Source: Promethearchaeota archaeon (GTDB taxonomy: Archaea; Asgardarchaeota; Lokiarchaeia; Sigyniarchaeales; SOKP01). Taken from it: a stretch of DNA of 64,000 bases. The DNA lies in assembly GCA_018238625.1 (NCBI GenBank), contig JABCSY010000001.1:1-64000 (forward strand), in the 5' to 3' direction. A model generated the notes under the pieces. The model saw only the letters and a list, made by a program, of their open reading frames with translations. It ran no database searches and had not been told where the DNA came from. Positions 1-64,000 of this stretch are shown piece by piece (within the stretch, counting starts at the first letter, position 1; every line of letters starts with the position of its first letter). The position numbers were made by a program, and so were the translations under genes.

Positions 1-2
1 AT

Positions 3-137
3 AAACCAGAACTATTAGGAGGAATTAATATCATTACCGGAAAAAATTCAAACAACGAGATATTCACAGCAATACCCTATTTTGCGTGGAGTAATAGGGA
101 GGCAGATAAAATGCAAATTTGGAACAAATCAATTTAA
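3..137 (+). CDS. C-terminal fragment of a probable GH127 (beta-L-arabinofuranosidase/DUF1680-like) glycoside hydrolase; runs off the window start
   Basis: Not in the ORF track. The frame from nt 3 reads KPELLGGINIITGKNSNNEIFTAIPYFAWSNREADKMQIWNKSI*, matching the IPYxAWxNR...MxxW terminus typical of GH127. Confidence 0.7.
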   Translation, partial: KPELLGGINIITGKNSNNEIFTAIPYFAWSNREADKMQIWNKSI

Positions 138-1012
138 TTTGTATCATTCTTAAAAAATTCTATTAACGATGAAAAATCTCGATCCTTTTCTTTCTGAGTT
201 AAATATTTGAGATTCTCGTTTAATTCTTCAACGCTTTTTACCCCTGTAAGAACAACTGAAACTCCTGGAAGGGAATTTACGTAATTAATACATTGCATCG
301 GTGTTAAATCTCGAGGAATCTTTTTTTTAAGCTTGATTCCTCCAGTTTGATACTTTGCGATATATACCGTTTGGTTACGCATTAAAAGCTTTCCACCAGC
401 AAAAGGTTTTATTGCTATCAAACCAATTCTTTTTTTCAAACATGTTGTTAATAGTTCTTCCCTACCAGATAAATTATGATTTACAAAATTAATTGGAAAC
501 ATGATCGTATCAATCTTTCCACTATTCACAGCTTGTATGGCAATTGAAACGTTATGAGTACTAATTCCAATAAATTTAGCTTTTCCTTCTTTTTGAAATG
601 ATAATGCTAACTCGTATAAACCTCCCGCATTAAATAATTTAGGTAAATCTTTCAGCGTAACAAATTGTATATTAAGAATGTCTACATAATCAATTTCTAA
701 TATAGATAACATTTTTAAGAACGATTTCTTGCATTCTTCAATATTTCTTGTTTTCTGAAATCTACCTTCATTATCTTTCGTCCCTAAATGCCCCGTAATT
801 ATGAGTTGATCTCTATGACCCTTAATTCCTGCTGCTAATTTCTCGAGATAATTTTGTACTGTGAAAAGAATATCAACATAATTAATTTTATGTTTAATAG
901 CATGATTAATTACATCAATCGTAGTTTCTTTTGATTCCCTAAATAAATATTCTGTGCCTAATCCAATTTCACTAACTTTCAGACCTGTGTTGCCTAATTC
1001 TTTAAAAATCAT
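134..1012 (-). CDS. Aldo/keto reductase family oxidoreductase
   Basis: LGNTGLKVSEIGLG start, GKAKFIGISTH, IAIKPFAGG and VVLTGVKSVEELNENL motifs. Confidence 0.9.
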   Translation of the reverse strand: MIFKELGNTGLKVSEIGLGTEYLFRESKETTIDVINHAIKHKINYVDILFTVQNYLEKLAAGIKGHRDQLIITGHLGTKDNEGRFQKTRNIEECKKSFLKMLSILEIDYVDILNIQFVTLKDLPKLFNAGGLYELALSFQKEGKAKFIGISTHNVSIAIQAVNSGKIDTIMFPINFVNHNLSGREELLTTCLKKRIGLIAIKPFAGGKLLMRNQTVYIAKYQTGGIKLKKKIPRDLTPMQCINYVNSLPGVSVVLTGVKSVEELNENLKYLTQKEKDRDFSSLIEFFKNDTN

Positions 1013-1133
1013 AAATTCCCAACTGAAATGTTTATATATTGATTTTAATAAAGATATAAATTAAATATTAACTCTCTAGATTATTTCTTATTTATCTTTA
1101 TTTGGCTATTTTTCCTTAAATAAATGAGTAAGC

Positions 1134-1664
1134 TCAATCATTTGGTTTATACCTTTCAAAAAGAGTAGTTGTTATATCGTCAAACGATTTTTCAACATTT
1201 GCCCCCGTTTTGGAGGATAGTTCTATAAATGACGATAAATTATACTTTTTGGCCGCTAATATCCCTTCTTCTCTTGGAACAGATCTAAATTCCTCTAAAT
1301 CAAGCTTCGAACCAATTAACATAATGGGAATATCTCCTGCGTGTTCTCGAATGATCTGAGTCCAGTCTGGCAAGTGATCTAACGAAAGGCGATTAGTTAT
1401 GTCGTATAGAAAGAATGCAGCATTTGCGCCCTTACAGTATTGATGGAGTAGAAACCTAAACCTTTCCTCGCCACCAAAATCCCATATTTGTAGTTTGACC
1501 TTTTTTCCGTTGTGGTTGGTGGTCTTAGAATAGAAATCGACTCCAATTGTTAGTTTTAAGTCAGAAAGAAAGAAGCCAGAGATATATCTGATAGTGAGTG
1601 AGGTTTTACCAACAGCCGCGTCACCCAACATCATTATCTTCCAAGTATAATCATAATCCGTCAA
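1134..1664 (-). CDS. Rab-like small GTPase (Asgard ESP)
   Basis: G1 GDAAVGKTS, G2 TIGVDF, G3 WDFGGEERF, G4 GSKLD, G5 ELSSK. TTG start. Confidence 0.93.
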   Translation of the reverse strand: MTDYDYTWKIMMLGDAAVGKTSLTIRYISGFFLSDLKLTIGVDFYSKTTNHNGKKVKLQIWDFGGEERFRFLLHQYCKGANAAFFLYDITNRLSLDHLPDWTQIIREHAGDIPIMLIGSKLDLEEFRSVPREEGILAAKKYNLSSFIELSSKTGANVEKSFDDITTTLFERYKPND

Positions 1665-1847
1665 TTTCCTTAACCCGTATAAGCGACTTGTAATTGCTTT
1701 TAATTTTATGATTTATTAATCCTTAAATTTAATTTATAATGTTTTCGATTGAACTAATTATATTTATCTTTGCAAGATTTTTTAAATGTATGTTTTTTAT
1801 TTATTTTTCAATACTTTTAAACCTTTTATCGCAATTATACTTAAAAC

Positions 1848-2498
1848 TCATAATATTAGAATTAGTATATTAAATATAGAATGAGCGATAGAGCTCGGGA
1901 GTAAAGAATTCTTAAAAGATATGAAAGTTAGAGCCAATAAAGATCCAAGCGTGAAGAAATAACCGAAAAAAGTAATAATTGTTGATACTGGGACGAGGAA
2001 AGGAGGAACGTGATAAATTGTGAAAATAAATGTGGATAATATTACTGAATATATTAGCTTCATTTTCTTCTGGCTTTTTTTTATAATAAAGCCTCTGAAA
2101 AAGCCTTCTTCACACGGACCAACAATAATTATTTGAATCGTTATAATAATTATCAATTGGGTAATTGTGGGATTAAAAGGCTCTGTTGTGATCGCATTTT
2201 CTACCCCCTGCTCAACAAATTGCGTTCCAAATAAAGTTTGCACTATAAAAGTAAAAAAATATAACATAAAGCTACTAAAGAAAAACAATAAGGTTCCAAT
2301 TAGTAATCCTAGGAAAATTTTTAGGGTTAAATTTTTTAAGCTATTTGTTTTTTGTAGAAAGCCCATTTCTTTAAATTCTTCGATAATCGGTCTTTTTTCT
2401 ATTTTTGAAGCAATAAAAGCAGGTATAAGGATTAAGAAAATCTCGAAAAATGTAATAATGATTAGTAACGATGGATCTTTTCCTAAATTAATAGCCAT
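1848..2498 (-). CDS. CPBP (CAAX prenyl protease 2/Abi) family intramembrane metalloprotease
   Basis: Multi-TM protein with intact EEGFFRG, FTIYH and AHSIFN motifs. Confidence 0.88.
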   Translation of the reverse strand: MAINLGKDPSLLIIITFFEIFLILIPAFIASKIEKRPIIEEFKEMGFLQKTNSLKNLTLKIFLGLLIGTLLFFFSSFMLYFFTFIVQTLFGTQFVEQGVENAITTEPFNPTITQLIIIITIQIIIVGPCEEGFFRGFIIKKSQKKMKLIYSVILSTFIFTIYHVPPFLVPVSTIITFFGYFFTLGSLLALTFISFKNSLLPSSIAHSIFNILILIL

Positions 2499-2594
2499 TT
2501 TTAGTAAAGAGTTCTAATGATTCGAATTGGAAAAAAATTATAAAATTTAATCTCTCATCGTTATTAATATTAACTCTCTTCATTATAAAATTAG

Positions 2595-3875
2595 ATGACT
2601 ATTAGAGATAATTTTTCAAAGTCAAATATTATCAAATCCAATCAAGACATCAAAAATAATATTCTTTCTAATGAATCCGGTTTAACAAAAGAACAATTGT
2701 TGCTAATAGAATTAAAATCAATCGCTCAAGAATACTTAGGAATTGAAAATTTAAAAAATAAATTTGCTAAAAGTTTACTCGATAATCGTGAGAATTTAGA
2801 TTTTTCAGAATTTATAAAATACCCCAATTATAATATTAAAGAAAATATAGTTAAAAAGCAAGTATCACCTTCCAATATAAGAGGTTTGAATGTTGTTAGC
2901 GTTGATGGAAGTTCTGTTGTAAAAAAATTCATGAATGTAGATTTTTCTTTTTTGAAAGCTATAGCTGTGAAATACTATTTCTACAAAAATCATTCGTCTA
3001 AAATAGATTATTTTCCAGACATAACAGGGTTCAATAATTATATGGTACAAGCAAATTATATTAATCGTGAAGAGAACGCTGTGGAGACTAAGGTTTCTAT
3101 GGATATGACCTTTATGGAAATTAAACTCTTAAATGAGTTAATTGAAAAAAATAATTCAATAGATTTAATTATTATAGATGGCTCAGTCGTTATTATGCCT
3201 ATAAATTTAATCTTTTCCAAAGATCTTGAGATTTCAATAAAATACGATAAATTATTGAAAGAATATCAAACATTATATTCTAATTGTATTGAAAAGGGAA
3301 TAATTTTAATAGGGTCAATAAAAGATACGCGGACTTCAGCACTAACCCATCTAATAAGAAACTCAATTCAGATGTTGAAGCCAAGCACTACGAATTTAAC
3401 AGATTTTATAAAAATTAATTATCGCCAAATAGTAGATTATTTTTCCGATTTAGATTTATTCAATAGAGTTTTAATAAAATCAGAAAGAAGCTGTATCTTT
3501 AATTGTAAAAAGGAACTTGACAAAATTAGGGATACAGGTATAAAAAAAGAAATTCCTTATTATTTTCCCTTTAGTTTTTATGCGTTCTACCTTAAAACTA
3601 CGCTTCATGATACTCCGTGTAGAATTGAGTTTTTTATGGACGAGAAACACTCATTGAAAGATGCTTCAGAGAAAGCTGATTTGATATCGTCTATCCTCTT
3701 GCCTATCTCTAGCTTAAATGAATATTATGGCTTACCTATTCCTCAAATTGAAGCTCATAGAAGAGCTGTTTTTAAGCCCGCTGAGGTTAATTTATTATTT
3801 AATAATTTATCAAGAACTTTAAATAGCTATGGCGTCTCATTATTAGAAAAGCGTAGAGCTAGAAGACCGTTTTAA
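2595..3875 (+). CDS. nurA: NurA-domain 5'-3' nuclease
   Basis: VSVDGS, IIIDGS and GSIKDT motifs plus the C-terminal YGLPIPQIEAHRRA motif. Confidence 0.85.
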   Translation: MTIRDNFSKSNIIKSNQDIKNNILSNESGLTKEQLLLIELKSIAQEYLGIENLKNKFAKSLLDNRENLDFSEFIKYPNYNIKENIVKKQVSPSNIRGLNVVSVDGSSVVKKFMNVDFSFLKAIAVKYYFYKNHSSKIDYFPDITGFNNYMVQANYINREENAVETKVSMDMTFMEIKLLNELIEKNNSIDLIIIDGSVVIMPINLIFSKDLEISIKYDKLLKEYQTLYSNCIEKGIILIGSIKDTRTSALTHLIRNSIQMLKPSTTNLTDFIKINYRQIVDYFSDLDLFNRVLIKSERSCIFNCKKELDKIRDTGIKKEIPYYFPFSFYAFYLKTTLHDTPCRIEFFMDEKHSLKDASEKADLISSILLPISSLNEYYGLPIPQIEAHRRAVFKPAEVNLLFNNLSRTLNSYGVSLLEKRRARRPF

Positions 3876-4570
3876 TCATTGCTTTTTTCCAAGCGATTCA
3901 AAATAATATCCTCGAAAAAAATATGCTCTTTTTTTAAAATAGTGTTCTTAAAACCTTGAATATTTAATTTATCGTTCAATTTTTTTAAATTCGTTGTGCT
4001 TGAACTGATGTAATAAATGTAAAACTTTTGGTTTGGATCTATAAAGGGTTTAACATCTCGAATAAATTCAAGGAATACCTCAAAGCCCTCTTTTCCACCA
4101 TTCCAACAATAGTCGGTGTTTTTCTTATCCCAACCTTCATTTTTAAACTTAAAAGAAGGCAAGTAGGGTGGATTAAAAATTAAAATGTTAAACGAGTTCT
4201 TAAGGATAGAGGGAAACGTTTTAAACAGATCTGATTGGATAAATTCTATTTTATTTTCTAAATTATTAGCTTTTTCGTTTGAAGTTGCGCATTTTATCGC
4301 ATTTTCAAGTATATCTGAAGCGAAAATTTGAGGTGAAAATTTTGGAACAATCGTTTTTATTAACTGTAAAAATATTGCGATTATTCCAGTTCCAGTGCCC
4401 ATATCCAAGACATTTCTAATTTTAGCTAATTCAAACCCATCAAAATAATTTTCATCGATTTTTTCTCTAAAATAGTCTATCATTAAGTAGCTATCTTCAG
4501 AAGGAGAATATACATCATCAAAAATGTTATTGATCTTGGGTTCAGGAAAAGAGTATATTATTCTCACCAT
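3872..4570 (-). CDS. HemK2/Mtq2-like release factor glutamine methyltransferase
   Basis: VYSPSEDSYL, VLDMGTGTG, FNPPYLP and WNGGKEG motifs; lies in the conserved archaeal rsmA cluster. Confidence 0.88.
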   Translation of the reverse strand: MVRIIYSFPEPKINNIFDDVYSPSEDSYLMIDYFREKIDENYFDGFELAKIRNVLDMGTGTGIIAIFLQLIKTIVPKFSPQIFASDILENAIKCATSNEKANNLENKIEFIQSDLFKTFPSILKNSFNILIFNPPYLPSFKFKNEGWDKKNTDYCWNGGKEGFEVFLEFIRDVKPFIDPNQKFYIYYISSSTTNLKKLNDKLNIQGFKNTILKKEHIFFEDIILNRLEKSND

Positions 4571-5443
4571 CTAAATTGAAAGGGTTTCATTCATTAAATT
4601 AAAGATTAACTCGCTTATTTTCACGAGTTCGTCGACTTTAAATTTAGTTACTTTCTCGTTATTTAAATTTTTATTTTTTAAATACTGAAGAATTTTTGGT
4701 TTTGGAATATTTATTACATTCTCATTCTTAAGAAACAGACTAATTGCATTTACAATGTTTTTATTCTTGTAAGGCATTATGCCAGCGACGAATCTCAGAA
4801 AGAACGACCTATTTATGTCAGATAATAAAAAGGGGTTAATGTCTTTTCTAGGTTTAACAATTATTAAAGATAAATCAATCCTTGGGGCTGGAAAAAATTT
4901 AAATCGAGATATATTGTATTTTTTTACAGGTATCATGAAAGCGTTGAAACTAACCGTTATTCGTGAGAAAGTCTTGTATTTATTTTGTATAAATATTCTT
5001 TCTGCTATGCTATTTTCAATTACTAAAACACCTCGAGGAGGTTTTTCGTTATAAAAAACTTTTTCAAAGATTGGTCCGGTAATGGAATAAGGGATGTTTG
5101 AGACTATTACATCGATTTGCGGAGGAATTTTTGCCTTTAATATATCTTCATTATAGATTTCAATATTTGCAGTTTGAGAAATTTTTTTTTTAAGATATTG
5201 AAACAATTTAAAATCAATTTCATAAGCGTAGACTTTTTTAGAAAACGCCAATAGTTCTTTTGTCAGTATGCCTAAACCAGGGCCAATCTCTAGTATTACT
5301 TCGTCTTCTGAGATTTGCGATTCTAATATTATTTTTTTTACAATATTATTGTCAAAGAGAAAGTTTTGGCCTAGTCTTTTATTAGGTATTATTCCTAATT
5401 CATTTAAAATAAGTTGAGTTTCTCTTTTATTCATGTTATTCAT
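4571..5443 (-). CDS. rsmA: 16S rRNA m6,2A dimethyltransferase (KsgA/Dim1)
   Basis: LGQNFL, LEIGPGLG, YEID, VSNIPYSI and FFPAPRID motifs. Confidence 0.95.
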   Translation of the reverse strand: MNNMNKRETQLILNELGIIPNKRLGQNFLFDNNIVKKIILESQISEDEVILEIGPGLGILTKELLAFSKKVYAYEIDFKLFQYLKKKISQTANIEIYNEDILKAKIPPQIDVIVSNIPYSITGPIFEKVFYNEKPPRGVLVIENSIAERIFIQNKYKTFSRITVSFNAFMIPVKKYNISRFKFFPAPRIDLSLIIVKPRKDINPFLLSDINRSFFLRFVAGIMPYKNKNIVNAISLFLKNENVINIPKPKILQYLKNKNLNNEKVTKFKVDELVKISELIFNLMNETLSI

Positions 5444-6099
5444 TCATATCTGCGTGTCTTCGAGAATAAGTAATATTTTATCCCATCACGTTGCAATTCT
5501 TTGATTATTCTTTGAGCGAGCTGCTTTGCGGGGTGAGATAAACTTGTTCGGTCAGTTATATCTTGAAATGTTGTGAATTTTTGCCTATTTCTTGCCTCTA
5601 TTAATTCCCACATATGTTTTTGGCCAACACCAGGTAATAACTTAAGCGAGTGCATTCTTGGAGTTATTGATGTAGAGTTATTAAAGAAATTAAGGAATTC
5701 TTCTTCGTAATTTAGTATTTCATTTTCAAGAATAGGTTGAATCAGAGCTTTTGAAGTGTTTGTTAAATCTTTATAATCAATTTTTTTTAAAACTTCTTTA
5801 AGTTTGTTTTGTGTTAAGAACACTTCGTATGTATTTTTTTCTTGAATTTTAATCTCAGATTCTCTATTACATTTAACTTCATAAAGGACAAAGTCTGGAA
5901 AAGTAAGAACTTGAGCAATTGGTGTTTTGGACCAACTAGGTTTATCTTCTTCTGGATGACCGTGCAATAATATATCTAGTATTACTAGTTCTCGATATTT
6001 TTTGATAAATTGTTTCTTTTTCCTTGGCTCTCTTCTTTGATACTTGGGTCTGTGAGGAGGCCTTCTGTATCGATCTCGATTCCTTTCCATACCGACCAA
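5440..6099 (-). CDS. DUF655 family putative RNA-binding protein (HhH) with Arg-rich N-terminal extension
   Basis: FFNNSTSITPRMHSLKLLPGVGQK motif; canonical position in the rpl21e-rpoF-DUF655-ksgA cluster. Confidence 0.9.
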   Translation of the reverse strand: MVGMERNRDRYRRPPHRPKYQRREPRKKKQFIKKYRELVILDILLHGHPEEDKPSWSKTPIAQVLTFPDFVLYEVKCNRESEIKIQEKNTYEVFLTQNKLKEVLKKIDYKDLTNTSKALIQPILENEILNYEEEFLNFFNNSTSITPRMHSLKLLPGVGQKHMWELIEARNRQKFTTFQDITDRTSLSHPAKQLAQRIIKELQRDGIKYYLFSKTRRYE

Positions 6100-6257
6100 T
6101 TTTCTTATTGTTGTTTACTTTCCCGATATGCATAATTATTTAAATTTTGAATATTCCTTTTTTAATAAGGATTGCTCAATAAAAATTAAAACAATTAAAA
6201 TTTATAAATTCTTCGTTGTTTAACTCACTTTTTAAAAGCTATATAGTAAGAATCCGT

Positions 6258-6632
6258 TTAAGAAGTTTTTAGTTCTTCCATTTGAGCGAGAAGCTCTTGT
6301 AACTGCAACTCATTAAATGTTTTTCCAATGAAACTTTTCTCTAAGATCATCCTAAGCTCTTGGATCGTATGAGGATCAATGTTTACGATGTTTATTGCGT
6401 AAATTTCTTCGATTTCATATTTATCTATTAAAAATTTTTGAATTTTAATCGCATCTTTCTCGCTCATTTTAGCAAATTTATTTACATAATTATAAGTAAT
6501 TTCTTGAAAATGAGTAAGGCCCTCTTCAGCGTCAATTTTTTCTTTTCTTTGCTTAACTATTTCCATTATTTTTTTTACTTCGGGTATAGAAATAGTTTTT
6601 TCACTTATTTTACGTCCAGACATACAAATCAC
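6258..6632 (-). CDS. rpo4: DNA-directed RNA polymerase subunit F (Rpo4); start may be the ATG at 6623
   Basis: ISIPEVKKIM...YVNKFAK...IVNIDPHTIQELRMIL pattern and synteny with rpl21e. Confidence 0.88.
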   Translation of the reverse strand: MICMSGRKISEKTISIPEVKKIMEIVKQRKEKIDAEEGLTHFQEITYNYVNKFAKMSEKDAIKIQKFLIDKYEIEEIYAINIVNIDPHTIQELRMILEKSFIGKTFNELQLQELLAQMEELKTS

Positions 6633-6656
6633 TGATTTTTTAGCTAATATAATAAA

Positions 6657-6962
6657 TTATTTTGCCATTCCCTTATTAGTTCGTAAATGTTCCTTTCCAA
6701 TTAATAGCATTTTCTTAGAATTTCCTAATTTAACCTCAACTTCGTAGCAACGCCCTCTTATACCGACGACCGTGCCAGTTAACCCATGATATCTTCTATG
6801 GGGGAATCCTCTCTTATGTTGCGATGGGTCGGTAATAACATCCACTTTATCGTTTATTTCATAATCGATTAAGTATTTTTCTATAGAACCCAACCCTCTA
6901 TCTCTTACATTTTTCCTATGTCTTTGACGCGATTTGTTCCTATAACCTTTATGTAAAGTCAA
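6657..6962 (-). CDS. rpl21e: 50S ribosomal protein L21e
   Basis: GYRNKSR, GFPHRRYHGLTGTVVG and EHLR motifs. Confidence 0.96.
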   Translation of the reverse strand: MTLHKGYRNKSRQRHRKNVRDRGLGSIEKYLIDYEINDKVDVITDPSQHKRGFPHRRYHGLTGTVVGIRGRCYEVEVKLGNSKKMLLIGKEHLRTNKGMAK

Positions 6963-7073
6963 ATTGCTTCCCTTCGCTATATTGAATTATTTTTTATTAA
7001 AAAATCAAGTATTTTATTCAAAATATGCAACATAATTTATTTATTTTTTGATTTAACAACTTTAACAAGTTAA

Positions 7074-8429
7074 CTAACATATTTTTAGCACATCTAGTTT
7101 CTTGCAGACAACGGAGAAACCAAATATTTCTGTAATTGAAGGCGTTGTTCTTCCATTGTCGCCGTTTATGAGTTCTTTAATGTAAGTTCCTCCTTGAGTT
7201 TCGATAAGAAATTCAAATACACCCTGTTTAACGAATTTTCCTTCCAATAGATAGATTTTTTTATTTCTAATTTTATCAGCACGACGATGAGACACTCTGA
7301 CAGGTGTCCTTTGATGAATCTTTTTATTTTCAAGTGCATCTTTTAATTTTTTTAATAAATTTCCAAAATTATCTTTTGTTACTTTCTCATTAGAATAAGT
7401 CAAGGCTTTATAGACCTTTCTGGTGTTTTCAGCGTCTAACTTTAGAGCTTTAACTTGTTCTTTATTACTATACTTTAACTCGTTAATTCTAACTTTTTTT
7501 TTGTTTCTTTTGTTAACTTTTTTTTGTATTCTCTCTAGCTCTAAAAATCTTGTTTTGGGTTTTATTAGTTCTAAAATGAAGGGTCTACCTTCCCCTAACA
7601 TCCTTACATCAATATCTTCTCTCCCAGCTCCGTGGAACTTTGAGCCTTCTGCTCTTGCTTTATTAACGAACTCTGGGCTAATAATTTCTTCTACACTAGT
7701 TGGATATTGCTTTCCAGTAAAATTGCACTCTTCACATCCTTTTCCTCTACATGTCCTACAGTCCCAATGAGTTTGTGGAATCCCTCTAAGAAACTTATTA
7801 TATCGTCCATAGATAAAAATTGATCTTATAAGCAAATTTATCTCAAACGAGTCAAGTTTCAACGAGTAAACAACCGTCATATCGGGTTTAGCAAATTCTA
7901 CGGGTTTTCCTAAAATTAATGATAAACATTTTCCAACTTCTCGGTTAAAATGACTTTTAAACGACTCAGAATCCAGTAAAGTGAATTGAGCTTTAAAGTT
8001 ATCTTCTCTGTTGACAATTTGAGAGTTCACAGTAGTTCCTACAAGAAGGTTTTTGAACTCAATATTTTGAAGTTGTTCTTCTGCTTTTTCGGCATATTTA
8101 TGGATATCGGAAAAAATGTCTTCACACAAATAACACTTTTCAAGCTTACTAACCTTGTTGTATTCAAAACCTTCTTTCTTCAATACACTTTGAGCGGGCG
8201 CGTATAATGCTTTTTCTGCTAGTGTTCTTAACTTAACGATAGCACTTTCGTGGTCTCCGTCTCGGGCTAAATATGTTCTGTGATTTTCCAGAGTAATTGC
8301 CAACAAGAGAGATATACCTCTATCGTAATTGGTTGTATCAGTCCCTAACAAGGAGAACATTCTACCTAAACAATGTGGGCAAATGTAATATTCTTGGTAA
8401 ATCTCTAAAACTTTGTCAAAAATATCCAT
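7074..8429 (-). CDS. pus10: tRNA pseudouridine(54/55) synthase Pus10
   Basis: CPHCLGR, GRYNKFLRGIPQTHW, FHGAGREDIDVRMLG and GGTYIKELING motifs. Confidence 0.96.
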   Translation of the reverse strand: MDIFDKVLEIYQEYYICPHCLGRMFSLLGTDTTNYDRGISLLLAITLENHRTYLARDGDHESAIVKLRTLAEKALYAPAQSVLKKEGFEYNKVSKLEKCYLCEDIFSDIHKYAEKAEEQLQNIEFKNLLVGTTVNSQIVNREDNFKAQFTLLDSESFKSHFNREVGKCLSLILGKPVEFAKPDMTVVYSLKLDSFEINLLIRSIFIYGRYNKFLRGIPQTHWDCRTCRGKGCEECNFTGKQYPTSVEEIISPEFVNKARAEGSKFHGAGREDIDVRMLGEGRPFILELIKPKTRFLELERIQKKVNKRNKKKVRINELKYSNKEQVKALKLDAENTRKVYKALTYSNEKVTKDNFGNLLKKLKDALENKKIHQRTPVRVSHRRADKIRNKKIYLLEGKFVKQGVFEFLIETQGGTYIKELINGDNGRTTPSITEIFGFSVVCKKLDVLKIC

Positions 8430-8507
8430 ACTCTATTAAAATAATTAGGTATTGCTTTTGTTTTTAATGATCTAAAAGTTTAAAAAAAAAAAATTAAAAA
8501 TGGATTT

Positions 8508-9854
8508 TTATTTTTCCCATTCGAAATCTAGTTCAACAAATTTTCTTGTGTAGAAATAAGAAACTAGTAAGATGAGAGAACATATTGGACCCCAAATGAC
8601 CAAGCCTATTGAAAAAGTTGAGGTTCCTACCGTAACATCAGGCAATCCTAACATCAGGCCAAGCAAGAAAACACCAATTGCTTGGAATATGTTAAGTACT
8701 ATACTCGGAAAACCTACATAAACACCTGCTTTTAATTCTCCAGTAGATTTTTCGTCATCTTCGGCAATGTCTGCATACATAATATATGGAAATAGGTACC
8801 ACCCGCCTAAAATTAATCCAATTCCGGTTATAAAGAATATTCCAAGTATTAAATTGGGAATTGCTCCAACTAAACCTAGTAATGTTATTGGTAGAAAAAC
8901 TACTGCAATTAAAAAGATATATAAAAGTGTTTTCTTTTTCCCTATTCTCTCTATCTGTTTTCTCCATAAGTATAAAAATACAAAGATACTTAGAAGAAAT
9001 ATAACTGCGACAATGATATATTCTGTGGTCCCTAATGCTAATACGTCTTCAGTATAAGTCAACATCACTGTACTTATTATTGACCATCCAAAGCCTGAAA
9101 TTCCTTGCATGAGAACAATTTTCATAAAATTATTATTTTTAACTGTAGTTTTTAAACTTTCCCATAGACTAGATTCTATTGTATGATTTGGTTCTGTTGG
9201 CATTACAAATACAATTAGAATAAAAAGTATTGAAGAAATAATGCCAAATACGACTACGATCAATAGAAATTCAGGAGGAATAACATTAGGATTAGCTGCT
9301 ACCTTTTCAAAGACACCTGTTAAAACAAGTAAGGTGGTGAGTGCCATTAACCCATTCCCTATAAAATTGAAGGTGTTTTGGGTTTGAGATACTTTTGGGC
9401 GCTCAGAAGTAGGAAATAATTCTGCCATCCAAGCTTGATAAGGCGTTGTTACAGCATAGCTAAATCTAAAAATTACGTCCCAAATTAATAACCATATAAA
9501 TAAGATATTTTTATCGGCCATATCTGGCAAAACTAATGCTGGTAACAACAGAAATATAAACGAGATCCCCAATAATGGTCCAAATATTACCAAGTATGGC
9601 TTTCGTCTTCCTAGTTTAGTATATTTAGCGTCACTAAACCATCCTAATAAGAATTGTCCCGCAGCTATACTTAAATAACCCATTGCTAAAGCAAACCCTA
9701 TTGAAATCGAGTCCAAACCATATCCTAGGTAATAGAGCGTAAATAGAGCAAATCCTTCGATTCCTAATACCAATGACGTGCCCAACCTTGGAAATCCGAA
9801 TATAATTCTCTTTCCCTTTGTAGTTTCAGTTCTTTCTAATTCTGTATCGCTCAT
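8508..9854 (-). CDS. MFS transporter, GPH/MelB-like sugar:cation symporter family
   Basis: About 12 TM segments; GWFSDAKYTKLGRRKPY, PYQAWMAEL and ADIAEDDEKSTG motifs. Confidence 0.88.
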   Translation of the reverse strand: MSDTELERTETTKGKRIIFGFPRLGTSLVLGIEGFALFTLYYLGYGLDSISIGFALAMGYLSIAAGQFLLGWFSDAKYTKLGRRKPYLVIFGPLLGISFIFLLLPALVLPDMADKNILFIWLLIWDVIFRFSYAVTTPYQAWMAELFPTSERPKVSQTQNTFNFIGNGLMALTTLLVLTGVFEKVAANPNVIPPEFLLIVVVFGIISSILFILIVFVMPTEPNHTIESSLWESLKTTVKNNNFMKIVLMQGISGFGWSIISTVMLTYTEDVLALGTTEYIIVAVIFLLSIFVFLYLWRKQIERIGKKKTLLYIFLIAVVFLPITLLGLVGAIPNLILGIFFITGIGLILGGWYLFPYIMYADIAEDDEKSTGELKAGVYVGFPSIVLNIFQAIGVFLLGLMLGLPDVTVGTSTFSIGLVIWGPICSLILLVSYFYTRKFVELDFEWEK

Positions 9855-10017
9855 AACGATTCACATGTTATTTCTTAATTTGTTTTTATTATTAAATTAA
9901 TAATATTTATAGATTAGAGAATAACGTATTTAATATTTATTATCAATTTTACTGAAGAAAAATCATTAATAAGAAAAAGTTGGATTCTATTGATACAAGA
10001 TTAGATAATTAAATTAA

Positions 10018-11001
10018 TTAATCTTCTTCTTCGTCCCATCCGAGATCTTTTAAAACATTTTCAAAGGTTGCTGACTCTTTATCTAACACAAATTCAGTTT
10101 CATACTCTGAAGCACCTTCTACAAATTCAGTATTAAAATCAGGTGGAGGAAGATCTTCGAGTGAAAGCAAACCCTCCTGTAAAGGTTGTTCCTGTACGAT
10201 TTGAGGCTCTTGATAGCTGGGGTCCTCTTCTATCTCCATCGGAGTATAATCTTCAAGGGGCACTGGGGCAATTTCGTCGTCATAAACTTTAAATTGTGGT
10301 TCATTGCTTTCAGTAGTAGAAGAGATCGGCACATGAGCTTCCGTACTCTCAGTGGCGCGTTCTAATTGCCTTTCATATTCTAAACCAAGAGAGGATGGGA
10401 TTGAAACAATGTTATTTTCGTTTTTAGATTCAGGGTCCTCGATTTCGCCACCTTCCTTCTCCCAGTCGTCTAAAAACCCTAATAAACCGTCTAACGCAGC
10501 CTTATCTTCTTCTATACTAGGTTTAACTATATCAATTATTTCCTCTTTTTCTTGCTCTTCCCTTAGTTTAGCCCTTTCGGATTCCTCTAAAGAAAGAGTC
10601 ATTTCAGTTATTTGTTCTCCTGAGATTAATATATTCAACTTTAGTGCTAATTCGCGTAAATAACCAAGGTAGTAACCTATTCGGTATACATTTTTTAAAC
10701 CACCAAATACAAGATATTCGTCGTTAATTGCTAAAATAATACTATACCCGGAAGTATTATGAAGAATAATTTCTGTTAAAGCGCCATGAGCTGTTGCTTC
10801 ACTTAACCTCAATCCCAAATCTATTAATGCGGTACTCGAAGCGGAAGTTGCGTCAGCGTCAAGTTCATAAGAAGTAGAAGAAGCTACTTTCATACCAACT
10901 CTAGATAAAACAGCTAAATTTTCTAAATCCGTTTTTTCTTCCTCGAGCTTTAAAATTTTCATCATATTCTCGCGAATACCTTGCACAAGCGACTCGGACA
11001 T
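10018..11001 (-). CDS. Roadblock/LC7-domain protein with a long acidic, probably disordered C-terminal tail
   Basis: The N-terminal ~125 aa has the roadblock pattern (LAVLSRVGMKVASS...ATSASSTALIDLG...EIILHNTSGYSIILAI). The remainder is E/D/P-rich. Confidence 0.75.
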   Translation of the reverse strand: MSESLVQGIRENMMKILKLEEEKTDLENLAVLSRVGMKVASSTSYELDADATSASSTALIDLGLRLSEATAHGALTEIILHNTSGYSIILAINDEYLVFGGLKNVYRIGYYLGYLRELALKLNILISGEQITEMTLSLEESERAKLREEQEKEEIIDIVKPSIEEDKAALDGLLGFLDDWEKEGGEIEDPESKNENNIVSIPSSLGLEYERQLERATESTEAHVPISSTTESNEPQFKVYDDEIAPVPLEDYTPMEIEEDPSYQEPQIVQEQPLQEGLLSLEDLPPPDFNTEFVEGASEYETEFVLDKESATFENVLKDLGWDEEED

Positions 11002-11104
11002 TTTAAATCAAACTGTTTTTTTGGTTAAAGTTAATTAAAATTCAATAATTATTATATTCTCTTAATTTATAACATAAAATCTATATTAATATATTTTATT
11101 ATAA

Positions 11105-11836
11105 TTACATGAAATCATTTAAATTCTTTTGCGTAGAGGGAGAATTAACATGTTTATTGAACGAATAATCAGATAAATTGGTTATTATTTTTTTAATTTC
11201 TTCTACAACCTCTTCTGTGGTTAATTTATCTGTATCGATTATAAATATTTTTTTAGCTTGAGTTTTGGATAGTAGAAATTGGTTGTAATAGGAAAGAATT
11301 TTTAACAAATACTCTTTGTCGCTTTCATTCCACTCTTTTCTAATTTTATCAATTGAGCCTCTTTGAATAATTCTTTTTAATATTGTATTGGGTTCAGCTG
11401 TAAGATATACGATGTAATCTTCTTTCCATTTAACTGATTTATACATATCAAGGATAAGGTTATAATCCTTTTCCTTAAGATACAAACTTTTGGAATATAT
11501 TAATACACAAATAGGAGTCCGATCTAAAATAATAACTCTGCCATTATATTGGTTGTCAAAATTCGTAATATTCTTATTTCTTCTGATTAATTGTTGGAGA
11601 AAGTGAATTTCACTTCGAAATGCAATTTGTTTGTTGTCAGAGCCAAATGGAAAAGGAGGTATTTTTATGTATCTTTCTGGAAAAAATTTAAATTTGTTAT
11701 TATCTCCCAAATTTTTCTTTAAAAGATTAAAGACGGTTGATTTTCCGATTCCGTGTGGACCAGCAATCGAGATAATAACGTTATCCTTGCTTCCTTTATT
11801 TGCGTAATACCTTTTACCCAATCTCTCTTTCTCCAA
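11105..11836 (-). CDS. Deoxynucleoside/thymidylate kinase family P-loop kinase with C-terminal PIP-box-like motif
   Basis: GPHGIGKST, ILDRTP and YLTAEPNTILKRIIQRG motifs; ends QKNLNDFM. Confidence 0.8.
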   Translation of the reverse strand: MEKERLGKRYYANKGSKDNVIISIAGPHGIGKSTVFNLLKKNLGDNNKFKFFPERYIKIPPFPFGSDNKQIAFRSEIHFLQQLIRRNKNITNFDNQYNGRVIILDRTPICVLIYSKSLYLKEKDYNLILDMYKSVKWKEDYIVYLTAEPNTILKRIIQRGSIDKIRKEWNESDKEYLLKILSYYNQFLLSKTQAKKIFIIDTDKLTTEEVVEEIKKIITNLSDYSFNKHVNSPSTQKNLNDFM

Positions 11837-11955
11837 GTTGTTTAGATCATGTCAAATTTAAAAGAATAAAAGTTACTAATAATGCCACTAGAGATATGTG
11901 ATTTTTCTTTTTTATAAAATTTTATATTAAACAATAATATGGTGCGATCAAAAAA

Positions 11956-13044
11956 TTAAAAATACACTATCAAGATAACAATAGCAATATTGTAAATGAT
12001 GCTAGCGGTGATTGTGGTGAGAATATTTTTATTGGCTTCGTATAGTATACCTAAAAATATAAAAACCATGAAATTTACTAAAAAGAAATAAATTCCTATT
12101 GGTAAAGTAAACAATAGAAAAAGAACTGAGTATATTAGCGCGTTTATAAAAATTACTGAAGACCTCCCTAGTAAATTATTATCAAAACGTTCTTTTAGAG
12201 TATTATGTAACACTCCTCTAAATACTAATTCTGTAGAAATTGCAGATAAAGATAATATAACCATAAGCAATATTACCCAGATTAAATCTGTGTTTTGGAT
12301 TACCAGAGATTGATTGGCTAAATAAGAAAAAATATCAAAAAAATCTATTCCGGAGTCGTACATAAACTGTATTAATAACGAAGAGAAATTATCAATAATT
12401 ACTAATCCTATACTCCCGATTACGCCAATTAATAGCGCAATTAAAAATGGTCTTGCTTTAAAATTTAACCTTAATTTTTGAAAATTATGTTTTTTTGAAT
12501 AAATGTACCACACGGGATACAACCCAAATAAGACGTCAGGAATTTGACTTAATAGTATTGTTGTAATATTTAAATCAATTGGATCAGAAGATTCTAATTG
12601 TAGAGTTAATAACATAGTAATTAGTAATCGAATAATTATATATACCATAAGAGAGTTACCAAAAACGCTAATACCCTCTCTAAAATTCCAAGTCTCTTTT
12701 TTTATTATAAATTTTTGTTCTGGCACCAACTTTTTATTTGTAAAGACATAACCCGTTTTATTGAGATGTGTTTCACTTGATTGTGTTTTTTGAAGTTTTG
12801 GTATCTTTTCTAGCTTAGTATTACATATAGGGCATTGTTCTAGTACAGAAGAGGTTATTATCGACCCACAACCAGAACATTTTCTTGAAACTGTTTTTTT
12901 TTGAGGTGGTTTTGTTCCTTTGCTTGGCTCAATTTTTACTACGAGTTTTCCACATTTAGGACAGTAGATTTTGCTTTCTTCAATTTGAGTCCCACAGTAC
13001 ACGCAATGTTTTACTATTTGTTGTTTTTCATTTTCTTTTGACAT
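11956..13044 (-). CDS. Double zinc-ribbon protein fused to a degenerate CPBP-like membrane domain
   Basis: CVYC/CPKC and CSGC/CPIC pairs, then multiple TM helices with TELVFRG. ATG 13044 preferred over the track start at 13083. Confidence 0.72.
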   Translation of the reverse strand: MSKENEKQQIVKHCVYCGTQIEESKIYCPKCGKLVVKIEPSKGTKPPQKKTVSRKCSGCGSIITSSVLEQCPICNTKLEKIPKLQKTQSSETHLNKTGYVFTNKKLVPEQKFIIKKETWNFREGISVFGNSLMVYIIIRLLITMLLTLQLESSDPIDLNITTILLSQIPDVLFGLYPVWYIYSKKHNFQKLRLNFKARPFLIALLIGVIGSIGLVIIDNFSSLLIQFMYDSGIDFFDIFSYLANQSLVIQNTDLIWVILLMVILSLSAISTELVFRGVLHNTLKERFDNNLLGRSSVIFINALIYSVLFLLFTLPIGIYFFLVNFMVFIFLGILYEANKNILTTITASIIYNIAIVILIVYF

Positions 13045-13222
13045 TATACTCAAAAAATTAGGGTATTTTCTACTAAAGCACACTTAGTTTATTATATAAA
13101 CTAAAAATTATATAGTTTATTGTTATTTAAAACAATCAAAGTAGTATGGTAAACAAACGGGGAAATTATAGGAGTTAGATATTCTAAAGTCTTTAACTCA
13201 AATCCTTTGATTTCAATCTTAT

Positions 13223-14464
13223 TTACTCTTTTATTTTTTTTTTAGTTATTGAGTAAATTTCCATAAGTAATAGATTATGATAAAATGTTATCGAATCAAA
13301 ATATCCTTCTCCTAAATCTGATTGATTAGCGTGAACTAATGCTAGTTGAGCATTAAGAGCAGATCTCATAAGAAACTCAATTCCTTTATGAATCAAGTTA
13401 GGACTCCACGCATCTCGAAGAGGATTAGCCCACCATGTACTATCCGAACAAATTCCTTTATCATAAAACCATCTAGCTGTGTTATAGTAATTTTCTACTT
13501 CCCAATCTTGAGTTAAATCTAGGTTTTCTAACAATGTCATTAAATTATTTAGGCTTCTCATTATCTTCCAATATAATTTATGGATGCTATTATCAGGATG
13601 GTCCCATAATGGGAACGGGATATGGGCCTTTATATCCTCATGAGTAGTGCTCCAACTTGAATCTCGTGGAATTATTTTTTCTTTATGAACCGGAAAATAT
13701 CTATCTAAATCGGATATAAATACAATCTTAATTTCTTTCTGTGAGTCAATAAGTTCAAAAACTTTACTCAAAAAAACTCTTTCATATTTCTTTATATGAT
13801 GACCAAATGTCTCAGAATCCATCGCAGTGATAACATATTTGTCTTTATCCTTAGACTCTTTTTTATTTTTAAAAATTTCATTTAAATCTTTGACGAATTC
13901 TTTTGCACTAATATTATTAAATGAAATTTTGTTACTTAAAATATCGTCTCTAAAAAAAAGCTGTAATCCATTTGGAGAACTATATATGTAATCATAGGGC
14001 CATTTTATTGGACAAGCTATTCCGCTCATTATTACCCATTTATAACCTAATTGCCGAATGAATTTGGCAACTTTAGAGTTAATAGACATTTCGGGCGGAA
14101 AAAAACCCTTTCGTTCCCATTTTTGAAATTCCAACCTATTAACCTCCTCATTTAATCGAATTTGGTTGTGAGCTTCTTTTTCGGGTATTAAGGGAAGAAT
14201 AGGATGAAATTTTGCGGTTCCGAGAATTTCAATTTTGTTTTCAGAAACTAAATTTTTTAATAACTCCAGTGTATCCTCTAAATCAAATTCGTGGAACATT
14301 TCAATAAGGTTACTATTTATGTTTAGACTGATTTTGATATTTTCGTGCTCTTCTAACATAGAAAATAGAGGTTTATAACACTCTTTATTAATTTTTCGCA
14401 AAACACCAACATCCTGGTATGGAGGTTGGTAAGCGTGAAGCATTGGCGCCCAATAAGTTGTCAT
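13223..14464 (-). CDS. Glycoside hydrolase family 57 protein
   Basis: HAYQP, FHPILPL, GFFPPEM (nucleophile Glu), AMDSETFGHH and SSWS motifs. Confidence 0.9.
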   Translation of the reverse strand: MTTYWAPMLHAYQPPYQDVGVLRKINKECYKPLFSMLEEHENIKISLNINSNLIEMFHEFDLEDTLELLKNLVSENKIEILGTAKFHPILPLIPEKEAHNQIRLNEEVNRLEFQKWERKGFFPPEMSINSKVAKFIRQLGYKWVIMSGIACPIKWPYDYIYSSPNGLQLFFRDDILSNKISFNNISAKEFVKDLNEIFKNKKESKDKDKYVITAMDSETFGHHIKKYERVFLSKVFELIDSQKEIKIVFISDLDRYFPVHKEKIIPRDSSWSTTHEDIKAHIPFPLWDHPDNSIHKLYWKIMRSLNNLMTLLENLDLTQDWEVENYYNTARWFYDKGICSDSTWWANPLRDAWSPNLIHKGIEFLMRSALNAQLALVHANQSDLGEGYFDSITFYHNLLLMEIYSITKKKIKE

Positions 14465-14530
14465 ATTAATGCAAAGGCTTTTGTTTTGTTTTATTTTATT
14501 AGGATATTGTAAAATTATTTAATTATTTAA

Positions 14531-15634
14531 TTATTTCTCCAAAATGGATTCTTTTATGGCAGTTCCAAAATGAGTCGCTCCTGGTCCAATATGTACTAAA
14601 ACCTCGTCGCCAATTTTAATAGCAACAACAGATTTAGCTTTACCATCCGGAGCAACTAATCGAATTGTTTCGGCATTTTGACATATACAACTCAAGGGAA
14701 TTTTTTTATTGCCTTCAGAAACTTCCAATTCAAATCTCAACATTGGTCGAATCTCTATTTTTACGCGTCCAATAGAAACAATTCGAGCTTCTCCTTTATA
14801 GTTTATAGCTAAGACTCTCTTGCCGCCTTTTAATTCGCTTAAATAATTTGTTCGATAAATCCTTTCAGGATCATCGTTAGGAACTATGATATACGCAGAT
14901 ACATCGCCTGCGTTGACACGAAATGGTCTAGAATTCACAAAATTTGTTTCAAATGTTTCAGAATGTATAAGTACAAAACCACGTGCCGTTGAACCAACGA
15001 GAAATCCCTCACCAGGTTGTAATAAAGAAGTACTATCTACGCAAACTCTCTCGCTCTCAGGTATATTTTGTATTTTAGTTATTTTTGCTTTAGCTAATTC
15101 AATTTTAATCTCAGGATGAATCAGTGATTTTAACTGAACGATATCGTTGACATTTTTTGGGGTAATAAGGATTCCATCGACCCCTGTTTCCAATGTTTTT
15201 AACATTAATTCAGCTTCTTCAATGTCTTCAACCATAGCAATTAGATCCGTATCGTTAGTATGCATTGCGGCAATAAGGTTTTCAAAAGGGATAACTTTCC
15301 AATCTTTTGCCGATACTATTATAAAATCTACTTCATTGGTTTTGGAAAGTTCTATTACTGCTTTTTCATCGTTTTTTAATTTTAATTCCATAAAAAAACC
15401 ACAATTTACACCTAATCTTTTTTCTTTTTTTAGTTGTTCTAGATTGTCAAAAATTAGATTATTAGCGGGAATTTCAAGATTTTTGGTAAAACTGTTAATT
15501 CTTTCGATCTTTTCCAATTCGGAATAAGTTTCTTCAGAGAGCAAGAAATTGAGAAAATTCATGTTAAAAGCTTCTTGCACCAAATCTTTGAAATTGTGGG
15601 TCTTTTTTTCGAAATTTAAAATTATTTTTTTCAT
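14531..15634 (-). CDS. aroB': 3-dehydroquinate synthase II (archaeal type)
   Basis: DWKVIPFENLIA, ERVCVDS, RPFRVNAG, GRVKIEIRP, QNAETIRL and HFGTAIKE motifs. Confidence 0.93.
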   Translation of the reverse strand: MKKIILNFEKKTHNFKDLVQEAFNMNFLNFLLSEETYSELEKIERINSFTKNLEIPANNLIFDNLEQLKKEKRLGVNCGFFMELKLKNDEKAVIELSKTNEVDFIIVSAKDWKVIPFENLIAAMHTNDTDLIAMVEDIEEAELMLKTLETGVDGILITPKNVNDIVQLKSLIHPEIKIELAKAKITKIQNIPESERVCVDSTSLLQPGEGFLVGSTARGFVLIHSETFETNFVNSRPFRVNAGDVSAYIIVPNDDPERIYRTNYLSELKGGKRVLAINYKGEARIVSIGRVKIEIRPMLRFELEVSEGNKKIPLSCICQNAETIRLVAPDGKAKSVVAIKIGDEVLVHIGPGATHFGTAIKESILEK

Positions 15635-15773
15635 TTATTATTGGACTCTAAAAGATTTATTGATAAGAACTATTATACTAAATTAAATTCTATCAAATTT
15701 TTAAGTTAATAATATCATATTAATAATATAAGAGATACTAATAAAATTACTCTAAAAGGAGTGAATAGAAGTA

Positions 15774-16424
15774 ATGGCACTTAAAAAAAAACTTTTTCCC
15801 CGTAAAGCTAAAGAAAAAGATGAATTAGTTATTAAAGCTAAATCGCACATTAGAAAAATAGCGTTAGCAAATAAAACTTACAACAGAAGATCAGAGATTG
15901 CTAGAAAAAACGCTAAAATTGCGATAAAGAGAGGAGAAAGAACTAGAGCGAAAAATTATTTAATTCAACACAAACAATATCAGTTGAAAGTAGATCGCGC
16001 GAACAACATTCGAGCCAGAATAGAAAGACAGATAGAGGCTATCGAAGAGGGTCAAATGATATCAATGACAGGCGATTTAATGGGCGGAATTAGGGATGAG
16101 CTAAAAGGTATTGCAACTCAGGTTGCCCCCGAAAAGATCGCTGAAATCGCAGAGGACTCTGAATTATATGTGTCTGAAATAGAAGAGTCTGCCGATATTC
16201 TTGCCGGAGATCCCGAAATTGATTTAGCAATCGATGTAACCGACGATTTAAATCAACTTGAAACTGAGATGCTACTGGAGCAGGGCGGCCAAATGCCAGA
16301 AGTACCTGCCGATGACTTGCAATATCTGAGCGAGTTTGACGAGATGGAAGAAGAGACTGAAATCAAAACAAAAGCAAAATTAGAAGACGAAATCGACAAA
16401 CTTAGAAAAGAATTAGAAACTTAA
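15774..16424 (+). CDS. ESCRT-III Snf7-family protein (Vps20/32/60-like)
   Basis: Basic N-terminal helical hairpin (AKIAIKRGERTRAKNYL), acidic C-half, MIM2-like MPEVP and a terminal helix. GGAGTGA SD-like motif upstream. Confidence 0.85.
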   Translation: MALKKKLFPRKAKEKDELVIKAKSHIRKIALANKTYNRRSEIARKNAKIAIKRGERTRAKNYLIQHKQYQLKVDRANNIRARIERQIEAIEEGQMISMTGDLMGGIRDELKGIATQVAPEKIAEIAEDSELYVSEIEESADILAGDPEIDLAIDVTDDLNQLETEMLLEQGGQMPEVPADDLQYLSEFDEMEEETEIKTKAKLEDEIDKLRKELET

Positions 16425-16483
16425 TTTTTTTAAACTTATTCTCTTTACCAATTTTTAATCGATCTTAAGTAGTTTTTTACTTT

Positions 16484-18589
16484 TTAGGTAAAATATCTTT
16501 TTCTATCGAATTTTTTGGCATTTCTTCTTAAAAAATCTTCTTCTTGCATATCTTCGTCGATCGATTCGATTTTTTTATCAATCGTGTAGAAATCCTTTTG
16601 TAAGTTCTTAAAATTTTTAAAGAAATCAATTTCCGAGATATTTCCAGATTCAAATTTTGATTCTAACGTTTTTAACGTTTCTTCGAGGCTATATTTTTCT
16701 TTTTCCAATTCAAACATTTTTTTACTTCTCGTTTTATTCATTTTCTTTGAATTAGGTCTTGGAAGATCGTTCGGTTGATTTGACATATTGTCATTATTAA
16801 ACAATTCCGAAAGATGATTCCTCGAATATTCGTTATATTGTGGCATCTGTCTAACTTTTTCATTCAATCGATAATAAGCCGGTTCGTACGAGCGATCATC
16901 AAAATCATTTCTATTTAATGGATTAGAAGAAGGGGCGCTGGATCTTTGTAATTGTTCTAATTTTCTCATTAGAAAGTTTTTCTCTTCAGCATCAGAAAAA
17001 CTGCTTTTATATCCGCTGTTAGACCTTACAGGATCGTAATTCTGTATCCTACCCCTCTCATGGAAATTTTGCATGAAGAATTCATTTTGATTGTAATTTG
17101 GAGGTAAGTAGTGCCTTATAGTGTTATTATAACGATTTAAATCTTCAGTAGTTTGAATTTGGCCGAATCCTTGATTAGAAAATCCTAGATTTTTTTGATA
17201 AAGCAATGGATTTCCGGGCACATTTTGATAATTATTAAATGGATAATTAAAATTATTTGGATAGGTGGGTTGATTTTGATCATGTGGAGCTTGGTGTGGA
17301 ATTTGATTTGGTAAATTCCTTGGATTTTGATTGAATAATGGGTTGGCATTGTGAGGATTAACGAGTACATTATTCGAATTAACATTATTATATTGGCATT
17401 TAATACTAAAGAAAGAATTTATTGTCTCCTCAATATAATTAGTTAAATCGCTCAAATCGACATCAATATCGTAAAGCTTTTTCGCTGCTACTTTATCATA
17501 CACAATAGTTTCATCAAAACTTCTGGCTAGTAGAATATAATCCAATACCCGCGAAATAGAATTTGTAGGAAGAGTGAATTCATATCTACCATAAGGAAAT
17601 TCGATATAAAGCTTTTTAAACACCTTACCTTTTATTTTAACGCTAGTTAAATCTTTAACCGGTGCTTTAAAGATGCCTTTTTGCTTTCTCTTTAATCTTC
17701 CATATTCGTGAACAAACGACAAGTCAAAATTAGTAATAAACAGGATACCTTTATCTTTTTTGTATTTATCTTGTGTGTTAAGACCATTAGCTAATTTTGC
17801 GTATATCGCATAAACAGGTTTTTCATCATCTGCTAAATTAAGAAATTTAACATAGTTTTTGAAATAAAATGTGATTTTATCTATGAAAATAAGATTTTTT
17901 AACAGGTTATCTATGCTAGTATTTATTGTTTTTACATTACTCTGAATAAAATCAGTTATAGAATTATAGCTTCTATTTAAATTTTCTAAAATGTCTTCTA
18001 TAATTCTTATGTTAGAATTTTGTTGAGTGTAAATATTAAAAAAATATTCTTTATTTATAGATAAATGTTGGATAAAATTATGTATTTTTTCGAGAAGAGT
18101 TTCTTTTGCGTATATAAATAGTTTAAAGAGCGCTAAGAGGTCGGACTCCATTTTTGGATAATGATAACACCTTATTGGAGGCGATCGTGCATCTATTACT
18201 TTCTGCCTCATCATATAAAGGGAGTTTACTATATCTCTGAATGGATCAATAAAGGAGCGTGCGTTTTTAATTAATTCTAAAAATTGTTTTTCTAAATCTT
18301 CCTTCTTTTCGTAGATATTAACAATTTGATGAGAATGACACTTGGGACAAGATTTTAAAAGTTGGTTCGTTTGGATTATATTCACATTTCCACAATCGTT
18401 ACAAATCTTTTGTTTGCTTGATCCTGAGATGGTTATATTTTTTGAATTGCAATCTTGACAAACATAAGAATCGATTTTTTCTTCGTGAAGGCAATCAGAA
18501 CAACAACTAACGCCACAATTTTCACAATAATACGCTATCTTCACGTTTCGCTGGCAAAAATGACATATTTGGAAGTGTTGCTCCGACAT
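16484..18589 (-). CDS. Multidomain protein: Cys-rich Zn-finger N-terminus, helical region, PH-like domain, N/Q/P-rich low-complexity region, C-terminal helical hairpin resembling the ESCRT-I core
   Basis: Six CxxC pairs in aa 9-84; GILFITNFDLSFV PH/GRAM-like strand pattern; LEETLKTLESKFESGNISEIDFFKNFKNL near the C-terminus. Confidence 0.55.
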   Translation of the reverse strand: MSEQHFQICHFCQRNVKIAYYCENCGVSCCSDCLHEEKIDSYVCQDCNSKNITISGSSKQKICNDCGNVNIIQTNQLLKSCPKCHSHQIVNIYEKKEDLEKQFLELIKNARSFIDPFRDIVNSLYMMRQKVIDARSPPIRCYHYPKMESDLLALFKLFIYAKETLLEKIHNFIQHLSINKEYFFNIYTQQNSNIRIIEDILENLNRSYNSITDFIQSNVKTINTSIDNLLKNLIFIDKITFYFKNYVKFLNLADDEKPVYAIYAKLANGLNTQDKYKKDKGILFITNFDLSFVHEYGRLKRKQKGIFKAPVKDLTSVKIKGKVFKKLYIEFPYGRYEFTLPTNSISRVLDYILLARSFDETIVYDKVAAKKLYDIDVDLSDLTNYIEETINSFFSIKCQYNNVNSNNVLVNPHNANPLFNQNPRNLPNQIPHQAPHDQNQPTYPNNFNYPFNNYQNVPGNPLLYQKNLGFSNQGFGQIQTTEDLNRYNNTIRHYLPPNYNQNEFFMQNFHERGRIQNYDPVRSNSGYKSSFSDAEEKNFLMRKLEQLQRSSAPSSNPLNRNDFDDRSYEPAYYRLNEKVRQMPQYNEYSRNHLSELFNNDNMSNQPNDLPRPNSKKMNKTRSKKMFELEKEKYSLEETLKTLESKFESGNISEIDFFKNFKNLQKDFYTIDKKIESIDEDMQEEDFLRRNAKKFDRKRYFT

Positions 18590-18772
18590 ATTTAAGTTTA
18601 AACCCGACCTAATTTAATTAAAAAAAAATCTATTTTTGATCGCTTTATCAACTGAAATAGATGAAAATAACTTACTAAAATAAGTGTGTTATTTATGTAT
18701 TATCTCGGAAATGCTAAAAATTAGTAAGAAGAGAGTTAGATTTCAATTAATTTTTAAATGAAAACTAAAAAA

Positions 18773-19066
18773 TTATTTAATAATTTTAATTTTAGTCCCC
18801 AGAGCTTGTCCAGGTACCCCGGCTTTTTTGAAGTGGGCTCTAACCGCTCCGCTGTTGCCGTGTGCGCGAGTTATTACAGCTTTTAATTCTTTTCCCGTAG
18901 AACTTACCCAAACTACAGTTCTCCCGCACAGTTTATTAGCCTCTTTTCTAGTCTTAACCTTTGGAAACACGATAATACAATGCTTTAAATGTATAGTATG
19001 GCGCCCCTGTTTATAATTAGAAATTGTGCCTTCCATACCTAATACGTCTAATTTACTCAAAGCCAT
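18773..19066 (-). CDS. rpl35ae: 50S ribosomal protein L35Ae
   Basis: ITRAHGNSGAVRAHF...PGQALG motif. Confidence 0.95.
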   Translation of the reverse strand: MALSKLDVLGMEGTISNYKQGRHTIHLKHCIIVFPKVKTRKEANKLCGRTVVWVSSTGKELKAVITRAHGNSGAVRAHFKKAGVPGQALGTKIKIIK

Positions 19067-19203
19067 AAAAAAATCAACTCTTTAAATTAATGAATTATTA
19101 GAAAAAATATTTGAAAAGATAAAAATTTTTCGTAAAAGACATTCTTTTAATCTAACTTTTAAAAAAGAAAACTTTTTGAGTAAATTACTTTTAATATTAT
19201 CCA

Positions 19204-20613
19204 ATGAAAGTTGCTTTTAGTAAGTTAAATATTACTCCCAAAGAATATGTATCTAAACCTTTGGCAGGATATACACGCAAAAAACCCTGTTTAGGGAAGT
19301 TAGATGACATTTATGTTCATAGCGTTTTAATAGAAAGCAATTCAGTAGCGTCTAATAAAGATTTCTTGCTTCTAATATCTTTAGATTTGTTAAAAGTTCC
19401 TTTATCTATAACAAAATACATTAGAAATAAAATAATTAAGAAATATCCCTCTTTAAATTTTGAAAGCATTTTAGTGCATGCCACCCATACTCACGCTGCT
19501 TTTGATTTAACGGGCGAGTTTTATTGGCCTGGAGGGGCTCTAAATGTAATGAAGGGTATTATGTTTGGTGCGAATAGGAACGATAAATATATCGTATGGT
19601 TCGCTGATAAAATACTGAAAATGGTCGAAGGATTATTTAATGATTTAAAGTCTTGCAAAATTGCGTGGAAAACGGAACTCTTTAATCCAGACATCGTAAT
19701 CAACAGAAGACACCCCTCTAGGAAGACTCTTCCTCATTTAGGAGTAATAACTTTTAAAAGTCTAGAAGAAAATGAATTATTAGGTTTTATTATTAACTAT
19801 GCGTGCCACCCTACGACTCTATCTTTTCAGAATAACAAATTATCTGCCGATTATCCGGGTCGTATAATTCAAAAAATTAACGAATTGACAAATAATAAAG
19901 TAAAAGCAATATATTTCAATGGTCCATCTGGAGATTTAAACCCTATAACAACATGTGGGACGGAATACGAACAATTTGAATTGGATAAAACGCCAATATA
20001 CGATCAACTAGGTACTTACAATCATACAGAAAGAATTGGATATACGATTGCTGAAGAAGCGTTGAAATTAGCTAATTCTATTTCTGAAAACGATTATTAT
20101 AGCGCCATCGAATTCCAAATATATGCACACGAGTTTTGGATTCCAATGAAAGATCACAAGTATTTTTCTAAACAATGGTTTACAAACAAATTAATTTACG
20201 CAATTAAGAAATTATTCTTGCTAAACATTGCTAGATACACAATGATAAATTCTAATTTTCCAATTTTTATCATTGACAAAAAGAAAGGTAATTTCAGATG
20301 CAAAACTATTATTCAATACATCAAGGTTAGGGCAAAATCAAAATCTAAGGAAAAAGAATTTAGTTTAATGACAATTCCCGGAGAATTGTTTGAAGAAATA
20401 GGAAAAAGCTTACTTAAAGCGTCTTTAACTGGAAGGAATAATATTTTTATTTTTCAGAATGCTCAAGATTGGATAGGATATCTATTTCCTCTACACGAAT
20501 ACGTTGAGGAAGGAGGTTATGAGCCAATACCAAGTTTTAGCCCTCTCGGGGGTTATTTTGTAGAAAATGAAATGCTTAGACTTTTAACAAAAATTAGTAA
20601 TGAAATTAAATAA
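19204..20613 (+). CDS. Neutral/alkaline ceramidase-like metal-dependent amidohydrolase
   Basis: HATHTHA, NYACHPT, SADYPG, GPSGDLNP, IPGELF and GGYE motifs. Confidence 0.8.
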   Translation: MKVAFSKLNITPKEYVSKPLAGYTRKKPCLGKLDDIYVHSVLIESNSVASNKDFLLLISLDLLKVPLSITKYIRNKIIKKYPSLNFESILVHATHTHAAFDLTGEFYWPGGALNVMKGIMFGANRNDKYIVWFADKILKMVEGLFNDLKSCKIAWKTELFNPDIVINRRHPSRKTLPHLGVITFKSLEENELLGFIINYACHPTTLSFQNNKLSADYPGRIIQKINELTNNKVKAIYFNGPSGDLNPITTCGTEYEQFELDKTPIYDQLGTYNHTERIGYTIAEEALKLANSISENDYYSAIEFQIYAHEFWIPMKDHKYFSKQWFTNKLIYAIKKLFLLNIARYTMINSNFPIFIIDKKKGNFRCKTIIQYIKVRAKSKSKEKEFSLMTIPGELFEEIGKSLLKASLTGRNNIFIFQNAQDWIGYLFPLHEYVEEGGYEPIPSFSPLGGYFVENEMLRLLTKISNEIK

Positions 20614-20627
20614 ATTTCTTCGTGTTT

Positions 20628-21833
20628 TTATTTTATTAATTCTTCCGCTAGTTCCCACGCTTTGTTATTTAAGGTTATGATTTTCTTCGTAAAATCGTCG
20701 CTAGAAAGAGATGTTTCTTGATTTGTAACGTTCTCTACATCGCTTAGTAATTTTTTTTCTACATCTCTTAATCTGTTGATATATTCTTGCTTTTCTGGTT
20801 TAATCGTGCGTTTTTTATATGGTCTTATAAATTCTTTATGCCTTGACCAAAACCAAGATGAATCTAGCTCCTTGTATGGTCCAGGCTTTTCTGTAGAAAA
20901 TATTTGTCCTTGTCCCGGAAAAATATATGGTTTAAAGGTATTTAAGCACGGAAGTGACCCTCCAGTGAACCAATGTATAGATTTACCATCTTTTTTTAGG
21001 TGTGATACTTGAGAGCCTGTTGATTGAAACGACCCATGCATGCATATTCCTACATTGTGTTCCCTCAAAAACTCCATCATTAAAGCTGGAGTAATCTTTT
21101 GATTATTATCGTTTAACATCGCCAATGAACACCCATCTCGTGTATTATGTGAAAAACTATCGGGAATTTGAGGGTCTGAAAAAATCATAGCGAAATCAAA
21201 ATCGTTGTCGTCTTTACAATATCCTTTTTCAATAGCGTGTTGGATTATACCTTTTCGCCTAATATCACCTTTTCCCCTAATTGATAGGTTGTTGGAAATT
21301 GATCTTACATCCTTAACAATTTCTGCAATCCACCATTTGTCAGCTGTTTCTAATACATAAGCTTCTTTTGTATCCGCAATTAAAAACGAATTGTGGTATG
21401 TCCAACCTTGTTGCCCATAAGCACAACCTCCTCCTTGCCCAAATTTCTCTAACAAATCTGTGATTACATTTAACGCTTCTTTAGCCGATTGTCCTCGCTC
21501 CACGCCTAAGCGTAGTAAATCCATCCCTAATAATCCCATATCTTGATAATTTTCTTTTGAATATACTGCCTCGTTTCCTATTACAACGCCATATGAATTT
21601 GCGGCCATTTCAGCTCCAAACATCCAATAAGGTTGTGAGAGGATAGTCTCATGTGTTTCAGAGACTTGTGGAATGGAGATATAGGTACATTTTACTTCTT
21701 CTCCTTTGGAATATTGCGTTCGGGGAAGGTGAGTTACCAGTTGGGCTTCAGATTGAGGTCTATCACTATTCTTTCCAAAAACTACATTTCCATCTTTGGT
21801 TGAATTTCCTAATGCTACTAATGTATCGCACAT
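20628..21833 (-). CDS. Peptidase C69 (secernin/dipeptidase) Ntn-hydrolase
   Basis: MCDT N-terminal nucleophile; FGKNSDRP, GAEMAANSYGVVIGNEAV and GMDLLRLGVER motifs. Confidence 0.92.
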   Translation of the reverse strand: MCDTLVALGNSTKDGNVVFGKNSDRPQSEAQLVTHLPRTQYSKGEEVKCTYISIPQVSETHETILSQPYWMFGAEMAANSYGVVIGNEAVYSKENYQDMGLLGMDLLRLGVERGQSAKEALNVITDLLEKFGQGGGCAYGQQGWTYHNSFLIADTKEAYVLETADKWWIAEIVKDVRSISNNLSIRGKGDIRRKGIIQHAIEKGYCKDDNDFDFAMIFSDPQIPDSFSHNTRDGCSLAMLNDNNQKITPALMMEFLREHNVGICMHGSFQSTGSQVSHLKKDGKSIHWFTGGSLPCLNTFKPYIFPGQGQIFSTEKPGPYKELDSSWFWSRHKEFIRPYKKRTIKPEKQEYINRLRDVEKKLLSDVENVTNQETSLSSDDFTKKIITLNNKAWELAEELIK

Positions 21834-21974
21834 AATTTCTTCTAAATCTTCATTTTATTTATTTAATTCTATAAGAATAGCTCAATAAAAATTTTAATTA
21901 TTTAATTTAATAACTACAGTTAAAATAAAATTGTTAATTTCTTAAAATAAGAAAAACTGGAAAATAAATTATAG

Positions 21975-23624
21975 TTGATATTAGTGGGATTATTAATTAA
22001 AAATGGACTGATTTTAGATGGTACTGGTTCACAAGGCTTTATATCAGATATTTTAATTAAAGGGGATAAGGTTGTTCAAATCAAGCAAAACATTGATGTA
22101 GCTGGAACAGAAATAATTGACGCTTCAAATAAAGTTGTTGCCCCAGGTTTTATTGACATGCATCATCACGGAGATCTTTCAATTATGGAGATAAATAAAG
22201 CTGAAGCGTCTATAATGCAGGGTGTAACGACGCTCGTAGTAGGAATGTGCGGATTGGGCCTTGCTCCTGCTAACGAAAAAGTGAGAGATTATTACTATAA
22301 TTTCGTTAAAAACATTTTTGGATCCTCTGATATATTGTATGATACAATTCAAGAATACATGGATGCGATTGCAAAAAAAGGGGTTTCTGTTAATCTTGCT
22401 TTTTTTATCCCGCACGGAAACGTTAGGTTTTTAGTTTTGGGATCTGAAAGGCAACCCGCAAACGAAAGGGAGATGGAAGAGATGAAAAAAAGCGTAGAAG
22501 AAGGGATGAAAGCTGGAGCGTTTGGGTTAACCACGGGTTTGATTTACCCTCCAGGCTCTATAACCTCTACAGAAGAAATAATTGAACTATGTAAAATTGT
22601 AGCTCAATATAAGGGAATTTACGATTCGCACATGAGAAACGAAGGAGGAGATGTAATCAAGATAGGTATGACAGAACTTATAAGAATTGCCAGAGAAGCA
22701 AACGTTCAAGCGCAAATTTCTCATTGGAAAGCTGGAAGTAGTTTTGCTTGGAAATTAACTTCAGATATGATTAATTTAGTTAAAGAAGCTAGAGAACAGG
22801 GGTTAAAAATCTATGCTGATTTATATCCTTACGAAGAAAGTTCTACAAGTCTATCTTATATCCTACTTCAACCTTGGGTTTATGATAATTTTAAAGAAAA
22901 TCTCACTGATTTAGAAAAAAGAAAAAAAATTATCAATGAAATATTTAATTTAATATCAGCTAATTTTTTATCAAGCGCCCCTAAAGTAATAAAACTTGTC
23001 CCTAAAGTTATTTTACGAAAATTTCTCTTAAAATTTTTTAAAAAATCAGTGAGAATAATTAGTGTAACGCATAATCATAAAATAGAGGGAGAATTTTTAG
23101 GGCGCGCTATCAAAATTTTATATCCAAAAAGAAAATTTGTTGATGGTTTATTAGATTTTGTAAGAGATGAAGAAGGAGGAATAATGGTTTCAATGAGAAT
23201 GATGAGTGAAGCAAAAAGCATTAATTTCCTTTTTAAACAAGACTTTGTATGCGTAGGCTCTGACGGTTTCTTGGTTAAAGATGTAAATACTCACCCACGA
23301 TCGTACGGGACATTTCCTAAAATCTTATCTAAATATGTAAGGGAAAAAAACTTAATATCCTTAGAAAAAGCAATTAAGAAGATGACTTCCTTACCGGCGA
23401 CCATATTGGGATTAAGTGATCGCGGCGAAATTAAAGAAAACAAAAAAGCTGATATTGTAATATTTGACTTTGAAAAAATAGAAGATAAATCTACATACAA
23501 AAATGGGCGGCAATTTCCTGAAGGAATTGACTACGTTATCGTAAATGGTAAAATAGTCGTTAAGAAAGGCATCCATACAGGGGCTTTAAACGGCCAAATC
23601 CTAAAACATAAAAGCGATAAATAG
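21975..23624 (+). CDS. N-acyl-D-amino-acid deacylase (amidohydrolase 3 family)
   Basis: APGFIDMHHH, SHMRNEG, VGSDG, HPRSYGTFP and KKMTSLPA motifs. Confidence 0.9.
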   Translation: MILVGLLIKNGLILDGTGSQGFISDILIKGDKVVQIKQNIDVAGTEIIDASNKVVAPGFIDMHHHGDLSIMEINKAEASIMQGVTTLVVGMCGLGLAPANEKVRDYYYNFVKNIFGSSDILYDTIQEYMDAIAKKGVSVNLAFFIPHGNVRFLVLGSERQPANEREMEEMKKSVEEGMKAGAFGLTTGLIYPPGSITSTEEIIELCKIVAQYKGIYDSHMRNEGGDVIKIGMTELIRIAREANVQAQISHWKAGSSFAWKLTSDMINLVKEAREQGLKIYADLYPYEESSTSLSYILLQPWVYDNFKENLTDLEKRKKIINEIFNLISANFLSSAPKVIKLVPKVILRKFLLKFFKKSVRIISVTHNHKIEGEFLGRAIKILYPKRKFVDGLLDFVRDEEGGIMVSMRMMSEAKSINFLFKQDFVCVGSDGFLVKDVNTHPRSYGTFPKILSKYVREKNLISLEKAIKKMTSLPATILGLSDRGEIKENKKADIVIFDFEKIEDKSTYKNGRQFPEGIDYVIVNGKIVVKKGIHTGALNGQILKHKSDK

Positions 23625-23786
23625 ATTTATAAAAATCTCATATTTTACCACGATTGACCCAAACAATAGATAAATTTAATTAAACTTTAATAAAAGTAAT
23701 ATTTTAAGACTTTGACTAAATAATAATAATTAAATAAGTCTTGAGCTTTTTTCCGGTAAATTAAATTCTTGAAAAAATGAGATAAT

Positions 23787-25580
23787 TTGATAGAAAATAA
23801 GAAAAAAGTATGGATTTTTTCATTTGAGTACGCTGGTGTAGCTAAAGTTGGAGGCCTTGGGGAAGTACCGGCAAACCAAGCAAAACAATTAGCCGATCAG
23901 TTTGATATAACCGTATTTATGCCGTCTCATGGGCAACTTGAAAATTTAAAAACCAAATTTAATTTGGAAAAATTACCATTCACTTGTGTCGGTCAAATTA
24001 ATCCTTCTTTTAGCGGAATAAATGAACAGGAAGAGAGCTATTTTATTTCATTTTATAAATTTAAAATGAAAAATGTCAACATCATTTTAGTTTCTGGAGA
24101 GAATGATTTCACCTCAAAGTATTTAGATGATAAGACGGTTTATAATCCAGAATCAATAAAAGGCAAGATATCTCTATTTAGTATTGGGATTCAGTGTTTA
24201 GTAGAATTCTTTCTAGAAAATAATAAAAAAGATTTGCCTGAAGTTGTTCATTTGCACGATTATCACGTTGTTTTGCCCTACATAGGAATGAAACAGATCT
24301 TAGCAAAAAATAGTTTAAATATTGCTTCAATATTAACGATACACTTATTAACTTGGCCAAGGTTCGAATACAACTTTTATAGAGCAAGTGGAATAGATGA
24401 AACGCCTATTAGAGTCTTGTTAAATGAAGGGTTTAAAATGTTAAATTTGAATGAAATATTTAGACTATCTAATGAATTTAACGAATCGGGCGATGAGTAT
24501 ACAATACCCACAGTTGAAAAGATTGGAGCTATTATATCAGATGTGGTTACTACAGTTAGTCAATCATATTTAATTTCAGACATTATTCCAAACTGTGGCA
24601 AAAAATTAATAGAGTTCAAAGCTGATTTTGTTTGGGATGGATGCGATTGGGACTATTATGAGATTTATAAAAAAGTAGGGACAATTCATGGAAAAGAAAT
24701 TCGCGAATTCCTAAATCTCTCTGAAGAAAATGAGATTACAACTATCAACATGAGAAAGTTCCTTTTAGAATACAAAATAGGTAATCTCAGTCAAAGCCCA
24801 TTAATTAATTCTAAATCCGTTTTAGATACAATAAACGAAATATCAAACGGAAATCCTTTTATTAAAAACGGAAATATTAAAGCCTTTTCAGAATCAGGCC
24901 CGTTAGTTCTTACAACAGGAAGGGTTTCTCCTCAAAAAGGTTTTGAAATTATATTTGAAGCAATTCCAGAGGTCTTAAAAACAGTTCATAATGCAAAATT
25001 CCTTTTTCTCATATTACCAACTGATTATAGCTTGAATGAAATAAAATCATATGCTCACTATGTTAAACAATATCCTGAAAACATACGCATAATTTTCGGA
25101 GTAGCTTCCGATATTTTTTATCTGGCACACATATCTGCCGATGTATTTGTATCTCTTTCCCGATGGGAACCATTTGGTATTATGGCATTAGAAGCTATGG
25201 CATCTAAAATGCCCATCATTGCAAGTAAAGTTGGAGGCTTACAAGAAACCATCATTGATGTAAAAATGTTTCCCAAAATAGGTACTGGCATTCTAATAGA
25301 AAAAGATAACCCCCATCAATTTGCAACGGCATTAATTTCCCTCTTAAAATCGTCAGAAGTTGCTCAACATATGAAAGATTCCGAAAATATTACAATCTAT
25401 GATATTGATATTCTAAATATCATTAACCAGATACCAGATGAAGTTATTAAATCACATGTTTTATTAGATCCATATTATTTTCTGAAAATTAAGGAAAATT
25501 GCTACAAAAGAGTCAAGACCAATTTTACGTGGAGCATCGTTTCTAAAAAACTAGCTAATCTGTATCTTAATTTACATTAA
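23787..25580 (+). CDS. glgA: Glycogen/starch synthase (GT5)
   Basis: KVGGLG, HLHDYH, TIH, TTVSQSY, GRVSPQKG and SRWEPFGIMALEAM motifs. Confidence 0.9.
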   Translation: MIENKKKVWIFSFEYAGVAKVGGLGEVPANQAKQLADQFDITVFMPSHGQLENLKTKFNLEKLPFTCVGQINPSFSGINEQEESYFISFYKFKMKNVNIILVSGENDFTSKYLDDKTVYNPESIKGKISLFSIGIQCLVEFFLENNKKDLPEVVHLHDYHVVLPYIGMKQILAKNSLNIASILTIHLLTWPRFEYNFYRASGIDETPIRVLLNEGFKMLNLNEIFRLSNEFNESGDEYTIPTVEKIGAIISDVVTTVSQSYLISDIIPNCGKKLIEFKADFVWDGCDWDYYEIYKKVGTIHGKEIREFLNLSEENEITTINMRKFLLEYKIGNLSQSPLINSKSVLDTINEISNGNPFIKNGNIKAFSESGPLVLTTGRVSPQKGFEIIFEAIPEVLKTVHNAKFLFLILPTDYSLNEIKSYAHYVKQYPENIRIIFGVASDIFYLAHISADVFVSLSRWEPFGIMALEAMASKMPIIASKVGGLQETIIDVKMFPKIGTGILIEKDNPHQFATALISLLKSSEVAQHMKDSENITIYDIDILNIINQIPDEVIKSHVLLDPYYFLKIKENCYKRVKTNFTWSIVSKKLANLYLNLH

Positions 25581-25631
25581 ATACGCTAAACTTCTTGAAT
25601 TGATGTAAATCAATTGGTTCTCTCTAATATT

Positions 25632-27611
25632 TTAACTGTGCCAAAATGGATATAAATTTTTAGTTAGAGCACCTTTCCTGTCTGGCACAACAACAAGTTC
25701 TTTTCTTACCCATTCAGAAATCCATTTGTACTTTTGTTTAAAACGGAAATCCATAAATATTATTGCGCCTTTATCTTTTAATTTTCGAATAGGGCGCCCA
25801 GAAGCTTGGTTTGCCCTTTGAACGGCAGGATATAGGTATGCGAAATTCCATCCTTGTTTATCAAAAACCTTATCGTAATATTCTATTTTTGCATTAACTC
25901 GAGGAGTGGGTAAATGATACGGAAATCCAGCAATAATTACTGAATTCATATGATCTCCGGGATAATCTTCCCCTTCCGAATTTCGCCCTCCGCACACGCC
26001 CAATAAAATAGCTCCATTACGAGAAGGTGATGCCATTGATTTAAAATCGTTAACCAAGAAGGCATTTTCTGAAGCAGATAGTCCTGGTTCCTCTACAAAT
26101 AATTGTTTTTTATTCTTAATAGCTATAGATTCAATACCATTTGTAACTAATGCGTTTAGAACTTTATACGAAGCACAAAAGATACCTATGTTAGCAGGGG
26201 TGCTATAAATTACTTCGTCAATTTTAGAGAGTATTTTTTTAAACATTGGACCTGTACGACTCCCTCTACGCGTGTCTACACCTTCAGTAATTATTGCTTT
26301 AATGTTTTCCTTTTGAAATGGTGAATTCGCAACGATTCCCTTATAGCTTTTTCCACTTTCTCTTAAACCCATCAAATTATTATAAACATAAGGGTTTACG
26401 GTCCCAGATAGATGCACGCTAGTATAGCATTCTTTTAAAATGGGAGTAACAATATCTCTTGGATCTAACGCAACAATTTCCATTGAAATTATTGGTTTCT
26501 CTCTTACCCTTTTAAGACTATAACAAAAGAAATAATTATCCAGTAAATAGCATCTTATCCATTTTAGCCAGAACTCTGCTAATGCACCTACGAAATCTCT
26601 TGAAACATCACCGTTTGCGACCTTATCGTCGTGAATTGAAGCACTGAAAGAGTGTAAATCCCTAACGAGATTCTTAAAATCGTTTAAGTTTGAAAACCCT
26701 AACCGTGAATAAACTTGAAGCAAGAAATCTTCTGCTTTAATTTCTATTTCTGTCACACTTAAACTCTTTTTTTTCTTTTCTAAATGGCTTAATAGGACTT
26801 TTACAAACCTCTGCATAATACTTGGGGACCGGAAAATCTCTAAATCCTTTAGACATATTCTTAGGGCGTACGGGGTTATTCTATCGGAATTAATTTCTGT
26901 TGCCATATCAATTACATTATGGCATTCATCAAGCACTAAAATGCAATTATTAAGCTCTTCATCTATAAATTGTAAAAAATTTTCGCGGATAAAAGGATTG
27001 AAAATCCACTGGTAATTGCAAGTAATTATTCTCATTTCTTTTAGAAGAAACTTGCTCAAAAAGTAAGGACATAATTTTTTATCTTTACATAAGTTAATTA
27101 AATCTTCGGCATCAACCGGTTTACTTAATAAATCGGGAGCAATATCGATAGAGTTATCGTATTCACTTCTTTTTTTGATTAAATTTAGAAAATATCTACA
27201 ATTTTTATTTTTTCTTAGGTCTCCGCACACGGACATCGATTCTTTTGGATTAAGTTTTAACGATAATAGCGTTTCGTTAAGGCACATTTCGTTCCTTCCC
27301 CTAATGGAAAGGCCGTTTATTTGGATTTGGGGGGTTTTCTTTTTTAGAAAATTTGAGATTTTCGTTAGTTCTTTAATAATCCTTGTATTCTGAGAATGAG
27401 TACGGCACATATAGATGATTTTTAAATCATTTCGTATTGATAGAGGTAATAAAGCACTTAAAGCAATTATTGTCTTACCTGTACCATTTGGAGCTGCGAG
27501 TAAAGTAATTTTTTTTTCAATTGAAGCTTTTTCAACTTTTTTGATGATGTCTTCTTGGTCGCGTCTAAATTTGTCATATGGAAAGAAATCAAGGTAATTT
27601 ATTTTATACAC
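25632..27611 (-). CDS. xpd: XPD/Rad3-family FeS-cluster DNA helicase
   Basis: APNGTGKT, RTHSQ, four FeS Cys (EMCL, SVC, NCRY, LCPY), DECHN, LSGT, SEGEDY and QASGRPIR motifs. Confidence 0.93.
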   Translation of the reverse strand: MYKINYLDFFPYDKFRRDQEDIIKKVEKASIEKKITLLAAPNGTGKTIIALSALLPLSIRNDLKIIYMCRTHSQNTRIIKELTKISNFLKKKTPQIQINGLSIRGRNEMCLNETLLSLKLNPKESMSVCGDLRKNKNCRYFLNLIKKRSEYDNSIDIAPDLLSKPVDAEDLINLCKDKKLCPYFLSKFLLKEMRIITCNYQWIFNPFIRENFLQFIDEELNNCILVLDECHNVIDMATEINSDRITPYALRICLKDLEIFRSPSIMQRFVKVLLSHLEKKKKSLSVTEIEIKAEDFLLQVYSRLGFSNLNDFKNLVRDLHSFSASIHDDKVANGDVSRDFVGALAEFWLKWIRCYLLDNYFFCYSLKRVREKPIISMEIVALDPRDIVTPILKECYTSVHLSGTVNPYVYNNLMGLRESGKSYKGIVANSPFQKENIKAIITEGVDTRRGSRTGPMFKKILSKIDEVIYSTPANIGIFCASYKVLNALVTNGIESIAIKNKKQLFVEEPGLSASENAFLVNDFKSMASPSRNGAILLGVCGGRNSEGEDYPGDHMNSVIIAGFPYHLPTPRVNAKIEYYDKVFDKQGWNFAYLYPAVQRANQASGRPIRKLKDKGAIIFMDFRFKQKYKWISEWVRKELVVVPDRKGALTKNLYPFWHS

Positions 27612-27702
27612 CGAAGGAAGTTTTAATAATTATTGTTAACCTATAATTTTGAACTAATAATAGCACAGAGTATTTATGTTTTTTATTATTTATTATTAAA
27701 AA

Positions 27703-28602
27703 ATGAGTGATAATAATTCTGATGAAAAGGCTTTACTTCTAAGAGAATTACTTGGTGAGACTTTATTTAGAGACATAATAATTTTTATTATTTTATATTT
27801 ATTTATCCTCGCTCAATCTTGGGAAAATTTATTTCTACTGTTATTTCCAATTATAACGTTTGCGTATTCGGTATTTTTCAGAATAATTAATACAAATAAA
27901 TGGAGAACCACTTCTAATAACACCCAAATTCATTATAACCCCATTGGATTAGAAAAAAAGCACGCTAATCGATTATTTTTCACGGCAATACTCCAATTAA
28001 TTCTATTATTTTGGATAGGAGCAGAATCTTATTATCATCCACAGCTAATTCAATCTTATGATCTATTTTTTAACATAATTTTTAACTTTCTCTACACTTT
28101 CGGGTTTTATTGGATACTAATTGATGTATGGAATTATTCCAAAATAGTAATTCGGTTTAAAAATAATAAACTCAATACTCAAGCTCAAAACAATACTTTA
28201 CTTAAAAGCAATTTAGATAAAGTAATCTCACAGCTAAAATTGAAGAGTTTTAAAATCGTTAGCGTTGTTAACTTAAGTACATTCATATTCCTAAATGTCT
28301 TAAATATAAGTTTCACTTTATTTATTGATAATACTTTTTCAAGATTTTCGTATTATTTACCAGGTACTGGAATTGAGGGTTCACTCCCAATAAATATATC
28401 CGTCGTATCATTTTTAATTGTTATAATTTCACCTCTAGTAACAAGTTTTTTACTTATCTTAATCTATAAAGATTTGAACAGCATTAATCCCGCTGATTTT
28501 GAAAATTTATTGAAAGAATTGTCCGAAGAAGATCGTAAAAACATAGTTGAAAATCTTACTAAAATAAATAAAAAATTTAATCGAGATTTAGCTAGAGAAT
28601 AA
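27703..28602 (+). CDS. Hypothetical integral membrane protein (about 6 TM)
   Basis: 299-aa ORF with hydrophobic segments; no family recognised. Confidence 0.6.
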   Translation: MSDNNSDEKALLLRELLGETLFRDIIIFIILYLFILAQSWENLFLLLFPIITFAYSVFFRIINTNKWRTTSNNTQIHYNPIGLEKKHANRLFFTAILQLILLFWIGAESYYHPQLIQSYDLFFNIIFNFLYTFGFYWILIDVWNYSKIVIRFKNNKLNTQAQNNTLLKSNLDKVISQLKLKSFKIVSVVNLSTFIFLNVLNISFTLFIDNTFSRFSYYLPGTGIEGSLPINISVVSFLIVIISPLVTSFLLILIYKDLNSINPADFENLLKELSEEDRKNIVENLTKINKKFNRDLARE

Positions 28603-28666
28603 ATTTTAGAATTTTATTAATTTATTAAAATCATATTTATTAAAATCTAATCCATATATTTATTAC

Positions 28667-29233
28667 TTGAATTTCAAACAATTATATAATATGTCGCAAC
28701 CAACCAAGCAAAAACGCAAATATCTTTTTAAGGTAGTCGTTGTAGGAGATGGGGGGATCGGCAAAAGTACTATGATACAGAGACTGATTACGGGACATTT
28801 TACCCCTATGAAAATCACTATTGGGACAGATTTAGCCACTTATCAGATGGAATTTGAAAAGATGGTAGTAAAACTTCAAATTTGGGACTTCGCTGGCGAG
28901 AAAAGGTTCAGGTTTTTTTTACCGAATTATGCAAGAGGTGCTCACGGTTGTCTGATATGTTATGATATTACTAGATATACAAGTTTCCAGAACCTTCAAG
29001 AATGGTACGATATTATTCAAGAGAATTCTTCAGACCCAGTGTTTATATTAATTGGAGGGAAAGTTGATCTAGCTGACACTAGACGAACTGTTAAGCGAGA
29101 AGAAGCTGAGGAATTTCGGAAAGAGCATGAAATACCTTATCTTTTTGAAACGAGCTCAAAATCGGGTATAAATAATAAAATTATATTTGAAAAGTTAATA
29201 AAAGAAATACAAAAAAAAATAGGTTTGGGTTAA
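28667..29233 (+). CDS. Rab-like small GTPase; start may be the ATG at 28691
   Basis: GDGGIGKST, TIGTD, WDFAGEKRF, GGKVDL and ETSSK motifs. Confidence 0.92.
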   Translation: MNFKQLYNMSQPTKQKRKYLFKVVVVGDGGIGKSTMIQRLITGHFTPMKITIGTDLATYQMEFEKMVVKLQIWDFAGEKRFRFFLPNYARGAHGCLICYDITRYTSFQNLQEWYDIIQENSSDPVFILIGGKVDLADTRRTVKREEAEEFRKEHEIPYLFETSSKSGINNKIIFEKLIKEIQKKIGLG

Positions 29234-29247
29234 CTACTTTAAATATT

Positions 29248-30201
29248 TTACTCTAGTAAGTCTTTGAACTCATCTATGTTTAAGTGTAGGTATTTAGCAG
29301 TAATTAGTTCTCTACCTAACAAATTTAAGAAGTTTTTCTTTCTCTTCTTGTTTATGAACTTTTTCATTTCGCTGAGATCAGGTTCTTTATTTGTTACTTC
29401 GATTAATTTCTTCTTTATTGCGTGATCTACGACTTTTTGACCTACATCAGTTCTAACGATCAAAAATGCTTCTCCAGAACCTTTAGGTGCACCCCATGGA
29501 CTGTAAGAAATATCAGAAAACTCTCCAGTGTAATCAGTACAATATTTACAACCTGCCATTCCACCAGAAGAGCAAGCAAAGCCTATCTTTAGGGAAGTAC
29601 GCTCAGCACCCGTGTTAAAATCGCTTGTTAAAATTTTTGCAAGGCCTTGAAGATGACATGGATTCGCTATAATGCCTATTTCCCGCTTTCTATCCATATA
29701 AGCTCTTCCAATTCCAGTGATTAAGGGTCCAGCGTTTTGAGTGGGGTTGTTAGGGATGTATTGTTTAGCATCATTCGCGCTATCAACAACTACAGGAAAA
29801 GCAACGGGTGGTTTTTTGCTTTTAGGTTTGCTCAAAACAAAGTGCTTAACAATTCCAGAGTCGAATGCGGCCGAGACTAAATTGTATAATATCTCATCTT
29901 TATTTTTGGATTTAACCTGAACAATATCTTTATATACCCCAACAGCTAAGTCAACGCGATTTTGACCAAACATTTTTAGCTCAATTTCGGATATAGGAAG
30001 GAAACTTCGTGGGCATGCATTATAGCACAAACCAACAGTCTCAGCACATTCGTCAACGACATAAGCTAATCCAGTTTCTTCATTAAAATCCATATGTGGA
30101 CAAAACGCGTTACAACTTCCGCAATGAATGCATAAACCGGCATAAATTACTTCATTTTCAAGTTCTTGACTAGATTTTTCAATCTTCATTAACTTAGACA
30201 C
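29248..30201 (-). CDS. FrhB/FdhB-like (F420-interacting beta subunit) protein with N-terminal ferredoxin, apparently shortened
   Basis: CIHCGSCNAFCP...GLCYNACPR ferredoxin; ANPCH, GFAC, GCKYCTDYTGEFSDIS and IVRTDVG motifs. Confidence 0.78.
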   Translation of the reverse strand: MSKLMKIEKSSQELENEVIYAGLCIHCGSCNAFCPHMDFNEETGLAYVVDECAETVGLCYNACPRSFLPISEIELKMFGQNRVDLAVGVYKDIVQVKSKNKDEILYNLVSAAFDSGIVKHFVLSKPKSKKPPVAFPVVVDSANDAKQYIPNNPTQNAGPLITGIGRAYMDRKREIGIIANPCHLQGLAKILTSDFNTGAERTSLKIGFACSSGGMAGCKYCTDYTGEFSDISYSPWGAPKGSGEAFLIVRTDVGQKVVDHAIKKKLIEVTNKEPDLSEMKKFINKKRKKNFLNLLGRELITAKYLHLNIDEFKDLLE

Positions 30202-30265
30202 TTTAATATGTATAATTTTTATTGATAAAAATTTGTTTTATAAAATGGAACATAAAATATAAAGC

Positions 30266-30285
30266 TAGTGTGAAAATTCACACTA
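30266..30285. promoter_or_regulatory. Perfect inverted repeat TAGTGTGAA-AA-TTCACACTA, candidate transcription-factor operator upstream of the frhB-like gene
   Basis: 9-bp perfect arms read directly from the sequence, in a divergent intergenic region. Confidence 0.5.
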
Positions 30286-30409
30286 TCTATTTTCTAAGGC
30301 TAAAACCGCATAAATTAAGGTTTAAAATATAAAAAAAAAATTAGGAAAACTTATTATTAGAAGAATAGAAGATATTATTTCCAACAAATCCGTTCCAATA
30401 GGGATTTTC

Positions 30410-30425
30410 ATCGGAAATTTCCGAT
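30410..30425. promoter_or_regulatory. Perfect 16-bp palindrome ATCGGAAATTTCCGAT followed by a T-run
   Basis: Read directly from the sequence; about 95 nt upstream of the roadblock gene. Confidence 0.4.
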
Positions 30426-30520
30426 TTTTTTTTTTACACCCTAAGCAAACACATATATATTTAAAATTCCTAATATTTTCTTGTTAAAATTATTTTTAAC
30501 CGAGAACAAAGGGCTAATTT

Positions 30521-30901
30521 ATGACGTCCAATCTAGAAGAATACCTAGAAAATTTGTGTAAGAAAAACATAGGGATTAGCGCAATCATAATTGTGGGTAA
30601 TGAAGGCTTACCCATTGCTTCTTTTGTAGATGAAAACACCGATCGAACGCTTATTGCCGCGATCAGTGCTGCCCTAAGGTGGATCGGAAAACAATTTGTT
30701 GGTGAAATAACAGCTGGTAATCTAAAACGAATACTAATTGATTGTTCTAATGGGGCAATATTAATACAACCGTTAAACCACTATGGAATCTTACTTGCTT
30801 CATGTAAGAGCGCCGCTTTTTTAAGCGAAATCGATGTAGAATTTATCCAGTCTTTTTTTTCGCCTAACCTACCAAAATCTATTAGTTCTATTGTAGATTA
30901 G
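30521..30901 (+). CDS. Roadblock/LC7 domain protein
   Basis: IIIVGNEGLPIAS...IAAISAAL...LKRILIDCSNGAILI pattern. Confidence 0.88.
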   Translation: MTSNLEEYLENLCKKNIGISAIIIVGNEGLPIASFVDENTDRTLIAAISAALRWIGKQFVGEITAGNLKRILIDCSNGAILIQPLNHYGILLASCKSAAFLSEIDVEFIQSFFSPNLPKSISSIVD

Positions 30902-30994
30902 CTTAGAAATATGTGGGATTAAAGTCATCAATTTAAATTATAGATATTACTATACGTGATAAATTACTTTAATGATCTAGTAATTTAGATTTCA

Positions 30995-32092
30995 ATGCCT
31001 AAAATTCCTTCTTTACCTCGTAATGTAACGCTCCATCTTACTGAAAATTGTAATTTGCGTTGCAAAATATGTTATTATTGGGGAGAAACTGGTGCGTATT
31101 CTAAATCTCAGACTAATCAAAAACCCAAGACTCTAAATTTTGAAATCGTTAAGAACTTAATCAGGGAACTTGCGATTGTAAAACCAACCTATTCGCTATT
31201 CGGTGGAGAACCGCTACTATATCCTTATTTTGAAGAGTTATTAGATGAAATTAAAAAGAATAATTCCTTTGTAAATACTCCAACAAATGGAACGCTTTTG
31301 TCCGATAATGCAGAATTGTTGGTAAAAAAAGAATTTGACTTGGTGCGAATTTCTCTTGATGGACCTCGAGATATAAATGATAAAATGAGAGGAGTAGGGA
31401 GCTATGAAAAGGCAATACAAGGAATAAATGATCTTTTTGAGGTGAAAGAGAAGGAAAAAGCAAATAAACCTCTTATTGATATAATTTACACTGTAACTCC
31501 TGATAACTTTCTAACAATCGAGGAATTTTTCTTGCAGGATCTTGATATTTCAAAATTAGATCGTATTACAATACAAATGCAGAACTTTATTACAAAACAG
31601 ATGGGAGAAGATTACGCAGAATTTCTCAGTTCAGAATTTGGAATTCTAAGTGATACCTATTGGAAGGGTTTGGTCCGTTTACCATCTGAATTTAATGAAA
31701 TAGATAGAACCGAGTTATCTAGACAAGTAAATAGAGTACGGACCTATTATTCGAGTCAAAATAAGTACGCAGTGCTTCTACCACCTACTTTTTCTTCACA
31801 AAATTTAGAAGCGTATCTAACTTCGAATTGGGATCAGATGACTGATGTGTATGAAAAGTGCATTATTCCTTGGGTGTCAACTGAGATTGTTGCTAATGGT
31901 GATGTTGCTCCTTGCCATATCTTCTATGATTTAGTGCTTGGAAACCTACATGAGAATAGTATTGTCGACATTTGGAATGGAGATAAATACAAGAGGTTCA
32001 GAGATTATATGGAGTCAAAAAAATTCATGCCAATATGTCCAGGGTGTTGTATCTTATATTTAGCTGGTAAAAAGTTGAGAAAAAAAAGATAA
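30995..32092 (+). CDS. Radical SAM protein with SPASM/twitch domain
   Basis: CNLRCKIC, FGGEPLL, TNGTLL, ISLDG and CIIPW...GDVAPC...CPGCC motifs. Confidence 0.92.
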   Translation: MPKIPSLPRNVTLHLTENCNLRCKICYYWGETGAYSKSQTNQKPKTLNFEIVKNLIRELAIVKPTYSLFGGEPLLYPYFEELLDEIKKNNSFVNTPTNGTLLSDNAELLVKKEFDLVRISLDGPRDINDKMRGVGSYEKAIQGINDLFEVKEKEKANKPLIDIIYTVTPDNFLTIEEFFLQDLDISKLDRITIQMQNFITKQMGEDYAEFLSSEFGILSDTYWKGLVRLPSEFNEIDRTELSRQVNRVRTYYSSQNKYAVLLPPTFSSQNLEAYLTSNWDQMTDVYEKCIIPWVSTEIVANGDVAPCHIFYDLVLGNLHENSIVDIWNGDKYKRFRDYMESKKFMPICPGCCILYLAGKKLRKKR

Positions 32093-32095
32093 TCC

Positions 32096-32383
32096 TCAGC
32101 ATTTATCATCGTCTTTTAAAAAACGAGAACAAGTTTCGTCTAATTTCTTTATTATATGATTTCGATCTTTCCACATAATCCAGGTGCTTCCTGATTTTTC
32201 AAAATGAAAACCATCGTATTCTTCTTTTATTTTAGTTAGCGTTTTTTTCACGAAGCTCCAAGAAAATCCGGTTTTCTCAACTACTTCAGCGATTGCGATT
32301 GGACGATTCATTTCAAGATTGTTGTTAAAGAAATTTATTATTTTTTGGAAACCGGTTTTAGGAGCTGAATCTTTTTCATTCAT
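32096..32383 (-). CDS. Small winged-helix-like hypothetical protein
   Basis: IAIAEVVEKTGFSWSFVKKTL HTH-like segment followed by a beta-hairpin (FHFEKSGSTWIMW). Confidence 0.55.
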   Translation of the reverse strand: MNEKDSAPKTGFQKIINFFNNNLEMNRPIAIAEVVEKTGFSWSFVKKTLTKIKEEYDGFHFEKSGSTWIMWKDRNHIIKKLDETCSRFLKDDDKC

Positions 32384-32456
32384 TTTTCATGAAGAAATAA
32401 TTATATCGATTATTTAGGTTAATACTTGTTGTAAATTAATATTTATTCTTAAAAAA

Positions 32457-33659
32457 TTATTTTCTCATTTTTAGAAAATTTCCAGATTTCATTAAGTTGC
32501 ACGGTCTAAAATAAGCGATTCCAGTAAAATCTGAAAGATCATCTAACATATGAGACCATCTTTCGTAGTTCTTTTTACCAGCTCCAAAAGGTCCGGGCAT
32601 GTCCATTCCAGCTAACATCGTGTCGTCAATTACTTTATATCCCGAAACAATTTTTTCCTCTAATAATCTACAACCTTCGTTTAATTGGATCGCGTAATAG
32701 TGCTCTGGACTAAATAATCCTGCTTTTTCATGAAAGCTAATTTTTGGCTTTCCTTCAAACCACTCATAAATACCTTTTCCCGATTTTCGTCCCAAATTTC
32801 CCGCTTTAAGAAGATTTGTGAGCGTTTTGCCGGGGGTAAATTCGGGTGAAATCTCTTTAACAAAATAATTCATAACATCGCAAATAACATCTAAACCTAA
32901 GTAATCCCATTTAGCTAAGGGGCCTAATTCAGGGGAAGATATAAAATCATTGTCAATTTTTTCGTAAGGTATTCCTTTATCCGTTGCCATATCTAAAAGC
33001 CAATTAAAAAGGAGATTTGCCGCAATGGTTAAACGGTTTACAATAAAGCCTGGACTTTCTTTTTCTATTTTTGCGATATATCTTTTGCCTTTGAGCGCGG
33101 GTAGCTTTTGACCAATTGCTACTCCTAAGTTAAACGCTTCTTGAGATGTTTTTTCTCCTTTAATTAATTCAATTAATCGGAGTAACGGAATAGGAATAAA
33201 AAAATGCATTCCAATTACTTGTTCGGGTCTGTTTGACGCTTCGGCGATTTTAGAAATGCTCATTGTTGACGTATTTGTTGCCAATACGGCATGTTCTGGC
33301 GCGTATTGCCCGAGTTCTTTAAATAAATTTCGCTTTAATTCCATTACTTCGGGTATCGCTTCCACGATAAAGTCTGCTTCTTTAATAGAATTAATTAGGT
33401 TTTTATCAATCTTAAGTTTTTTAATTAGAGAAAGCGTGGTTAATCCTTGGCCTAACTTTCCTTTAGATTCAATTTTTTCTATACCAAGTTTAATAAATTT
33501 TTTCGCGTTATTTAGAGCATTTTCGTTAATGTCGTTCAAAATAACACTGTCAAATATATCTGACATTAAAGCAACTTGGGCAATTTCTCTCCCCATGGTT
33601 CCAGCACCAATGACCGTAAATGTTTTGATAGAACTTAAATCAACCATTATTTCTTTCAC
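32457..33659 (-). CDS. 3-hydroxyacyl-CoA dehydrogenase with duplicated C-terminal domain
   Basis: VIGAGTMG, VEAIPE, LATNTST, GMHFF, PGFIVNRL and LGRKSGKGIY motifs. Confidence 0.93.
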   Translation of the reverse strand: MKEIMVDLSSIKTFTVIGAGTMGREIAQVALMSDIFDSVILNDINENALNNAKKFIKLGIEKIESKGKLGQGLTTLSLIKKLKIDKNLINSIKEADFIVEAIPEVMELKRNLFKELGQYAPEHAVLATNTSTMSISKIAEASNRPEQVIGMHFFIPIPLLRLIELIKGEKTSQEAFNLGVAIGQKLPALKGKRYIAKIEKESPGFIVNRLTIAANLLFNWLLDMATDKGIPYEKIDNDFISSPELGPLAKWDYLGLDVICDVMNYFVKEISPEFTPGKTLTNLLKAGNLGRKSGKGIYEWFEGKPKISFHEKAGLFSPEHYYAIQLNEGCRLLEEKIVSGYKVIDDTMLAGMDMPGPFGAGKKNYERWSHMLDDLSDFTGIAYFRPCNLMKSGNFLKMRK

Positions 33660-33671
33660 CTCTTAGAAATT

Positions 33672-34736
33672 TTAAAAAAAGATATTTAATGTAAATTGAG
33701 ACAGGAAAAAAGCACCTATGCCTAAGAAAATAGAAATTGGGAGTCCAGGCAGAATTTTATTTCTTTTTAATCCCGAAATTGTAATTCCTGTTCCGATCAG
33801 AATTGCAACTGTGGTAAAAACCATGATTATTACATTATTTGTATGAAGAAGGACGCTGGAAGTAAGTAGACTGTAAAAAGCTAAATCCCCGATACCAATC
33901 TCTAATTTTGATGTATCATAGATTATTTCACCGTTCTTAATTTTTTCTTTTATTTCTGTTTTTGTTAAGTTATTTTCATCGTCATTTTGAGAAGCTATAT
34001 CTATCATAGCTTTAATTGGACCATGTTTATAAAGAACACCAAAGATATCCCAAAGCGAGATGCCAATTAATATAGCTAAAGTGCTCCAAAAGGGCAAAAT
34101 AATACTCATCGAAGCACTAATTAATAAGCTGACGTATAAAACGATTAAGTTTTTTGTATTAATTGATTTTGAAGTATAATATTTGTAAAGTATTAGAAAG
34201 ACTAAAATTGCCGTCAGTGTTGGCAAGTAGATGTTAATTAATAGAAAATAAAGCTTCAAAACGAAAGTTGTTTCAGGAAATTGAACAAAGATTACATATA
34301 TAATTACCTCGGAAAACATTAGAGTCATAAAGAAACTTATAAAAGCAAAACTCAGGCCAAAAATGTATTTTAGAACATCTATTCCAAATTTTTTTATAAG
34401 AAAGACGATAACAAACGCTGAAACTACGGCCATTATAGTGAAAATAGCTCCATTTAATACTGCGGCCAAGGCACCAAACTCGGCTTCAGAGACATAGCTT
34501 TCTTCAATCTGGATACCCGCAACAAAAAATGTGAGGTAGGCTAAAATAGCTGCAAAAACAATAACTATTACTATAGGTAATGGATATAACAAAGATTTAA
34601 TTCTGTAAGTTGGTATAAAGTGAGGTACAAAATCTTTTTCTATTACTTCTTTTTGCTTCTCGTTAATTTCCAAATTTAATTGAGCATCTCTTTGGTCATC
34701 GTCTTGAGAATTTATTGATTTAGGACTATCCGACAT
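33672..34736 (-). CDS. Presenilin-family (A22) intramembrane aspartyl protease, eukaryote-like
   Basis: ISLWDIFGVL..GP (TM6 Asp), IGIGDLAFYS (GxGD) and LPGLPISI (PAL-equivalent) motifs. Confidence 0.88.
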   Translation of the reverse strand: MSDSPKSINSQDDDQRDAQLNLEINEKQKEVIEKDFVPHFIPTYRIKSLLYPLPIVIVIVFAAILAYLTFFVAGIQIEESYVSEAEFGALAAVLNGAIFTIMAVVSAFVIVFLIKKFGIDVLKYIFGLSFAFISFFMTLMFSEVIIYVIFVQFPETTFVLKLYFLLINIYLPTLTAILVFLILYKYYTSKSINTKNLIVLYVSLLISASMSIILPFWSTLAILIGISLWDIFGVLYKHGPIKAMIDIASQNDDENNLTKTEIKEKIKNGEIIYDTSKLEIGIGDLAFYSLLTSSVLLHTNNVIIMVFTTVAILIGTGITISGLKRNKILPGLPISIFLGIGAFFLSQFTLNIFF

Positions 34737-34841
34737 TACAATAATAAGAAAGATTTTTATAATAATTATTTAAATTTATAAAATTTTTTATAACTTAAAT
34801 AGATAATATTTATGAATAAAAAAAGAGTATAACCGTTTTTT

Positions 34842-35543
34842 ATGTCAAAATTTCAAAATGGTAAAGATTTTTTAAATAAGCACACTCTAGTATTACCAAT
34901 AAATCAATCTACTAATAGACGAATTATATTTCCTTGTCATTTGGGAATTATCTTTATTGGTAATGTGTCAACTTCTATGTTAAAAAAGTTGAGATTTCAT
35001 TTGGAACAAACATTCGATTCTTTTTTTTTCGACATTCAGTTTATAGAAGATGCAAATTTACACCCTGACATATTTAAATTAAAAGCCAAGGAGGAGCATA
35101 ATTTATTAAATAAATCTTCAGAAAAGGTCCTCCTCCAACCAACTAATAGATTTTATGAAATTATTGTAAATAAAAAATTTGAATATAATTTTGATATTGG
35201 CATAGGATTGACAAATATACCAATCTATTCAAGTAGTAATGAAAATTTATTATTTTTATTTGGAGAGGCACATATTAAATACATGTGTGCTATAGTATCT
35301 ACTCATAACCTGATAGATTTGTTTACTTTTAAAGATGTTAAATTGAAAAAGATAGAAAGAAGGATCTACAAAGAAGTAATTCATGAAATTGGGCATTTAA
35401 TCTTCGGTTGTGAGCATTGTCTTAATGATTATTGTGTTATGCGCTTCTCTAAAAATATTAAAGAAATTGATAATAAATCTATTTATCTCTGTGAGAAATG
35501 TAAATTAAAACTAGAAAAAGTTAGAGCGAGAGATAATTTTTAA
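34842..35543 (+). CDS. amzA: Archaemetzincin (peptidase M54) zinc metalloprotease
   Basis: FLFGEA, KEVIHEIGHLIFGCEHC, CVMRFS and LCEKC motifs. Confidence 0.88.
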   Translation: MSKFQNGKDFLNKHTLVLPINQSTNRRIIFPCHLGIIFIGNVSTSMLKKLRFHLEQTFDSFFFDIQFIEDANLHPDIFKLKAKEEHNLLNKSSEKVLLQPTNRFYEIIVNKKFEYNFDIGIGLTNIPIYSSSNENLLFLFGEAHIKYMCAIVSTHNLIDLFTFKDVKLKKIERRIYKEVIHEIGHLIFGCEHCLNDYCVMRFSKNIKEIDNKSIYLCEKCKLKLEKVRARDNF

Positions 35544-36802
35544 AAGGTTACGCTTGGCAATTGTAGGATAAATTCTTTTACTAACTCCACGCGAGTTTTT
35601 CTATCTTTTCCATTGTATCGTAAAGGATAGAGTTCGTTAATTGTGAAATTGTATAGTTTAATCCATGTTTTTGCGATTTCGCTTATTCTATAATCTTGAG
35701 CTACTTTTTGAGCATTTTTTCCAAATTCTGCCCTAAGATCGTCATCTTTTAATAACTTTATAACGTAATCTTTAAATTGATCGAGATTATTTGCTAAATA
35801 CCCCGTTTTGCCATGTCGAATTATATTGCTAATTCCACAAGCATTAGCTCCAACACTGGGAGTTCCCTGAGCCATCGCTTCGAGTAAGACAAGCCCTTCA
35901 GCTTCAATCCACGACCACAAGCAAGTTAGATCTGCTGTATTATATAATTTTAATAAATCTGGAAAAGGTATTCTACCAGCATACGAGACGAAATCTCGAT
36001 ATTGTTTCTTTTTAATTATTCTTTTTACGTGGTCAGTTGAAGGACCGTCGCTTCCAACTAATAATAAGTGAGCGTTAGGAATTGCTTTACGAACTTCTTT
36101 AAATATTTTAATAATATCTATAGGGTGCTTTTCTGGGGATAACCTCGATGCGTATAAAAGGACCTTTTTACCTTCTAAATTATATTTTTCACGAATACCA
36201 TTTTCTTTTAAATCTGTAAAATATAAATCGTGAATACCATTCGTCATGCAAATCATAGGTTCTTTAAATCTGTAATCTCTTAACAAATCTTTTTTGGATT
36301 TTGTAGCAACATGGACAACATCGTATTTATCCACTATATGGCGTTCGTATCTCCAAATAAGGTCGCCTTTTGTTAATAGGTTACCAATAACCGGAACATA
36401 TTGAGCCGTGTAATACTGCATAGGACTATTATGGGTCCCTATCATTGGAATCCCTAAATATTTAGACCAATTTACTGCCATGGATCCTACAACAGCATGC
36501 GTATGGATGTGGGAAATATCGAGATAATCGTGTTTGCAGAAAAAGATTTTATGTATAGGGGCACTTAAAACAAAACCCGTTTTAGGAGCAATCATTACAC
36601 CCCCAATTTCGTGAAAATGTAAAGTTTTCGGCTTTTTATACCCATTTTGAACTCGAGGAGCAAAAACATGAACATTGTGACCAAGATTTGCAATTGCTTC
36701 GGATAAAAATCGAACAGCGTGAGCAGTACCATTAACCTGACTGTACATTGTGCTGAAAAAACCGATATTAAGTGCTTGTTTAGCCATGGTTGTTATCCAC
36801 AA
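35540..36802 (-). CDS. Glycosyltransferase family 4; start probably at MAKQ (36787)
   Basis: QVNGTAH, HIHT, SRLSPEK and EAEGLVLLEAMAQGTP motifs. Confidence 0.9.
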   Translation of the reverse strand: MWITTMAKQALNIGFFSTMYSQVNGTAHAVRFLSEAIANLGHNVHVFAPRVQNGYKKPKTLHFHEIGGVMIAPKTGFVLSAPIHKIFFCKHDYLDISHIHTHAVVGSMAVNWSKYLGIPMIGTHNSPMQYYTAQYVPVIGNLLTKGDLIWRYERHIVDKYDVVHVATKSKKDLLRDYRFKEPMICMTNGIHDLYFTDLKENGIREKYNLEGKKVLLYASRLSPEKHPIDIIKIFKEVRKAIPNAHLLLVGSDGPSTDHVKRIIKKKQYRDFVSYAGRIPFPDLLKLYNTADLTCLWSWIEAEGLVLLEAMAQGTPSVGANACGISNIIRHGKTGYLANNLDQFKDYVIKLLKDDDLRAEFGKNAQKVAQDYRISEIAKTWIKLYNFTINELYPLRYNGKDRKTRVELVKEFILQLPSVTF

Positions 36803-37043
36803 ACAAATATTTTAATTGTTTTATATGTTTATCTAGAAGTTTATTTATATTTTAAACATAAGTTTTTATTAAATTTTTCACGATTTCTTAATAAAACCGT
36901 TGAAACCGTTAGTTTTAAATACGATAAATTTTGATTGAGTTTATTTTTTTAAATAATAAAGTAATATCCAGAGGAATTACTTTTATTACGCAATTTTTAA
37001 GCATTCTTATTTGGAAATAATGATTTAAATATTAGATTGAGAT

Positions 37044-37526
37044 ATGCCGAAATATCATATGAAAAAAAAAGAAAGGGAAATAACGAATAAAAATACGATA
37101 ATTGAAATATTGAAAAATGGAAAATTTGCAACTATTTCAATGTGTAGAGCTAACGAACCTTACATCGTAACTTTAAGTTATGGTTTTGACTTAAAAAGAA
37201 ATTCTTTATACTTTCATAGTGCTAAAGAAGGGTTAAAGGGTGAGTTTTTAAGGGAAAACTCGAACGTGTGTGGCACAGTAGTGAATGATCTAGGTTATGT
37301 TATGAACGATTGTTCTCATAAGTACCGTTCTATCGTATTCTGGGGTCAAATGGTAATTGTAGAAGATTTGAAAGAAAAAAAATACGGATTTAACATCATT
37401 CTAAATCACTTAGAAGATAATCCAGATAAAGTGAAAAAAAGATTCCTTGAAAATGATCAAGCGTATGATAAAGTATGTATTATAAAATTAAATCTTATTG
37501 AGATGACTGGAAAAGCATTGTTGTAA
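37044..37526 (+). CDS. Pyridoxamine 5'-phosphate oxidase/NimA-like FMN-binding protein
   Basis: PYIVTLSYG, LYFHSAKEG.K and YRSIVFWG motifs. Confidence 0.88.
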   Translation: MPKYHMKKKEREITNKNTIIEILKNGKFATISMCRANEPYIVTLSYGFDLKRNSLYFHSAKEGLKGEFLRENSNVCGTVVNDLGYVMNDCSHKYRSIVFWGQMVIVEDLKEKKYGFNIILNHLEDNPDKVKKRFLENDQAYDKVCIIKLNLIEMTGKALL

Positions 37527-37599
37527 GTAATTTTTATTTAAATAAATAATTTTTAGAAAAATAGAAAAATTTTTTTTAACTGCATGCTATTTTTATATT

Positions 37600-37779
37600 A
37601 TGGACACTGCTGAAGAAAAAATAATTGTCAACGAAATATTAAAAGATAGAGCGTTGTCTTATTCTATTGAATTATTAGAAGTTGAAGGAGACAAATATAC
37701 TGTACGAAATACTTTTGGCTTAACAATAATATATAAGAAAAAGGGAAGTAAATACTTCTTAGAGGACGAATTAGATTAG
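37600..37779 (+). CDS. Small hypothetical protein (59 aa), below the ORF-track cutoff
   Basis: ATG 37600 to TAG 37779 encodes MDTAEEKIIVNEILKDRALSYSIELLEVEGDKYTVRNTFGLTIIYKKKGSKYFLEDELD. Protein-like composition; fills an otherwise empty gap. Confidence 0.6.
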   Translation: MDTAEEKIIVNEILKDRALSYSIELLEVEGDKYTVRNTFGLTIIYKKKGSKYFLEDELD

Positions 37780-37956
37780 ATTTTTGCTTATTTAAGAGGT
37801 TAAGATCCCACAAAATTCTAAAAACCATATATTGAAATAATAAACTAACTATCTATGGTCTTTTTTAAATGAGTAATATTAATAAAAGACAATTATATTT
37901 TTTCATACATAAAATTATAAAATTATTTTTTTATTAATTTAACAATAGAATATTTT

Positions 37957-39150
37957 TTGGTTAGAATCATGAGAAAAAGAAAGCTTAAATCAAATAGTTT
38001 TGATGAGATGTACAACGAACAATTTCGAGCGGTAATAGACAATTGTACTTCTCTTTCAATATATAATAAAAAAAGAAGATCTTTTTGTATTATTCGAAAG
38101 AACTTAGCAAAAGATTATGAAATTGAAGTCGATGCTTCAGAAGCGCCAGTATTAAACAAATTGCTTGATTCACCGCAACCTTTTGAAAGCTCAATGGCTA
38201 ATTTAAATATTTTTGAGAATGAAATTTTTCCCTTAATTGATGCTTTTAAAAATGTTTTTGGAGAGGAAAAAGAGCTAAAATTAAAATCCATTAAATTAGC
38301 AATTGGAGGAAGTAATACTGATTATGTTACAATCAGAGAAAATGATTTAACAAAGTATGATGTAAAACCAACTCTCAGTGGATTGAGAGATTTCATTGAA
38401 GAAAACAATGATAGCATTTTAGGCTTTCTTGATAGTGAATATATTAGCGAAGAGGGAAATGTAATTTATTTAAACTGTGAAAAAAACGAAGTTTCTGATA
38501 ATATTTACTCGATAAAGATCAAAATCCTAGCGTCAATGCAACAACGAGGATATTTCCTCCAAGAAGAGCACAAATATTATGGTCTACAATTATTTATTAT
38601 CATAGAATCAAGAAAACCGAACGATGACAAATTATTTAAATTTTTAAAAGAGTTAGGAATCGATTGGGAATTGATCTTTTTTCGAAGAAGATTGGCAATT
38701 CACGATTGGACGGAGATTGAATGTCAAAATAATTCTGAAAACCTTAAATGCTTTATAAGAACAAAGTTTGACACCTTAAATTATTTTGACATAAACAACA
38801 TCATTAGAATAATAGTAAAAAATCAATTACCTTTCAATGTGGCGGACAAAATGGCTTCTTTATTATACAAGATGAAATCTGAAAGAGCTATAGAACTACA
38901 AGAAAAAAAATATCAATACGACCCATTTATTGATGAATCGATACAAAATGAGAGAAATTATCGAAAAACACGCTATATCGATCAAACACAACCAGTTGAC
39001 GAATATTCTCTAACCTTGAAAAAAGCTGAAATTGCTGCAGCAGCTAAAATAGCTTGCGCCTATTTAGGAATTCATACAGAAATTAAAATTGATAAAGATA
39101 TATCCAATGCAGAAATATTAAAATATCAAAGCGAATTAACTAATTTTTAG
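37957..39150 (+). CDS. Hypothetical protein
   Basis: 397-aa ORF with no recognised motif. Confidence 0.6.
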   Translation: MVRIMRKRKLKSNSFDEMYNEQFRAVIDNCTSLSIYNKKRRSFCIIRKNLAKDYEIEVDASEAPVLNKLLDSPQPFESSMANLNIFENEIFPLIDAFKNVFGEEKELKLKSIKLAIGGSNTDYVTIRENDLTKYDVKPTLSGLRDFIEENNDSILGFLDSEYISEEGNVIYLNCEKNEVSDNIYSIKIKILASMQQRGYFLQEEHKYYGLQLFIIIESRKPNDDKLFKFLKELGIDWELIFFRRRLAIHDWTEIECQNNSENLKCFIRTKFDTLNYFDINNIIRIIVKNQLPFNVADKMASLLYKMKSERAIELQEKKYQYDPFIDESIQNERNYRKTRYIDQTQPVDEYSLTLKKAEIAAAAKIACAYLGIHTEIKIDKDISNAEILKYQSELTNF

Positions 39151-39211
39151 ATTTTTGAATCGTAATTTAGCAGAAATAAAAAAAAATAGAGTAATATTGA
39201 TAAAGTTAATT

Positions 39212-40219
39212 TTAACTTAACTTATAGGACTCTTTTAATAAATTGTGGTTAATTTCACCAACTGTAATACTCTTTCCTGTTTGAACATTTGTTACCGTAT
39301 AAATTGCCGGAGCGAATAATCCTGGATCAATCGCATAGAAATCATAATTTGCTGCTTTAAATGTTTCTATAAATGGTTTTCCATAACTAGACGATGTATT
39401 TGCAGGAGCTTTTTTAAGCAGATCAAAAAGTTCATCTTGTTTGTCCTTTTCAACATCAATCGTATAGTAAGTCATACCGGCTGCACTAATAGAATCATTA
39501 GTTCGCCCCATAGCTCCAAGATCGTCTTTAGCAATAGGGGCTATTGTAGCCGTTCCAAAACCGTCTTTGAGCACATCTAAAGGAAAATGTATTTCATGGA
39601 GTTTATGTATGCCCGTTTCTACGATTCTAGCAGCAACTTGGATGGAGCCCGTTAAACACGCAGTAGGGGCGCAGACGGCATAAGTCTTACTTGCGTCTAC
39701 TCCACATTTTTCTGCTACTATTGCCATCACTTCTTCGTTAGGCAACTTTGCGGTTTCAAAAACAATCACAGCACAGTCCGAATCGTCGGCGTATTTAATT
39801 TCTTCGAATAACTTCTCTACTTTACTTTTAGCTCTAGCAGGTCCTGAACCTAATGATTGAAAAATTGTCTTTTTTTTTTTAACACCTTCTTTTTCTACTT
39901 CTTTTTTCAATTTTACGTTCCATCCCGCTAGTTGAGATGCCATACAAGATATTATTGGTTCGGAAGTATAAACATTGACACTCGGTATATAATGACCATC
40001 TAAGTTATAGGAAGTAAAGTCAACTGTTCCTAATCCGCCCATACAAATTTCACCAACTAGTTTTCCCCCGTTCCACGACGCATTTGTCATGTCTAAGACT
40101 GTAGCACCATTATCAAGTTTATGTATTTCGGCTTTATAAAATTCTTTATTTTCAATTATTTTTTCAACAAGCTTTAAAGTTAGCTCATTAATTTTAACAT
40201 GGTGTGTCATATTTTTCAC
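39212..40219 (-). CDS. mch: Methenyltetrahydromethanopterin cyclohydrolase
   Basis: EICMGGLG, CMASQLAGW, GSGPARA, GSIQVAARIVETG, MGRTND and DFYAIDPGLFAPA motifs. Confidence 0.96.
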   Translation of the reverse strand: MKNMTHHVKINELTLKLVEKIIENKEFYKAEIHKLDNGATVLDMTNASWNGGKLVGEICMGGLGTVDFTSYNLDGHYIPSVNVYTSEPIISCMASQLAGWNVKLKKEVEKEGVKKKKTIFQSLGSGPARAKSKVEKLFEEIKYADDSDCAVIVFETAKLPNEEVMAIVAEKCGVDASKTYAVCAPTACLTGSIQVAARIVETGIHKLHEIHFPLDVLKDGFGTATIAPIAKDDLGAMGRTNDSISAAGMTYYTIDVEKDKQDELFDLLKKAPANTSSSYGKPFIETFKAANYDFYAIDPGLFAPAIYTVTNVQTGKSITVGEINHNLLKESYKLS

Positions 40220-40305
40220 TTAATATTTTTTTTTAATTGAGTATTTAATATTAAATTCTTATTTTAATATATTAAATTAAGTTTATATTAAAATTTTATA
40301 AAAAA

Positions 40306-41811
40306 ATGAATGAAAAACTTAAACTATTAACATCTGATCTAACAGAAACAATAAAATGGTTTCAAGATCATCTAAAAAAGTCTGAGGCTTCTGTTCAGAT
40401 ATATACTCATTTAGATGCAGATGGGTTAACCTCTGGGGCAATTCTTGGGAAAGCTCTATATAGGGAAGATATTCCTTTTCAGATTTCTGTGTTAAAACAA
40501 TTAGAAAGAGAAGAAATTATTAAAATCGCAGAAAAAGTTCAAGACTATAATAATGTAGTAATTTTTTCTGATTTTGGTAGCGGACAATATTTAGAACTTG
40601 AGGATAAATTAAATAGTAATAGTATAAAAACGCCTTATATTATTTTAGATCACCATTTTCCCCAAAATATTTCAGATAAGAATGACAAAAAAATTAAAGA
40701 TATTTATAAAAATTCGAAACCTTGGCATATCAATCCTTATTTTTATGAAATTGATGGTAGTAAAGAAATTTCTGGAGCAGGAATTTGTTACTTCTTCGCT
40801 AAAACATTAAATAAGAATAATATAGATCTGTCTCCAACAGCACTTATAGGAGCAACGGGTGATGTTCAAAATCGGGGACCTAATAATTCTTTTACCGGAT
40901 TAAATTCTATTATTTTAGAAGATGCCGTTAAGGTAGATTTAGTCGAAAAGGTAAATGACTTGAATTTTTCTCCTATTAAACCTCTAAACGAAGCAATAGC
41001 TTACTCCGGCGATATTAATTTACCAGGATTAAGTGGAAATACGAGTAAAATGTTAAAATTCTTACAAACTTTAGGAATTTTAATGGAAAAATCAGATGGA
41101 GATATAAGAACTTTAAATGATTTTAACCAAGAAGAAAAACAGAAGGTTTCTTCTGCCATAATTAGGTATGTATCTCTTAAACTCGATGTTGAGCCTTCTG
41201 AAATTATAAATAAGCTTATTATTAATAGGTATATATTAAAAAATGAATTAGTTGGTTCTGAATTACACGATTTAAAAGAATTTTCCTATCTTTTAAATTC
41301 ATGTGGGAGAAGTCACAATGGATCGTTAGGAATCGCTATTGCAATGGGCGATAGAAAAATTGCTTATAAGAAAGCAAGAGAGCATTTAATAGAGTATAAG
41401 AAATCTTTAGCCCAAGCATTATCATGGATACACGATGAAAATAAAATTCAACTCAAAGAACACATCCAATTTTTTTTTGGAGAAGAAGTTATACCAGAAG
41501 CTATTATCGGTACAATTGCCTCTATGTTAATGTTTAGCAAAAGCGATATAATAGATAAATCAAAACCTATTTTTGGGTGTGCCAAAAGAAAAGAGGAGGA
41601 TGTATATAAAATATCGAGTAGGGCGAACGATAATATTGTGAAAAAAGGGGTAAACCTTTCAGAGGCGATCAGAGAAGCACTAAAACTTTCAAATTTAGAC
41701 GCATTAGGCGGAGGTCATCCGCCAGCTGCGGGTACAATAGTTCCAGTTGATAAAATTGATACTTTTTTAGAAAATTGTAATAAAATAATTAAAAAACAAC
41801 TACAAGAATAA
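40306..41811 (+). CDS. RecJ-like DHH/DHHA1 phosphoesterase (GAN/Cdc45-related)
   Basis: HLDADG, SDFGSG, LDHH, GATGDVQ, LNSCGR and GGGHPPAAG motifs. Confidence 0.9.
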   Translation: MNEKLKLLTSDLTETIKWFQDHLKKSEASVQIYTHLDADGLTSGAILGKALYREDIPFQISVLKQLEREEIIKIAEKVQDYNNVVIFSDFGSGQYLELEDKLNSNSIKTPYIILDHHFPQNISDKNDKKIKDIYKNSKPWHINPYFYEIDGSKEISGAGICYFFAKTLNKNNIDLSPTALIGATGDVQNRGPNNSFTGLNSIILEDAVKVDLVEKVNDLNFSPIKPLNEAIAYSGDINLPGLSGNTSKMLKFLQTLGILMEKSDGDIRTLNDFNQEEKQKVSSAIIRYVSLKLDVEPSEIINKLIINRYILKNELVGSELHDLKEFSYLLNSCGRSHNGSLGIAIAMGDRKIAYKKAREHLIEYKKSLAQALSWIHDENKIQLKEHIQFFFGEEVIPEAIIGTIASMLMFSKSDIIDKSKPIFGCAKRKEEDVYKISSRANDNIVKKGVNLSEAIREALKLSNLDALGGGHPPAAGTIVPVDKIDTFLENCNKIIKKQLQE

Positions 41812-41839
41812 AGAGATTGTTCCTTTAATTTATGTTTTT

Positions 41840-43159
41840 CTATATCTTATAAGTTTCACCGATTTCAGGAGCAACTGAATTAAAACCTTTGTCTGACAAA
41901 TCGTAAGCAAATGATGTTGTTGATTTTGCATCTCCATGCATACAAAAAATAAATTTAGAATCGTTTTGAAACTTTAAATCTTCGATATATCTGTGTAAAT
42001 GAATTTTATCAGCGTGGCTAGAAAAATCATAATAATCTACATTACATTTTGCCTTGATAAAAATATCTCTAGTACGATAATTCCTACTATTGCTTTCTTT
42101 AAACTCGAAAATTCTTTCGTCAATTAATTTTCTTCCAGGAGTCCCTTCGACTTGATATCCCACAAGAAAAACAGCTGAGCTTGGGTCATTTAAGATTGAG
42201 CCGATATATTCAAGAGCTGCACCCCCCTTTAACATACCTGATGGAGATATGATTAAACCATCTGATCTCTTTTTAGCATTCTTTCTTTTTTCTTTAGATG
42301 TTATTAATTGAGCTTTTTTAAAAGCAGACTTATATTCAGCAAAATTTTTAAAAGAATTAGGAAATTGAGCGTACTCTATCGAAACTTTTCTTGCTAAACC
42401 ATCAAGAAATACTTCACTTTTAAAATTGTATTTTTGCAAAACTAACAAGATTTCTTGTGAGCGAGCAACCCCAAAAGCAGGAACGAGAACCTTTCCGCCG
42501 TTTTCGATAATATTTAGGGTATCATCAGTAAATCTTTTTTCAAGTTCCGCTCTTATAGGATGTTCTCTTAAAGAATACGTGGATTCCGTAATTAAAGCAT
42601 CAATTTCAGGCAATTTAGAAGGTTCAGCGGGAGAAACTAGGTTCGTTTCTTGAGTATTGATATCTCCCGTGTAAAGAATTCTCTTATTATCGACTTCTAC
42701 TAATATGGATACGCTACCAGGAATGTGTCCTGCGTCGTAAAATGTAATATAGAAATTATCGTCAATCTTCTGACGGACTCCGTTGCTAAGAAAAGAAGCG
42801 TTTTTAATTGTTTTTTGTAACTCTTTATACCCGAACGGGTAAGGATAATTGGAGATTTTAATCGTGTCTTTTATCAATATCTCTGACATTCTAAGCGTTA
42901 GAGGGTTGGTAAAGAGGGGAATGTCTTTGTTTTTAAATAAAAAAGGTAAAGCTCCAGAATGATCTACATGACAATGAGACAACGCAATAGCTTTAAGATT
43001 GCTAAAATCTCCATCTAAAGGTAATCTCTCTTCGCCCTTGAATCTAATGCCATAATCTAAAATACATTGTGCTCCATTTTTTGACTCAATTAGGACTGCT
43101 GACCTTCCTACTTCCCTACATCCCCCAAGAAATTTTATAACTGGCATTTGTGTCCTCAT
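41840..43159 (-). CDS. MBL-fold beta-CASP ribonuclease (aCPSF-like, no KH domains)
   Basis: GGCREVGRS, SHCHVDHSG, AGHIPGS, YTGD, TESTY, VGYQVEGTPGR, FSSHAD and HGD motifs. Confidence 0.92.
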   Translation of the reverse strand: MRTQMPVIKFLGGCREVGRSAVLIESKNGAQCILDYGIRFKGEERLPLDGDFSNLKAIALSHCHVDHSGALPFLFKNKDIPLFTNPLTLRMSEILIKDTIKISNYPYPFGYKELQKTIKNASFLSNGVRQKIDDNFYITFYDAGHIPGSVSILVEVDNKRILYTGDINTQETNLVSPAEPSKLPEIDALITESTYSLREHPIRAELEKRFTDDTLNIIENGGKVLVPAFGVARSQEILLVLQKYNFKSEVFLDGLARKVSIEYAQFPNSFKNFAEYKSAFKKAQLITSKEKRKNAKKRSDGLIISPSGMLKGGAALEYIGSILNDPSSAVFLVGYQVEGTPGRKLIDERIFEFKESNSRNYRTRDIFIKAKCNVDYYDFSSHADKIHLHRYIEDLKFQNDSKFIFCMHGDAKSTTSFAYDLSDKGFNSVAPEIGETYKI

Positions 43160-43261
43160 TTAGGAAAATTAAAAAAAAATATGATCCTTATTGAATAGAT
43201 TAAATTAGCATAAACTTTCAAAAAATTTCAATCTTCTGATTATTTAAAAAAAAGGAAGTAG

Positions 43262-44020
43262 TTATTTTATTTTCTTTATCGCATTTGTCAATAAAGCGAT
43301 AACATTATGAACATTTTTACCAAAGATTTCTAAGATATCATCCCAAGTTACAGGAGCTTCGTCATCTTTCCAGCAGTCATAATCTGTAGACATAGCTACA
43401 GCAGCATATGGAATTCCGGCTTCGTTTGCTAAAATTGTTTCAGGAGCTATACTCATATTTATTACATCAGCACCCCAGATTCTAAACATTTCAGATTCTG
43501 CTCTAGTCGAAAATCTAGGCCCTTCGATTGTAACCACAGTTCCTTTCTCATGATATTTGAGATTGAGTTCCTTAGAAGTTTCAATAAGAATCTTTCTTAA
43601 ATCTTCCGAATAGGGATAAGCCATTGCTGTGTGTTTAGCAGCACCTGGAGGAAATTCATCAAAAAAACTTACTTTTCTTAACCTCGTAAAATCAATAAAT
43701 TGATCAAGAATAATGAAATCGCCTCTTCCTATCTCTTCTCTCAAACTACCGCAAGCTGTTGTAGCTAAGATGTGAGTACATCCTTGATCTTTCAATGCTT
43801 GTATGTTAGCTCTATAATTTACCTGTGTTGGGGGAATTGTGTGCTCTCTCCCGTGTCTTGCTACGAGAACAATTTCAACATCGTTAATTTTCCCTAATTT
43901 TAGAGGTGAAGTTGGTTTTCCATATGGTGTACTAACTTCTATTTCTTTTACATCTTTTAAAATGTCTGGATTATCTAATCCAGAACCTCCTATTATTCCG
44001 ATTTTAACCATTTTACTCAC
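43262..44020 (-). CDS. mtnP: S-methyl-5'-thioadenosine phosphorylase
   Basis: IGIIGGSG, TPYG, ARHG, VNYRANI, TTACGSL, EGPRFSTRAES and TDYDCW motifs. Confidence 0.93.
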   Translation of the reverse strand: MSKMVKIGIIGGSGLDNPDILKDVKEIEVSTPYGKPTSPLKLGKINDVEIVLVARHGREHTIPPTQVNYRANIQALKDQGCTHILATTACGSLREEIGRGDFIILDQFIDFTRLRKVSFFDEFPPGAAKHTAMAYPYSEDLRKILIETSKELNLKYHEKGTVVTIEGPRFSTRAESEMFRIWGADVINMSIAPETILANEAGIPYAAVAMSTDYDCWKDDEAPVTWDDILEIFGKNVHNVIALLTNAIKKIK

Positions 44021-44110
44021 TATACTAAATTCTTAAAATATAATTTTTATAATATTTAAAATTGTTCAAATTTTATTTTATTTTGTTTAATAAAATAAAA
44101 ACTAAGTGAA

Positions 44111-44980
44111 ATGATTATGAAAGAAAAAGAAAGGACAGTTGATTTGGCAATAATAGGAGGGACTGGTTCTAATGTCACTCTTGATAATTTAGAAGAAGTA
44201 AAAGTCTATACCCCTTATGGTAGTACCTCAGCAGCGATAGCAATAGGTGATTTTAATGGGAAAAAGATTGCCTATATTCCTCGACATGGCATAGATCATT
44301 CAATTCCTCCTCATAGGATAAATTTCAGAGCAAATATATGGGCTTTAAAAAAATTAGGTGTAAAATTCATCATATCTCCATCAGCTGTTGGATCGTTAAA
44401 AAAAAAGCACAATAAAGAGAAATTTATCTTAGTAGACCAATATATTGACAGAACTAAAAAAAGAGTTGATACCTTTTATGAAAACGGTCAATTATGTCAT
44501 ATTGGACAAGCTGATCCATATTGTGATTATTTAAATAGACTTTTCTTTGAAACAGGAAAAGAATTAAATTTAGACATTCAAAATGGAGGAGTTTACATTT
44601 GTATTGAAGGTCCAAGGTTTTCGACAAGAGCAGAATCAAAAATATTTCGCCAATGGGGAGGGGATATAGTAGGAATGACAAATTATCCCGAAGTTGTTCT
44701 TTCAGCAGAAAAAGAAATTTGTTATTGCTGTATTGCGATGGTTACCGATCTGGATGTGTGGGCAGGCGAGTGCTCAGAATGTGGTATTGTTGAATTTGCT
44801 CAAAAATGTGAAATTTGTGGTGGAACCGTAGATAAGCTATCTGTTAATGTGCCAGAAGTTATAGAAACGATGGGTAAAAATGTTGAAAATTTAAAGAAAT
44901 TACTTGAATTAACTATTCAAAAAATAGATATTGAAAGAGAATGTCCATGTCATCATTCTCTTACAGACGCTCTATTATAG
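44111..44980 (+). CDS. Second MTAP/PNP-family phosphorylase with a Cys4 insertion
   Basis: IIGGTG, PRHG, INFRANIWAL, SAVGSL, EGPRFSTRAES and TDLDVW motifs, then CSEC-x9-CEIC. Confidence 0.88.
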   Translation: MIMKEKERTVDLAIIGGTGSNVTLDNLEEVKVYTPYGSTSAAIAIGDFNGKKIAYIPRHGIDHSIPPHRINFRANIWALKKLGVKFIISPSAVGSLKKKHNKEKFILVDQYIDRTKKRVDTFYENGQLCHIGQADPYCDYLNRLFFETGKELNLDIQNGGVYICIEGPRFSTRAESKIFRQWGGDIVGMTNYPEVVLSAEKEICYCCIAMVTDLDVWAGECSECGIVEFAQKCEICGGTVDKLSVNVPEVIETMGKNVENLKKLLELTIQKIDIERECPCHHSLTDALL

Positions 44981-45014
44981 TATTGTAAAATAAGGTTATT
45001 TATTATTATTATTA

Positions 45015-46451
45015 TTATTCTTTTAGCACTGGATTTCTTGCGGCAATTACTGCGTCTAATCGTCCAATTGACGTGTTATGTGGCGCTGTTTTCAGGAGTT
45101 CTGGTTTATTTAACGCTTCCTCGTAAACCTTCAGCATTGCTTCGATGAATTTATCTAAGGAATGTTTGGATTCTGTTTCTGTCGGTTCAATCATTATTGC
45201 TCCATTTACAATTAAGGGGAAATAAATAGTTGGAGCGTAATAACCATAATCAAGAATTCTTTTAGCAACATCTTCAGTTGTAATATCGTTTGGTAAGTTT
45301 TTATCTGATAAAACAAATTCGTGTTGACACATGCGGTTATAGGGAAGGTCAAATTTCTTTTGTAGCAAGCATTTTAGGTAGTTAGCGTTTAAAACGGCTA
45401 TCTGGCCAACCCGTTTTAACCCATCTGCACCTAAAGAGAGTATATAAGTATATGCCCTTAAGATTATCCCAAAATTACCCCAAAAAGCTTTAATTCGGCC
45501 TATTGATTTATCATTATTCTGTTCGCAAACAATACCTCCATCAGTCGAAATTATACAGGGTTTTGGTAAAAATGGGATAAGTTCATTTATAACACCAATA
45601 GGGCCAGAACCAGGCCCTCCACCACCGTGAGGGGTTGAAAAAGTTTTATGTAAATTCAAATGAACTATATCAAAACCCATATCTCTGGGCCGACAAATTC
45701 CTAACATAGGGTTTAGATTTGCTCCATCGTAATAACATAATCCCCCATGCTTGTGGATGATTCTAGTTATATCTTTAATTTGCCTATCAAAAACACCTAA
45801 GGTGTTAGGATTTGTTAACATGATTCCTGCTACATCACCTTGTTCCATTGCAAATTCAAGATGGTCTAGTGGAACTTCACCGTATTCGTTTGATTGTAAT
45901 TCAATAATTGAAAACCCCGCCATTTTCGCCGACGCAGGGTTAGTGCCGTGAGCCGAATCTGGAACTATAATTTTATCTTTGATAATCCCTTTAGTCTCGA
46001 AATATTTTTTTATTATTAACAAACCAACTAATTCTCCATGCGCTCCAGCTGCAGGTTGTAATGTAAATCCGTCCATACCAGTAATTTCACCTAACGCTAT
46101 TGAAATATTGTATAGTAATTCAAGTGAACCTTCACTTTCATCCTGAAGTGGATGTATTTGCGAAAATTCATTCAATCGTACTGCTATCTCGTTAATTTTT
46201 GGGTTATACTTCATGGTACAAGAGCCTAACGGATAAATTCCGGAATCTACACCGTAGTTTATCGTGCTTAATTTAACATAATGGCGAACTATCTCAACCT
46301 CAGGAACGTCTGGAATTGGAAGTATCTCTCTTAAGAGATTTTCGGGAATGAAGTCCTCAAGTTTTTCTACTTTAATATCTATTTTTGGTATAAAGTTTTT
46401 TTGGGCGCGGTCAACCCCTTTTTCAAAAATCAAAGAATTATTATTATTCAT
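45015..46451 (-). CDS. gcvPB: Glycine dehydrogenase (decarboxylating) subunit 2
   Basis: YPLGSCTMKYNP, PDSAHGTNPAS, HKTFSTPHGGGGPG and MIEPTETE motifs. ATG 46451 chosen because the track start at 46511 overlaps gcvPA. Confidence 0.95.
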   Translation of the reverse strand: MNNNNSLIFEKGVDRAQKNFIPKIDIKVEKLEDFIPENLLREILPIPDVPEVEIVRHYVKLSTINYGVDSGIYPLGSCTMKYNPKINEIAVRLNEFSQIHPLQDESEGSLELLYNISIALGEITGMDGFTLQPAAGAHGELVGLLIIKKYFETKGIIKDKIIVPDSAHGTNPASAKMAGFSIIELQSNEYGEVPLDHLEFAMEQGDVAGIMLTNPNTLGVFDRQIKDITRIIHKHGGLCYYDGANLNPMLGICRPRDMGFDIVHLNLHKTFSTPHGGGGPGSGPIGVINELIPFLPKPCIISTDGGIVCEQNNDKSIGRIKAFWGNFGIILRAYTYILSLGADGLKRVGQIAVLNANYLKCLLQKKFDLPYNRMCQHEFVLSDKNLPNDITTEDVAKRILDYGYYAPTIYFPLIVNGAIMIEPTETESKHSLDKFIEAMLKVYEEALNKPELLKTAPHNTSIGRLDAVIAARNPVLKE

Positions 46452-47802
46452 TTTTTTTTCCCTCCTTTTTGTTATATAGAGCATTCTTAGCCGCATTGAT
46501 AAACTTTTCAATTGATTCGCGAGAATTCATTTCTGTCACACACACTAAAACTATGTTCTCCAAATTTGGAAAATACTTTGAGAGACGAAGGGGAGGGAGC
46601 AAGTTTAATTGCTTGCACTCATGAGTAAAAGCATCAACATCTGGACATTTTACAATAAATTCGTTGTAAGTTGGTTTTTTGTTTAAAATTTCGTAACCAG
46701 GAATTTCGGTTAGTTTGTTTTTAACATAATTAGCTTTTTGAAAGTTTTGGGTTGCGATTTCGCGCAATCCTGTTTTTCCTAAAGATATAATATATATTAA
46801 GGCAGATAATGAACATAATGCTTGGTTTGTGCATATATTTGAACTCGCTTTTTCTCTTCTTATATGTTGTTCACGGGCTTGTAACGTTAGTAAAAATCCC
46901 TCGCGTTCGCCGTTGATTTCCTTTGTTTTGCCAACCAACCTACCGGGCATTTTTCTCAAATATTTTTTCTTTGCTGCAAAAATACCTAATCCAGGACCGC
47001 CAAATGAAGGACTAATTCCAAAAGACTGTCCTTCTGCTACAAATATATCTACATCAGTTTCCCCTGGTGGTTTCAGAACACCTAAACAGGTGGGGTCGGT
47101 CATACATTGTATCAATAAGCAATTAGGAACTTTTTCTTTCACCTTTTTTGCTAACAACGATATATCTTCAATGTCTCCAAAGAAATTTGGACTCTGAAAT
47201 AAAACAGCTGCAATATCTTTGTTTAACTCGTCTATTAATTCATTTTCAGCGATAATTCTAAGATCGATTCCTTGTCCCCAACAATAAGTCTTGACAACTT
47301 CAGAATATTCGGGATGAATGCCTTCTAATAATAATAGACTGTTTTTCCTTGTTATTATAGTTGCCATAATAGCTGCTTCCGCAAGAGCAGTAGATCCATC
47401 GTACATACTCGCATTAGCAACATCCATCTGAGTTAGTCGAGAAATTACGCTTTGATATTCATAGATCGCTTGTAAAAACCCTTGACTAGCTTCTGCTTGA
47501 TAGGGGGTGTATGAAGTATAGAACTCTGTACGACTTATTACAAAATCAACTAAAGAAGGGATGTAATGAAAATAATAACCTGCTCCCAAAAAGGAATTAG
47601 AATAAACTTTGTTCTTTTGAGAAAGTTCTTTTAAGTTTTTCAGAACATCTGGTTCGGATAAGCCTAAAGGTAAATTTAAACTGTTAATAATTAAATCTTT
47701 AGGAATATCTTGAAATAATTCTTCTAAATTATTAACGCCAATAACTTTAAGCATTTCAGTAATAGCTTTATCGTCATGAGGAATAAAATCCAAATTAATC
47801 AA
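46444..47802 (-). CDS. gcvPA: Glycine dehydrogenase (decarboxylating) subunit 1
   Basis: YTSYTPYQAEASQG, NASMYDG, FGGPGLG and REQHIRREKASSNICTNQ motifs. Confidence 0.96.
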   Translation of the reverse strand: MINLDFIPHDDKAITEMLKVIGVNNLEELFQDIPKDLIINSLNLPLGLSEPDVLKNLKELSQKNKVYSNSFLGAGYYFHYIPSLVDFVISRTEFYTSYTPYQAEASQGFLQAIYEYQSVISRLTQMDVANASMYDGSTALAEAAIMATIITRKNSLLLLEGIHPEYSEVVKTYCWGQGIDLRIIAENELIDELNKDIAAVLFQSPNFFGDIEDISLLAKKVKEKVPNCLLIQCMTDPTCLGVLKPPGETDVDIFVAEGQSFGISPSFGGPGLGIFAAKKKYLRKMPGRLVGKTKEINGEREGFLLTLQAREQHIRREKASSNICTNQALCSLSALIYIISLGKTGLREIATQNFQKANYVKNKLTEIPGYEILNKKPTYNEFIVKCPDVDAFTHECKQLNLLPPLRLSKYFPNLENIVLVCVTEMNSRESIEKFINAAKNALYNKKEGKKNE

Positions 47803-47852
47803 CTCATACTTCTAAAATTTTAAGAAATAAAATTAAAAATTGGAAAAAAAGT

Positions 47853-48248
47853 TTATTTATTCTCTTCTTCTACTATTTTTTTATAATCTTCAACGGATAA
47901 AAGTTTGTTAATTTCGCTACTATTTGAAAGCTTTATCTTCATCATCCAACCAGTCCCATAAGGGGAAGAATTAATTGATTCGGGGCTTTCTATTATAATA
48001 GCGTTAACTTCAACGATTTCTCCGGATAATGGCATCAGAATTTCTCCAACGGCCTTAACAGATTCAATTTCACCAGCACTACTTTCTTTTTCTAGCATTC
48101 TTCCTATTTCGGGTAATTCAACATAAACTATATCGCCTAATTGATGCTGAGCAAAATCGGTAATGCCTATAGTAGCCGTATCGCCTTCAATTCGCACCCA
48201 TTCATGTGACTTCATATATTTTAAATCATCAGGAAATTCGTATTCCAT
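47853..48248 (-). CDS. gcvH: Glycine cleavage system H protein
   Basis: SHEWV, GITDFAQHQLGDIVYV and lipoyl-site ESVKA motifs. Confidence 0.97.
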   Translation of the reverse strand: MEYEFPDDLKYMKSHEWVRIEGDTATIGITDFAQHQLGDIVYVELPEIGRMLEKESSAGEIESVKAVGEILMPLSGEIVEVNAIIIESPESINSSPYGTGWMMKIKLSNSSEINKLLSVEDYKKIVEEENK

Positions 48249-48276
48249 AATTTTTCACTTTTTCTTTGTTGTATAA

Positions 48277-49371
48277 TCACACATTTCTATAAAACGGTGT
48301 AGCAACTACTTTTCCTCTCAAGAACTTATTGCGAATTTCAATTTCAAATTCCGTTCCTACTTCGCTATATTGTTTTTCAACAAGGCCTAAACCAATTGTT
48401 TTCTTAAGTGTAGGTGAATATCCTCCTGAAGTAACGAATCCAATTTCATTACCATTTTTAAAAATTTTATAATGCTCTCTAATAATACCTCTATCCAACA
48501 AATTCAACCCAACAATAGTTAGATCTGTTCCTTCAGATTTTTGTTTTAATAAAGTTTCTTTTCCAATATAATCAATACCCTCTTTAGGTTTGACGAGCCA
48601 AAAAAGTCCTGCTTCAATAGGCGTGATTGAGTCGCTAATTTCGTGACCATATAACGAGTAGGTTGCTTCTAATCTCAACGAATCTCGCGCCCCTAAACCT
48701 GCTGCTGAGGCTCCAGTTTTAATTAAATCATTCCATATTTTCTCAGCATATTTATTATCAAATGAAATTTCAAATCCTCGTTCACCAGTATATCCGGTTC
48801 TAGCTATAAATATTGGAGCCCCGTTTAACATAGTGTGAGCAAAATAAAACCTATTTATCGAAGATAAATCAACATCCACTAATGGTTGGAGATATTCGTC
48901 GGATTTTGGACCTTGAAACGCTAAACGACATCTTTTTGAGGATAAATTAGTAATTTTAACATCTTTACTTCCAATATGCTCGTTTAACCATTGAAAATCT
49001 TTTTCGACATTGCCAGCGTTAACGATCATTCTAAATCGCTCAGGTTCTTCCTCGTAATAAACAAGATCGTCAACAACAGTCCCATTTTCATAACACATAC
49101 ATGAATATTGTCCTTTTGTGGGTTCTAGTAGCTTTAAATCGTTAATCATTACATATTGAAGAAAGGATATTACATCTTTCCCTTCTAACAGGAATTCCCC
49201 CATATGTGAAACATCAAATATACCCGCTTTATTGCGTACCGCTTCGTGTTCTTTTATAATGCTTTCGTACTGCACTGGCATACTAAAACCAGCAAAGTCA
49301 ACCATCCTTGCTCCTAAATTCACGTGAATATTATAAAATGGAGTCTTTTTCAGTTCTTGAATCAAATCCAC
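48277..49371 (-). CDS. gcvT: Glycine cleavage system aminomethyltransferase T
   Basis: FAGFSMPVQY, FDVSHMGE, RTGYTGERGFE and GLGARDSLRLEA motifs. Confidence 0.97.
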   Translation of the reverse strand: MDLIQELKKTPFYNIHVNLGARMVDFAGFSMPVQYESIIKEHEAVRNKAGIFDVSHMGEFLLEGKDVISFLQYVMINDLKLLEPTKGQYSCMCYENGTVVDDLVYYEEEPERFRMIVNAGNVEKDFQWLNEHIGSKDVKITNLSSKRCRLAFQGPKSDEYLQPLVDVDLSSINRFYFAHTMLNGAPIFIARTGYTGERGFEISFDNKYAEKIWNDLIKTGASAAGLGARDSLRLEATYSLYGHEISDSITPIEAGLFWLVKPKEGIDYIGKETLLKQKSEGTDLTIVGLNLLDRGIIREHYKIFKNGNEIGFVTSGGYSPTLKKTIGLGLVEKQYSEVGTEFEIEIRNKFLRGKVVATPFYRNV

Positions 49372-49494
49372 ACCTTGTAATGTGTTTATTTTAATACTGT
49401 GAGTATAAAGTACAGAGAATTATTTAAATTTTCAGCCTAAAAAATAAGGGTAATTATATGGGAAAAAAATGGGTGGATGTGTTTATTCCGTTTA

Positions 49495-50022
49495 CTATTC
49501 TTCAACAGCTACTTTAATCAGACTAATTATATCATAGCCTTCTAATTTGTCTCGACCATGTAAACTACCTGTAAGCTCAATAACAAATGCAATCCCCGTT
49601 ACGCTCCCACCTGCCTTTTCTATTAGATCGCAAGATGCTTTTGCAGTTCCTCCAGTTGCTAACAAATCATCAAACAATAACACTTTTTCACCTTCTTCTA
49701 TGGCATCCTTATGCATTTCAATAGTGTCAGTACCATATTCGAGTTCATATGTCTCACTAAATGTCTCAGCGGGTAGTTTTCCTGGTTTCCGTATCAATAC
49801 GAACCCAGCGCCCAATTTATACGCTAAAACTCCGCCCCACACGTAACCTCTAGCTTCGACAGCACAAACTTTCTTGATTCCTTTGTCTTTGAAATGATCT
49901 ATTAGTTTGTCACATGACTCCTTAAAAGAAGCGTGAACCTTACACAAAGTTGTGACGTCTTTAAATTGAATTCCTTTTATTGGAAAATCTGGGACATTCC
50001 TTATATAATCTTCTAAATTCAA
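49495..50022 (-). CDS. apt: Adenine phosphoribosyltransferase
   Basis: PDFPIKGIQFKD, EARG, RKPGKLP, LEYG and DDLLATGGT motifs. Confidence 0.96.
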   Translation of the reverse strand: MNLEDYIRNVPDFPIKGIQFKDVTTLCKVHASFKESCDKLIDHFKDKGIKKVCAVEARGYVWGGVLAYKLGAGFVLIRKPGKLPAETFSETYELEYGTDTIEMHKDAIEEGEKVLLFDDLLATGGTAKASCDLIEKAGGSVTGIAFVIELTGSLHGRDKLEGYDIISLIKVAVEE

Positions 50023-50252
50023 ATTCTTTCAATTCCTTTTATTGTTAGTTTAAAATATATTATTATTTAAATTAATTAAAAATTATATTTAATTGAATCA
50101 TCCATGCAATTAAAATCTAATAAATCGTATAATAATTAGAAAAAATTAAATAAACATTAATTTATAAAAAATATATTAGACGATTAATTATTTTTAAGAT
50201 TAAATCAATCGTCGCAATATTTTGAACATTAAAAGTATAACGGTGAAATAAA

Positions 50253-51206
50253 ATAAAAATACTCCTATTTGGCCCTGGTGGTGCGGGTAAAACGTCATTA
50301 ATGCGGACTACTTGTTTAGGTTATAATTTCATGAAAGTACTTAATCTGAAACCTACAAAAGGAGTCTCGAGGGAAAACTTTATATTTAGGGGAATAATGG
50401 AACTTTCCATCTGGGATTTAGGCGGTCAGGAACTTTATATGGAAAGATATTTCTCGGAAAAACAGCGAGAGCTTGTGTTTTCTGAAGTAACAGCTGCAGT
50501 TTTCATGGTTGATTCGGCAGCAGAAGAACCAAAACTAAAAGATACCTTTGGCAAATTCTTGAAATACCTTTTCGAATTTAGTCCTGAAGTAGGAAAAGTA
50601 TACGTCTTATTAAATAAAACTGATCTTCAAGAATCAAAAGAAGATGACATTTATGAACTATTAATTAAAGATCTTACAGACGATTTAAAAAGCAAAATTG
50701 CTTTTACACCTGTATCAGTAAAAGAGGGAAGTGCTCAACATCGATTGATCGAAATACTCGATTATAAAATTCAAGAGAACACATTAGCTTTACAAAGACT
50801 TGGGAAAATACGCCATTTGTTAGACCAATTGAAGATCAATACGCTTTCAGAATTTCTTTTGTTTAACCAACCAGATGGTTTATTAATAGCATCCACAATA
50901 GGAAAATTTGAAAGTCCAAATCTCCAATTCCTCCGTTTTGAAATAGGAAGCCTTGATTCAAATATATATCAAATCTATACAAAGATTATGGAACTTTCAG
51001 ATTCTTCGATTTCTCCTTTAGAATTATCGACAGTTATATATGAGAGCGAACATAACTACATCTTAGTGAAGGAAGTTAGCAATGGATCGGTACTGATGGT
51101 TGTTACTAAAGAGAAATCCATTAGTATTTTTAATACTGTGATGGACGACTTAAATGGCGAAAATTTCCAAAATTTGAAAAAATTCCTTAGTAGGGACGAT
51201 TTTTAA
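50253..51206 (+). CDS. Rag/Gtr1-like GTPase with C-terminal roadblock domain; probable non-canonical ATA start upstream of the track ATG (50301)
   Basis: In-frame upstream sequence gives (I)KILLFGPGGAGKTSLM. It continues with PTKG, WDLGGQELYMERYF..QRELVF and NKTD, then a roadblock-like FLLFNQPDGLLIAS. Confidence 0.85.
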   Translation: MKILLFGPGGAGKTSLMRTTCLGYNFMKVLNLKPTKGVSRENFIFRGIMELSIWDLGGQELYMERYFSEKQRELVFSEVTAAVFMVDSAAEEPKLKDTFGKFLKYLFEFSPEVGKVYVLLNKTDLQESKEDDIYELLIKDLTDDLKSKIAFTPVSVKEGSAQHRLIEILDYKIQENTLALQRLGKIRHLLDQLKINTLSEFLLFNQPDGLLIASTIGKFESPNLQFLRFEIGSLDSNIYQIYTKIMELSDSSISPLELSTVIYESEHNYILVKEVSNGSVLMVVTKEKSISIFNTVMDDLNGENFQNLKKFLSRDDF

Positions 51207-52227
51207 CTGATTCTAAATCAATTTTATTAGAAAATAATGTTCTATTAGAATGTTCTTCAATTATAGAAAACAAGTAATTATTTGTATTTTTGATTACAGG
51301 CGTTATAAACAATAATTCTTCTTCTGGAAGGCATTTTTCAACTTTTTCGTTTAATACCTCTTTTTCAAAAAACTCTTTAATGTAAGTAATTCGGATGATG
51401 AGATCGTTGAATTCCTTTTTGCTGTTATTCTTTACTAAAACTTCTATTTCCTGAAAATTGTTAATAATATTTATGTTTGTTATTTTAAATTGATCTTTTA
51501 TTCCTAATTTTTGTTGAACAACTCTATCGTAATCAAATAATCGAATTTTAGAAAACGATTCATTTTGAGCGTCCATAACAATGTGGTCAATATCAATTCC
51601 TTTAAATGTTAAATAAGAAATTGCTTTTTGCAATTTGAAAGAAGTCGCATCAGTTTGTTTAATTACCGATGAAAAATGTTCCTCACAAGTAAGGTTAATT
51701 ATTGCTTTTATTTCTTCTTTTATTTGGTCTCCTTTTTTTATTACATTGATTAATTTTTCCGTTTTAATAACTTCCAGTTTCGCAATTTCTGACTCTATTA
51801 CCTGATAAAGCGTATTTTCAAATTGATCGATTATTTTTTTCGTTAATAAATTTATTAATTCGCCCCCAAAAACATCTAAATCTGTTGGCAACACAAGTAT
51901 CAACACAACAATTTCACCCCTTTTTTGGAAAGACCCTGCTCTTCTTTTGACCCTTTTAGATTCAACAATAAATTTCTTCGCAAAATACATATTATTACTG
52001 TATTCTAAATCAATTCGGTTAATTGTAGTTTTATCTTTAAGCTCTAAAAACCAAATTGGATGGTATCTTATAAGATGCATTTTTCCTGAGTCATCATCTA
52101 GCGCGTTTTCTGGACAAATAAGAAGTGGGACATGGCCTATAGTCTCATCAAAATAAAACAAAAGAGTCTCACATAATTCCTTAAATGGACAATCTGTATT
52201 GGCGTTATTTAAGCGATTTTCTTCCAA
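51187..52227 (-). CDS. Hypothetical protein with longin/uDENN-like N-terminus and a beta-rich (Ig-like?) C-terminus
   Basis: LLFYFDETIGHVPLLICPE resembles the first hairpin of uDENN/longin domains; later IEVLVKNNS...LIIRITY strands. Confidence 0.5.
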   Translation of the reverse strand: MEENRLNNANTDCPFKELCETLLFYFDETIGHVPLLICPENALDDDSGKMHLIRYHPIWFLELKDKTTINRIDLEYSNNMYFAKKFIVESKRVKRRAGSFQKRGEIVVLILVLPTDLDVFGGELINLLTKKIIDQFENTLYQVIESEIAKLEVIKTEKLINVIKKGDQIKEEIKAIINLTCEEHFSSVIKQTDATSFKLQKAISYLTFKGIDIDHIVMDAQNESFSKIRLFDYDRVVQQKLGIKDQFKITNINIINNFQEIEVLVKNNSKKEFNDLIIRITYIKEFFEKEVLNEKVEKCLPEEELLFITPVIKNTNNYLFSIIEEHSNRTLFSNKIDLESVKNRPY

Positions 52228-52285
52228 TTTAAGTCAACCTCTTCTATATTAGATTAATTACATTTAATTTTTATGATTTTTAACG

Positions 52286-53590
52286 TTAATGAGAAGCGCA
52301 CGATATGCAAGGATCAAATGCTCTTATCATTATTTGAGTTTTTTCTTTAACAGACTCGATATCTTCTTTTTCATATAGCTTCTTAGCATATTCAGTGATC
52401 ATTTTGTTAATAATAGGCAAATTTATTTCGGTTGCAATGAAAAGCTTTACTTGATCAACGGTTTTAGCTTTATTTAAGTGATAATGATGCATTAGTATAC
52501 CTCTTGGTGCTTCGATAACCCCTATCCCATTTGATTTTTTTATTGAGTTTAGTTGTTTAAGTTGTGTTTTACTTTTTAGTGAAGTAGTATTTAATATTTC
52601 AATACTTTTTTGAATTTCGCAATAGCTTTCAATTAATTGTAAAAAGTTTAAAAATAATAAATTGCTTTTCCATTTTTTTCCAAAATTACCCATATATTCG
52701 GATATTTTATCTATCCCATAATTTTGAGTTAACCTATAGCGCGCTATTGGTCCTGTTAAAATCTTATTTTTCGAATTCGACTTAAAAGTAATCCCATAAA
52801 GATTAGAGTCTTTATCAAAATATTTTGAATAATTTTTCGCTTGAAAATCGTCGTAAGTTGTTTCACTTCGTTTAATTCTAAGGTCTCCTTCATACCTATC
52901 AAACCCCATATTATTCTTTAAGCCGAAATATATAGGGTTAGAAAGATTAAATTCTGTAGGAGGTTCAAAAGCAGAAAATAAATCTATAAAATTTTCAATT
53001 AAGGTTTCTATGTAGTAAATTCCCTTTTTTAGATATTTCTCCGTAAAAATTAAACTTTTTCGAGTAGGATTGAATATTAATCCTCCCGGAATCGGAGTAA
53101 TTGGATGTAGTGCCCTTCCTCCTATTAATTTGTTTATTTCTGAACCAATTTTTATTAAATTAAATACATTTGTCGCTAAATGAGGATTGTAATTAATTAA
53201 ATTATAAGAATCGTTATCAATAGTTTTAATTTTAAATATTTTTAATAAATCTGGAAAGGACTGTAAAAAATAATGCATAATGTGCGATTTTATTAATTCT
53301 CCAGACAATAATACCTTTCTAAGCAAAATTGATTGGTGTGATGGTTCTATTCCGTATATACTTTCTATTGCTTTGCAACTTGCAATTGTTTGAGATGCGG
53401 AGCATTGTCCACAAATTCTAGATGCAATTTTTGGAATATCTAATAGCTTTTTACCTACTAAAATATTTTCAAATCCTCTAAATACTGAAAAACTCAATTC
53501 AGTTTGATAAATTTCATCGTTTTTTAAATAAATGTTTAAGTTTCCACAACCTTCAACCCTTGTGCATGCTTCTACAACTTTATCCATCAA
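52286..53590 (-). CDS. [NiFe]-hydrogenase large subunit, group 3 (MvhA/HyhL-like), with no C-terminal extension
   Basis: TRVEG, RGFE, L1 RICGQC, EAPRG.L.HHY and L2 RAFDPCISCASH followed directly by the stop codon. Confidence 0.9.
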   Translation of the reverse strand: MMDKVVEACTRVEGCGNLNIYLKNDEIYQTELSFSVFRGFENILVGKKLLDIPKIASRICGQCSASQTIASCKAIESIYGIEPSHQSILLRKVLLSGELIKSHIMHYFLQSFPDLLKIFKIKTIDNDSYNLINYNPHLATNVFNLIKIGSEINKLIGGRALHPITPIPGGLIFNPTRKSLIFTEKYLKKGIYYIETLIENFIDLFSAFEPPTEFNLSNPIYFGLKNNMGFDRYEGDLRIKRSETTYDDFQAKNYSKYFDKDSNLYGITFKSNSKNKILTGPIARYRLTQNYGIDKISEYMGNFGKKWKSNLLFLNFLQLIESYCEIQKSIEILNTTSLKSKTQLKQLNSIKKSNGIGVIEAPRGILMHHYHLNKAKTVDQVKLFIATEINLPIINKMITEYAKKLYEKEDIESVKEKTQIMIRAFDPCISCASH

Positions 53591-54351
53591 TCCTTCCCTC
53601 CTACATGTGATTTTGAGAACCTATAATAAATCCCTTTATATTTTCTTAGATCTTTAGAAAGATTAAAAAGGCTTAAGAAATTGATTAAATTCGAGGTAAA
53701 CCCCTTTGAAACAGGACCTAAACATCCTTCACAGGGTAATCCTTGATTTATGCAGAGATGGTCGCAGCCATCCCGAGTAACAGGGCCTAAACATAAAATC
53801 CCATCGTTCAAAAAACACGATAAATTTTCTTCCGGAAAACGAATTTCATCGTTTCTTGGAACTATCTTTTCTATTGTTAATGGTAAATCTAATTTTGCTT
53901 GGTTGTTTAAAGGACAAGTAGAACACATATTTTTTGAGCTTAGCTCGAATTTTTTGTTCTCAACTAGCCTTAATAAACAATTTCCTAAAAGTATAGATGG
54001 AGGCGGGCATCCAGGTATAATACCATCAACTTCTACAAACTTTGAAATAGGATACGCTTCTTTTTTATTTGAGAGACTAAGAATTCCCCCAAACGCTGAG
54101 CATGTACCTAATGCATATAGTTTTTTTGCATTTTTTCGTATTTCTTGAAGATACTCGATTTGATTCTTTTCTGATACGCACCCCTCTACTAGCGCTATAT
54201 CGCATTCTTTAATCTCTAAATTATCAGATATAAATGGAAAATATTCGATTTTCGTTCTTTCAAGAAATTGTGGAAATATATCTAGCGATATTAATGCTGA
54301 TATACATCCAGTACAAGAAGTTAAAGATGTAATTAAAAATTTAAGCCTCAC
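53587..54351 (-). CDS. [NiFe]-hydrogenase small subunit (MvhG-like)
   Basis: SCTGC, LVEG, GTCSAFGG, IPGCPP, CSTCP and CLGPVTRDGC..LC....PCEGCLGP motifs. Confidence 0.9.
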   Translation of the reverse strand: MRLKFLITSLTSCTGCISALISLDIFPQFLERTKIEYFPFISDNLEIKECDIALVEGCVSEKNQIEYLQEIRKNAKKLYALGTCSAFGGILSLSNKKEAYPISKFVEVDGIIPGCPPPSILLGNCLLRLVENKKFELSSKNMCSTCPLNNQAKLDLPLTIEKIVPRNDEIRFPEENLSCFLNDGILCLGPVTRDGCDHLCINQGLPCEGCLGPVSKGFTSNLINFLSLFNLSKDLRKYKGIYYRFSKSHVGGKD

Positions 54352-56887
54352 TTTTAATCTCCTCCTTTAGTAAATTATAGAATTTATTAGAGATTTCAGC
54401 AAATAGCTGTCCTTCTACTCCGTTTAAACTCATCACTATTATCCGTCTGCTTAACTTTGGTCCTAGAATCTTTTTTAAAAGCCCAACTCTTTTTTTTAAT
54501 TTTTCAATCCCGTCAATATATCTACAAGAATCCTTTCTGCAACCGATAATCATAACTCCGTCAAACCCCATTTCAAGAGATTTAACAATGAATTCAGTAT
54601 CAATACGGCCAGTACAAGGAACAGAGATTATAAAAACATTAGGTTGATATAACAATTTCTTTAATCCTGCATTGTCAGCGGCAGCGTAACCGCACGATTG
54701 GCAACAAAAAGCGATGATTTTTGGTTTTTTATTGAATTTTGAGAAAATTTCGATCGTTTTTAAAATCTTTTCTGATGTATTTATATTCATTTCGATGGCA
54801 TTAGTAGGACAAACACTAACACACATACCACAAGCTTTACATTTAAACTTATCAACAGTAATTTTTTCGGAGTTTATGCTTATTGCATTGTAAGGGCAAG
54901 AAATAACGCAGAGGTTACACAATCCACATTTGTCTTCATTAATCTCTATTCCAGTATATTCTGTTATTAAATAATCGTTTGAAAGAAGTGATATTACTTT
55001 TAACGCTATGTTATTGGTGGTTGCTATAGTCGAGTGATAATTTAATGGGCCAAATATTGTTCCAACACCATAAATACCAGAAGCTAAAGTTTCTTCACTC
55101 ATAAAACCATAATCATTTAAAGTGAAGTCCATAATCTTTCTTAGAGATTTCAAATCCTTATTTGGAATTAATTTAAGGTTTAAAACAATCAAATCACTTT
55201 GAAACTCAATAGAATCCGCAATTACATAGTTAATATTCTCTTTTGTCTCAATTAATACTTTATTAGCGTAAAGAAATCTCGGATGAGTAGATTTTAGTAT
55301 TATCTCGTCTTTTTCTTTTAGTTTACTTAAATCGTAAAAAACATTAACTTCACAATCAGGGCTCTTTACTTTAATAACATCTATATACTTTAGGGTTAAA
55401 ATATCCGAATATTCACATAGATAGTTTGAAGATCCAACTTCTTGAATAATTGATATTGTTTTTACTGGTTTCCCATCAGATAATTTTACTATCTTTCCAT
55501 CAGTTAGGCCATCTGAACATAAAATTCGTTCAAATTCTGCTGAAGTTATAATATTATTTTGTGGATTATAATTATATTCTTTTAAATTTGAAGAAAGATC
55601 TGAACCAATAGCTATAACTTTAGCGCCTACTTTAATTCTTAATTCCTTAGGCTTTTCTCTTAAATTAATTGCTTTATTTGCACAAGCACGTTCACATATT
55701 CCACATTCAAGGCAGCTTTTAATATCTTCATCGTCAATAACAGGAACATAAGGATAACAATATTGAAAAGGAAAGTGAATTATTTTTCTATGCGTTAAAC
55801 CAAATTCATATAGATTAACTTTCTCTCGAGCACACACATCCACACATTGCTTACAACCTGTACATTTTGTCTCATCAACATAGCGAGGATTTTTAATTAA
55901 ACTTATAGTAAAATTGCCAACTTCTCCCGATACGCTAATTATTTCCGTATTTGTCAAGATCTCAATATTATTTTCTTTCACAATTTCCCCAATTAATTCG
56001 GAGATTAAACAAGTAGAGCAATCTCCCATATTTGAAATCTTTTGCCATCTTGCTACTTTTCCTCCTAATGTAGGAGACTTTTCAATTAGGTAACACTTAA
56101 TACCTGCCCTTGATAAGTTTAACGCTATATTCATACCAGCAATCCCTCCTCCCAGAATTGCGCAACTTTTTTCAACTTCAACTCTTTTTATCTTAATTGG
56201 TTTTTGAAGACTTACTCGATTAACTGAGGCTTCAATAAGTAATTGCGCTTTTTTCAAAGTTAAAAGGCTATCAATGTGCTTTTTACTTGAATAATGTACC
56301 CAACAACATTGTTCTCTTATATTTGCAATCTCAATATTAGCATTATCAATTATATTATGAAAAAGACGTTCAAATACATGTTGATGTGTTTTAGGAGAAC
56401 AGGCAGCGATAACAATTTTATTTACGAAGTTATCAGTAATCCAATTATTAATTTTATCTTGGTTTTTTTCTTGACATAAATTATCAAGAATTTTAACTGA
56501 GACTACATTATTTATTTTACTTGCATAGTTTTCTAAGGAATTAATGTTAAGGACATTTGAAACTTCTGTATTACAATTACAGATGATAACACCTATTCTG
56601 TTTATTTCGCTTCCTTTTGATTTTAAATAGTCTATTTCCTCTCCAGATAAAATTCTTTTATTTAATCCTAATATCCTTAAAACTCTTTTACCGTCATCTG
56701 TTAAATAATATGATTTTTTGTCTTTACTTACTAAATTATTAAGCTTTTTCAAATGAAAATTTAATTGCCCTGTTTGTTCTATACCTAACTTCATCATTAA
56801 TTCAGTATATGGAATAAAACCTTCTTCTTCGAGAATGTATAAGAGTTTTCTTCTGATTGGATGAGCTAAAATTGAATAAATATCCAT
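54341..56887 (-). CDS. Fusion protein: ArsR-like winged HTH, HdrA-like flavo-FeS protein (partly degenerate) and MvhD [2Fe-2S] domain
   Basis: aa 1-75 LAHPIRRKLL...YTELM...GQLNFHLKKL...YYLT..G. HdrA motifs RIGVIICNC, AACSP, ANIREQCCWVH, GGGIAG, EFER and two ferredoxin pairs. MvhD motifs FCCQSCGY, PCTGRID and GC...CRY. Confidence 0.88.
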   Translation of the reverse strand: MDIYSILAHPIRRKLLYILEEEGFIPYTELMMKLGIEQTGQLNFHLKKLNNLVSKDKKSYYLTDDGKRVLRILGLNKRILSGEEIDYLKSKGSEINRIGVIICNCNTEVSNVLNINSLENYASKINNVVSVKILDNLCQEKNQDKINNWITDNFVNKIVIAACSPKTHQHVFERLFHNIIDNANIEIANIREQCCWVHYSSKKHIDSLLTLKKAQLLIEASVNRVSLQKPIKIKRVEVEKSCAILGGGIAGMNIALNLSRAGIKCYLIEKSPTLGGKVARWQKISNMGDCSTCLISELIGEIVKENNIEILTNTEIISVSGEVGNFTISLIKNPRYVDETKCTGCKQCVDVCAREKVNLYEFGLTHRKIIHFPFQYCYPYVPVIDDEDIKSCLECGICERACANKAINLREKPKELRIKVGAKVIAIGSDLSSNLKEYNYNPQNNIITSAEFERILCSDGLTDGKIVKLSDGKPVKTISIIQEVGSSNYLCEYSDILTLKYIDVIKVKSPDCEVNVFYDLSKLKEKDEIILKSTHPRFLYANKVLIETKENINYVIADSIEFQSDLIVLNLKLIPNKDLKSLRKIMDFTLNDYGFMSEETLASGIYGVGTIFGPLNYHSTIATTNNIALKVISLLSNDYLITEYTGIEINEDKCGLCNLCVISCPYNAISINSEKITVDKFKCKACGMCVSVCPTNAIEMNINTSEKILKTIEIFSKFNKKPKIIAFCCQSCGYAAADNAGLKKLLYQPNVFIISVPCTGRIDTEFIVKSLEMGFDGVMIIGCRKDSCRYIDGIEKLKKRVGLLKKILGPKLSRRIIVMSLNGVEGQLFAEISNKFYNLLKEEIKSEA

Positions 56888-56943
56888 TTCTGAGCTTTCC
56901 TATTGATTTTTTATTTTAAATTTATTTTGTTAAAAAAAAAAAT

Positions 56944-57163
56944 TTGACAAATTATTTTTTCTTCATGACAATATATGTTGTAAAAATATATAAATGTGTT
57001 AGAAAATGATCATATGATCCGCGAATTTCATTAATAAAAATGACGATTTTCGATTAACTAAAAAATTTGTTTAGAAAATAATTTTGATAATATTTCTTAT
57101 CAATATGTTAAAAAATTTTCTTGTCAAATTCTTTTTATTTTAGGCTTATGACAATTTAATTAG
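56944..57163. promoter_or_regulatory. Divergent promoter region with repeated TTGAYAA/TTRTCAA half-sites, including a perfect TTGATAA-N6-TTATCAA (57084-57103) and ATGACAA-N6-TTGTAAA (56965-56984)
   Basis: Read directly. Further half-sites at 56944, 57121 and 57148. TTTATATA on the minus strand near 56987-56994. Confidence 0.6.
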
Positions 57164-57209
57164 GTAAGTATTTTTTTAAAAAGTTGAAATAAAAGAGGTG
57201 TATTATTAT

Positions 57210-57827
57210 ATGGAAGTATTGGAATTGAAACCAGTAAAAAATAAAAAAATAATAGTGTATATGTCCTCAAAAGAAAATGGTAGGTATTTTCAAAATCAAG
57301 ATACATCAAGATTAACTGATTTTCTCAAAAAGAAAGATGTTAACTTTGTAACCGTAGATTTTCAAGTAGATATGAAAGTGTTTAAGAAAACACCTTTTGC
57401 ACAAACATTAGATAAACTTGGAATACCATATATTCAAGTAGATATTCCAGATTATGCAATGGGATATCTTTACGAAGAAATTGTCGAAAAACAAGAACTT
57501 CAAAATGAATTATTTGAAGAATACGACAATATGAGCGATAAAGAATCTTTCAAAGGGCAAAGTCTAAAAAATTGGATTGACATGCTAAGCGAAGAAATTC
57601 AAGAAAGAGAGATTTTTTTAAGCTTGAAACTAAGACCACAGTGGATCGTAAAAAAAATGCTAGATTTTGCAAATCGTTTTGAAAATGAAGTGGTTTCTTT
57701 TGTACATTTTGTTCAAGAGGATATTTGCGAGGATATTTGCCCTCAAGTCGTTGCAAATTTAAGAGATTTGGGAGTAAAAGTAATTTCCTATACTAAAAAA
57801 CACACAATTCAAAATATTATATTTTAA
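57210..57827 (+). CDS. Hypothetical protein (paralog A), alpha/beta core with coiled-coil hairpin insert
   Basis: GAGGTG SD-like motif before ATG 57210; similarity to the 57851 and 62140 ORFs. Confidence 0.7.
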   Translation: MEVLELKPVKNKKIIVYMSSKENGRYFQNQDTSRLTDFLKKKDVNFVTVDFQVDMKVFKKTPFAQTLDKLGIPYIQVDIPDYAMGYLYEEIVEKQELQNELFEEYDNMSDKESFKGQSLKNWIDMLSEEIQEREIFLSLKLRPQWIVKKMLDFANRFENEVVSFVHFVQEDICEDICPQVVANLRDLGVKVISYTKKHTIQNIIF

Positions 57828-57850
57828 TTAAAAAAAAGGAGTTAAAAAAA

Positions 57851-58582
57851 ATGCCAGAAGTATTAGAATTAAAGCCATTAAAAGATAAGCATTTAAAGCT
57901 TATCATGGTAGAAAGTGAGTTTCCAATAGATTGGTGGTTCGAAGTTCCTAAAGAAAAAAAGGAAGATTTGCTATGGTCTTTACATCTTATTAGCAAAGAA
58001 TATCTTCAGCTCATCGATGGTTTAATAGACAAATATTCACCTGATTTTGCTTTAGAAGAAAAACCTAATTTTTGGGATGACCCGTTAAACCCTAACGATC
58101 CTCTAAAAACATTACTCAAAAAGAAAGGAATTCGATTTAAACATGCTGATATCTCTGAAAATGCGGAATTTTATCTTTCTGCTGCTTTGGATGAACACAG
58201 AAGTATGCTACAAACACTTGAAAAACGAATCAAAGAGATAATTACAGAAAATGGTGGTGTTCCTTCCGAAGATGAACTTTTCCAACAATTAGTTTTATGG
58301 AAGGACTATCTCAAAAATGATTATGACTCACAAGAAGATGAAATACGATATAAAGTTAGAGAAGCTTGGATGATGATGAATACTCTAAACCTTGCAAAGG
58401 AGATTAAAGGGAAAAAATTAAAGGGGTTATTTATTTGCGATTTAAGGCACTTTGAAGGCTTAGATAAGTTAGCAAACGATTTAGGCATCGATACAGAGCA
58501 GATTAAAATTAAAAGAACTATTAAAACCGCAGAAATCGAAAAAGAGTATGAAGAAGAGGTAGAAGTTGAAATATCTAAATAA
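57851..58582 (+). CDS. Hypothetical protein (paralog B), possibly TraB/GumN(TIKI)/ChaN-like fold
   Basis: GGAG SD motif; PDFALEE and REAWM...GLFICDLRHFEGL pattern; N-terminus EVLELKP shared with paralog A. Confidence 0.65.
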   Translation: MPEVLELKPLKDKHLKLIMVESEFPIDWWFEVPKEKKEDLLWSLHLISKEYLQLIDGLIDKYSPDFALEEKPNFWDDPLNPNDPLKTLLKKKGIRFKHADISENAEFYLSAALDEHRSMLQTLEKRIKEIITENGGVPSEDELFQQLVLWKDYLKNDYDSQEDEIRYKVREAWMMMNTLNLAKEIKGKKLKGLFICDLRHFEGLDKLANDLGIDTEQIKIKRTIKTAEIEKEYEEEVEVEISK

Positions 58583-58636
58583 TTTTTTTTTTAGTTATAA
58601 TTTCTATGAATTTTATAGTTTAAATAACGATGTGAG

Positions 58637-59650
58637 ATGAGAAAAATTACTCAAAATGATGAAATTGGAAATAAAATTGAAAGTATTCTCGGTAAAAAAT
58701 CAATAATAGAATTGACGCCAATTAAAATAAAGAAAAAGGATAGTTCAGATAAGATTTGCTATTTTTTTGACACGGATGATAACGCTTCTCCGTTTGACAT
58801 AAACATGGCTTACGACGCTGGTTTTGATATCGTTGTGCCAATAAGTAAAATGACGGCGGATCAAGTTCCTAAACTTGTCCAGGATGCTATATTTTCACGT
58901 AAACCTAAAGCACGGACAACATTTTTTATTGGGGGATCTAATGTAAAGGAGGGGGAAAAAATCGCTAGGAAAGTCATTGAATCCTTAGTACCTCCATTTG
59001 AATGTCCCGTAATAATAGATCCAAGGGGTTCTCATACTACTGCTTCTGCTGTTGTAGCTAAGACTTTATACGACGCTAAAAATATCCATAAAATTAGTGA
59101 TTTAAAAGGAGAAAAAGTCGTAATCTATGGGGCAGGCCCAGTTGCCAGAATTGCTGCTATATTAGCAGCAAAAGAAGGGTTGAATGTATTTTTAGTTGAA
59201 ACTTGGGATAAATCGAACGAAGAATTTATAAAAAATCTTGCTAAAGAAGTAACCGAAGAAGCTGGCGAGGGTGCAACCGAGATTAAAGGGGTGTTTGCGC
59301 CTGAAAAAGAACAAAGATATGATGTTGCTAAAGATGCGCTTATTATCTGGTCTTTAGCTGCTGCTGGTGTTGAAATTTTATCAAGCAATCTAATGGAAAG
59401 ATTAGAAGGTAAGAAAATTGTAGTAGATATCAATTTAGTTCCCCCTTATGGAATTGAAGGAATAAGACCAAAACACGATAATAAAGAAATATATTCAGGA
59501 ATTTTTGGAATCGGAGCATTAGCATTAGGTCGATTAAAAGCAAATTCGGAGGGAGAAATATTGAAAGAAGCAACAAAAACTAAAGGTACAAAGGTATTTG
59601 ATTATAGCTATGCGTTCGAAGTTGCTAAAAAATTGTTATCTAAGATTTAA
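58637..59650 (+). CDS. NAD(P)-dependent methylene-H4MPT dehydrogenase (MtdA/MtdB family)
   Basis: SPFDINMAYDAG, VQDAIFSR, FIGG, DPRGSHTTASA, GAGPV, DINLVPPYGIEG and GIGALALG motifs. Confidence 0.9.
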   Translation: MRKITQNDEIGNKIESILGKKSIIELTPIKIKKKDSSDKICYFFDTDDNASPFDINMAYDAGFDIVVPISKMTADQVPKLVQDAIFSRKPKARTTFFIGGSNVKEGEKIARKVIESLVPPFECPVIIDPRGSHTTASAVVAKTLYDAKNIHKISDLKGEKVVIYGAGPVARIAAILAAKEGLNVFLVETWDKSNEEFIKNLAKEVTEEAGEGATEIKGVFAPEKEQRYDVAKDALIIWSLAAAGVEILSSNLMERLEGKKIVVDINLVPPYGIEGIRPKHDNKEIYSGIFGIGALALGRLKANSEGEILKEATKTKGTKVFDYSYAFEVAKKLLSKI

Positions 59651-59712
59651 ATTCTTAAATTTTTATTTTTTTTTTTTATTGATTTATTAAATAGTTTTTA
59701 AAGGGGAATAAA

Positions 59713-61986
59713 ATGGTTGAGAATATTGATGGGATTGTAAGTAAAGTAAGGATAAAAGACGCATTCAAAGAAGACGCAGGGAGAGGTATTGTAAGAGTAG
59801 ACCCAGAAATAGTTTCAAATTTAAAACTTAAGGTAGGTGATGTAATTAAAATCATCCATCCTGTAGTAAATAAAAAAACTGTTGCTTCTTTGTCAACAGG
59901 AAAAAATGAAGATAAAGGAAAAAAGATTATTCGTATGGATCCCTCCCTAAGACGAAATTTAGGAGCCTCAATTGATGACCTTGTTGAAATAAAAAAAATC
60001 AGTGTAGATATTGCCAATACAATAACCTTTGCTGGGTTAGATAATTCATTAATCCCACGAGATCCTCAAGCTTTAGCTAGAAAACTAGAAAATAGGGCAA
60101 TTACAAAAGGAGATAGCTTAAGTTTCTACGCTATGGCTCGCAGAATTGACCTTGTAATCGTTGATTACACTCCTAATTCTGAAGCGGTTAAAATTCAACT
60201 TGATACAAAAATATTATTTAGTGAAAAATCAACTCAAGAAATTAGCGAAATAAAAAAAAAAGAAATAACATATGAAGGAATTAGTGATTTAGAACAGAGA
60301 TTACAAGAGATTCAGGGAAAAATAACATACGAAGATATAGGTGGTTTAGAGGATTCGATTCAAAAGATTAGAGAAATGATTGAACTACCAATTAGACATC
60401 CTGAACTTTTTGAAAGAATTGGAATTGACCCTCCAAAAGGAGTTCTGCTCCATGGGGCTCCAGGTACAGGTAAAACATTACTAGCAAAAGCAGTAGCTTA
60501 TGAGACTGATGCCTATTTTATAAATATTAGTGGCCCTGAAATAATGAGTAAATTTTTTGGTCAAAGTGAAGAAAATCTTCGAAATAGATTTGAAGAAGCA
60601 AAAAATAACGCCCCCTCTATTATTTTTCTCGATGAATTAGATTCAATTGCTCATAAAAGGGATGAAAATAAAGGTCAAGTAGAATCAAGAGTTGTGGCTC
60701 AACTTTTATCTCTTATGGATGGTTTAGAAGGGAGAGGTGAAGTCATAGTCATTGGTGCAACGAATAAAATAAATAATATTGATATAGCACTAAGAAGACC
60801 AGGTCGTTTTGACAGAGAAATTGAAATTAAAGTACCTGATACTAAAGGCCGCTATGAAGTTTTATTGATCCATACTCGAGGAATGCCTTTAAATGAGGAA
60901 ATTGATCTAAATCTTATTGCTGAAAAAACACATGGTTTTGTCGGTGCAGATATAAAATCTTTATGCAAAGAGGCAGCTATGCTTGCGATTAGGGAGATAC
61001 TACCTAATATTGACTTAGATAAACCTATACCGGAAGAAATTTTAAACAAATTAATAATCAAAATGACACATTTTATTACAGCATTAAATAGTATTGAGCC
61101 ATCTGCATTAAGAGAAGTGTTCGTTACACAGCCAACTGAGACTTGGGAGGATATTGGCGGATTAGAAGATGCAAAGCAGCAATTAAGAGAAATAGTTGAA
61201 TGGCCATTTAAGTACTCGGGGTTCTATAAACATATGAAATCAAGACCCCCTAATGGAATTTTAATATTTGGTCTTCCTGGGACCGGTAAGACATTAATGG
61301 CTAAAGCGCTTGCCCATGAAACCGAAGTAAATTTTATTTCAGTAAAGGGTCCTGAATTTTTATCAAAATGGGTTGGTGAAAGTGCTAAAGCTGTAAGAGA
61401 AGTATTTCGAAAAGCAAGAACGGCTGCTCCTTGTATTATATTTTTTGACGAAATTGATGCTATCGCAGCAAGAAGGTCAACATCCTCAAGTTCAAGGGTT
61501 ATTGAACAAGTTGTAGCGCAATTTTTAACAGAAATGGATGGTTTAGAAGAATTAAAAGATGTTATATTAATAGCGGCTACAAATAGACCCGATATTCTCG
61601 ATCCTGCCATTCTGCGTTCAGGAAGATTCGGAAGGCATATAGAAGTTCCATTACCAAATAAAATATCTCGAATTAAGATATTTAAAATACACCTCGCTAA
61701 TCGTCCAATAGATAATAATATTGATATTGAAAAACTGGCAGAAAGGTTAGAAGGAAATACAGGAGCGGATATAAAAGCAATCTGCGAAGAAGCTACACTT
61801 TTAGCCATTCGCAGAAGTGTCATTAACAATAATATAGATACACAAAATCCTGATTCATATAAAAAGGTTAAAATTTCTCAAGCTGATTTTGAAAAAGCAA
61901 TAGAAAAAGTACAATTAGGCGCTAATAAAGCTAAAAGGGCTTATAAAGAAACTATTAAAGAAACTGTCGAAGATATTTACAGATAA
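59713..61986 (+). CDS. cdc48: CDC48/VCP/VAT AAA+ ATPase
   Basis: N-domain [10 protein letters not shown]; D1 [12 protein letters not shown]; D2 [12 protein letters not shown]; C-terminal IYR (HbYX). Confidence 0.95.
60265..60378 (+). repeat. Imperfect in-frame 57-bp tandem duplication inside cdc48 ([19 protein letters not shown] / [19 protein letters not shown])
   Basis: ATAACATATGAA at 60265 and ATAACATACGAA at 60322; 19-aa period. Confidence 0.75.
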
Positions 61987-62002
61987 AAAAAATTAATTAA
62001 AC

Positions 62003-62098
62003 TTGTCAAGGATATTTTTTGAAAAATAAAATTATCAATTTATCAAAAATTTTTCTTATCAAATTCTTTAAATTTGTCGCTTAAGAGTATTTAATTAG
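62003..62098 (+). promoter_or_regulatory. Second copy of the promoter/operator block found at about 57084-57163
   Basis: Ungapped match at offset 4935: 62046-62098 vs 57111-57163 has 43/53 identities by hand count. TTGAAAA-N6-TTATCAA at 62019-62038 aligns with 57084-57103. Confidence 0.65.
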
Positions 62099-62139
62099 AA
62101 TGTATAAAAAAATTAAATAAAAATTAAAAGGTGTATATA

Positions 62140-62391
62140 ATGGTGATAAGTTTGGTTAATGAAGTAAATAGTTTTGAAGAAAAAATCGTTTTATCTTCTA
62201 AAAGTGAATTTATATCTGAATTTGCTCGAGGTTACTTTGAAGCGGAGATAATTGAAAAAGAAACACAATTAAATGAATATTTAAATGCGTATAATGCTAT
62301 TCGTGAGAAAGACTCATTTAATAAACAATACATAGAAACTTTAATATATTTATTAAAATCTGAAATAAAGGGAATCCAAAAATTGTTTTGA
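62140..62391 (+). CDS. Small protein (paralog C) corresponding to the helical-hairpin insert of paralog A
   Basis: ISEFARGYFEAEIIEKETQLNE...KDSF aligns with IPDYAMGYLYEEIVEKQELQNE...KESF. AGGTG SD-like motif upstream. Confidence 0.7.
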   Translation: MVISLVNEVNSFEEKIVLSSKSEFISEFARGYFEAEIIEKETQLNEYLNAYNAIREKDSFNKQYIETLIYLLKSEIKGIQKLF

Positions 62392-62487
62392 AAGGATTCC
62401 CTTAATTTTTTTAGTATTATTGTTTATTCTAAGAAATTAAATTAAAAAAATAAGAATTTTTAAAAAAATATATTTTAATAGTAATAA

Positions 62488-63336
62488 TTAAGCTTCTTTT
62501 TCGTGCAGCTTTCTCTTGGTTAAAAGATGTTGCTTAGAATGATGAGGTGTTCTCAATACTGTATCGTTAGATTTTTCTATTTCTCTGGCTTGTGTGCATA
62601 ATTCAGCAGCTGTTTTCATCATTTCGTGAGATGCAGCTAATAAAGGCATATATTCGGCTCTATCTTTTAAAACAAAGCACGCTCTTCCCGTAATCTTAGA
62701 AACTGAAGCTGCTAATTCAAAAGCTGCAATAGCTTTAGCTTGGGCGTAAGGATTTGAAAAGCCTGCTGCCTCTGTAGCGTTAGTGGCTTTAATCTCGATT
62801 TGAGGTAAAGTAGGGGCCTTCCCTTCTAACATATCCATTATAACTTTATTTAATTCGTTAGTTATTATATTAAAAGCACCAGTAATCGCAAGAACTTTTA
62901 ATAGATCTGCATTGAAACAACTCATCTCGACAGTGTCTAGAAATGGACGCCTTGCTCCTATCATAGAGTCACAGCCTACTATTATATATCCCATGTTTTT
63001 TTCTTTAAATTCTTCGATAGCCTTTTTTGCTGGAGCATCAGAGATTATAATCGTAGGAATATTTCCTGCTAATTCTCTTGCTGCTTTCGGTCCTTTTAAC
63101 GCTGCATTTGGGCTGGACATTAAGATTAATTCCGGTTCAAATTCTAATAATTTTTTCATAGTTTCTACGCATTCCTCTGGAGGGTTCATCTTCGCTCCCG
63201 AGGTAACTTCTCGCACAACTATATTCTTAGATTCTGCCCTTTCATCCAGTAAAAAAGCAAGTAATAACGAAGAACCAATTGTTCCATTCTTAAGTATCCC
63301 AATTTTTAAAACTTTTTCTTCACTCATTTTTGACAA
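62488..63336 (-). CDS. mtd: F420-dependent methylene-H4MPT dehydrogenase; start may be the ATG at 63327
   Basis: LLDERA, SGAKM, SPNAALKGP, DSMIGARR.FLD.VEM..FNAD, NPYAQAKA, AREIEK and RTPH motifs. Confidence 0.95.
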   Translation of the reverse strand: MSKMSEEKVLKIGILKNGTIGSSLLLAFLLDERAESKNIVVREVTSGAKMNPPEECVETMKKLLEFEPELILMSSPNAALKGPKAARELAGNIPTIIISDAPAKKAIEEFKEKNMGYIIVGCDSMIGARRPFLDTVEMSCFNADLLKVLAITGAFNIITNELNKVIMDMLEGKAPTLPQIEIKATNATEAAGFSNPYAQAKAIAAFELAASVSKITGRACFVLKDRAEYMPLLAASHEMMKTAAELCTQAREIEKSNDTVLRTPHHSKQHLLTKRKLHEKEA

Positions 63337-63500
63337 CTTTAAACTTATTAAAAATCATAAAGATTCTATTATGAATTTCTTAAATTGATAATTAATTAAA
63401 ATTTTTAGCTTTTTTTCTTAAAAATTTTATATATTATTGCGCTCTATTAAAATTTATAATATTAGGATTTAAATTACATAATAGAAATGTTGATTAAAAA

Positions 63501-64000
63501 ATGGAAATAAATGGAGTAGAAATTGAAGATACTTTCTGTGAAGCGTTTGGAGCTGTTTTTACTAGAATTTTAGTAACTACCATAAATGAAAAATGGGCGA
63601 AAATTGTTGCTCAAATCGCAACTGGTTATGGAACATCAACGATCCATTGCGATTCAGAAGCCGGTATAGATGTATTTGTTTCTGCTGAAAAAACACCCGA
63701 TAACCGACCTGGAGTTGTATTGATGTTTTTTAAGACTAAAAAAGATAAAATGGACGGTGTTTTATTGAATAGAATGGGTCAATGTGTATTAACATGCCCA
63801 ACAACTGCTTGTTTTGACGCATTTAATGGTTCTCTTGTTCCAGAGAAAGAATTTGAAATAAAAACAGGATATAAGCTAAAATTTTTCGGTGATAAATTTG
63901 AAGAAAAAATAGAAGGAGTTTATCCTTTTGAAGCCTGGAAAATTCCCGTTATGGACGGTGAATTTATCGTTCAAAGCACATTTAAAGTTGGAAAAGGAAT
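63501..64000 (+). CDS. ftr: Formylmethanofuran:H4MPT formyltransferase, partial (runs off the window end)
   Basis: Not in the ORF track. ATG 63501 gives MEINGVEIEDTFCEAF...ATGYGTSTIHCDSEAG...TPDNRPG...RMGQCVLTCPTTACF...FFGD...IPVMDGEF. Confidence 0.95.
   Translation, partial: MEINGVEIEDTFCEAFGAVFTRILVTTINEKWAKIVAQIATGYGTSTIHCDSEAGIDVFVSAEKTPDNRPGVVLMFFKTKKDKMDGVLLNRMGQCVLTCPTTACFDAFNGSLVPEKEFEIKTGYKLKFFGDKFEEKIEGVYPFEAWKIPVMDGEFIVQSTFKVGKG

Follow-up and report, generated by a model that had tools for sequence, protein, structure and literature searches.

What is a winged helix-turn-helix (wHTH) domain doing at the front of an HdrA protein that is encoded together with a [NiFe] hydrogenase? 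The window, meaning the whole stretch of 64,000 nucleotides analysed here, carries an operon of this kind, and its product could be an enzyme, a sensor or both. Literature searches found no description of a wHTH-HdrA-MvhD hydrogenase architecture, in agreement with the sequence-only reading of the window, which knew of none.

A conserved wHTH-HdrA-MvhD fusion

The ORF list, Pfam and NCBIfam upheld the proposal that a single ORF joins an ArsR-like winged helix to HdrA and MvhD (Table 1). The gene overlaps proposed for the operon were confirmed by direct reading of the junctions: the small-subunit gene begins at a GTG that lies within the fusion gene, 11 nt before the latter's end and behind AAAGGAGGAG, and its stop forms TGATG with the ATG of the large-subunit gene. 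The fusion is no artefact of assembly, nor is it unique to this contig. Across the 301 Asgard genomes surveyed, seven families gave full-length matches from residue 1, and the order of fusion gene, small subunit and large subunit was kept in 48/48 loci examined. The same N-terminal domain was present in 112 of the best 120 database relatives (64–94% identical, 815–855 aa), the remaining eight being without it (815–819 aa, 96% coverage), and among the best 80 public genome loci the residue-1 matches came solely from Asgard records.

Table 1. Coordinates of the fusion operon, its domains, the neighbouring genes and the candidate regulatory sites in the window
Feature	Coordinates	Strand	Basis
wHTH-HdrA-MvhD fusion gene, 848 aa	54341..56887	-	ORF, translation, Pfam, NCBIfam, AlphaFold2
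ArsR-type wHTH, aa 1–80; recognition helix aa 39–48, wing aa 53–62	56648..56887	-	
Linker, aa 81–96, invariant G82	56600..56647	-	pLDDT <50 for aa 81–93; alignment
HdrA body, aa 97–713: N-terminal FeS, FAD, inserted and C-terminal ferredoxin domains	54749..56599	-	
MvhD (FlpD) domain, aa 724–841	54365..54718 (contig C109)	-	Pfam FlpD, genome search
MvhG-like [NiFe] small subunit, 254 aa	53587..54351	-	Oxidored_q6; best NCBIfam VhuG
Group-3 [NiFe] large subunit, ATG at 53587	52286..53587	-	NiFeSe_Hases; PDB matches
Proximal palindrome TTTACAA-CATATA-TTGTCAT (12/14), 2 nt behind TATA-like box	56965..56984		
TATA-like box TTTATATA, candidate core promoter of fusion gene	56987..56994	-	
Distal palindrome TTGATAA-GAAATA-TTATCAA (14/14), 95 nt upstream of divergent 209-aa gene	57084..57103		
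Divergent 209-aa gene, paralogue of N-terminal 'X' domain of long MtdA-like protein	57198..57827	+	
X-domain protein, 243 aa, N-terminal half of long MtdA-like protein as separate gene	57851..58582	+	
MtdA-like NAD(P)-dependent methylene-H4MPT dehydrogenase, 337 aa	58637..59650	+	Mpt_N 5.5e-26
Second cluster, four exact half-sites (TTRTCAA/TTGAYAA); 13/14 palindrome at 62019–62038	62003..62062		

The N-terminal domain matched Pfam DUF7347 at aa 2–72 (E 2e-10, 46.2 bits vs a cut-off of 27.6), while HTH_20 scored 16.5 bits on the window copy, under its cut-off of 27. DUF7347 and HTH_20 were each detected in 23/23 N-termini (E ≤ 0.01), and a profile from 23 N-termini matched the ArsR-like repressor 1y0u (3.3e-6) and PagR (2zkz, 4.3e-3); these matches bear out the ArsR-like assignment. 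The domain resembles the ArsR/SmtB repressors in this profile match and in its predicted fold of helix, helix, strand, helix, recognition helix, wing and helix (AlphaFold2 helices at aa 3–7, 10–22, 27–34, 39–48 and 64–80, strands at aa 24–26, 53–56 and 59–62; pLDDT 82–88), whereas it differs from them in being fused to a redox enzyme of 750 aa. Its invariant residues (Y4, H9, R12, L16, L19, G40, H45, K48, K55, Y60, L62 and G66) include recognition-helix and wing positions. Because the alignment with five solved HdrA sequences begins at fusion aa 93–97, aa 1–92 are extra with respect to HdrA.

The 848-aa fusion was modelled by AlphaFold2 with a mean pLDDT of 84.4. HdrA2 (NCBIfam NF040770) covered aa 97–842 over profile positions 1–770 of 777 (E 1.5e-166), with a score of 555.7 bits that lies under the 1100-bit cut-off, and the HdrA models of NCBIfam likewise missed their curated cut-offs (402 vs 1300 and 350 vs 1400 bits). 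Pfam identified a Rossmann/FAD start at aa 241–320, Fer4 at aa 341–404 and 647–700, and FlpD in the MvhD domain (E 2.3e-33, 115 bits vs a cut-off of 22.3). The HdrA body aligned to residues 2–650 of solved HdrA (8rvu/8rvv/5odc) with E of about 1e-104 to 1e-106. G246–G248, G251 and Cys 103, 105, 138, 163, 290 and 293 were invariant in 37 HdrA/MvhD sequences, together with further Cys within aa 342–352, 392–402, 654–664 and 683–693 and with C729, C732, C758, C783 and C788 of MvhD; the FAD and FeS ligands of HdrA/MvhD are all invariant in this set.

Hydrogenase subunits and neighbouring genes

Twelve Cys of the small subunit were invariant in 19/19 orthologues, and the four Cys ligands of the Ni-Fe site in the RxCGxC and DPCxxC motifs of the large subunit (ORF as called 52286–53590 on the minus strand, 434 aa) were conserved in 19/19 and 18/18 orthologues. 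The large subunit matched 7t2r_D best (4.9e-49), followed by MvhA (5odc_F, 1.8e-44), NAD-reducing, Frh and sulfhydrogenase structures; all of these top structural matches belong to group 3, and the closest two (7t2r, 5odc) are parts of bifurcating complexes. Its best NCBIfam hits are likewise group-3 models, with scores of 174.7 bits for ShyA (3b), 153.7 for VhuA (3c) and 136.3 for FrhA, all under the cut-offs. The window holds no maturation protease gene, as had been noted, and the genome's sole HycI-type protease match is on another contig.

The operon shares with methanogen MvhAGD-HdrABC (5odc, 8rvu) a group-3 large subunit, a small subunit, and an MvhD and HdrA that have identical cofactor ligands. 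In contrast to that complex, MvhD is here fused to HdrA, an ArsR-type winged helix stands ahead of HdrA, and the conserved neighbour is an MtdA-like enzyme instead of hdrB/hdrC. The latter two genes were adjacent to the fusion operon in 0/19 loci, a tblastn search of the entire 109-kb contig (E ≤ 1e-3) found no HdrB/HdrC relative, and the window's contig carries none of the 43 CCG-domain matches in the genome; the lack of hdrB/hdrC had first been noted for the window. The fusion of HdrA to MvhD itself is shared with HdrA2 and with Asgard paralogues without the winged helix; these paralogues, however, start directly at the HdrA motif and have hdrCB nearby in 11/14 loci. The same genome also contains a separate MvhG-MvhA-HdrC-HdrB cluster on another contig (C95). 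Judged by gene neighbourhood, linkage to HdrBC appears to be absent, and association in trans is possible.

A long MtdA-like methylene-H4MPT dehydrogenase gene adjoined the fusion operon in 13/19 loci, and in the loci of families f14 and f9 it came fourth, in the operon's own orientation. In the window, a tblastn search with the 565-aa long form spanned 57857–59638, where six stops part the X-domain ORF from the MtdA-like ORF. Residues 256–548 of the 565-aa orthologue superposed on MtdA of M. extorquens with a Z of 39.6 and an rmsd of 1.8 Å over 288 aligned residues, and Foldseek matched this orthologue to MtdA with E 8.7e-23. The X-domain protein falls into Asgard-only clusters in the Atlas. 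The divergent 209-aa protein has no Pfam or NCBIfam family, clusters with c3 and is 32% identical to a paralogue on contig C162. Two genomes without the HdrA and hydrogenase genes at the locus have an intact winged-helix ORF before the MtdA-like gene, which speaks for a regulatory role; each of these variants has altered one otherwise invariant residue (H45R or Y60H), and the two may be decaying remnants. A second winged-helix-MtdA fusion was not found in the protein database.

A palindrome in the promoter region

Upstream of the fusion gene, the palindrome TTGAYAA-N6-TTRTCAA was matched at 12 or more of 14 positions with a spacer of 6 in 34/47 loci, a count made on the same loci on which the palindrome was defined, many of them close relatives. 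At nine other spacers it was found in 0–9 of 47 loci. Three control sets yielded 0/14 for paralogue loci without the winged helix, 0/5 for loci with the MtdA-like gene alone and 1/30 for further control regions; together with the spacer control, they lessen the circularity and do not abolish it. An unbiased dyad count returned TTGA-N12-TCAA in 9/16 representative upstream regions. The 13/47 loci that scored below 12 include five of one f1 subgroup (L047–L051), and no locus of family f18 exceeded 8/10 core positions.

Two regions had been named in the sequence-only reading, and both proved to hold such sites: 56900–57200 contains the conserved palindromic candidate operator, and 62000–62130 contains one of the genome's two half-site clusters. 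The distal palindrome is the sole perfect spacer-6 match in the 4.29-Mb genome and occupies a conserved position, about −215 to −240, throughout family f1. A TATA-like box directly before the proximal palindrome was found in 19/47 loci, all of the window's own family. At least four half-sites within 200 nt occur in only two clusters genome-wide, both in the window, and half-site clusters are present at the place equivalent to the second one in five related loci. The palindrome is specific to the winged-helix type of fusion gene, for which it is a candidate operator; another regulator could also bind it.

Enzyme, regulator or sensor

All cofactor ligands are conserved, and we therefore read the operon as a working hydrogenase module rather than a pure H2 sensor. 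Our preferred explanation, in which we place slightly more belief than doubt, is an HdrBC-independent module of this kind whose HdrA also regulates its own operon in the manner of a trigger enzyme.

A tentative and rather unlikely alternative is an ordinary enzyme whose winged helix has a structural or docking role and does not bind DNA, the palindrome being bound by a separate regulator. BamF, the MvhD-like adaptor of class II benzoyl-CoA reductase, speaks for it: this adaptor also carries a winged helix within an HdrA/MvhD-type bifurcating complex, and the domain contacts another subunit, BamI, indicating that a winged helix can be purely structural (10.64898/2026.04.10.717634). The window's genome has eight DUF7347 matches along with many further candidate regulators; in one of its proteins DUF7347 is fused to an NrdD-like enzyme, so the role of the domain may be general and non-regulatory. 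However, the BamF winged helix is internal to the adaptor, whereas the one described here is N-terminal on HdrA and co-occurs with a palindrome. The model places it, unpacked against HdrA, on a low-confidence linker that is probably flexible. Outside HdrA, it is most closely related to small proteins of either tandem winged-helix or winged-helix-TPR architecture, and a free-standing 90-aa copy exists in genome G275. Moreover, the palindrome tracks the winged helix, being absent from the paralogue and MtdA-like-only loci, and in families that have the MtdA-like gene on the operon's strand, the conserved gene set contains no DNA-binding-type domain other than the winged helix.

The sequence-only reading had proposed that the scaffold was repurposed as an H2/redox sensor. 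A dedicated one-component sensor without a metabolic role, in which H2-reduced HdrA alone switches DNA binding, would suit the DNA-binding-type domain, the candidate operator and the absence of the HdrBC partner. It would also suit the large subunit, which in the window and in 11 related loci stops at the His of DPCxxCxxH without a C-terminal extension; in these extension-less subunits of the window's family, Gln replaces the L1 His, a substitution associated with H2 sensors. On the other hand, orthologues of other families retain the L1 His and 5–13 extra C-terminal residues. The group 2b H2 sensors (HoxBC/HupUV with a histidine kinase) share with this system a possible coupling of H2 to transcription and, in the window's family, the missing extension, but here the nearest relatives of known structure are group-3 enzymes with a catalytic function, the DNA-binding-type domain is fused directly, and other families' orthologues keep a short extension. 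Extension-less large subunits include H2-sensing hydrogenases and likewise the catalytic Ech and CooH types (PMC7294309). A protein of 850 aa with six FeS clusters and FAD, all fully conserved, would be a costly sensor. Repurposing was not borne out, since every cofactor ligand is invariant in all three subunits, the MtdA-like enzyme is linked to the operon (and part of it in the f14 and f9 loci), and the ratios of sequence divergence are similar to those seen in canonical Mvh-Hdr paralogues. Only one other [NiFe] large subunit is encoded in the genome, which also speaks against a dedicated sensor. We consider such a sensor quite improbable; the data agree better with a functioning enzyme to which a regulatory domain has been added. 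Least credible of all is nonspecific binding of nucleic acid by the winged helix (as a nucleoid tether or to RNA) with an unrelated palindrome, for which the 14 Lys/Arg vs 9 Asp/Glu in the first 80 residues could speak, and against which stand the co-occurrence of palindrome and domain and the invariant residues in the recognition helix.

If the operon encodes a working, self-regulating hydrogenase module, its three genes would provide a flavin-based electron-bifurcating (or confurcating) complex specific to Asgard archaea. Electrons would pass in either direction along a chain from H2 to the [NiFe] site of the large subunit, then through three small-subunit [4Fe-4S] clusters and the [2Fe-2S] cluster of MvhD to the FAD of HdrA and its FeS clusters. 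The likely metabolic partner, a putative assignment, is the long MtdA-like NAD(P)-dependent methylene-H4MPT dehydrogenase rather than HdrBC. The ArsR-type winged helix most likely binds TTGAYAA-N6-TTRTCAA in the promoter region common to the fusion operon and the divergent MtdA-like genes, and the palindrome beside the TATA-like box could mediate repression; by binding the palindrome of its own promoter, the enzyme would regulate its own synthesis. DNA binding may in turn be subject to redox or H2 control. In the trigger enzyme PutA, which unites a flavoenzyme and a DNA-binding domain, the flavin redox state controls repression. Like PutA, the fusion protein joins a DNA-binding-type domain to a redox enzyme in a single chain, and its own promoter contains a candidate operator. 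It differs from PutA in the fold of that domain, an ArsR-type winged helix, and in its enzyme, which belongs to a multi-subunit hydrogenase. If the MtdA-like partner is true, H2 would be linked to the H4MPT C1 pathway in these archaea, and the conserved palindrome before the operon suggests that the enzyme may control whether its own genes are expressed.

The fusion gene, its operon and its distribution

The segment highlighted by the sequence-only reading is occupied by three ORFs, all on the minus strand. The first was claimed to join a winged helix, HdrA and MvhD in a single frame, and ORF calling, Pfam and NCBIfam all recovered this layout: Pfam placed a DUF7347 winged helix at residues 2–72, a Rossmann/FAD start at 241–320, ferredoxin-type clusters at 341–404 and 647–700 and an MvhD/FlpD domain at 724–841, and the NCBIfam HdrA2 model, which represents the HdrA-MvhD fusion, covered residues 97–842 (E = 1.5e-166; 555 bits, under its 1100-bit cut-off). 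Because the five solved HdrA sequences align to the protein only from residues 93–97, its first ~92 residues are an addition. The second and third genes encode an MvhG-like small subunit and a [NiFe] large subunit (Pfam, NCBIfam). Both proposed gene overlaps were verified by reading the junctions directly: the GTG start of the small-subunit gene lies 11 nt within the 3′ end of the fusion gene, preceded by AAAGGAGGAG, and TGATG joins the stop of the small-subunit gene to the ATG of the large-subunit gene. The absence of hdrB, hdrC and a maturation protease from the window also held, as no HdrB or HdrC relatives were found on the entire 109-kb contig carrying it, and the sole HycI-type protease match in the genome is on a different contig.

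Coordinates of features in the window and on other contigs (C-numbers) of the same genome
Feature	Contig	Position	Strand	Basis
Three-gene operon	window	52286–56887	minus	ORF call
Fusion gene, 848 aa	window	54341–56887	minus	ORF and translation
[NiFe] large-subunit gene	window	52286–53587	minus	ORF call
Proximal palindrome	window	56965–56984		
Second conserved element (core ATGATCA)	window	57008–57019		
Distal palindrome	window	57084–57103		
Half-site cluster	window	62003–62062		
86-aa ORF	window	62131–62391		
GcvT	window	48277–49371		
Gtr1/RagA-type small GTPase	window	50301–51206		
CDC48 ATPase	window	59713–61986		
F420-type Mtd	window	62488–63336		
Canonical hydrogenase cluster (L079)	C95	30000–39082		
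X and X-MtdA-like pair with facing operon (L073)	C162	1–8000		
DUF7347–NrdD-like fusion (L080)	C131	2310–4325		
MvhD-domain match	C119	2526–2888		
MvhD-domain match	C32	13836–14204		

The fusion is real and old. The N-terminal domain was present in 112 of the 120 best protein-database relatives (64–94% identical, 815–855 aa; counted from the listing), and the lengths (815–819 aa) and 96% coverage of the other eight point to start codons called further downstream. The source names of these relatives comprise Loki/Promethearchaeota and Thor-, Hod-, Hermod- and Odinarchaeota. Among 301 sampled Asgard genomes, seven families had matches starting from query residue 1 or 2, at identities down to 36%, and in 48 of 48 loci (the window plus 29 closely and 18 distantly related loci) the small- and then the large-subunit gene directly followed the fusion gene on the same strand. 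A scan with one genome per prokaryote species yielded 598 relatives. Of the 80 best, only Asgard records matched from residue 1, and the matches of Archaeoglobi, Methanocellales, Thermoplasmata and bacteria began around residue 25–97 or later. An assembly artefact or a contig-specific fusion is ruled out by the database relatives, the seven families and the 48 conserved loci, and the combination of winged helix, HdrA and MvhD recurs across Asgard families. The module is among the most conserved hydrogenase loci of the Asgard phylum; earlier annotations treat it as a standard 'MvhADG-HdrABC' or 'hydrogenase iron-sulfur subunit'.

The winged helix and the upstream palindrome

A profile built from 23 N-termini matched a putative ArsR repressor (1y0u, 3.3e-6) and PagR, and DUF7347 and HTH_20 were matched by all 23, in agreement with the ArsR-like domain originally proposed. 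In the AlphaFold2 model of the fusion (mean pLDDT 84.4, pTM 0.60), the N-terminus is predicted to form a canonical winged helix with its recognition helix at residues 39–48 and its wing at 53–62, joined to HdrA by a linker (residues 81–93) with pLDDT below 50. Among the invariant residues are R12, G40, H45 and K48, in or near the recognition helix, and K55 and Y60, in the wing. The nearest non-HdrA relatives of the domain are small DUF7347 proteins, tandem winged-helix proteins and winged-helix-TPR proteins. Complex prediction with two copies of residues 1–95 scored 0.32 against a mark of 0.42, giving no verdict either way.

The regions upstream of the fusion genes have in common the palindrome TTGAYAA-N6-TTRTCAA, within DNA that is otherwise unalignable between families. 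With a motif derived from the same loci, many of them related, the palindrome scored at least 12/14 at spacer 6 in 34 of 47 loci, versus 0–9 of 47 at nine other spacers, and a perfect GAYAA-N6-TTRTC core was present in 34 of 47 (counted from the listing). The other 13 scored below 12; an f1 subgroup (L047–L051) shows no copy, and no core in family f18 scores above 8/10. An unbiased count of inverted dyads found TTGA-N12-TCAA in 9 of 16 representative regions, control regions giving only A/T runs. As controls, the palindrome occurred in 1 of 30 cases upstream of a different redox operon from the same family, in 0 of 14 paralogue loci lacking the winged helix, and in 0 of 5 loci that have the MtdA-like gene (described below) and lack the winged helix. 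No covariation between recognition helix and half-site was evident by eye.

The distal palindrome of the window is the only perfect spacer-6 copy in the 4.29-Mb genome. At least four exact half-sites within 200 nt are found in just two places genome-wide: the fusion-gene intergenic region and, 5 kb away, a cluster of four within 60 nt, located in the gap that separates the CDC48 gene end from an 86-aa ORF of no convincing family; half-site clusters occupy the equivalent position in five related loci. In the window's family the distal palindrome lies near the divergent X gene (X being a domain found at the N-terminus of the long MtdA-like protein described below), and the proximal one follows a TATA-like box by 2 nt, an arrangement found in 19 of 47 loci. 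In archaea, a site just after the TATA-like box is in a position typical of repressors. Between the two palindromes lies a second conserved element, GATCATATGATC, which is present in many related upstream regions.

A large regulon was ruled out: palindromes scoring at least 13/14 number 23 genome-wide at spacer 6 versus 17–28 at other spacers, and annotated intergenic matches elsewhere adjoin unrelated genes (e.g., ESCRT, tRNA synthetase, DtxR-like). On contig C162, a paralogous pair of a 209-aa X protein and a 556-aa X-MtdA-like protein, adjoined by a CCG-Pyr_redox fusion, faces an operon whose products are a PyrK-like FeS protein and a >830-aa Fer4-FrhB-GltD-like fusion, with a 13/14 palindrome in between, placed as in the window some 100 nt upstream of the X gene. 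As a second target this locus was set aside as an unconfirmed lead, the site being present in only 1 of 30 orthologous loci and the X gene adjoining only in the window's genome. In RNA libraries X3 and X6, both from one sample, contigs of relatives 90–99% alike cover parts of the fusion and MtdA-like genes, are uninformative on level, strand or start, and do not reach the intergenic region; they were given no weight as evidence.

Two observations favour a structural role for the winged helix, which we consider rather unlikely. A 2026 preprint (10.64898/2026.04.10.717634) describes an HdrA/MvhD-type complex in which the adaptor BamF contains a winged helix in contact with BamI. The window's genome also encodes a second winged-helix-enzyme fusion, a 672-aa protein with an N-terminal DUF7347 winged helix and an NrdD-like domain (anaerobic ribonucleotide reductase family). 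Because the palindrome is specific and conserved in the promoter region, self-regulation of the operon by the winged-helix-bearing HdrA would be the best explanation, and on balance a probable one.

A hydrogenase locus without hdrBC, linked to an MtdA-like gene

None of the 19 loci with several kb of flank has hdrB or hdrC adjoining the fusion operon, and 13 of the 19 have an adjoining gene for a ~565-aa protein that combines an N-terminal X domain of no family with an MtdA-like part (Mpt_N, Rossmann domain). Its residues 256–548 superimpose on Methylorubrum MtdA (Z 39.6, rmsd 1.8 Å, 288 of 289 residues aligned), and the family's NCBI name is NAD(P)-dependent methylene-H4MPT dehydrogenase. No X family was found in Pfam or NCBIfam, an Atlas search returned only unnamed Asgard clusters, and fold searches were taken up by the MtdA half. 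The MtdA-like family occurs in Asgard archaea (62 of 301 genomes) and Bathyarchaeia. Its gene is the fourth on the operon strand in families f14 and f9, and divergent from the operon in f21 and in the window, where the long protein corresponds to two separate genes, X (243 aa) and MtdA-like (337 aa), accompanied by an extra 209-aa X paralogue.

In fourteen HdrA-MvhD paralogues without the winged helix, taken from other Asgard genomes, the HdrA motif stands right at the N-terminus; hdrC and hdrB lie near 11 of them, and three have the full order HdrA-MvhD, MvhG, MvhA with HdrC and HdrB alongside. The window's genome has two [NiFe] large subunits in total, the window copy and that of a canonical cluster on contig C95 (small and large subunits, 438 aa each), which continues with an HdrC-like protein (175 aa) and an HdrB-like protein (290 aa, two CCG domains). 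Judged by sequence and gene content, the locus is a distinct hydrogenase type rather than Mvh-HdrABC, an Asgard-specific variant of the Mvh-Hdr theme which, unlike Mvh-Hdr, lacks HdrBC, is tied to an MtdA-like C1 enzyme and carries an ArsR-type winged helix on HdrA.

Several further features were observed around these loci. The small GTPase and the CDC48 ATPase flank the hydrogenase locus, and with the F420-type Mtd and GcvT nearby the neighbourhood is rich in C1-metabolism genes. Five f14 loci (L065–L069) encode, on the fusion-gene strand and just upstream of that gene, a conserved ~80-aa protein with four CxxC pairs, resembling a double zinc ribbon, and f18 loci have a different Cys-rich protein (116 aa) in divergent position. 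The MvhD-domain matches on C119 and C32 each contain two in-frame TGA codons, and in-frame TGA also occurs in several HdrA paralogues of other Asgard genomes; these are candidate selenocysteine codons.

The sequence-only reading held that the HdrA-MvhD scaffold had been repurposed as an H2/redox sensor. This was not borne out, since the cofactor ligands are invariant and an identity comparison with canonical paralogues gave no sign of relaxed constraint. The FAD motif is invariant throughout 37 sequences, and so are the MvhD Cys and all HdrA-cluster Cys ligands; equally invariant are 12 small-subunit Cys, sufficient for three clusters, in 19 of 19 orthologues, and the four Ni-Fe Cys of the large subunit in 19 of 19 and 18 of 18. 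Among solved large subunits, those nearest in sequence are HydL (7t2r, 4.9e-49), from a bifurcating [NiFe] hydrogenase, and MvhA (5odc, 1.8e-44). Identity decreases from HdrA to the small and then the large subunit, and canonical paralogues diverge in the same order, which rules out faster large-subunit evolution as the mark of a sensor. From its sequence, the fusion hydrogenase looks like an enzyme.

The large subunits of the window and 11 related loci (L136–L143, L145, L148, L172) end exactly at the His of DPCxxCxxH, without a cleavable C-terminal extension, and the same 12 carry RxCGxCxxxQ, with Gln replacing the usual L1 His. Orthologues of other families continue 5–13 residues past DPCxxCxxH, and f21, f18, f14 and f9 mostly keep the L1 His. 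These features are unusual for a group-3 enzyme. Large subunits that lack the extension are listed as typical of H2 sensors and also of CooH and Ech-type enzymes (PMC7294309), so the missing extension is suggestive of a sensor, not diagnostic. The lost extension and the Gln substitution notwithstanding, a complex acting purely as an H2 sensor is highly improbable given the invariant ligands, the divergence like that of canonical paralogues and the group-3 closest relatives. In three f9 loci (L070–L072) the large-subunit RxEGH motif reads RGGGPS or KVGGPS, losing the Glu that, in standard [NiFe] hydrogenases, contributes to proton transfer.

In one genus of family f9, no fusion orthologue was found in genomes G218 (93% complete) or G275 (80% complete). 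G218 has the winged helix and linker fused in frame to the MtdA-like protein (658 aa; L126, C113), and G275 a free 90-aa winged-helix ORF ending 4 nt before the MtdA-like gene (L127, C48). The nearest winged helices, 81–82% identical, are on 842-aa HdrA fusions, and most simply both genomes have probably lost the HdrA body and both hydrogenase genes by deletion. The G218 protein as a 'Rosetta stone' was downgraded in view of these relatives, and because no second winged-helix-MtdA fusion was found in a database search. The retention of the winged helix as an intact ORF in both genomes points to a function of its own; as each copy has one otherwise invariant residue altered, they may be decaying.

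A possible redox-responsive repressor and its significance

It is possible, though unlikely, that the locus encodes a bifurcating hydrogenase whose HdrA is also an ArsR-type repressor with redox-controlled operator occupancy. In this scheme, H2, ferredoxin and C1 pools would set the redox state of the HdrA FAD/FeS chain, which would decide whether the tethered winged helices of an HdrA dimer occupy the TTGAYAA-N6-TTRTCAA operators; these would overlap the promoters from which the hydrogenase operon and the MtdA-like genes are transcribed.

The literature searched (the main text of openly available papers) contained no description of a DNA-binding domain on HdrA or of DUF7347, and to that extent the architecture is undescribed, as the sequence-only reading had supposed; gene-level tables of Imachi 2020 and of Asgard metabolism papers might already list the winged-helix domain. 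The accessible text of an archaeal gene-fusion paper presents HdrA-HdrA-MvhD fusions in Loki- and Thorarchaeota with no mention there of the winged helix, and two Asgard papers refer to HdrABC together with a group 3c hydrogenase, or to 'MvhADG-HdrABC'. The palindrome as a candidate operator of the fusion operon is new.

An HdrBC-less hydrogenase type with an MtdA-like link, a repressor-type domain on HdrA and a 20-bp candidate operator can all be tested at the bench. H2 exchange is central to current ideas on Asgard syntrophy and the emergence of the eukaryotic cell, and we know of no mechanism of H2 sensing or regulation in Asgard archaea. If binding is confirmed, it would constitute a new, direct and kinase-free coupling of H2 or redox state to transcription, and offer a way into the study of gene regulation in organisms that are extremely difficult to culture. 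If the redox-controlled scheme is true, it would provide the first example of a hydrogenase complex made into a one-component H2/redox-responsive transcription factor, an ancient regulator widespread in the Asgard relatives of eukaryotes that would tune H2 exchange in syntrophy.
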